Source: Octopus bimaculoides
Taxonomy: Eukaryota
NCBI RefSeq assembly: GCF_001194135.2
Contig: NC_068982.1
Location: 191,527,817-191,562,191 of the forward strand
Reading direction: 5' to 3'
DNA length: 34,375 nucleotides
The stretch's first letter is position 1. Each line of letters opens with the position of its first letter. Below, one piece after another: positions 1 to 34,375 of the stretch. The position numbers and the translations under genes were made by a program. The notes beneath the pieces are model-generated. The model saw only the letters and a program-made list of their open reading frames with translations, ran no database searches and was not told where the DNA came from.

Positions 1-61
<61 letters not shown>
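1..61. repeat. (TAT)n microsatellite
   Basis: Perfect TAT/ATT repeat from the window start. Confidence 0.98.
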
Positions 62-63
<2 letters not shown>

Positions 64-290
64 GGTGGCGAGCTGGCAGAATTGTTAGCACACCGGACAA
101 AATGCTTTGCAGCATTTCGTCCGTCTTCAGATTCTGAGTTCAAATTCCGCTGAGGTCGACTTTGTCTTTCACCCTCTCGGGGGTCAATAAATTAAGGACC
201 AATAAAACACTGGGGTCGATATAATCGACTAATCCACCTCCCCCAAAACTTCAGGCCTTGTGCCTTTAGCAGAAAGGATTATTATCATTA
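62..290 (+). mobile_element. tRNA-derived SINE, family A, near full length
   Basis: A-box-like GGCGAGCTGGCAGAATTGTTAGC, B-box GAGTTCAAATTCC, body GAGGTCGACTTTG..TTTCACCCTCTCGGGGGTCAATAAA. Alignable copies at 9023-9240, 18548-18727 and 26225-26434. Confidence 0.85.
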
Positions 291-304
291 ATATATCTTT
301 GTTC

Positions 305-502
305 AATTTTGTTTCCTCTTCTTCTTCTTCTTCTTCTTCTTCTTCTTCTTCTTCTTCTTCTTCTTCTTCTTCTTCTTCTTCTTCTTCTTCTTCTTCTCCT
401 CCTCTTCCATTTCCTCCTTCTCCTCCTCCTTCTCTTCCTCGTTCTTCATCTTCTTCTTCTTCTTATTGTTGTTGTTGTTGTTGTTGTTATTGTTATTATT
501 AC

Positions 503-556
<54 letters not shown>

Positions 557-613
557 CGTAATTGTTGTTATTATTATTGTTATTATCATCATCATCATCA
601 TTACCATCATCAC

Positions 614-667
<54 letters not shown>

Positions 668-690
668 TATTATCATTATTATTATTATAG
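305..690. repeat. Compound trinucleotide array (TCT)n-(TCC)n-(TGT)n-(TAT)n-(CAT)n
   Basis: Read directly. It explains the poly-S/Y/H/L/I/M ORFs 260-721, 309-779 and 446-676. Confidence 0.97.
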
Positions 691-879
691 GAAGGGAGAA
701 TATAATGAACTCAATGATTGAATCGATATGGTATATTATTAGTTCCCACTTTATTGATCTTGTGTCTATAGATTGTTAGGTTGTGCATTTATATCTGTCT
801 AGATAATGAGGTACCGAACAAATGAGGTACCGAACCATGTCCACTTGAATTCACAGTAACATTCACTCTCTGGTTTTGG

Positions 880-1120
880 CTCCCCAAAACAGGTGAACCA
901 TCAATCGACTTGCTGGAAATAGCAGCTACATCTGTTTCAATAATATTTTTAAAAAAAGATGGACATTTTGGTAAATGTCGTTTTGGATTAATTATGCCTG
1001 AAAATAAGAAGGGGTGGCCATAGATAACTGGAAGGATTTAACCCAAGGCCTATTTGATCAGGAGTAGCTTAGGGTCAAACAACAACAGTAGCAGCTGCAG
1101 CAGCAACAACAACAACAACA
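880..1120 (+). mobile_element. Decayed SINE 3' portion (family E) ending in (CAA)n
   Basis: CGACTTGCTGGAAATAGCAGC motif and tail GGTCAAACAACAAC. Related pieces at 5770-6030, 16345-16420 (-), 25500-25560, 25790-25845 (-), 26905-26975 (-) and 27600-27640 (-). Confidence 0.55.
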
Positions 1121-1183
1121 GTAGTTTAGATACATTATTAGTAAACTGAAATATGAGGGAGAGTGGCCGTAACTGTTGCAGGT

Positions 1184-1197
1184 GCGCCCTCTGGTGG
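1184..1197 (-). promoter_or_regulatory. Candidate CTCF binding site
   Basis: Minus strand reads TGT-CCACCAGAGGGCGC-AC, an exact match to the core consensus CCASYAGRKGGCRS. Motif match only. Confidence 0.45.
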
Positions 1198-1219
1198 ACA
1201 AGGGTAACATTGTGAGGTT

Positions 1220-1335
1220 GACATGATTGATTTGATGTTTGTTGGGGAATATTGGAGTTTGGAAATGAATTCCGATGGGGAACAGTTCAAAGGATGACGG
1301 ATTCGTTACTGTGGTTAGAATTGATTAAGGAAAAA
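1220..1335 (-). pseudogene. Highly decayed CR1/L2-type LINE C-terminal remnant
   Basis: Minus frame gives SNHSNESVIL*TVPHRNSFPNS, weakly resembling the SFxPRTxxxWNSLP motif at LINE ORF2 ends. Confidence 0.3.
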
Positions 1336-1542
1336 GTCACAATGAAGATAACACAAAAAGAGAAAGTGTTTTGAGGATTGAATTGATAGAAAATTCACAA
1401 TTTGAGTGGAGCAGGAGCTGTTATAGTAGGGGTAGATGTGATAGTAGGAGTACACAATACTTCTGCACACCACTGGCTTTTGACTGAAAGATTGTTAACT
1501 AAATGAATGGCTTTGGGGAAAATCTGTTCAGACAATCCGAAT

Positions 1543-1704
1543 GTGGCCGATGTCAGTGCCGCCTGACTGGCTCCCGTGCCAGTGGCACGTAAAAAGCACC
1601 CGCTACATTCTCGGAGTGGTTGGCATTAATAAGGGCATCCAGGTGTAGAAGTATTGACAGATCAGATTGGGGCCTGGAAAACGGACGTTAAGTGATGATG
1701 ATGA
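1543..1704 (+). mobile_element. 3' end of the RTE-like (PHD-type) LINE family with (GAT)n tail, internally deleted
   Basis: GTGCCAGTGGCACGTAAAAAGCACCC..GGAGTGGTTGGCATTA..AGGGCATCCAG..ACGGACGTTAAGTGATGATG aligns with 33671-33901. Confidence 0.85.
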
Positions 1705-2094
1705 CAGTCTATATATGTGTATGAATGTGTATGTGTGTTTGAGTATGTGCATGCGTGTGTGTGTGTATTAGTGTATGTATGTGTGTGTTTGTGAGTATGC
1801 ATGTGTATATGTTTTAAAGGGTGATGTGATGCATCTAATACAGTTGTGTGTTGTTGTTGGTGGGGGTGGGGGTGGGATCAGTGCATTACTACATTCCACC
1901 TACTTGTAACTGTTTTGCTCACTGCTCCCTGCCACCGAATATTGCAAAACGGGATGCACCTCGATGTGTAAGTCTTCCTCTCTTGTACACAATTTCCCTG
2001 TTGCAAAAACCTTGTGCAACGCCACCTGATGACTACAAAGGTAACTGGGTCCTTCCAGATTTTGGAAGGATTTGCGTTGGCAGTACCACATTGG

Positions 2095-3120
2095 TTTTTT
2101 TGTTAGCCGTCCCCTGCTCTGTTAGGTTGAATCTCATGCTTTCAGGTATTTTTTTGCATCAAATTTTGTCTTGGCATCATTGCCTGCAAATGTGTTTTTT
2201 GGCTGAACTTTTCCTCTGTCAGCATCTCTTTTCTTCCTTTACAAATCTTTGCTGTGTTAGGACAAGGTTTTGTTTTAAGAGGTGTTTGCACTTTAGCACC
2301 TCTCCAACTTAAATAGAGATCTTTTGGGGGTCGGCAGACTTTACTCTATTAGCAGAGAAATTTTGTATGAAAAGTCTATTGCTTTGTGGCATACCTTCAC
2401 AGACCTTTACTTCTTCAGCATCTCATTTCGTTTGTTGTTGTTTTTTTTCCTGTTGAAATTCTTTCTTTTGTAATCACTGTTGATGTGTTAGATATGTTTA
2501 GCAAAAATATTGGCGTTAAATTTATGATTTCCACAAGCTTAAATTTATGGTTTCCACAAACTTTTGCAGTTCTTTGCCATTTTATTCAACCTTTGCTGTG
2601 TTATGTGAAGTTTTTGGGTGTAAAGAACTTGCATTTTAGCAGATATTTTCCCAGTTTCTGATACATTTTTTCAAATAAAATACTTTTATCAATGGCAAAT
2701 TTTGTTTGTGTTGCACGTCTGTTTCTCTTTCGCACACCTTTGTTCTGTTAGCATAATGGTTATCAGCAGACCACTTTTGGATTAGCTGAACTTTGTTGTT
2801 CTGAAAGAACCATTTGCTCCGTTAGAGCCTCTTTTAATTTATAGTCATTTGTTGTGTTATCAGAGCTTCCCTATGTCGGCTAAAAATGTTTGCTAAATGA
2901 CGGTGTTTGGTCGACAAAATTTTAGGTTGTTATCCCATCTGTTCTCTGTTAGTCTGTTGGCACCTGTTTGGCTTCGTTAGCAGATCTTTGCTGAGTTAGA
3001 ACAATTTTTTGCGTTTAAAGGCCTTAGTCTTGTTTGCAGATATTTTCTGTGTTTCCCCAACATTTTTCTGTTAAGAGAACCATTTTTTGTGCTACTAGTC
3101 CTCTTCTCAGTTAGTACCTC
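2095..3120 (-). repeat. Degenerate strand-asymmetric tandem array rich in (G)CTAAC motifs
   Basis: T-rich plus strand. Homologous blocks CTTTGCTG(T/A)GTTA at 2247, 2591 and 2986; GCAGATATTTTC at 2639 and 3036; 23-bp duplication at 2516-2561. Confidence 0.7.
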
Positions 3121-3443
3121 CTTTCTTTTGGTGTGTGTATGCATGTATTTGTGTGTGCATGAGTGTGTGTATGTATGTGAGTGCATGTGCATGTGACACT
3201 ATGGCACTACATGTGAGCTGTCCACATGAACGATTTCATTTCTGACCCTGTCCTTTGTAAAACAGTTTAGTCTGTTAGAAAATTGTGGTTACCATGCAAG
3301 GCAATGAGAGATTATAAAACGTCACACACACGCACACACACACACACATGCATGTATGCATGTATGTATGTATGTATGTATGTATGTATGTTTGCATGTA
3401 TATGCACATACATACATACATGCATATATGTATATATATTTAT

Positions 3444-3761
3444 AAATCGAAATCGAAATCGAACCAAATTCGACGACTGGCATCCATGCCAACCTCTCCT
3501 TCATTGGACACTAAACTCTGCTTGCGAAGACCTGTTGGGGCAAGTGAAATCGAAATCGTAATTGAACCATATTCGATGACTGGCACCTGTGCCAGTGGAG
3601 CACTAACAGCACCGTCCGAGCGTGATCATTGCCAGAGCAGCTGTCTGGCTTCTGTGCCGTTGGCGCGTAAGTAGCACCATTTGAGCGTGATCGTCACCAG
3701 TGTAACCTTACTGGCACTTGTGTCGGTGCCACGTTAGAAAATATTCGAGCGAGGTTGTTGC
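3444..3761 (+). mobile_element. 3' UTR segment of the RTE-like LINE with ~65-bp tandem units
   Basis: Units start at 3579, 3644 and 3710. The same unit occurs at 33671-33760 and 1543-1602. Truncated by a gap. Confidence 0.75.
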
Positions 3762-4316
3762 NNNNNNNNNNNNNNNNNNNNNNNNNNNNNNNNNNNNNNN
3801 NNNNNNNNNNNNNNNNNNNNNNNNNNNNNNNNNNNNNNNNNNNNNNNNNNNNNNNNNNNNNNNNNNNNNNNNNNNNNNNNNNNNNNNNNNNNNNNNNNNN
3901 NNNNNNNNNNNNNNNNNNNNNNNNNNNNNNNNNNNNNNNNNNNNNNNNNNNNNNNNNNNNNNNNNNNNNNNNNNNNNNNNNNNNNNNNNNNNNNNNNNNN
4001 NNNNNNNNNNNNNNNNNNNNNNNNNNNNNNNNNNNNNNNNNNNNNNNNNNNNNNNNNNNNNNNNNNNNNNNNNNNNNNNNNNNNNNNNNNNNNNNNNNNN
4101 NNNNNNNNNNNNNNNNNNNNNNNNNNNNNNNNNNNNNNNNNNNNNNNNNNNNNNNNNNNNNNNNNNNNNNNNNNNNNNNNNNNNNNNNNNNNNNNNNNNN
4201 NNNNNNNNNNNNNNNNNNNNNNNNNNNNNNNNNNNNNNNNNNNNNNNNNNNNNNNNNNNNNNNNNNNNNNNNNNNNNNNNNNNNNNNNNNNNNNNNNNNN
4301 NNNNNNNNNNNNNNNN
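3762..4316. other. Assembly gap
   Basis: N run. Confidence 1.
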
Positions 4317-5278
4317 ATATATATATATATACACGCACACACTTATAATGTGGATATATTATAAGAAAGCCGTAATACTGCAGTATTTGCTTTGAGAGGA
4401 TATGTTCTTATAGTATATCTATTTTTAAAGATATACAGATTAACATTTGGAACTAATAATGCTTCAGTTGCTAATAACGAATATACCCAGCCCCCGCCCC
4501 AACACACACACATATTTGAACAGATCGATATTAGCATAAAACTTTAAAATCCTGTTGATATTTCTTTTGTAAGATGTTCCATAATTAACTCCGTTTTAGC
4601 TGCCATGTTCGTTGATTTGTTTCTGAGAAGTCTTTGATAAAAACTGATAAATTAACAAGATTCACTGATTCCTTTCTATTAAGTCCACTTGGCTGTGATA
4701 AAACAGAAATAGGATGGTCAGGTTAACCTACTCTCTCCTGACAAACTTGCCTGGCCATCAGGAATATTATAAATGCAGCGCTGAGGTGAGGTAGGTGGAC
4801 AGAATTGTTGATGTTGGCAAAAAAATCTCTTTATAACGACTATTTATATATTTTACAAATGTACAAGTGAATTAATTGTACTGAAAAGCATATTTCTAGC
4901 AATTTATAAGATAGAAATAATGTTTTAGTTAACACTGTTATGTGAGGTAGTTATTATAATATCTATATTATGTTAAGGCGATACTCCAGTATGGCCACAA
5001 CCCTACAATTGAAGACCCTAAAATAATGATAGAATAGTTACTAGAAACAGAATAAGGCAGGTAATTATAGAGACCGATGTTTGCATGTATATAGATATGA
5101 ATATGTATGTAATAATACAAATAGTATGTGAGTATATGCATGTATACGTACATGTATGTACATACCTACATCTACATGTATATATAGATGCATATCTGGG
5201 TACAGGACGTCACAAAAAAAAAACGTGGACAAAATGAAAAACAGAACATAAACAGAGTACAGAAAACAAACAGGCCAC

Positions 5279-5309
<31 letters not shown>

Positions 5310-6074
5310 TGTATGTATGTCGGCATTACAGCACAAGATTGATTACCCTTGGCCAAATATGGTATACAAAACATGTATACGCAAAACCAAGTAGAAGAAA
5401 TCGGGAACACATTACTTGGAACAAAATGACAGAATTCCACGAGGTATTTAGAGTGGCTCTAGTTTAAGGTTCAACACTCTAGCATTCTGTAACCGTGAAC
5501 AAAGTTTCTAGAACCTTCAGAAATATAATTTGGCAGGTGTTTATTCAAGTTTTCTTTAAAGTCTACGACTCTTACTGGTTCCATGCCACTTGACAATGAT
5601 TGGTTGATGACATGCGAGTCTCCTTTGTTGGCTCATCTTAATCTGTGATCAAATGGTTGAATGTAACTTTGATCGTTCAACACCCCACCCCTATTTCCCT
5701 TCGATATGAAGACCATCCAACATTGATCTCCTACCCTACCATCCCGCATCAGTGAAATCTTTCAACAAGGGAGCCTCTACGTAGTCACATGACCTGTTAG
5801 AAACAGCAACCAAATTTCTCACATCTCACTCTATTATTTTGGGGAAAAAACGTGCTTTAGACGACGTAGTTCCGCTTGTACTAAATATGAAACCCATAAT
5901 AATAGATGAGCTGGACATCGATGGAATGTCTTTTAATCTCTAGATTTCCTCAGTCAGAACTGACCTAGTGCTAAGCAACAACAACAACAACAACAATGAT
6001 GGTGATGATGACCATAACAGCAACAACAACTTCCTTTCTTCTTTATTGTTGCAATATTGGGAATAAAATGTGAG

Positions 6075-6290
6075 ATGGATGAATGGGATAAGAGATTAGA
6101 TTACCTACCCATAGGTTGAGGGTTCAAACCCTCCATAAGATATTGTGTTTCTCAACAGAAGACATTATTGTCCATCACTCCGATCACAAATCTGCTGAGA
6201 GTAATTATGAGAATAAATACGAATTCGTACTGGAATCGGTAGAGAATTTTACCTGTGATTGACGAGCATCCTATACAAGGAGAATGTTTA
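6075..6290 (+). mobile_element. Decayed tRNA-headed SINE
   Basis: B-box-like GGGTTCAAACCC at ~6120, followed by GATATTGTGTTTCTCAAC.AGACATT, similar to the family C body. Confidence 0.45.
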
Positions 6291-6371
6291 TATTTCATCC
6301 ATTTAACAAAGAGAAATAGAGACTATTAAGTCCCTTCGGCTGTTTCTAAGATATTTCTACATTATATCACA

Positions 6372-6605
6372 CGTTTATCCATTCATTCATCTTCTTCATT
6401 CACTATTCCTGGGTGTGGGGGACTGTGGAGGTTGATCCTCCAGGCATTTCTTTCACAGGATCCTATCAGTATCATCCATCATTAGACTTTCCGGCTGGAT
6501 TCCTAAGCAGGATCAACCAAGGCCATGGACGTTATCCTACCATTTCGTTCTTGGTCTACCTTGAAGTCTCCTGCCGATTCGCTCCATTTGAAGAATCTTT
6601 CTTGT
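6372..6605 (-). pseudogene. RTE-clade (Rex3/Expander-like) LINE 3' end
   Basis: Minus frame ILQMERIGRRLQGRPRTKW*DNVHGLG*SCLGIQPES..CLEDQPPQ resembles the GRPRTRW..LGW.RLGIPPE..LLPPRP C-terminus. Tail GAATGAATGGAT. Confidence 0.7.
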
Positions 6606-7127
6606 GATTCTTTCTTTTGACATCCTAATCACATGTTCATAGTGCCAGAACTGTGACCTTTCAATACCGAGAGCAACAGCGGGGTGGGGAGAGACCCCTT
6701 CATCTCCCAGCTATGTACCCTGTCGAGAAACGTTGCTCCAGAGATTCTCTGAAGGAACCCCATTTTGACCGTTTAGACAATATTCTTTTCTGAGCAAAAA
6801 AGACCCTTCCTGTGGTCTCTGGAATTGTCCATTAACTTTGTTCCTTCCCTTAGCTTTGCACTTATCGTCTACTTTCTCAAATCTCAGAAATACTTCTTTG
6901 AATTTGAGAAAGTGGATTTGCCTAACATTTAAAAAAAAACAGAGAAAAGAAGAATTCCAGCAAATATCGCAATGAAATCAACGACGAAATTCTAGTGACG
7001 TATCTTCACTAAAAGTATGTTACTATGACAACGTTTCAAGAAAGATATTAAAAAAATCTTATATAGTTTTTTAATGTCTTCGACGCTTTTAGCAAATGGG
7101 TTGCGATGTGTTTTAGTAGGCTTAGCG

Positions 7128-7128
<1 letters not shown>

Positions 7129-7179
<51 letters not shown>

Positions 7180-7199
7180 ATGTGTGTGTGTGTATATGC

Positions 7200-7250
<51 letters not shown>

Positions 7251-7390
7251 CGTATATATACGCACATACGTATATATGTATATATACGTATATATACGCA
7301 CATGCGTATATATATGTATATATACGCACATACATATATGCCTTAAATACGCACAATACATGTGCACATACATACGCATGTACATGCGCT
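7129..7390. repeat. (TG)n-(TA)n-(TATACGCACA)-type microsatellite cluster
   Basis: Read directly. A second (AC)n tract lies at 7539-7612. Confidence 0.95.
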
Positions 7391-7537
7391 ACACATTTAT
7401 TTAATAAAAGCTAATTGAATGGTAGGAATTCAATGATCGTTTTTATGTAATTTTTTTTTTTTTTGCATTTGTAAGCTGATGTCAAATGGCAATCTTCTAA
7501 TGTCGTGTCTTTGAAATATGGTTAACAACAATCAAAC

Positions 7538-7614
<77 letters not shown>

Positions 7615-8255
7615 ACATGCGCGCGCTACATTGAAATCACGTGTTCTAGTTTCACATATATTTTCTACCATGAACTGACAAGAAACAATTGCCACCCACT
7701 TCCCCCAACACACGACACAAAATTAGACAGAAAAACATTAGTAAACAACACATCAATAACATAGAATTCCTTACAAAAAAAGGTCAAGGGTGGAAATGAT
7801 AAACCATTAGGCAATGCTAAAATATAGACAGAGGGGCGCTTATACACCAGTCACAAATTAACATAAATACCGCACTGGTAACGTACAACTCTAAAAGTCT
7901 ACAATTCCGGACGTAACGTCTACAACAAATGCATCGACTTTGCTTATTGTAAAGAAGTAGAAACACACTCCAGTATCACAACACATTGAAGATGAGACAG
8001 AGAAAGCATAAAAACGATGTTGATAAGATTTAGAATCTTTACTGTTCCAAAACAACTGCCAGGAATTCATACAAAAATATGGAAAACCTTGATTAAATAC
8101 TAAAATGGTTGTTTCCAATGCAACGCGTCTATAAGCAAATCTTTTTCCATTCTTTTTGAATGGGTGGGGTTGTGAAGAGGGGACAGTGCCCATGTCTGCT
8201 CGGGTCCTCTGAGACGAGTGACACTGATGACATTAATGTTCCTCATGAACCTAAG

Positions 8256-8314
8256 TCAACACCTGTTGGAGGGATGTTAAACGTTGGTGGCAGACAAACA
8301 CAGACACAAACACA

Positions 8315-8353
<39 letters not shown>

Positions 8354-8505
8354 GCACGCACAAATACAGACATACACATACACGTCTGTGCGTGCATGTG
8401 TGTGTGGGGGGTGTTTATCCCTCCACACTACTTGACAACTGGTGTTGGTGTGTTTACATATCCATAACTTAGCAGTCCGACAATTGAAACCGATAGAATA
8501 AGTAC
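8256..8505. mobile_element. Two inverted 3'-half fragments of SINE family B around a (CT)n(CA)n tract
   Basis: 8256-8313 is the reverse complement of GTGTTTGTGTCTGTGTTTGTC.CCACC. 8410-8505 reads GTGTTTATCCC..TTGACAACTGGTGTTGGTGTGTTTAC..CCGATAGAATAAGTACC on the plus strand. Confidence 0.65.
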
Positions 8506-9022
8506 CACTTCCTAAAAGTAGTTTAAGTGGTATTCTAAAAGTGATACCAAATAAAAAAGAAATTGACTCCAGGAGAACGAAAGAAAATGATTAATCCCAG
8601 TTAGATTTGAAACCAGAACGTGAGGAGCATCTCTGAATAGCACGGGTCGTTTCTTTCTCCACCTTTCTCCCCAATCCGTAAATGTATCACTTCCGCTTAC
8701 AAAATTATTAAAATCCAATTTTCAAAAGTAACGCAATGTCTTTGTATATTCTGTTGGGAATTTACGATAAGCATTAACAGAAAGTCAGCTTAGAGCAAGT
8801 TTTGAGATTTGCCATAATAACAGCGGTGTTGGTTAGTAATGGAGTTGGTAAATGATGAAAATAGATAAATTATATTTGATATGCACTCATGTTTGAAGGA
8901 AGCAACAGACAGGCTGTAATTTAATCGGTTCATTAAATGTGTCCGCCTAACCAAACGCATTAAAGTGTTTTATCCTACCAAATCCCTGATCAATGACATT
9001 ACTGCTACAATAAACTATTATG

Positions 9023-9240
9023 ATTGGTTTCAAATTCGGGCAACAAGACCAGTAATTTCGGGGAAGTGGGTGAGCCAATTACTTCGAACCCAGTCTTCAA
9101 ATGGTATTTATTTTATCGACCCCGAAAGGATGAAAATCAATGCCAACCTCGCTGGTGTTTGAACTCGGAACGTAGAGACGAACGAAATGCCGCTAAGCAT
9201 TTTGCCTGATGTGCTAACAGCTCTGCCAGCTCGTCGCCTT
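9023..9240 (-). mobile_element. SINE family A copy
   Basis: TTTATCGACCCCGAAAGGATGAAA..TTTGAACTC..CTGCCAGCTCGTCGCCTT is the reverse complement of the 62-290 element. Confidence 0.88.
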
Positions 9241-9373
9241 CATATCCCCATGTGTTGCAAGACAAAATGCTGTCAGAATCTGTTGAACTTTTGAGGTTCT
9301 CAAGAAATAAGAACTATTCTGAAAATCTAAACTCAAATCAGAGATGACAATTGTCCAGTGGACATTTGATAAA

Positions 9374-9518
9374 CCTACCTACCTACCTACATACATACAT
9401 ACCTACCTACCTACCTACCTACCTACCCACCTACCCACCTACCTACCTACATACATACATACATACATACATGCATACATACATACATACATACATACAT
9501 ACATACATACATACATAC
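9374..9518. repeat. (CCTA)n/(CATA)n tetranucleotide array
   Basis: Read directly. Confidence 0.95.
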
Positions 9519-10490
9519 CGTGATGATAGTAACATCGATCATCAAAGCAGTTTATCAGGGACCAATAGCCGGATTACTACCTCCCACTTTGAAGGGTATG
9601 CGTTTGCAATCCAGGAACAGGAAATATCATCCAAGTACCTGATGCACAACAAGGATAAAGGTGCAGGAAAAGCAGTAAAATGTGACAACCGATGCAGACT
9701 TTGAGGAGTTCACACTGAAGATATCACCCACATGATAAGCAGTTGTTCCGAAAATGTCATCACGGTATTATCAACTGATGAGACATGGCGTTGTAGCTAG
9801 GACTCTCTAGAATGAAATCCGTCGGAAGGATAATCCCGAGGACAAAGAAATAAAAACCCACAATATGGTGGAAGCCATAGTGTCTCATAATAAAAAGGAA
9901 TACTGGTGGAATGTCCCAGTGAAGACCTCTATAAAGTGTAAGCTTAAAAGACCTGATATAATGATTTGGGGTAGAGAAGAGAAACTGTGCACGGTTGTGG
10001 AAATTCTCTGCCCAGAGGATGTTAACATAAAGCTGAAGATCAGTGAAAAAGAGAACACCTATGCGGAACTATTGAGAAATCTGCAGTTACTCTATCCAGA
10101 TTACAAGTTCAGGTTTATACGTGTAATTATTGGGGCCCTGAGATATGTAACACTGCTTAAATACCAATCTTCAGAAATTAGGCATCTTAAAACCAGAAAG
10201 GAGAAAGCTAATTCGAAGACTACAGATCCAATCCATCACTGGAACTGTAAAAATCTGTAAAACTCTCCAGAGGTTTATCATTTAAATAAATATGAGCATG
10301 TCTAGATATGCAACTATATGCATGAGAATTCATACGTAAAACATACAAATCTGCAAATACATACATACATACAAAAATACCCCGCTGTTGATGTTGAAAT
10401 TCCAATGAAGGAACCTTGGATCTAGGTTAGAAACCGGTTTTTTTTCTATTGGCAAGAAATCTTGAAATAAACTGAATAATGACATACATA
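9518..10490 (+). mobile_element. 5'-truncated non-LTR retrotransposon with restriction-like endonuclease (R4/Dong/NeSL-like): Zn knuckle, RLE and 3' UTR
   Basis: CX2CX8HX4C knuckle CRL*GVHTEDITHMISSC (second Cys mutated to TGA at 9702). RLE motif KRPDIMIW..TVVEILCP..EKENTY. C-terminus LIRRLQIQSITGTVKICKTLQRFII* after a frameshift. Flanked by CATA repeats. Confidence 0.85.
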
Positions 10491-10760
10491 AATGCATAGA
10501 AATAATAGGATTTTCAGAGAAACAAAAGAAACTGACTCGGGTTCTCCAAATCCAATCTGTTAGTGGCACAGTGGGGATCTGCAAGACATTCCAAAGATTC
10601 TCCATCTGCTTTTGGTGAATAGGTGTACACACTTGGGTGTGTGCATCGACAGTTCAACCAACACACATATTTACAAACAGCGGGAACTCTCTTAACTCAA
10701 AATGTCTTGTCGCTTTGTTAGCATCCAACTTGAACTCTCTCAAAAACAACTTAACATGCA
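10491..10760 (+). mobile_element. Second RLE-LINE 3' terminal fragment (related subfamily)
   Basis: IGFSEKQKKLTRVLQIQSVSGTVGICKTFQRFSICFW* is paralogous to the C-terminus at 10180-10285; the 3' UTR differs. Confidence 0.75.
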
Positions 10761-11169
10761 TACGTACATGTGTGTGTGTGTATGTGTTTATGTGTGTGTG
10801 TCTGTGTGTGTGTCTGTGTGTGTGTGTGCGTGTCTCTCTGTCTGTTTGTCTGTCTGTCTGTGGTGTATGGTTTTAGCTCATCTGTACTCTTATATCCAAA
10901 CAATAAGCTTGTCCTTTTCCTTTATGGCAAGTCAGCTTTGAAGAATTATTGATTCATCGGATTACTCCCCTATATTCCGAGTTTTTTTTAATAATCTGTT
11001 ACGTCGCTAATTACTCTACTCCGAGTACTCACTAAACTAGAACAACACTAGTTGCTGTACTCACGTTTTCCCTTCATCGTCCCCTTCTTCCTCCACCATT
11101 TTTCTCCTTCTCCCTCCCTTCCACTCTCTGTTTCCGCTTCTTCCCCCTCCCCTCCCCCTCCCCCCTCTC

Positions 11170-11832
11170 NNNNNNNNNNNNNNNNNNNNNNNNNNNNNNN
11201 NNNNNNNNNNNNNNNNNNNNNNNNNNNNNNNNNNNNNNNNNNNNNNNNNNNNNNNNNNNNNNNNNNNNNNNNNNNNNNNNNNNNNNNNNNNNNNNNNNNN
11301 NNNNNNNNNNNNNNNNNNNNNNNNNNNNNNNNNNNNNNNNNNNNNNNNNNNNNNNNNNNNNNNNNNNNNNNNNNNNNNNNNNNNNNNNNNNNNNNNNNNN
11401 NNNNNNNNNNNNNNNNNNNNNNNNNNNNNNNNNNNNNNNNNNNNNNNNNNNNNNNNNNNNNNNNNNNNNNNNNNNNNNNNNNNNNNNNNNNNNNNNNNNN
11501 NNNNNNNNNNNNNNNNNNNNNNNNNNNNNNNNNNNNNNNNNNNNNNNNNNNNNNNNNNNNNNNNNNNNNNNNNNNNNNNNNNNNNNNNNNNNNNNNNNNN
11601 NNNNNNNNNNNNNNNNNNNNNNNNNNNNNNNNNNNNNNNNNNNNNNNNNNNNNNNNNNNNNNNNNNNNNNNNNNNNNNNNNNNNNNNNNNNNNNNNNNNN
11701 NNNNNNNNNNNNNNNNNNNNNNNNNNNNNNNNNNNNNNNNNNNNNNNNNNNNNNNNNNNNNNNNNNNNNNNNNNNNNNNNNNNNNNNNNNNNNNNNNNNN
11801 NNNNNNNNNNNNNNNNNNNNNNNNNNNNNNNN
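11170..11832. other. Assembly gap
   Basis: N run. Confidence 1.
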
Positions 11833-11880
<48 letters not shown>

Positions 11881-13840
11881 GCTAGTTGTCTGATCCCCGA
11901 TCCAGCCTCTTCCTCATCAAGTCACTTTCCAAGACTCCAACACGCTACAAACGATAACAGAGTGCTCTGTTGTTCCAAAGTAATTTGACAAGGGATCTCG
12001 GGGTCGGCAGCGAGTCCCAGAGATATAATGTGCAGATCTACCCAAGTGGGTGTACTCTGCTATTTACAAATCAGTACTCTGTTGTTTAATGGCTAACTCC
12101 TGCTAAACAAATGCTATTGGCCATTCATGCGGTCAAAAAACTTCAAGAAATGAAACTCTGAAATTTGGAATCTGGAACATCCGCACCCTGATGGACAATC
12201 TAACTTCCGATCGATCTCGTGCTCCAGAGCTTCACCAACTCAACTTCGACATCGTCGCTCTGAGTGAGACCCGCAGAGCTGGAGAGGGTCAACTGAGAGA
12301 AAAACAAGGTCGTTACAACTTTTTTTTTGGAAAGGGCTCGACCCGGAACAACCAAGGATCCACGGAGCAGGCCTTGCCCTCAACAGTAGTCTGCTGCCCG
12401 ATCTCACCGAACAAAACCAGCCGGGAAAAAGGAACACCTCGTCACTCTTCAAATTCCTCTTCAAAAGAATCAGCATGCTGCCACTATCATAAGCGCCTAT
12501 GCTTTAGACGCTGAAGATGAAGTGAAGGAGAATTTCTATGCCCAACTCGACAACATTCTCTCGTCCATCCCCAAAAGGGACAAAATCCTATAAGACCTCA
12601 ATGCCAGAGCTGGAAAAGATAACAACCTCTGGAAAGGCATCGTCGAGAAGGAAGAGGTTGGCAAAGTCAACGCAAACGGAACATCCTTTCTGACAAAATA
12701 TATAGAACATGATCTGGTGATCACTGACACCTTATTTCACCAGAAAACCAAACACAAAGTCTCCTGGCAACACCCACGATCCAAACATTGTCATCTGATC
12801 GATTATGTCATTGTAAGAGCCAGAGACCAACAAGACGTCATGAAGACAGCTGCAGCCACAGGTGCCGATGAGTGTTGGACAGACCATCGATTGATTTCAT
12901 CCATCACGAGAATAATGATCCAACCCAAGAGAAAACATCAAAACCAAAACAACACCAAGAAACTCAACGTTGACAGTCTTCGAGACTCCGAGAAAGTAGT
13001 GAAACTTCGTCTAACACTACATGAAAACTATCTCAACAGGAAGTGAAACCGTCATTACCCATTGAGGACCACTGGAGCCAACTGAAAACCGCCACTGTGG
13101 ACACCTGGAAAGAAACCATCAGATTCAAGACCAAAAGATATCAAGATTGGTTCGATGAAAATGATAAGCAACCCAAACAACTTATCGATGTAAAAATAAA
13201 GGCCTTCATCGTCCCCCAAAATGATTTGAGATCCACTGTGAAACGCAAGTAATATCAAGAATGCAAAGCCAAAGTTCAGAAAACCATCCGGAACCTGAAA
13301 AACCTATTGTTGAGGGACAGACAAAGGAAGTTCAACAACTTGCAGATACCAACGGCACCAGAAGCTTTTTCAATGTCACCAAAGCAATCTTTGGACCATC
13401 TACCATTGGTCAAGCCCCACAGCAAAGCAAGGACGGCTCAACCATCCTCAAGAGTAATGCCAAGATTAATTCGAGACGGAGAGAGCACTTCGAAGTGCTG
13501 ATTAATGAAGACACCACTTTTGACAGTGACGTCCTAGATTTCGTCCCAAAACGACCCGTTGAAGATTCCTTAAGCAAGTTACCAACTCTTGCTGAAGTGA
13601 AAGAAACCATCATCACTCCGAAAAACAACGAGGCTGCTGGGCAGGACGGGATCCTCTCTGAGATTTCTCCATTACCAACTGCGCCAGCTCCTCACCCAGA
13701 TTTGGACCATTGAAGAGATACCGTCTGACTTCAGAGATTCAGCCATCGTGACTATCTACAAGAAGAAGAGAGGATAATCTGAATGCGGAAATTGCAGGTG
13801 AATCTCTTTGTTGGCAACTGATGGCAACGTACTGCAGGGA

Positions 13841-13886
13841 TTAAACCATTGGCTGATTAAACCATTGGCTTTAAACCATTGGCTGA
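13841..13886 (+). repeat. Triplication of TTAAACCATTGGCT(GA) inside the LINE
   Basis: Units at 13841, 13857 and 13871. Confidence 0.9.
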
Positions 13887-14507
13887 GAAAATTCTTCTGA
13901 AGACTCAAACAGGTTTTAGACCATCCCAGAGAACCATTGATATGATCTTCACCTTGCGTCAACTCCAAGACAAGTGTCGTGAACAATACTAACCTCTGTA
14001 CATGACCTTCATTGATCTGCCCAAGGCGTTCGATCCCGTGTCAAGAGAAATTCTCTGGGATATTCCCTCTACCAATGGATACCCTCCGAAGTACATCTGC
14101 ATTCTAAGACTCCTCCATGATGGCATGCTTGCAACTATCCTGGCCAACCAAGGAACATCAGACCCTTCCCAAGTAAAAAACAGGAGTAAAACAGGGATGT
14201 GTAATTACTCCAACACTGTTTGCCATCTTCATCGCTACCATCCTGCACATCATTATGAAAGATCTTCCATCAGGTATCGAAACTTCAACCTTGCCCGTCT
14301 CAAGTCCAAAACCAAGATATCCTCTACCTCCCTGATCAAGTTCCAATATGCAGCTCTTTCGGAGGGAGACCTTCAACGGACCCTGATCGCCTTCAACCGA
14401 GCATACAGCACCCTTAGTCTCACCGTCAACTCTAAAAGACCCAGATTCTGTACCAACCAACCCTCAAACGACCCAGCCAGAAGAGAACTATTAATTAAGC
14501 TTGGAGA

Positions 14508-14611
14508 CACTAGCGTAGCTGGGGAGGGGAGAAGGGGCGGTACTTTTGCTGTAAGCAATATATGGTTTTTTGTGGGGTCCGGGGGCGGCACACACTCTAG
14601 CTACGCTAGTG
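14508..14611. mobile_element. 104-bp MITE, hAT-like, inserted in the LINE RT
   Basis: 13-bp perfect TIR CACTAGCGTAGCT/AGCTACGCTAGTG. Degenerate 8-bp TSD CTTGGAGA/CTCAGGGA. Excision restores the frame IKLGETTLESVDHFPYLGS. Confidence 0.85.
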
Positions 14612-14919
14612 CTCAGGGAAACGACCCTCGAAAGCGTGGACCACTTTCCTTATCTTGGGAGTCGTCTCTCATCAAATCTTGACCTGAGCAATGAGATTCA
14701 GTATCGTCTGAAGTGTGCTGGAACTGCCTTTGGCCGTCTCTACGACAGAATCTTTAAAGACCGTGACATCAGAACCGAAACCAAAATGGTTGTATACAAA
14801 GCAGTAGTCATCCGAACATTCCTTTTACACATCTGAAACCTGGACAACTTGCCGTCGCCATCGGAAAACGTTGGAAAAGTTTCATCAAAGATGTCTTCGA
14901 AGTAACCTGAACATTGGCT

Positions 14920-15170
14920 CTGTGTGTGTGTGTGTCTGTGTGTGTGCATGCGTGTTTGTCCCCACCCACTGCTAGACAACTAGTTCTGGTGGTGTTTACG
15001 TCCCCGTAAGTTAGTGGTCTGGCAAAGGAGACCCAAAGAGTGAGCACTACATTTAAAGAAAGTATCGGGGTCGATTCGTACGAGTAAAGATTCTTGAAGG
15101 CGATGCCCCAGTGTGGCCGCCGTCTAATGACTGTGACAAGTAACAGATAAACACTGGGTTGAAACATAAC
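14920..15170 (+). mobile_element. SINE family B 3' half
   Basis: GTGTTTGTCCCC..GACAACT..GGTGTTTACGTCCCCGTAAG..GGGGTCGATT..GGCGATGCCCCAGTGTGGCCGC aligns with 19000-19200. Confidence 0.8.
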
Positions 15171-15249
15171 GGTCCATACATATTGCCTAACGCACACATG
15201 CGCACACGAGCGCGAATGTTAAAAATATCCCATACAAGGTGAGAGATGT

Positions 15250-15962
15250 GGGAAAATAATGACAAAAGGAGGAAAATGCATTTTCTTTATGCTTTGCAGT
15301 TAATTAATTGCAAAATATATTATTACAGTAAAATCCTTTCAAAATACAATAATATGTCTTAAAAACACATTATCAACATCAGATTGTTTCAAAATACATT
15401 ATTACAAGTTAATTTTTTTAAATATCTATAAGATATATTTGCCTTTAGACTCTTGCATAAAGTACAAATATTTACCTAATTTGGAGCTATTAACGTATAC
15501 AATATTACCCCTCTTGTGACCCGGTGAGTCTACAATGGAGGTACTTTCGGTAGACGCACTGCATATTAAATGAAGACTAGTAGCAAGGCATTACACACGA
15601 ACATTGCAATGAGCATCTTCTGTACGAAGTGAAACCGGTTTGTAATTATGTACTTTGAAATATTAAATTATGTATTTTTTGTAATTATTGACTTTGGAGT
15701 GTTTAATAATGTATTTTGAAATGATTTGAATGTCCCTCGGAGTCTGTAATCTTGAAATGATTTGATTCCAGGAATGTATTTTGGGTATGGTATGATATTT
15801 CGGAACATGTAATACTGTATTTTGAAACGAATCAGTGGTAATAAGTTGTTTTTGAATATGTATTGTTGTCTTTTGAAATGATTTGACTTTAATTTGAATT
15901 TGGAATTAAATAACTGCCACATTAAAGGGAAAATGCACTTTCTGTTTGTTATTTTTTTCCAT
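15250..15962. mobile_element. Foldback/MITE-like element with long imperfect TIRs and subterminal TTCAAAATAC repeats
   Basis: 15296-15410 aligns with the reverse complement of 15803-15917 (roughly 70-75% by eye). Weaker similarity extends to about 15250/15962. Confidence 0.75.
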
Positions 15963-16097
15963 ATATGTGTGTGATACTCAATAGTTGCGTCTGTTTAAAT
16001 TATTTCTATAAACTTTTATCGAAAGCAAGTCCACTGGGTGAAAACACACACAGACACACACACACACACACACACACGTTTTGTAGTGAGACCCGGT

Positions 16098-16296
16098 TAT
16101 TCAGGTGTACTGAATAGATAAAAGTTAAGGTGTACGAAACAGGTACCTGTTCAGGTATAAGTTCAAATGTACTCATCATGTATATCTTCAGGTGTACTAA
16201 ACACGTGTGTGTTCATGCCTACCAAACAAAAACATACTAAATAGGTATGTACGAATAAGTTCAGGTGTACCCAACAGGTGTGTGTTCAGGTGTGTC
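16098..16296 (+). repeat. Degenerate ~25-bp minisatellite GTTCAGGTGTACNNAACAGGTGTGT
   Basis: CAGGTG at 16102, 16189, 16262, 16275 and 16287, plus variants. Confidence 0.65.
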
Positions 16297-16544
16297 GCCA
16301 TTCTCTCAATGTGACACTGCCCAAGGGATTACAACTGTATATTTCCGGTTGCTGTTTAACCCTAGGTCAGCTCCAATCCAGCAGACCTATCATGAAAAGC
16401 ATTCTATGCTTTTCATTTGCCATAGACATCCAGATTACATAATCCAGCACATCCGTCCGATTTTTACGATAGTAATGTGTGATTCAAGAGAAATTTGGCT
16501 GCTATTACAAGTATCTTGAAAGACCACCAAAGGGCATCCTTCAG

Positions 16545-16690
16545 CGACACCCCCCACCTCACCACCACCACCACCACCACCACATCACTACCTCACCACT
16601 TCCACTCTCACACCCCATCCCCACCACCGCCACCACCATCTCCTCCTTCTTCTCCTCCACCGCCACAACCGCCGCCACCGCCGCCACAAG
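16545..16690. repeat. (CAC/CCG)n low-complexity tract; (TG/TA) tracts follow at 16795-17125
   Basis: Read directly. Confidence 0.9.
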
Positions 16691-17490
16691 CAATGGTGTC
16701 CTTTAAAAGCAGTCGTTGTGTAGACACCATTCTCTATTTTTATGCATCATGTTTACTGTATTGGTGGACTGCTGAATTTGGCCGAGTGCCAGCAGACACA
16801 CACACACACACACGTGTGTATGTGCTGGCGTGTGTGTGCGCATACATAAATATATACATATATACATACATGCATGCATGCATACACACATATATGTATA
16901 CACATTTACACATGTATATCTATTTGCCTGTGCATGTGTGTGTATATAGATATGAATATACGTGCATATATGTTTATGTATGGATGTATATTACAATAAT
17001 ATATAAATGTATGTGTACATGTGTGTGTGTGTGCATGTGTGTGTGTACTTGTGTGTGTGCTTGTGTGTGTGTGTATGTGTGTGTATGTGTGTGTGTGTGC
17101 GTGCGTGTGTGTGTGTGTGTGTGTATCAAACACAATAGCTGCAATTTCTAATTTGTAATTAGCTGCAACGAACTCTTTTCGCTGAATGAACGCCTCCTCC
17201 TTGATTAGACGAATTAAGACAGGAGTTGCAAAGTTCATGTGGGTCTGGTTGCCATCACCACCACCTCCATCATCATTAGCATCACCAACACCTCCACCAC
17301 CACCACCACCAAGGATTTTTATCCCCACCCCCTGGACCTGAATTAACCCCCACTCCCACCAATCTCCTCCTCCTGTTTTAGGGAAGTGGTGAACGGTTGG
17401 TTAGTTTCACATCGACCCTAGCATATGACTGGTACGCTACGCTATCGACCTGCTGAGGGGGGAGGGAGGCGGCGGTTACAGCTGATATCG

Positions 17491-18206
17491 TTTACTCGTT
17501 TCAGTCATTAGAGTGTGGCCACGCTGGGGCACCGCCTTGAAGGGTTTAGTCGAACTAATTTCCTCTACTACGTAATGTTATACCTGGTACTTGTTCTATC
17601 CCGCAAAGTTACGGGGACGTAAACACACCAACACCGGTTGTTAAGCGGTGGTGGAGTCAAACACTGATTGTTGGCACTCTGTCGCTTACGACGTCGAGGG
17701 TTCCAGTTGATCCGATCAACGGAACAGCCTGCTCGTGAAATTAACGTGCAAGTGGCTGAGCACTCCACAGACACGTGTACCCTTAACGTAGTTCTCAGGG
17801 ATTTTCAGCGTGACACAGTGTGACAAGGCTGACTCTTTGAAATACAGGCACAACAGAAACAAGAAGTAAGAGAAAGCTGTGGTGAAAGAGTACAGCAGGG
17901 TTCGCCACCAACCCCTGCCGGAACCTTGTGGAGCTTTAGGTGTTTTCGCTCAATAAACACTCACAACGCCCGGTCTGGGAATCGAAACCGCGATCCTATG
18001 ACCGCGAGTCCGCTGCCCTAACCACTGGGTCATTGCGCCTCCACCAGAAACTGATACAAAAGCGCATGCAAAGATACACACACACACATACACACGACAG
18101 GCTTCTTTCAGTTTCCGTCTACCAGATCCACTCACAGACACTTACCCAAGGTGCCACGCTGTGGGTCTGAACTTAGAACCATGTGGTTGGGAAGCAAGGT
18201 TCTTAA
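17491..18206 (-). mobile_element. SINE family B (CORE-like) split by a nested insertion
   Basis: 3' part at 17491-17664 and 5' part at ~18060-18206 (GCTTCCCAACCACATGGTT..GTGGCACCTTGGGTAAGTGTC on the minus strand) flank the family D element. Confidence 0.8.
17665..18043 (-). mobile_element. tRNA-headed SINE family D, full length
   Basis: A-box TGACCCAGTGG (18021-18031), B-box GGTTTCGATTCCC (17977-17989), tail ..GCAGGCTGTTCCGTTGATCGGATCAACTGG..GTGCCAACAATCA. Confidence 0.85.
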
Positions 18207-18547
18207 AAGGTCAGCTGTGGTGGTGGACACTACAGGACAAATACAGGCGGGTTGGGTCGTCTTAACTGGATTGTCGGCCCCAGGTAAATCCCTGCACTTC
18301 GCCCTATAAAGAGCATACAAAGATCAGAATCGAGCCGTTTGACTTGTTGGATCGTTGGACGATCGCTGAGTCCATGGCTTGAAACAGCACTGGTTGGGGG
18401 TGAACGGTTTTAGTCCTCATCATCGTCATCATCACAACGTGAGGTCAATAAGAATTTTTAATATAAAGGTGAGGGAGAGGAGATAATGCTGATTATATCG
18501 ACCTCAGTGGCTCACTGGTACTTACACCACCACCATCGGCAACAAAA

Positions 18548-18727
18548 TGGTTTCAAATTTTGGCACAAGGCCAACAAGTTCGGGGGAGGGGGTATGAGTC
18601 GATAACATCGACCCCCAGAGCCCAACTGGTATTTAATTTATCGACCCCGAAAGGATGACAGGCAAAGTCGACCTCGGCAGAATTTGAACTCGGAACGCAA
18701 AGTTCGGCATGCTAACGATTCTTGCCT
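18548..18727 (-). mobile_element. SINE family A copy (partial second copy at ~18455-18530)
   Basis: TTTATCGACCCCGAAAGGATGA..AAAGTCGACCTCGGCAGAATTTGAACTC. Confidence 0.85.
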
Positions 18728-18829
18728 TTCGGCAATACGTATTCTAGAATAGGAACAATCCAGAAAAGATGAGTAAGGCCCCTGTGCAAGGATGACAAGC
18801 ACATTCATGAAGCGTTTCCTATTTTTTCA

Positions 18830-19218
18830 GGCTCAGGCGCGGCAGCTGTGTGGTAAGAAGCTTGCTTCCCAACCACATGGTTCCGGGTCCGGTCCCACTG
18901 CGTGGCACCGACCAAAGCCTTGTGAGTGGATTTAGTAGACGGAAAGTGAAAGAAGCCCATCGTGTATATATGTATATATATCTATGCGCTTGTCCTTGAA
19001 TCCGTGTTTGTCCCCCATCACCGTTTGACAACCGGTGTTGGTGTTTACGTCCCCGTAACTTAGCAAAAGAGATCGGTAGAATAAGTACTTGGCTTGAAAA
19101 ATAAGTCCTGGGGTCGATTTGTTCGACTGAAAAATTAAAACCTTCATGGCAGTGCTCCAGCATGGCCGCAGGCAAAAGACTAAAACAAGTAAAAGAATAA
19201 AACAATAAAGAATAATAA
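18830..19218 (+). mobile_element. SINE family B, full length with internal deletion of the CORE-like box
   Basis: Head GCTGTGTGGTAAGAAGCTTGCTTCCCAACCACATGG; body GTGAGTGGATT..AGACGGAAA; tail CAGCATGGCCGC..AAAAGAATAAAA. Lacks the TTGGGCAAGTG segment present at 34005-34030. Confidence 0.88.
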
Positions 19219-19324
19219 TTGTAATGACGATGCTGGACTCTGCCGTCGGAGAGGGCGAGGTAGGAGCGGCGGAGTGTCCAGCTTTTGCCGACCGACCTGC
19301 ACGAAGGATTTGTTGATAGTGATT

Positions 19325-19502
19325 AAATGTTCTCCATCCGATCAACGTCGCCTGAACAGGTGGTTGCTGTAGCACACATGAGATGCCAAAGCAACAGGAT
19401 ATGAAGTGACTTGATCAAGAACGCAACGCATCTCCCCGTCTAGGAACTGAAACCCCGATCTCGCGATCTTGAGTACAACATCTTAACCAATAGACCATGC
19501 CG
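19325..19502 (-). mobile_element. Truncated SINE with tRNA head and family C-like body
   Basis: Minus strand: GGCATGGTCTATTGGTTAAGATG..GGTTTCAGTTCC..GTTGCGTTCTTGATCAAGTCAC..CGTTGATCGGAT. Confidence 0.6.
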
Positions 19503-19546
19503 AGAGGAATAATAATAATAATGATGATGATGATGATGATGATGAT

Positions 19547-21009
19547 ACTGTACTTAGAGACGGCAAGAGGAGGAATAGTAACTTAGCTATGTCATGGATC
19601 GACTATTGTAAGGCGTACGATATGATCCCACTTTCTTGGATTATGGAAAGTATGAACCTATTTGGTATTGCATCGAATGTTGGAAAAAGTATGGCGAATT
19701 GGAGGACGGATCTGACAGCATACGAAAGAAGTTTAGGGACAGTAGAAATTTGGAGGGGCATCTTCCAAGGGGACTGCCTGTCCCGACTGATCTTTGTACT
19801 GTGCATGATGCCACTAACACTGATTCTGAGGAAAGCAAAGGCTGGGTATGTATTCGAAAGCCGCCAACAAAAAGACAACCATTTGTTATTCATGGATGAC
19901 CTCAAACTTTATGGTAAAGATGAACCCTAAGTCAGTTCCCTCGTTGATACGGTATATACCTTCAGTGCTGATATCAGAATGGAGTTCGGACTGAGAAAGT
20001 GTGGTATGTTAGTCTTAAAGATAGGCAAAATCAAATGTATGGACAGGCTAACGATACCGTCGGAGGAGGTTATGAAGCAGGTAGAAGAGACGGGCTATAA
20101 GTACTTGGGGATTTTGGAAATGGATAAATTGATGGAGAAAGAAATGACAGAAAAATTTAAGGTGGAGTACTTGCGCAGACTGAGACTGATCNNNNNNNNN
20201 NNNNNNNNNNNNNNNNNNNNNNNNNNNNNNNNNNNNNNNNNNNNNNNNNNNNNNNNNNNNNNNNNNNNNNNNNNNNNNNNNNNNNNNNNNNNNNNNNNNN
20301 NNNNNNNNNNNNNNNNNNNNNNNNNNNNNNNNNNNNNNNNNNNNNNNNNNNNNNNNNNNNNNNNNNNNNNNNNNNNNNNNNNNNNNNNNNNNNNNNNNNN
20401 NNNNNNNNNNNNNNNNNNNNNNNNNNNNNNNNNNNNNNNNNNNNNNNNNNNNNNNNNNNNNNNNNNNNNNNNNNNNNNNNNNNNNNNNNNNNNNNNNNNN
20501 NNNNNNNNNNNNNNNNNNNNNNNNNNNNNNNNNNNNNNNNNNNNNNNNNNNNNNNNNNNNNNNNNNNNNNNNNNNNNNNNNNGATCCTGTGGTATTTCAT
20601 GATTCAGTGCGACCATGAGATAGAGAATAGGAAGCCGGATATAGTCTTAATTGAGAAACTATGCTGGATCATAGACATAGCATGCCCAGCTGACAACAAG
20701 GTATGCGATAAGGAAGAAAGAAAAGTCGAGAGATATGACAGGTTAGCTTGGGAGGTTAGGCAGTTGTGGTCGATGAAAAAGGTGGCAGTAGTACCAGTAA
20801 TTATCGGAACAGTGAGTAAAAATCTCGATAAGTACGTGGAACAAATAGGGGTTGCAATAAGGGTGGAGCACTTGCAGAAAACAGCATTGCTTGGAACCGC
20901 TCGAATACTCCGGATGGTGCCCGAAAAATAAGAGGTGTTACCTTAGTTCACTTATAGTGAACAGCTGACACCGTAGTACATCTCCAGGGTTAGAAGCTGT
21001 GCAAAGGCG
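19547..21009 (+). mobile_element. 5'-truncated R4/Dong-like RLE LINE (RT + RLE), gapped
   Basis: RT motifs WIDYCKAYDMIP, GIFQGDCLS, FMDD (19889-19900), YKYLG. After the gap, RLE RKPDIVLIEK..IIDIACP..KVERY..KTALLGTARILR*. Preceded by (TAA)(TGA)n and followed by (TAA)n. Confidence 0.92.
20192..20582. other. Assembly gap inside the LINE
   Basis: N run. Confidence 1.
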
Positions 21010-21015
21010 ATGATG

Positions 21016-21046
<31 letters not shown>

Positions 21047-21305
21047 TGAGAATAAATCCATTACAGCGCTACTGCCACTTCCACCATCACCATCAAGGAC
21101 AGTATCACTACTACTACCACAAGCATTATCCCCCACCACCACCACCACTATCAACACCATCATCCCCATCTCTACTACCTTCACCACCATCACCACCACC
21201 ACTACCAACACTATCACCATCTCCACCATCTAACGCTATTAATATTAACAGCATCATCATCATCATCATCGGTATCGCCACCACCACCACCACCACCACC
21301 ACGCC
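21010..21305. repeat. (TAA)n and (CAC/CAT)n low-complexity tract
   Basis: Read directly. Confidence 0.92.
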
Positions 21306-21384
21306 GTATATCTCTCCTCATTTAAACTGAGCTGAAACAAGCGGTCGCCACATCACAATTGCTTGTTGCAGCTCAAACACTTCC

Positions 21385-21762
21385 TTCCACCTTGGTTCTT
21401 CTCTTAGTCTTTCTTCCTTCCTTCATTCTTCTCTTAATCTTTCTTTTGCTTCTTTTACCTTCCTTCTTTCTTCTCCTACTCTTTTCCTTTCGTTGTCCTT
21501 CCTCTCTATTCCTCCCTCTCTCTCATAAAATGCCTCTTCTTCCCTTTCTTCCTCCTCCCCTACTACATCCTCCTTTCTATATCTCTATCTCTCTATCTGT
21601 TTTCTCTCTCTTCCTCATCATTCTATAACCAACATCCCTTTCTTCCTCTCTCTCTTTCTCTCTCTGTCTTTTAACAAATCTCGCCTTTTATAGACCACTC
21701 TCTCACTCCATCTCTCACTCAATTCTACCTTTCTTGTATCTCACCTCTCTCTCTCTCTCTGC

Positions 21763-21798
<36 letters not shown>

Positions 21799-22022
21799 TT
21801 ATCCATCACTAATCGCTATCCTGCTCGCTGTCGTCCTCTCTCTCTCTCTAATCACTTCCCTTATACTCTATAGTCCACTCTCTTTCCTTCCCCTCTCTGA
21901 TCCATCTACCTTTCTCCAGCCAGCTCCTCCTCCCTCTCTCTCTTCCCGCTCCATCCACTACAGCCAACTTTCTCCCTCCTACTCCGACTACTCTCTCTCT
22001 TTACTCAGTCCCTCGCTCTACC
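21385..22022 (+). repeat. Long polypyrimidine (CT-rich) tract with (CTAT)n
   Basis: About 640 bp dominated by C/T on the plus strand. Confidence 0.9.
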
Positions 22023-22024
22023 AG

Positions 22025-22192
22025 TTATGAATGTTGCAGGGTTTGTGGCTGATGTAAGAACGGACGGCGGGAGATGTGACCGTCATCAAGTGTCGTCGTC
22101 CACCTCTTCCCCGTCATCGTGTCAACACGATGACAAAAGGAGTAAACAAACAGCCAACAACAGTCCCAACCGACGTCAGACACCCAACACCC
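22025..22192 (+). CDS. Candidate host-gene coding exon (168 bp, phase 1-1)
   Basis: Pyrimidine tract + CCAG acceptor, donor CC|GTAAGT, single open frame MNVAGFVADVRTDGGRCDRHQVSSSTSSPSSCQHDDKRSKQTANNSPNRRQTPNT, non-repetitive CpG-rich sequence. No family recognised. Confidence 0.45.
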
Positions 22193-23417
22193 GTAAGTGA
22201 CCGCTCAAATTCTCTCTCTGTTTCCTCTACGTTGTGCTGTAACAATGGTGGTGATGCTTGCAGTTGTGGGCAAGGTTAAACGGGTACAGGTTGGGTGGCA
22301 CTTACAATATGTCATAACCTCACTGGTACTTTTAGGCTGACTTTCTCTTTAATCCCTTCTTTCTATTCTAATTTATAGCTGTATTACCAACCCGCATATC
22401 CACCTCCATATCTCTCTATCTTTGTTACAGCTGTTTTTGTTTTACAATAACAACAATTCCAGTTTAACTCAGTTAAAAACTGTTGGATGCACAAAGGGTG
22501 GGGAAATTAATTATTCCAAAATATTCGTTTCTCTTTCTCCAAGACATGGACTATCTAAATGAAATGAATGAACCTCACAGAATCATCTTTTCCTGCTACA
22601 CAACACGATAAATACCAAAAATTAAATATCTTTGAGTCACTCTAGGAACAAAACACGCAAATAACCAAATATTTGGCGCTGCTACTTCCTACCTATCTCA
22701 ATTCCAATTAAAACATCGTCACAGACTGAAATTCTTCCTGTATTTCTTTTCATAAGATAATTTCTCTTTTTCTGCTCCTCCCCCACCATTACCACCGCTA
22801 CTGTTGTTCTTTAAACTGTTTGTCTTTTATTTTGGAATCACATGCAAACTGAAGTAGTTTCCACTCGATTCCACCTTCTGAATATTTTTCCTTTTGTTTT
22901 CCAGGAATTGTTTTTTTTTTTTTTTTAAATCCCAAACGGTGAAATTAACGTTAGCCCTTCTGTTTCTAACATTTATTGTTCAACATAATCAAATTTGCCT
23001 ATCCATATACTTAACCCCTATAGATAGATATATTATATTTTACTTAACCTTCCTCTCTCTCTCTACTTTATACATAAAATCCGTCGAGCCCCCCCCCCTT
23101 CCCGCAGCACATGTCTTCTTCCTGGATCTACTTCCGAGGTTTTTCCTCAATTTCTGTTCCTCGATATTGTGTTTGCCGTGAATAGTCGCGTCTTTGACCT
23201 AAAACATTCTGCGTGTGATTGGATACGTCATTCACTATATCCATTATCGATTTACTGCATCGATACAAGGTACAGATGCATGGAGGCGAGGGGAAAGTGA
23301 GATGTGGAGGCTTATATGCCTCTCATTTCGATGCAAACGAAGTGAAATGGCTCCAACCTGCAACCGTCTTTCTTTGTATATTATCTTTAATTATTTCCTA
23401 TGTTAATTATTTCATAG

Positions 23418-23464
23418 TTCGACAAAGGATGTCAGAACTAGAAGTGGAAGATTATAAGAAGTGA
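23418..23464 (+). CDS. Candidate terminal coding exon
   Basis: T-rich tract + TTCATAG acceptor. Phase is compatible with the 22192 donor (C+TT=Leu), giving LRQRMSELEVEDYKK followed by TGA TGA. Confidence 0.3.
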
Positions 23465-23842
23465 TGACATTCATTCGTTTCCCAGAACCTGTTGCCGTTG
23501 TGTTAATTGCTGCAAATTAATATAACTAAGGCTTGTATCTACGAAGCCTATTTATACATGGGGGAGGATGTGAAGTGGTGAAGTTCATGCTTTTCTCTGT
23601 TGGTTGTAATGGCTCAAATAAGAATGAAATAATATTAAAATACTTTCATGTTCACCTGTTGGAATTTCTTTGATGTTTAGCGACAAAGCGACAAAATATG
23701 CGTGGGCGGTATGTGCGCGCGCGAGTATAATATATAAAATGTAATGTATGTATGCATGTATTGAGAGAGAGAGAGAGAGGTTATGCAATGAAAGTACAAA
23801 AGTTAGGTGTTTAAACTTTATTGGTGTGGATGTGTATTTCTG

Positions 23843-23881
<39 letters not shown>

Positions 23882-24293
23882 NNNNNNNNNNNNNNNNNNN
23901 NNNNNNNNNNNNNNNNNNNNNNNNNNNNNNNNNNNNNNNNNNNNNNNNNNNNNNNNNNNNNNNNNNNNNNNNNNNNNNNNNNNNNNNNNNNNNNNNNNNN
24001 NNNNNNNNNNNNNNNNNNNNNNNNNNNNNNNNNNNNNNNNNNNNNNNNNNNNNNNNNNNNNNNNNNNNNNNNNNNNNNNNNNNNNNNNNNNNNNNNNNNN
24101 NNNNNNNNNNNNNNNNNNNNNNNNNNNNNNNNNNNNNNNNNNNNNNNNNNNNNNNNNNNNNNNNNNNNNNNNNNNNNNNNNNNNNNNNNNNNNNNNNNNN
24201 NNNNNNNNNNNNNNNNNNNNNNNNNNNNNNNNNNNNNNNNNNNNNNNNNNNNNNNNNNNNNNNNNNNNNNNNNNNNNNNNNNNNNNNNNNNNN
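23882..24293. other. Assembly gap after (TA)n
   Basis: N run. Confidence 1.
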
Positions 24294-24541
24294 GGGTAAT
24301 CTTCAAGTTTAGGGGGGTAAAAAAATAAATAAAAATATTCAAGGGAAGTAACTGAACGTCTTACCAGTATTCTCCGTACATCTCTGTTTATAAATAAATC
24401 ACACACGTGATTTGATTGACGTTAGGGTATGATTTATTTATAAACAGCTAGAAGAAAACGGATAATACTGGTAAGTCGTTCAGTTATTTCCCTTGAATAT
24501 TTTTATTTACTTTTTTTACCCTCCTAAACTTGAAGATTACC
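24294..24541. mobile_element. Near-palindromic ~250-bp MITE
   Basis: Left arm GGTAATCTTCAAGTTTAGG..AATATTCAAGGGAAGTAACTGAACG.CTTACCAGTATT..TGTTTATAAATAAATCA is mirrored by the right arm ending CCTAAACTTGAAGATTACC, followed by TA. Confidence 0.88.
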
Positions 24542-25432
24542 TATATAATGAATATGATAGGCGTACGTACATTACGACATATCACGATATAAGCAGGCTT
24601 ATACGTAAATATATGTTTATGAATGTAGATATGCATGAATAAATACATGCATGCATGTGTGTATGAGTGCATATATGCATGAATGAGTACATGCATGCAT
24701 GTGTATGTGTGCATGTATGGATGCGTATTTACGTGCACAGTTTACAAACTCGTCAGTTACCCATACTAAGTTCTCCCCATGCACTCCTTACCACCACCAG
24801 AAGACGAAATACATATATAATGGATATATACATGTATGTGTGCGCATGCGATGGTGAGGACGAATTAACACCACCACATATAGTTCCCAAAATTAATTGA
24901 CAGCCGATGTATATAGTCTACGAAGAATTAAGTCTCAAATAATTATGTCTGGTAATTATTATGTTCTTCTCATTTCGCTATTAATTATGTTCGTTTGCAA
25001 ACATTTATCTATTTGTTCAGTGTTTGTGTAGTATATATGCACACACACACATACATATATGCAAGTGCATTTGCGTTTTACTTAGCTTTTTGTTCCTTGC
25101 TTATTAGACTATCATTAAACTATCTACCGTCATCTTTCCCCGTCTGTTATTAAAATTGTATTTGTTTAAATGTGATTAATTCATCAACATACATTACATG
25201 TGTGAAAATGCGTGTCTGAACATATCACCTCTCTCTATACATACATACGTGTGTGTGTGTGTCTACATTCGCATGTGTTCATGTATGAGCTATGAACGTA
25301 GTTGTCCATTTGTTTTTTTTTGTTTTTTTTTGTTGAATTAATCATTGAAATAATTTGTATGGAAAGATTTCGTATTCAGCGTGAAGTCCAAAAAACCCGC
25401 CAAAATCGACAATGCTACAAGAATTGTGTGTA

Positions 25433-25471
<39 letters not shown>

Positions 25472-26085
25472 GTGTGTGTGTGTAATACCTGTTACGTGAT
25501 GGTTCAGTGTGCAAGAAATAGCAGCCAAATACTCTTCAAATCCTATCCTCTCCATTTAAACAACCGGAAGATATAAATACTCAAATTATCTGTTAAGTAG
25601 ATTAAGACGGATAGAGTTTGTATAATCAATCATGCTTTAGTTATTAACAATTTCCTATCCAGTCACGCTTCATCAAACAAACTTTTAAAAAAAGGTATTC
25701 CAGGCGTGACCACCACATTTGTTTAGTTACAGTCTATGATCACGTTAGTCAATGTCTTGTTTTTTTGCCTTTTAACGCAGTAAGTTGTAATTTGAGATTT
25801 GACTGCTATTTCTAGCAGATCAAGTAACCACGTAGAGCCTTTCATCTTTGTTAAGAACGATTTGGCAGAGTCGCTTGTCTCTCACATTTGCATCTTTCGG
25901 AATTGGCCTTGCGAGGCCCTCCTCCCAACAGTTAAGTCTTGCAGCGAAATTGAATTATTAGTGCATCCAATGAGCAACTCTTCGGTGATACGAGAATAAT
26001 AATAATAATAATACTATAATGACATTGAACTTAGTGTGCAACTACTACTTAATAAATTAATAATAATGATAATAATAATAATAAT

Positions 26086-26212
26086 GAGGGTAGGGCATGC
26101 CCTAAAATCTGCTCTGTTGGGGACTGCTAGGATTTTGAGATTGGTGCTTGTTTTTAGTATCTTTCATGATACTTAACACCCAAGTACCAAGTCTTGAAAT
26201 TTGTGGAAAAAT
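26086..26212 (+). mobile_element. Very short 3' end of an R4/Dong-like RLE LINE
   Basis: RVGHALKSALLGTARILRLVL matches RVEHLQKTALLGTARILRMVP at 20860-20925. Starts right after a (TAA)n tract. Confidence 0.75.
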
Positions 26213-26224
26213 AGTAATAGTTAG

Positions 26225-26434
26225 TAATCCTTTCTACTACAGGCCTGAAATTTGGGGGGAGGGGCAAGTCGATTACATCAATCCCCAGTACTCATCTGGT
26301 ATTTAATTTATTGACTCTGAAAGGATGAAAGCTAAAGTCAACTTTGGAGGAATTTGAACTCAGAACATAAGGACAGAGGAAATGCTGCTAAGCATTTCGC
26401 CCAGCATGCTAACGATTCCGCCAGCCTGCCACCC
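26225..26434 (-). mobile_element. SINE family A copy; further decayed fragments to ~26820
   Basis: TTTATTGACTCTGAAAGGATGAAAGC.AAAGTCAAC..AATTTGAACTCAGAAC..CTAAGCATTTCGCCCAGCATGCTAACGATTC. Confidence 0.82.
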
Positions 26435-27469
26435 CGATGAGGATTTCAAATTTAAGCACAAGATCAGCAATTTTGAGAGGAGGTGATTAGGTTGACCCCA
26501 CTGATTGACTGATACTTTATTTTATTGACTCCTGATTTGAACTTAGAACAAAGCAGTTCAAATCCTGATTGATTATGGTACAAAATTTAATTTCTTATTT
26601 CTCTGTTCTAAGTTCGAATCCTACCTGAAGTACTTCTGTCATTTATTCTTCTAGAATCAATAAAACGTACCTGTAATATGTCCCAGTTGACCCAATCTCC
26701 TACACCTTGTGTTTTGCTGAAATAATTCACTATTTCCATGTTCTGAGCTCACTCCTACCCCTCCTTCCCAGGGTTGCTAAAATACCTGTAATGTGTTTAA
26801 TTCAATCAACTACCTCCTCCCATTTTTGAATAAGTTGTCATTGTGGTTGTGGTGGTGGTTGTGGTGGTGAAGGCAATGTTATTGGAAAGCTGGGGTTTAT
26901 ATTATTGCTGTTTAGCCCTCGGTCAGTGACAATGCAGTAGGCAGATCTAAGTTGGCCCAATTGTGACCATCCCATCTATTTGTATATTCATAGCAACACT
27001 TTCCAACATGTCCTCTTTATAAAAACACACATAACCTCCAATTGCCTCCATCTCCCCTGCACCTGATAATCACCATTGGTCTTGCTTCCACCTGTCTTCA
27101 CCATTTGCAGAATTCATCTCTATTCTCACCCATTTGCCATTCACCTTTCATGCCTTCGCAATCTTACCTACCCTGTCACCCACCCTGTCCACTCCTCTGA
27201 ACCACTTCTGTTATATTCACCTACCTGTAACTTGAGGGTGTTCCCAGACACCCCTTCATCATTTTCTCTCCCTTTTCCAACTGGGGTAGCCTTGTATATC
27301 TCCCTCAGAACAAGACACCTGTCTCTCTCTCTCTATTCATACTTTGGACCCTCTTCAACCAGCAGCACTCCTCACTCCTACCCCAACCCTTAGCTGAAAT
27401 GGTTGGGGCTCTTCTCCTGCAAGTTACTCGGTGACTCATGAGTGTCCATGCCCCCCACCTACCATCACT

Positions 27470-27590
27470 CCAACCATAAAGACCATGCTGTAGCAGACAT
27501 TGGAGCTTGGCACAGTCCTCTCTCTTGTCAGTTTCTGTCTAACCATCCAACCCATGCCAGCATGGAAAATGGACGTTAAACGATGATATG
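27470..27590 (+). mobile_element. RTE-like LINE 3' tail remnant
   Basis: CCATCCAACCCATGCCAGCATGGAAAATGGACGTTAAACGATGAT matches 33843-33895. Confidence 0.8.
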
Positions 27591-28131
27591 TGTGTGTTGA
27601 GGGAGAGATTTGGCTGTTATTTTTAGCAAGTGTTGTAACCATGTAGTTTTCCCCTCATAGACTTTTTATCACAAGTCACCCCCCCCTCCTGACTTTCATC
27701 TCCCACTTCTTGCTTTTTTATCATACCACTAGCAGTGACTTACAGAGAAGCATGAACATCACAGCACATCAGTTTATCTTTTGCAAATCTTCTCCTTGTG
27801 TGAAGTCCAAAGTATTTGGATATTTTTCCACACAATTTCGTTTTTATAAAGAGGAGGAGGAGGAGTGGCATTGCTTGTCGTGTTGGTATAGATATTGATC
27901 TGAATCAATCAATATCTGTTTAATATTTATCTTTCTCATAGAACTGTCATAACAATGTCGATTGATTGGCTTTTGGTAAACACAAACGGCTGCCGTTCCT
28001 CTCTCATTAATCCAATTAACTTAACAGAGAAACTGAGGCAGAGGGAGGTAAACTAGTAGCTGTGTCATTGAACATGGCTGATACACACAGGCATTAATAT
28101 ATGTGTGTGTGTGTGTGAGTGTATATATGTT

Positions 28132-28184
<53 letters not shown>

Positions 28185-28312
28185 NNNNNNNNNNNNNNNN
28201 NNNNNNNNNNNNNNNNNNNNNNNNNNNNNNNNNNNNNNNNNNNNNNNNNNNNNNNNNNNNNNNNNNNNNNNNNNNNNNNNNNNNNNNNNNNNNNNNNNNN
28301 NNNNNNNNNNNN
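28185..28312. other. Assembly gap within (TA)n
   Basis: N run flanked by TA repeats. Confidence 1.
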
Positions 28313-28361
<49 letters not shown>

Positions 28362-28384
28362 GCCATGATAGACCGCTGACCACT

Positions 28385-28626
28385 ACACACATTCAATTCC
28401 CAGCGATGCATTGTACCCTTGAGCAAGACGCTTTATTTTGTTTTTCTCCAGTCCACTCAGCTGGCAAAAAGAAGTAGGACCTGTATTTCAAAGGGCCAAC
28501 CTTATCCCATTCTGTGTCATGCTGAATCTCCTTGAGAACCTATGTTAAGGGTACACATGTCTGGAGTTCTCAGCCACTTTCACATTAACTTCACAAGCAG
28601 GCTGTTCCCTTGACCGAATCAGTTGC
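28385..28626 (+). mobile_element. SINE with family C body and family D tail
   Basis: CCCTTGAGCAAGACGCTTTATT..CTCCAGTCCACTCAGCTG (as at 29300-29355), then CCTGTATTTCAAAGGG..GTTAAGGGTACAC..GCAGGCTGTTCC (as in 17665-17850 minus). Confidence 0.8.
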
Positions 28627-28931
28627 CAGTTCTACCCTCTCTGGAAGCAGGGATAATTTCAATAACTCAAAAATATATCCTTATTAGTCTTTTTTCTTTA
28701 AATATATAACACTCTCTGCTCTGAATCATTTCTCTTAGCATTTATGGGTGTGTGCATATAGGATGGCATATCCATGGGCTGCCCACAGGGGCCCAATCTT
28801 GCTAATTTCTACATTTATATTTCTACTCAAAAACAGAGGGTGGATTAACACCAAGTATAAGCTCTAAACTTACTGCAGAAGCACTATTATGTATAGAGTA
28901 AAACATTTCTATCAAAAGATGCTGGGAGAGC

Positions 28932-29160
28932 TATTCATCATCATCATCATTTAATGTCTGTTTTCCATGCTGGCATGGGTTGGACAGTTTGACAGGAGCT
29001 GGCAAGTCAGAGGGCTGCACCAGACTCCAATTGTCTGTTTTGGCATGGTTTCTGTGACTGGATGCCCTCCCTAATGCCAACCACGTTACAGAGTGCTCCA
29101 CTGGGTGTTTGTTTTTACTTGGCACCTGACATGGTTGCTTCTTATGTGGCACTGGCACGG
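28932..29160 (-). mobile_element. RTE-like LINE 3' end, (GAT)n tail
   Basis: CATCATCATTTAATGTCTGTTTTCCATGCTGGCATGGGTTGGAC..GGATGCCCTCCCTAATGCCAACCAC. Confidence 0.85.
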
Positions 29161-29221
29161 AGTGAGGAAGTTGTGTGTATGCATGCATATATGTATTTAT
29201 ACATGCTTATATCAGGTCAGT

Positions 29222-29541
29222 GAAGGCACATGGCTCTGTGGTTAGAGTGTCGAGCTTACGATCATGAGGTTGTGAGTTTGATTCCCAGACTGGACTGCAT
29301 GTTGTGTTCTTGAGCAAGACACTTTATTCTACGTTGCTCCAGTTCACTCAGCTGTAGAAATGAGTTGTGACGTCATTGGTGCCAAGCTGTATCGGCCCCT
29401 TTGCGTTTCCCTTGGATAACATCAGTGGTGTGGAGAGGGGAGGCTGCTATGCATGGGTGACTGCTGGTCTTCCATAAACAACCTTGCCTGGACTTGTGCC
29501 TGGGAGGGTAACTTTCTAGGTGCAGCCCCATGGTCATTCAT
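29222..29541 (+). mobile_element. tRNA-headed SINE family C
   Basis: A-box TGGCTCTGTGG, B-box GAGTTTGATTCCC, body GTGTTCTTGAGCAAGACAC..CTCCAGTTCACTCAGCTG, distinct tail. Confidence 0.82.
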
Positions 29542-30150
29542 ATCCGGTCACCTTTAGTGTTACTGATGACCTGTAACCCAGTCAAACCAGTTGCATGGTT
29601 GACCCATTGGTCATTGAACTAGCAACTCAACTAAACCTTCTTGGTAAGGAAGGTGGTTTTTATTGGACACTCGACAGGATGGAAAACAAAACTTGTGACC
29701 AAAACTTGTCAAAGGGTAGAATCGACAGCCATATTGAATAGCTGGGAGTGAGAGATCCCTGGTCTTTGTTTAGACATCTGTGTAGGAGGAAAGAAACTGA
29801 TGTGATACCTATGACTTTGTTTGCATCCATTGATGTGGAATAGTTCTTTTAGGGATGGGACACAAATGCATAAGTTCTTTAAAGAGTAGGATTGACCGTG
29901 TGCAGAGCCTTTCTTCACTTTAAGAAATTTCAGACCCATCACTCGATTTTTAAGGTCAAAGTCTGTGGGGTGAAGAGTGGCTGTAAAGGGAATCCAGGTG
30001 AGCTCTGCCTGTGTGTGTGTGCATGTGAACATTTATATGTGTGTGTGTTTCTGTGGATGTTGTAGCCTTTTCTTCATTCGGTAAACTGCTGTGATTATCA
30101 GTAGAAACTGGGTCAAACACTTGAAGGTTTGGTGAACTTTATCTCTATTA

Positions 30151-30465
30151 NNNNNNNNNNNNNNNNNNNNNNNNNNNNNNNNNNNNNNNNNNNNNNNNNN
30201 NNNNNNNNNNNNNNNNNNNNNNNNNNNNNNNNNNNNNNNNNNNNNNNNNNNNNNNNNNNNNNNNNNNNNNNNNNNNNNNNNNNNNNNNNNNNNNNNNNNN
30301 NNNNNNNNNNNNNNNNNNNNNNNNNNNNNNNNNNNNNNNNNNNNNNNNNNNNNNNNNNNNNNNNNNNNNNNNNNNNNNNNNNNNNNNNNNNNNNNNNNNN
30401 NNNNNNNNNNNNNNNNNNNNNNNNNNNNNNNNNNNNNNNNNNNNNNNNNNNNNNNNNNNNNNNNN
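30151..30465. other. Assembly gap
   Basis: N run. Confidence 1.
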
Positions 30466-30494
30466 ACTGTGAAAATAATATTATATTTTATAAG

Positions 30495-30726
30495 ACAGTT
30501 CCATATTTAAGAGATGAGGAATTATTTACATTTGACTGATATTTGTCCTCATCTTGTTTGTTGTTAACACAACGTTTCGGCTGATATATCCTTCAGCCTT
30601 CTTCAGGTGTCTTGGGGAAATTTCAAACCTGGGTTCTCATTCCTAAGGTATTTTTCGATGTTATTATTATTCAGGTCACTGCCTGGAATCGAACCACAAG
30701 ATTCCAAGTTCAATTCCAGGCAGTGA

Positions 30727-30760
<34 letters not shown>
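30495..30760 (-). mobile_element. Short non-autonomous element: Pol III B-box head (fold-back duplicated) + hammerhead ribozyme + 3' hairpin (Penelope/retrozyme-like)
   Basis: Minus strand: GGTTCGATTCC (30685-30695), (AAT)n, ~50-nt linker, hammerhead at 30566-30611, stem-loop at 30512-30554. No ORF. Confidence 0.7.
30566..30611 (-). ncRNA. Minimal type I hammerhead ribozyme
   Basis: GACAC-CUGAAGA-A-GGCUGA-AGGAUAUA-UCAGCC-GAAA-CG-U-U^GUGUU: intact core, 6-bp stem II, 5-bp helix I (one G.U) and palindromic ACGU stem III. Confidence 0.75.
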
Positions 30761-30764
<4 letters not shown>

Positions 30765-30949
30765 TGACTGTCTCCAGTGCTCAGATGCATTATGGCAGAT
30801 TGAAAATTTGGAAAAGAGTAAAAGAGGGAATGGAAAGCAGATATAAGTCAAGTAAAGAAAGACAGAAACGAAGGCTAGAATTTACAGAAGAAAACCTGAA
30901 AAGGAAACAGCAAAGGGTGCCATGTGAGGAATTGTGTTGGTGAATTTCA

Positions 30950-31060
30950 GGAAGCATGGAATATTTTTGAAAGAAACAACGTCCTGACAGCCAACAACTG
31001 ATGTGGATAGTTTATTCCATGCTTCATCAATTCTGAGCTTGAAAAAATGTTTGCAAAGAT
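30950..31060 (-). pseudogene. CR1-type LINE ORF2 C-terminal remnant
   Basis: KHFFKLRIDEAWNKLSTSVVGCQDVVSFKN resembles the CR1 end motif xHFFSxRVVxxWNxLPxxVVxAxSVxSFK. Confidence 0.6.
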
Positions 31061-31747
31061 CATGGATGCAGAAGCTCACACAAACAAACAAACACACACC
31101 TTCCCGTAACAACTTCTACATACACATATACATGTTCACACACATACACACACATTCAGAGTTGTTCATCATCTTGAAATACTTAGGATGTTAATTAAAA
31201 AGCACTTTGTAATTTGATTATTATATAATCTTAATTAAATATATTTTCTAATTAACAGATTTTCACGTGTAATATATATATATATAACACTGAAAGTTAA
31301 TCTCAAAATTAATTATGTTAATTATGGCTGTTTATAAAGAAACAGCACTGATCCAGACAGAACTGCTTAACGAATGCAAGCGTTAGATGATAGGATTTCA
31401 CATAATAATATAGTGAGATAACGAACCGATAAACTAAAGTTATCCATGCAATTTGTAGAAAGAATCTCCCTGTTTAGAGCTTTCTGTCTTTTCACATTTT
31501 CATGTTTAATGACAGAATCTGACCTTGTGGTTAGGGTGTTCGATTTACAATCACCCTGTCATTTGCTAAAAGGAATTGCAAGGGTTTACATGTTGGGCAT
31601 GCAAAGAATGCATGTATGTGTATACGTGTGACAAACATGTAAAGTGCGTGCGTGTGTATGTATGAGTGTGCATGTGTGTGCGTGTGTGTGTGTGTGTGTG
31701 TGTATTTATGTGTGTGTTTTTGTGAATGTGTATACTTTTATGTATGG

Positions 31748-31794
<47 letters not shown>

Positions 31795-33901
31795 GAGAGA
31801 GAGAGTCAGATTAGATGAAATGCAGTTTGGGTTTGTGCCAGGGAAAAGCACCACTGATGCTATATTTCTGGTAAAACAGTTGCAGGAGAAATACCTAGCC
31901 AAAGATAAATCTCTGTACCTGGCTTTCGTTGATATGGAGAAAGCCTTTGACAGGGTTCCTCGCTCCCTTATCCGGTGGTCAATGAGGAAACTAGAGATAG
32001 AAGAATGGTTAGTGAGAGCTGTACAAGCCATGTACAGGGATGCTGTCAGTAAGTCCTCCAGGCAATAACACCGGAATTTAAGACAGGATGCCCCTGGGAG
32101 CTCCTGTGTGCTGATGACCTTGCACTAATTGCTGAGTCACTATCGGAACTGGAGAAGTTTCAGGTGTGGAAGCAAGGACTAGAATTGAAGGGCCTTGGAG
32201 TCAACCTAGCTAAAACCAAAGTCCTAATGAGGTAGACAAACCACAAATCCCTTCCAGTAGATGGCCCTGCTCGATCTGTAGAAAAGGCGTAGGCAGAAAC
32301 TCTATAAGATGCACCAAGTGCAAGCTATGGACACATAAGAGGTGCAGCAATATCAAAGCAAGGCTAACTAGGAAGTTAGTTTTTGTATGTGGCAGATGTT
32401 CAGGTGCAATAAACACTGTAAATGTGCAGAAAACGACTTCTGCCACATTCCAGGGAGAAGAACTAGAAGTGGTTGATAGCTTCCGATATCTGGGTGACCA
32501 GGTTAGTAGTGGAGGTGGGTGCGCTGAAAGTGTAGCTGCTAGAATAAGAATAGCCTGGGCAAAGTTCAGAGAGCTCTTACCTCTGCTGGTGACAAAGGGA
32601 CTCTCACTCAGAGTAAAAGGCAGACTGTATGACGCATGCATACGAACAGCCATGCTACATGGCAGTGAAACATGGGCCGTGACTGCTGAGGACATGCGTA
32701 AGCTCGCAAGGAATGAAGCCAGTATGCTCCAATGGATGTGTAATGTCAGTGTGCATACTAGACAGAGTGTAAGTACCTTGAGAGAAAAGTTGAACCTAAG
32801 AAGCATCAGTTGTGGTGTGCAAGAGAGACGATTGCACTGGTAGGGTCATTNNNNNNNNNNNNNNNNNNNNNNNNNNNNNNNNNNNNNNNNNNNNNNNNNN
32901 NNNNNNNNNNNNNNNNNNNNNNNNNNNNNNNNNNNNNNNNNNNNNNNNNNNNNNNNNNNNNNNNNNNNNNNNNNNNNNNNNNNNNNNNNNNNNNNNNNNN
33001 NNNNNNNNNNNNNNNNNNNNNNNNNNNNNNNNNNNNNNNNNNNNNNNNNNNNNNNNNNNNNNNNNNNNNNNNNNNNNNNNNNNNNNNNNNNNNNNNNNNN
33101 NNNNNNNNNNNNNNNNNNNNNNNNNNNNNNNNNNNNNNNNNNNNNNNNNNNNNNNNNNNNNNNNNNNNNNNNNNNNNNNNNNNNNNNNNNNNNNNNNNNN
33201 NNNNNNNNNNNNNNNNNNNNNNNNNNNNNNNNNNNNNNNNNNNNNNNNNNNNNNNNNNNNNNNNNNNNNNNNNNNNNNNNNNNNNNNNNNNNNNNNNNNN
33301 NNNNNNNNNNNNNNNNNNNNNNNNNNNNNNNNNNNNNNNNNNNNNNNNNNNNNNNNNNNNNNNNNNNNNNNNNNNNNNNNNNNNNNNNNNNNNNNNNNNN
33401 NNNNNNNNNNNNNNNNNNNNNNNNNNNNNNNNNNNNNNNNNNNNNNNNNNNNNNNNNNNNNNNNNNNNNNNNNNNNNNNNNNNNNNNNNNNNNNNNNNNN
33501 NNNNNNNNNNNNNNNNNNNNNNNNNNNNNNNNNNNNNNNNNNNNNNNNNNNNNNNNNNNNNNNNNNNNNNNNNNNNNNNNNNNNNNNNNNNNNNNNNNNN
33601 NNNNNNNNNNNNNNNNNNNNNNNNNNNNNNNNNNNNNNNNNNNNNNNNNNNNNNNNNNNNNNNNNNNNNNGTGGCATGTAAAATACACCATTTTGAGCGT
33701 GGCCGTTGCCAGTACCGCGTGACTGGCCCTCATGCCGGTGGCACGTAAAAGCACCCACTACACTCTCAGTGTGGTTGGCATTAGGAAGGGCATCCAGCTG
33801 GAGCCTGGTGCAGCCTTCTGGTTTCACCAGTCCTCAGTCAAATCATCCAACCCATGCTAGCATGGAAAGCGGACGTTGAACGATGATGATGATGATGATG
33901 A
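31795..33901 (+). mobile_element. 5'-truncated RTE-like LINE (RT with internal PHD-type finger), gapped, with 3' UTR and (GAT)n tail
   Basis: QFGFVPGKSTTDAIF, AFVDMEKAFDRVP, LLCADDL, C4HC3 cluster at 32268-32399, VVDSFRYLGD, GSETW. 91-bp deletion relative to the 34092 copy. Joining the 3' UTR across the gap is inferred. Confidence 0.9.
32851..33670. other. Assembly gap
   Basis: N run. Confidence 1.
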
Positions 33902-33937
33902 GCTTATGTATTTGTATATTTATGAGTGTGTGTATGT

Positions 33938-34091
33938 AGGCACAGGAGTGGCTGTGTGCTTCACCAACCACATGTTTCTGGGTTCAGTCCCACTGCATGG
34001 CACCTTGGGCAAGTGTCTCCTACTATAGCCTCAGGCTAACCAAAGCCTTGTGAGTGGATTTGGTAGACGGAAACTGAAAGAAGCCCATCGT
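33938..34091 (+). mobile_element. SINE family B 5' half with CORE-like box
   Basis: GGGTTCAGTCCC B-box; CACCTTGGGCAAGTG resembles the MIR/CORE box; truncated at AAGCCCATCGT. Confidence 0.85.
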
Positions 34092-34375
34092 AGGGTCCCC
34101 CGATCCCTTATCTGATGGTCAATGAGGAAACTTGGGATAGAAGAATGGTTAGTGAGAGCTGTGCGAGCCATGTACAGAGATGCTGCCAGTAAGGTGAGGG
34201 TTGGAAATGAGTACAGCAATGAATTCCGGGTAGAGGTAGGGGTCCACCAAGGTTCCGTCCTCAGCCCCCTATTATTTACCATAGTCCTCCAGGCAATCAC
34301 AGAGGAGTTCAAGACAGGTTGCCCCTGGGAGCTCCTCTATGCTGATGACCTTGCCCTAATTGCGGAGTCACTATC
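34092..34375 (+). mobile_element. Second copy of the RTE-like LINE RT (runs off the window)
   Basis: RVPRSLI*WSMRKLGIEEW..GVHQGSVLSPLLF..LLYADDLALIAESL, closely similar to 31950-32145. Confidence 0.92.

What the first reader, a model, noticed from the sequence alone, without database searches (positions are those of the whole stretch)
30566..30611. Hammerhead ribozyme inside a tRNA-headed, non-coding retroelement (candidate Penelope-dependent ribozyme-SINE/retrozyme)
Seen (minus strand): GACAC CUGAAGA A GGCUGA[AGGAUAUA]UCAGCC GAAA CG U U^GUGUU, with all core nucleotides, stem II and helix I present. Predicted cut lies between 30571 and 30570. A perfect Pol III B-box lies about 75 nt upstream. 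Known: Penelope-like elements and metazoan retrozymes carry minimal type I hammerheads whose palindromic stem III (here ACGU) works as a dimer. An extra A after A9 is tolerated in the CChMVd viroid hammerhead. Schistosoma Sm-alpha is a precedent for Pol III promoter plus hammerhead. Inference: a Pol III-transcribed element whose RNA end is set by self-cleavage and which borrows a Penelope RT/GIY-YIG machinery; I know of no description in cephalopods. Caveats: U at position 17 cleaves less efficiently, the A-box is missing in this copy, and no PLE ORF is in the window.
Basis: partly seen in the sequence, partly recalled or inferred. Interest (0 to 1): 0.9.

Follow-up and report, generated by a model that had tools for sequence, protein, structure and literature searches.

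The report
Lone Penelope-type minimal hammerhead ribozyme relic
The sequence holds a real minimal hammerhead ribozyme of the kind Penelope-like retrotransposons leave across animal genomes, but nothing shows that it belongs to a new tRNA-headed mobile element, so it is an ordinary retrotransposon relic.

Summary
The motif is at 30566-30611 on the minus strand exactly as described. It is not a chance match. My descriptor finds only this site in the window and none in about 97 Mb of simulated sequence. A covariance model built from seven unrelated minimal hammerheads ranks it first (27.5 bits, E about 3e-6).

It has every feature published for the minimal hammerhead (min-HHR) of metazoan Penelope-like elements (PLEs):
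- an open 5-bp helix I and a 6-bp helix II closed by G10.1-C11.1;
- one unpaired base after A9;
- no loop 3 and a palindromic ACGU.

A near-identical min-HHR lies about 85 nt downstream of RT and GIY-YIG-like reading frames on a metagenome contig (L017).

The "tRNA-headed Pol III retroelement" reading is not supported:
- there is no tRNA and no A-box;
- the B-box sits inside an 81-nt palindrome that takes in the flanking ATT/AAT microsatellite;
- the window has no second copy, no tandem repeat and no PLE reading frame.

The best reading is a solitary, 5'-truncated PLE 3' fragment next to a microsatellite. It is probably inactive here because min-HHRs cleave only as dimers. I could not retrieve other copies from the source genome, so linkage across copies is untested. 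A 315-N assembly gap starts 100 nt downstream. Known kind, low interest.

The parts
30566..30611 (-). Complete minimal type I hammerhead (min-HHR): helix I, core, bulge, helix II, GAAA, palindromic ACGU and U17
   Evidence: Read directly; fold; descriptor; independent covariance model, 27.5 bits, E about 3e-6
30607..30611 (-). Helix I, 5' strand GACAC; it pairs with GUGUU at 30566-30570 (5 bp including a terminal G-U; open-ended, no loop 1)
30600..30606 (-). Core box CUGAAGA (C3 to A9)
30599..30599 (-). Unpaired A between A9 and G10.1, a conserved trait of PLE min-HHRs
   Evidence: PMC4209133; all 12 min-HHRs found in fetched loci carry such a base
30579..30598 (-). Helix II GGCUGA/UCAGCC (6 bp, closed by G10.1-C11.1) with 8-nt loop AGGAUAUA
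30571..30578 (-). GAAA, then C15.2, G16.2, U16.1 and U17. A15.1-C-G-U16.1 is the palindrome ACGU, which can form helix III only between two molecules. The predicted cut is 3' of U17, between 30571 and 30570.
   Evidence: PMC4209133 Fig. 1 legend and text
30612..30660 (-). 49 nt of unique sequence between the (AAT)n run and the hammerhead; proposed 5'-truncated start of the PLE-derived fragment
   Evidence: no other copy in the window; inference
30466..30565 (-). 100 nt downstream of the cut site, up to the assembly gap; the rest of the fragment
30151..30465 (.). Run of 315 N (assembly gap) that could hide the 3' end or a tandem or inverted partner copy
   Evidence: PLE insertions often break short-read assemblies (PMC8557442)
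30661..30741 (.). Adjacent palindrome, judged a separate feature. Its arms are 33/35 complementary and include the AAT/ATT microsatellite, with a 12-nt loop. The B-box GGTTCGATTCC is at 30685-30695(-).
   Evidence: (-57.1 kcal/mol, z = -13)
30731..30760 (.). (AAT)10 microsatellite on the + strand (ATT on the - strand), continuous with the outer arm of the palindrome

Best explanation
This is a solitary copy of the minimal hammerhead ribozyme that Penelope-like retrotransposons (PLEs) carry in their terminal repeats. It most likely arrived as a 5'-truncated 3' end of a PLE, or of a short PLE-derived non-autonomous copy, that integrated at or beside an (AAT)n microsatellite.

In the parent element the ribozyme has no helix III of its own. 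Two copies on one tandem read-through transcript pair through the palindrome ACGU to build a shared helix III. Each core then cuts 3' of position 17, which releases unit-length RNA for reverse transcription by the PLE RT and GIY-YIG endonuclease.

At this locus there is one copy only, so it is most likely a catalytically silent relic. The neighbouring B-box belongs to a separate palindromic, tRNA-like fragment carrying the microsatellite.

Shown here: the motif, its non-chance status and its fit to the PLE min-HHR class. Inferred: its origin by PLE retrotransposition, the truncation point and its inactivity.
For: - The motif is complete and matches every published min-HHR trait that was not part of the original search descriptor: a base between 9 and 10.1, the G10.1-C11.1 pair, palindromic 15.2-16.2, a helix I of 4-5 bp and a helix II of 6-8 bp (PMC4209133).
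- It is not chance.
- Metagenome contigs L017 and L052 carry a min-HHR with the same extra A, the same helix II and the same GAAACGUU. In L017 it starts about 85 nt downstream of the stop of frameshifted reading frames on the same strand. These show weak RVT_1 (E = 0.015), the motifs GLPKIHKPGYPLRPIVS and YVDD and a GIY-YIG top hit (E = 0.007). That order is the RT-then-endonuclease order of canonical PLEs.
- The literature says most genomic min-HHRs are solitary motifs, probably related to truncated PLEs, and that monomers do not cleave.
- Penelope elements are abundant and recently active in octopus, and PLEs have an insertion bias for microsatellites.
- The window has no second copy and no tandem repeat.
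Against: - No PLE reading frame is in the window (tblastn), and the flanks of the hammerhead match nothing I could fetch. The PLE origin therefore rests on the ribozyme class alone.
- The RT and GIY-YIG hits in L017 are below Pfam's curated thresholds, and the GIY-YIG hit needed one frameshift to be bridged.
- The 315-N gap 100 nt downstream could hide a partner copy.
- No other copy from the source genome was retrieved, so family membership, copy number and boundaries are unknown.
- The source species was not verified with the tools.
Confidence: 0.7

Rival explanations
1. This is a composite SINE whose tRNA-derived Pol III head (B-box at 30685-30695) drives transcription through the hammerhead, and which is mobilised by PLE enzymes.
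For: An exact B-box lies 74 nt upstream on the same strand, the only exact match in the window. Schistosoma Sm-alpha and Sj-alpha are Pol III SINE-like elements with hammerheads (PMC6765202). Octopus genomes hold hundreds of unclassified SINE families.
Against: - There is no tRNA fold, no Rfam tRNA hit at E<=10 and no A-box.
- The B-box is one arm of a palindrome that includes the microsatellite, and a decayed mirror B-box sits on the other strand.
- An (AAT)n tail-like run lies between head and ribozyme.
- B-box-like SINE debris is dense in this window: a tRNA-like SINE at 61-290 and four B-box matches with at most one mismatch.
- Sm-alpha carries a canonical hammerhead, not a min-HHR.
Confidence: 0.08
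2. This is the edge or a solo monomer of a non-LTR retrozyme, that is, a short tandem repeat with one hammerhead per unit that is expressed as circular RNA. The neighbouring units would be lost in the assembly gap.
For: A 315-N gap starts 100 nt downstream. Solo monomers of retrozymes exist, and retrozymes are proposed derivatives of PLE terminal repeats (bioRxiv 10.64898/2026.07.22.740005). Molluscs such as mussels carry about 5000 copies (PMC7229834).
Against: No tandem repeat is detectable on either side. Retrozymes are defined by tandem repeats carrying type I hammerheads, mostly canonical ones. That paper sets min-HHRs apart as the atypical PLE/Terminon class.
Confidence: 0.12
3. This is a chance match to a short, degenerate motif.
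For: Only about 12 core bases are fixed. Rfam models give no hit.
Against: There were 0 hits in about 97 Mb of simulated sequence. The hand estimate at this stem quality is about 0.01 per 2.7-Gb genome. The independent covariance model gives E about 3e-6. Three traits that are not part of the core are also present. Rfam equally misses the PLE-linked control.
Confidence: 0.01
4. This is a domesticated host ribozyme acting in cis on a host transcript.
For: None specific. Isolated hammerheads with host roles are known in amniotes (own knowledge).
Against: Monomeric min-HHRs show no detectable cleavage in vitro. The surroundings are transposon debris and microsatellites. No conservation data are available.
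Confidence: 0.03

Closest known systems
Minimal hammerheads (min-HHR) of metazoan Penelope-like elements (Cervera & de la Pena 2014, PMC4209133; Lunse, Weinberg & Breaker 2016, cited in PMC6765202)
   Same: Type I topology with an open helix I of 5 bp. Long helix II (6 bp) closed by G10.1-C11.1. One unpaired base after A9. No loop 3. Palindromic A15.1-C-G-U16.1, so helix III forms only in a dimer. It occurs as a solitary genomic motif, as most copies do.
   Different: No PLE terminal repeat or RT/GIY-YIG reading frame is visible at this locus. The copy family in the same genome and dimer cleavage were not examined.
The PLE-linked min-HHR on metagenome contigs L017 (Ga0126337_10008751) and L052 (OMLO01000704.1)
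   Same: CUGAnGA-A-GGCUGA...UCAGCC-GAAACGUU^ is identical apart from N7, loop 2 and helix I.
   Different: Loop 2 has 4 nt rather than 8. Helix I is UCCC/GGGA. The flanks are unrelated. In L017 the ribozyme starts about 85 nt downstream of RT and GIY-YIG-like frames; here it follows a microsatellite.
Non-LTR retrozymes of animals (Cervera & de la Pena 2020, PMC7229834)
   Same: Non-coding, AT-rich context with a type I hammerhead. They are thought to derive from PLE terminal repeats.
   Different: Retrozymes are tandem repeats of 150-450 bp, usually with canonical hammerheads. Here there is a single min-HHR and no repeat unit.
Schistosoma Sm-alpha / Sj-alpha SINE-like elements (Ferbeyre 1998 and Laha 2000, as summarised in PMC6765202)
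   Same: A Pol III B-box-like sequence lies upstream of a hammerhead on the same strand.
   Different: Sm-alpha has a working Pol III promoter, a canonical hammerhead and a tandem organisation. Here there is no A-box and no tRNA-like fold, and the B-box is buried in a palindrome.
Rfam Hammerhead_1 (RF00163), reported at 235 loci in the giant squid genome (PMC6962438)
   Same: The same catalytic core and type I topology; a cephalopod precedent for genomic hammerheads.
   Different: This site does not reach any Rfam hammerhead model even at E<=10, because it lacks helix III/loop 3 and the loop-loop contacts.

Membership tests
PLE-type minimal hammerhead (min-HHR) | Conserved core: C3-U4-G5-A6-N7-G8-A9, G12-A13-A14, A15.1, U16.1 and H17 | tested here: met
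   CUGAAGA ... GAAA ... U U, read directly
PLE-type minimal hammerhead (min-HHR) | Type I topology with a short open helix I (4-5 bp) and a long helix II (6-8 bp) closed by G10.1-C11.1 | tested here: met
   Helix I is 5 bp and helix II is 6 bp with G-C closing; criteria from PMC4209133
PLE-type minimal hammerhead (min-HHR) | One unpaired nucleotide between A9 and G10.1 | tested here: met
   A at 30599; present in all 12 min-HHRs found in fetched loci
PLE-type minimal hammerhead (min-HHR) | No loop 3 or a tiny one; positions 15.2-16.2 palindromic, so helix III forms between two copies | tested here: met
   A-C-G-U is self-complementary. RNAcofold does not itself predict this 4-bp helix.
PLE-type minimal hammerhead (min-HHR) | Located in a PLE terminal repeat, next to an RT/GIY-YIG reading frame | tested here: not met
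   No PLE-like reading frame in the window (tblastn with the L017 frames). The literature states that most copies are solitary, so this does not exclude membership of the ribozyme class.
PLE-type minimal hammerhead (min-HHR) | Belongs to a family of copies in the same genome with compensatory changes in helices I and II | not testable with these tools
   No copy from the source genome could be fetched
PLE-type minimal hammerhead (min-HHR) | Self-cleavage as a dimer, none as a monomer | not testable with these tools
   Needs in vitro transcription
Non-LTR retrozyme | Head-to-tail tandem repeats of 150-450 bp, each with a hammerhead | tested here: not met
   Self-BLAST and Tandem Repeats Finder find no second unit. 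A 315-N gap leaves a loophole.
Non-LTR retrozyme | Canonical type I hammerhead (helix I about 6 bp with loop 1, helix II about 4 bp, short helix III) | tested here: not met
   Open helix I, 6-bp helix II, no helix III; no Rfam hammerhead hit
Non-LTR retrozyme | Expressed as unit-length linear and circular RNA | not testable with these tools
   No transcript data
tRNA-derived Pol III SINE with hammerhead (Sm-alpha-like) | tRNA-like head with both an A-box and a B-box | tested here: not met
   The B-box is present, but there is no A-box, no tRNA by ARAGORN and no Rfam tRNA hit at E<=10
tRNA-derived Pol III SINE with hammerhead (Sm-alpha-like) | Head and ribozyme are parts of one repeat unit in many copies | not testable with these tools
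   No other copies are available. Within this copy the head is a palindrome ending in an (AAT)n run.
Rfam Hammerhead_1/3/II/HH9/HH10 | Reaches the family's covariance-model score | tested here: not met
   No hammerhead hit at gathering score or at E<=10; the same holds for the PLE-linked control

The most novel reading that the evidence does not exclude
The hammerhead segment and the tRNA-like B-box fragment could be two modules of a so far undescribed cephalopod SINE family. Such a family would borrow the ribozyme-bearing 3' end of a Penelope-like element. This copy would have its head rearranged into a palindrome.
Probability: 0.07. Interest if true: 0.55.

Novelty: new member of a known kind. 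Interest (0 to 1): 0.2.

Why it matters
It adds one more documented instance of the Penelope-type minimal hammerhead, in what is probably an octopus genome. These motifs escape Rfam-based annotation: Rfam missed both this site and a PLE-linked control. Hammerhead counts in published genome papers therefore understate them. Beyond that it is an expected by-product of PLE activity. It would matter more only if a genome-wide survey showed that the ribozyme segment is regularly fused to a Pol III head.

Tried and rejected
- Rfam at gathering score and at E<=10 on 321-nt and 81-nt slices gave no hammerhead. I rejected this as evidence against the motif because the L017 control is also missed.
- A six-frame peptide query of the hammerhead segment, meant to fish out other genomic copies, gave no hits.
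- The window ORF 13993-14679 as a protein query gave nothing at my cut-off of E<=1e-10, which was too strict and wasted a search.
- Exact-product look-ups of two window ORFs were not on record.
- An RTE reverse-transcriptase query gave at most 80% identity. The two contigs fetched are metagenome scaffolds. One (L074) matches the window only across the shared RTE element, and neither matches the hammerhead region, so neither yields another copy.
- tblastn of the L017 PLE frames against the window gave nothing.
- A 20-nt palindrome-arm pattern gave 2 chance-level hits in GTDB genomes, neither a tRNA, and none in IMG/VR.
- RNAcofold of two copies predicts a strand-swapped helix I/II dimer, not the ACGU helix III. 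This is uninformative for a 4-bp helix.
- The second covariance-model hit at 16170-16196 is a GTACACCTGAA short repeat, not a ribozyme.
- Covariation counted on the seven-sequence alignment is circular, because the sequences were selected for pairing. I do not use it as evidence.
- The three lake-metagenome min-HHR-like sites (L023, L047, L053) sit on GC-rich, bacterial-looking contigs without PLE frames. I do not count them as PLE support.

Full report
**Observation.** On the minus strand, 30611-30566 reads GACAC CUGAAGA A GGCUGA[AGGAUAUA]UCAGCC GAAA C G U U^GUGUU. All invariant hammerhead core positions are present. Helix I has 5 bp, including a terminal G-U. Helix II has 6 bp and is closed by G10.1-C11.1. 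RNAfold returns exactly these two helices as the minimum-energy structure (-14.4 kcal/mol, z = -3.2). The B-box GGTTCGATTCC is at 30695-30685(-), 74 nt upstream.

**Is it chance?** I wrote a descriptor modelled on the published min-HHR descriptor: helix I >=4 bp, CUGANGA, 0-1 bulge, helix II >=4 bp, loop 3-12 nt, GAAA, palindromic A-N(0-4)N-U, H17.
- It finds exactly one site in the window, which is the candidate.
- It finds none in 300 first-order Markov windows and none in a further 78 Mb.
- A hand calculation with the window's base composition gives about 8e-10 per base and strand for the relaxed descriptor. That is about 5e-5 per window and a handful per 2.7-Gb genome.
- At the candidate's actual stem quality, with the G10.1-C11.1 pair, the estimate is about 0.01 per genome.
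- The same descriptor finds 12 sites in 0.36 Mb of fetched loci, and all 12 have the one-base bulge although the bulge was optional.
- A covariance model (R1) built from seven of those sites, none from the window and with different stems, was run over the window with filters off. It returns 30566-30611(-) as the best hit (27.5 bits, E about 3e-6 with rough calibration).
- The next hit (16 bits) is a GTACACCTGAA short repeat.

**Why Rfam is silent.** No hammerhead family is reported at gathering score or at E<=10, even on an 81-nt slice. The min-HHR in L017, which lies next to PLE-like frames, is equally invisible. Rfam models require helix III/loop 3, so this negative carries no weight.

**What kind of hammerhead.** Cervera and de la Pena (PMC4209133) describe the metazoan PLE min-HHR as follows:
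- a larger helix II (7-8 bp in the Schistosoma families, 6 bp in the Drosophila virilis variant);
- a conserved G10.1-C11.1 pair;
- palindromic 15.2-16.2;
- no need for helix III, because two copies form a shared helix III.

The candidate meets every one of these. The 'extra A' and the missing stem III are therefore family hallmarks, not blemishes. U17 is also usual in the ACGU subclass: L017, L052 and L023 all read GAAACGUU^.

**Link to Penelope-like elements.** A metagenome scan for CTGANGANGGCTGA-N(4-12)-TCAGCCGAAAC gave 66 loci.
- Most are classical bacterial or phage hammerheads with a full helix III.
- L017 and L052, apparently the same locus from two projects, carry UCCC CUGAUGA A GGCUGA[AGGU]UCAGCC GAAACGUU^GGGA.
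- In L017 the motif starts about 85 nt downstream of the stop of a string of frameshifted frames on the same strand.
- These frames contain GLPKIHKPGYPLRPIVS and YVDD, with a weak RVT_1 hit (E = 0.015).
- They also contain GAIYSIPCKDCDKSYIEET...RLKEHQ. After one frameshift is bridged, GIY-YIG is the top Pfam hit (E = 0.007, below threshold).
- RT followed by a C-terminal GIY-YIG domain, with a hammerhead just downstream, is the canonical PLE layout.
- I recognise the two RT motifs as PLE-typical from my own knowledge. This was not tested against a PLE reference.

**The locus itself.**
- tblastn with the L017 frames finds no PLE coding remnant in the window.
- Self-BLAST at word size 7 and Tandem Repeats Finder find no second copy and no repeat unit.
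- The hammerhead flanks (30612-30660 and 30466-30565) match nothing else in the window or in any fetched locus.
- A 315-N gap begins 100 nt downstream.
- Reverse-transcriptase fragments elsewhere in the window (19487-19927, 31643-32065 and 34116-34373, plus a PHD finger at 32214-32840) are on the other strand and look like ordinary LINE reverse transcriptases.

**The 'tRNA head'.**
- ARAGORN finds no tRNA in the window, and Rfam gives no tRNA hit at E<=10 in 30480-30800.
- The B-box lies in one arm of a hairpin: (ATT)10-CAGGTCACTGCCTGGAATTGAAC-[12 nt]-GGTTCGATTCCAGGCAGTGACCTG-(AAT)3. It folds at -57.1 kcal/mol, z = -13.
- The arms are 33/35 complementary. One of the two differences is CG to CA inside the mirrored B-box.
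- The microsatellite flanks are inverted, not direct. The unit that was duplicated is therefore about 23 nt of tRNA-3'-end-like sequence plus an (AAT)n tail.
- The hammerhead segment begins right after that tail.
- The tRNA-like SINE at 61-290 ends in an ATT-rich run, and PLEs are reported to prefer microsatellites as targets.
- The simplest reading is two separate elements: a rearranged retroposon end with its tail, and a truncated PLE end inserted at or beside the tail.
- How the palindrome itself arose is unexplained.

**Mechanism.** In the parent element, tandem or terminal-repeat read-through RNA carries two min-HHRs. Their ACGU palindromes pair to form a shared helix III, and each core cuts 3' of position 17. 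The unit-length RNA is then reverse-transcribed and integrated by the RT and GIY-YIG protein. Single min-HHRs showed no detectable cleavage in vitro, and dimers cleaved only weakly. Here only one copy is visible, so the locus is most likely inert. These last steps are inference from the family, not shown for this sequence.

**What could not be done.** None of the collections hold the source genome. Four routes to other copies failed:
- a six-frame peptide search;
- searches with window reverse-transcriptase sequences;
- exact-product look-ups;
- contigs fetched through the reverse-transcriptase hits.

I also did not verify the species.

**Comparison with the literature and novelty.** The ribozyme class, its dimer mode, its PLE association and its mass occurrence as solitary motifs in invertebrate genomes have been known since 2014. 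Hammerhead_1 loci were reported in the giant squid genome. Penelope elements are abundant, ancient and recently active in octopuses. Canonical PLE clades universally carry hammerheads. This is a new instance of a known kind.

**Verdict.** The PLE-type, dimer-dependent hammerhead reading is supported. The tRNA-headed SINE or retrozyme reading is not supported. Interest is low (0.2). The residual novel reading, a PLE-tailed SINE family, has a probability of about 0.07.

Noticed in passing
window 30661-30741: An 81-nt near-perfect palindrome. Its arms include an inverted ATT/AAT microsatellite and a tRNA-3'-end-like 23-mer with a B-box. It gives sub-threshold hits to miRNA hairpin models (mir-5444, 48 bits against a gathering score of 90). 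Its origin is unresolved: possibly two head-to-head truncated retroposon ends, or a fold-back duplication.
   Followed up: partly
window 18724-18826 (+): A full-length match to U6 snRNA (73.5 bits, E = 5e-17) with a poorly paired 5' stem. It could be a U6 gene, a retropseudogene or a U6-derived SINE. I did not examine its promoter or flanks.
   Followed up: no
window 61-290 (+), with microsatellites at 1-60 and 300-690: A tRNA-like SINE that starts GGTGGCGAGCTGGCAGAA, has a GAGTTCAAATTCC B-box and ends in an ATT-rich run. It is preceded by (TAT)n and followed by long CTT/GTT/ATT/ATC microsatellites. ARAGORN does not call it as a tRNA.
   Followed up: no
window 31643-32840 (+) and 34116-34373 (+): Two copies of an RTE-like LINE (RVT_1 hits, with a PHD finger at 32214-32840). 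The best database relatives are only 80% identical or less. They include metagenome scaffolds and one record labelled Escherichia coli, which is probably host contamination in those data sets.
   Followed up: partly
L001-L073 (metagenome and IMG/VR contigs): Dozens of bacterial or phage hammerheads share the exact helix II GGCUGA/UCAGCC and an extra U after A9, together with a full helix III. The one-base bulge after A9 is therefore not confined to eukaryotic PLE ribozymes.
   Followed up: no
L023 2029-2073(-); also L047 and L053: A min-HHR-like motif (CUGAAGA C GGCUGAG..CUCAGCC GAAACGUU^GGAUAG) is conserved on three GC-rich, bacterial-looking lake-metagenome contigs that have no PLE frames. 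It may be a prokaryotic minimal hammerhead.
   Followed up: partly
L001, L009/L035, L016/L061, L055, L066: These contigs, which I recognise by name as termite-gut metagenome contigs, carry a descriptor-found min-HHR of the GAAACAUGU type in addition to the pattern-matched hammerhead site. Their helices I and II differ from contig to contig and they have no long ORFs. They look like host-genome PLE debris inside gut metagenomes.
   Followed up: partly
window 16100-16280 (-): A cluster of short GTACACCTGAA-containing repeats. It produced the second-best, spurious hit of the min-HHR model.
   Followed up: partly
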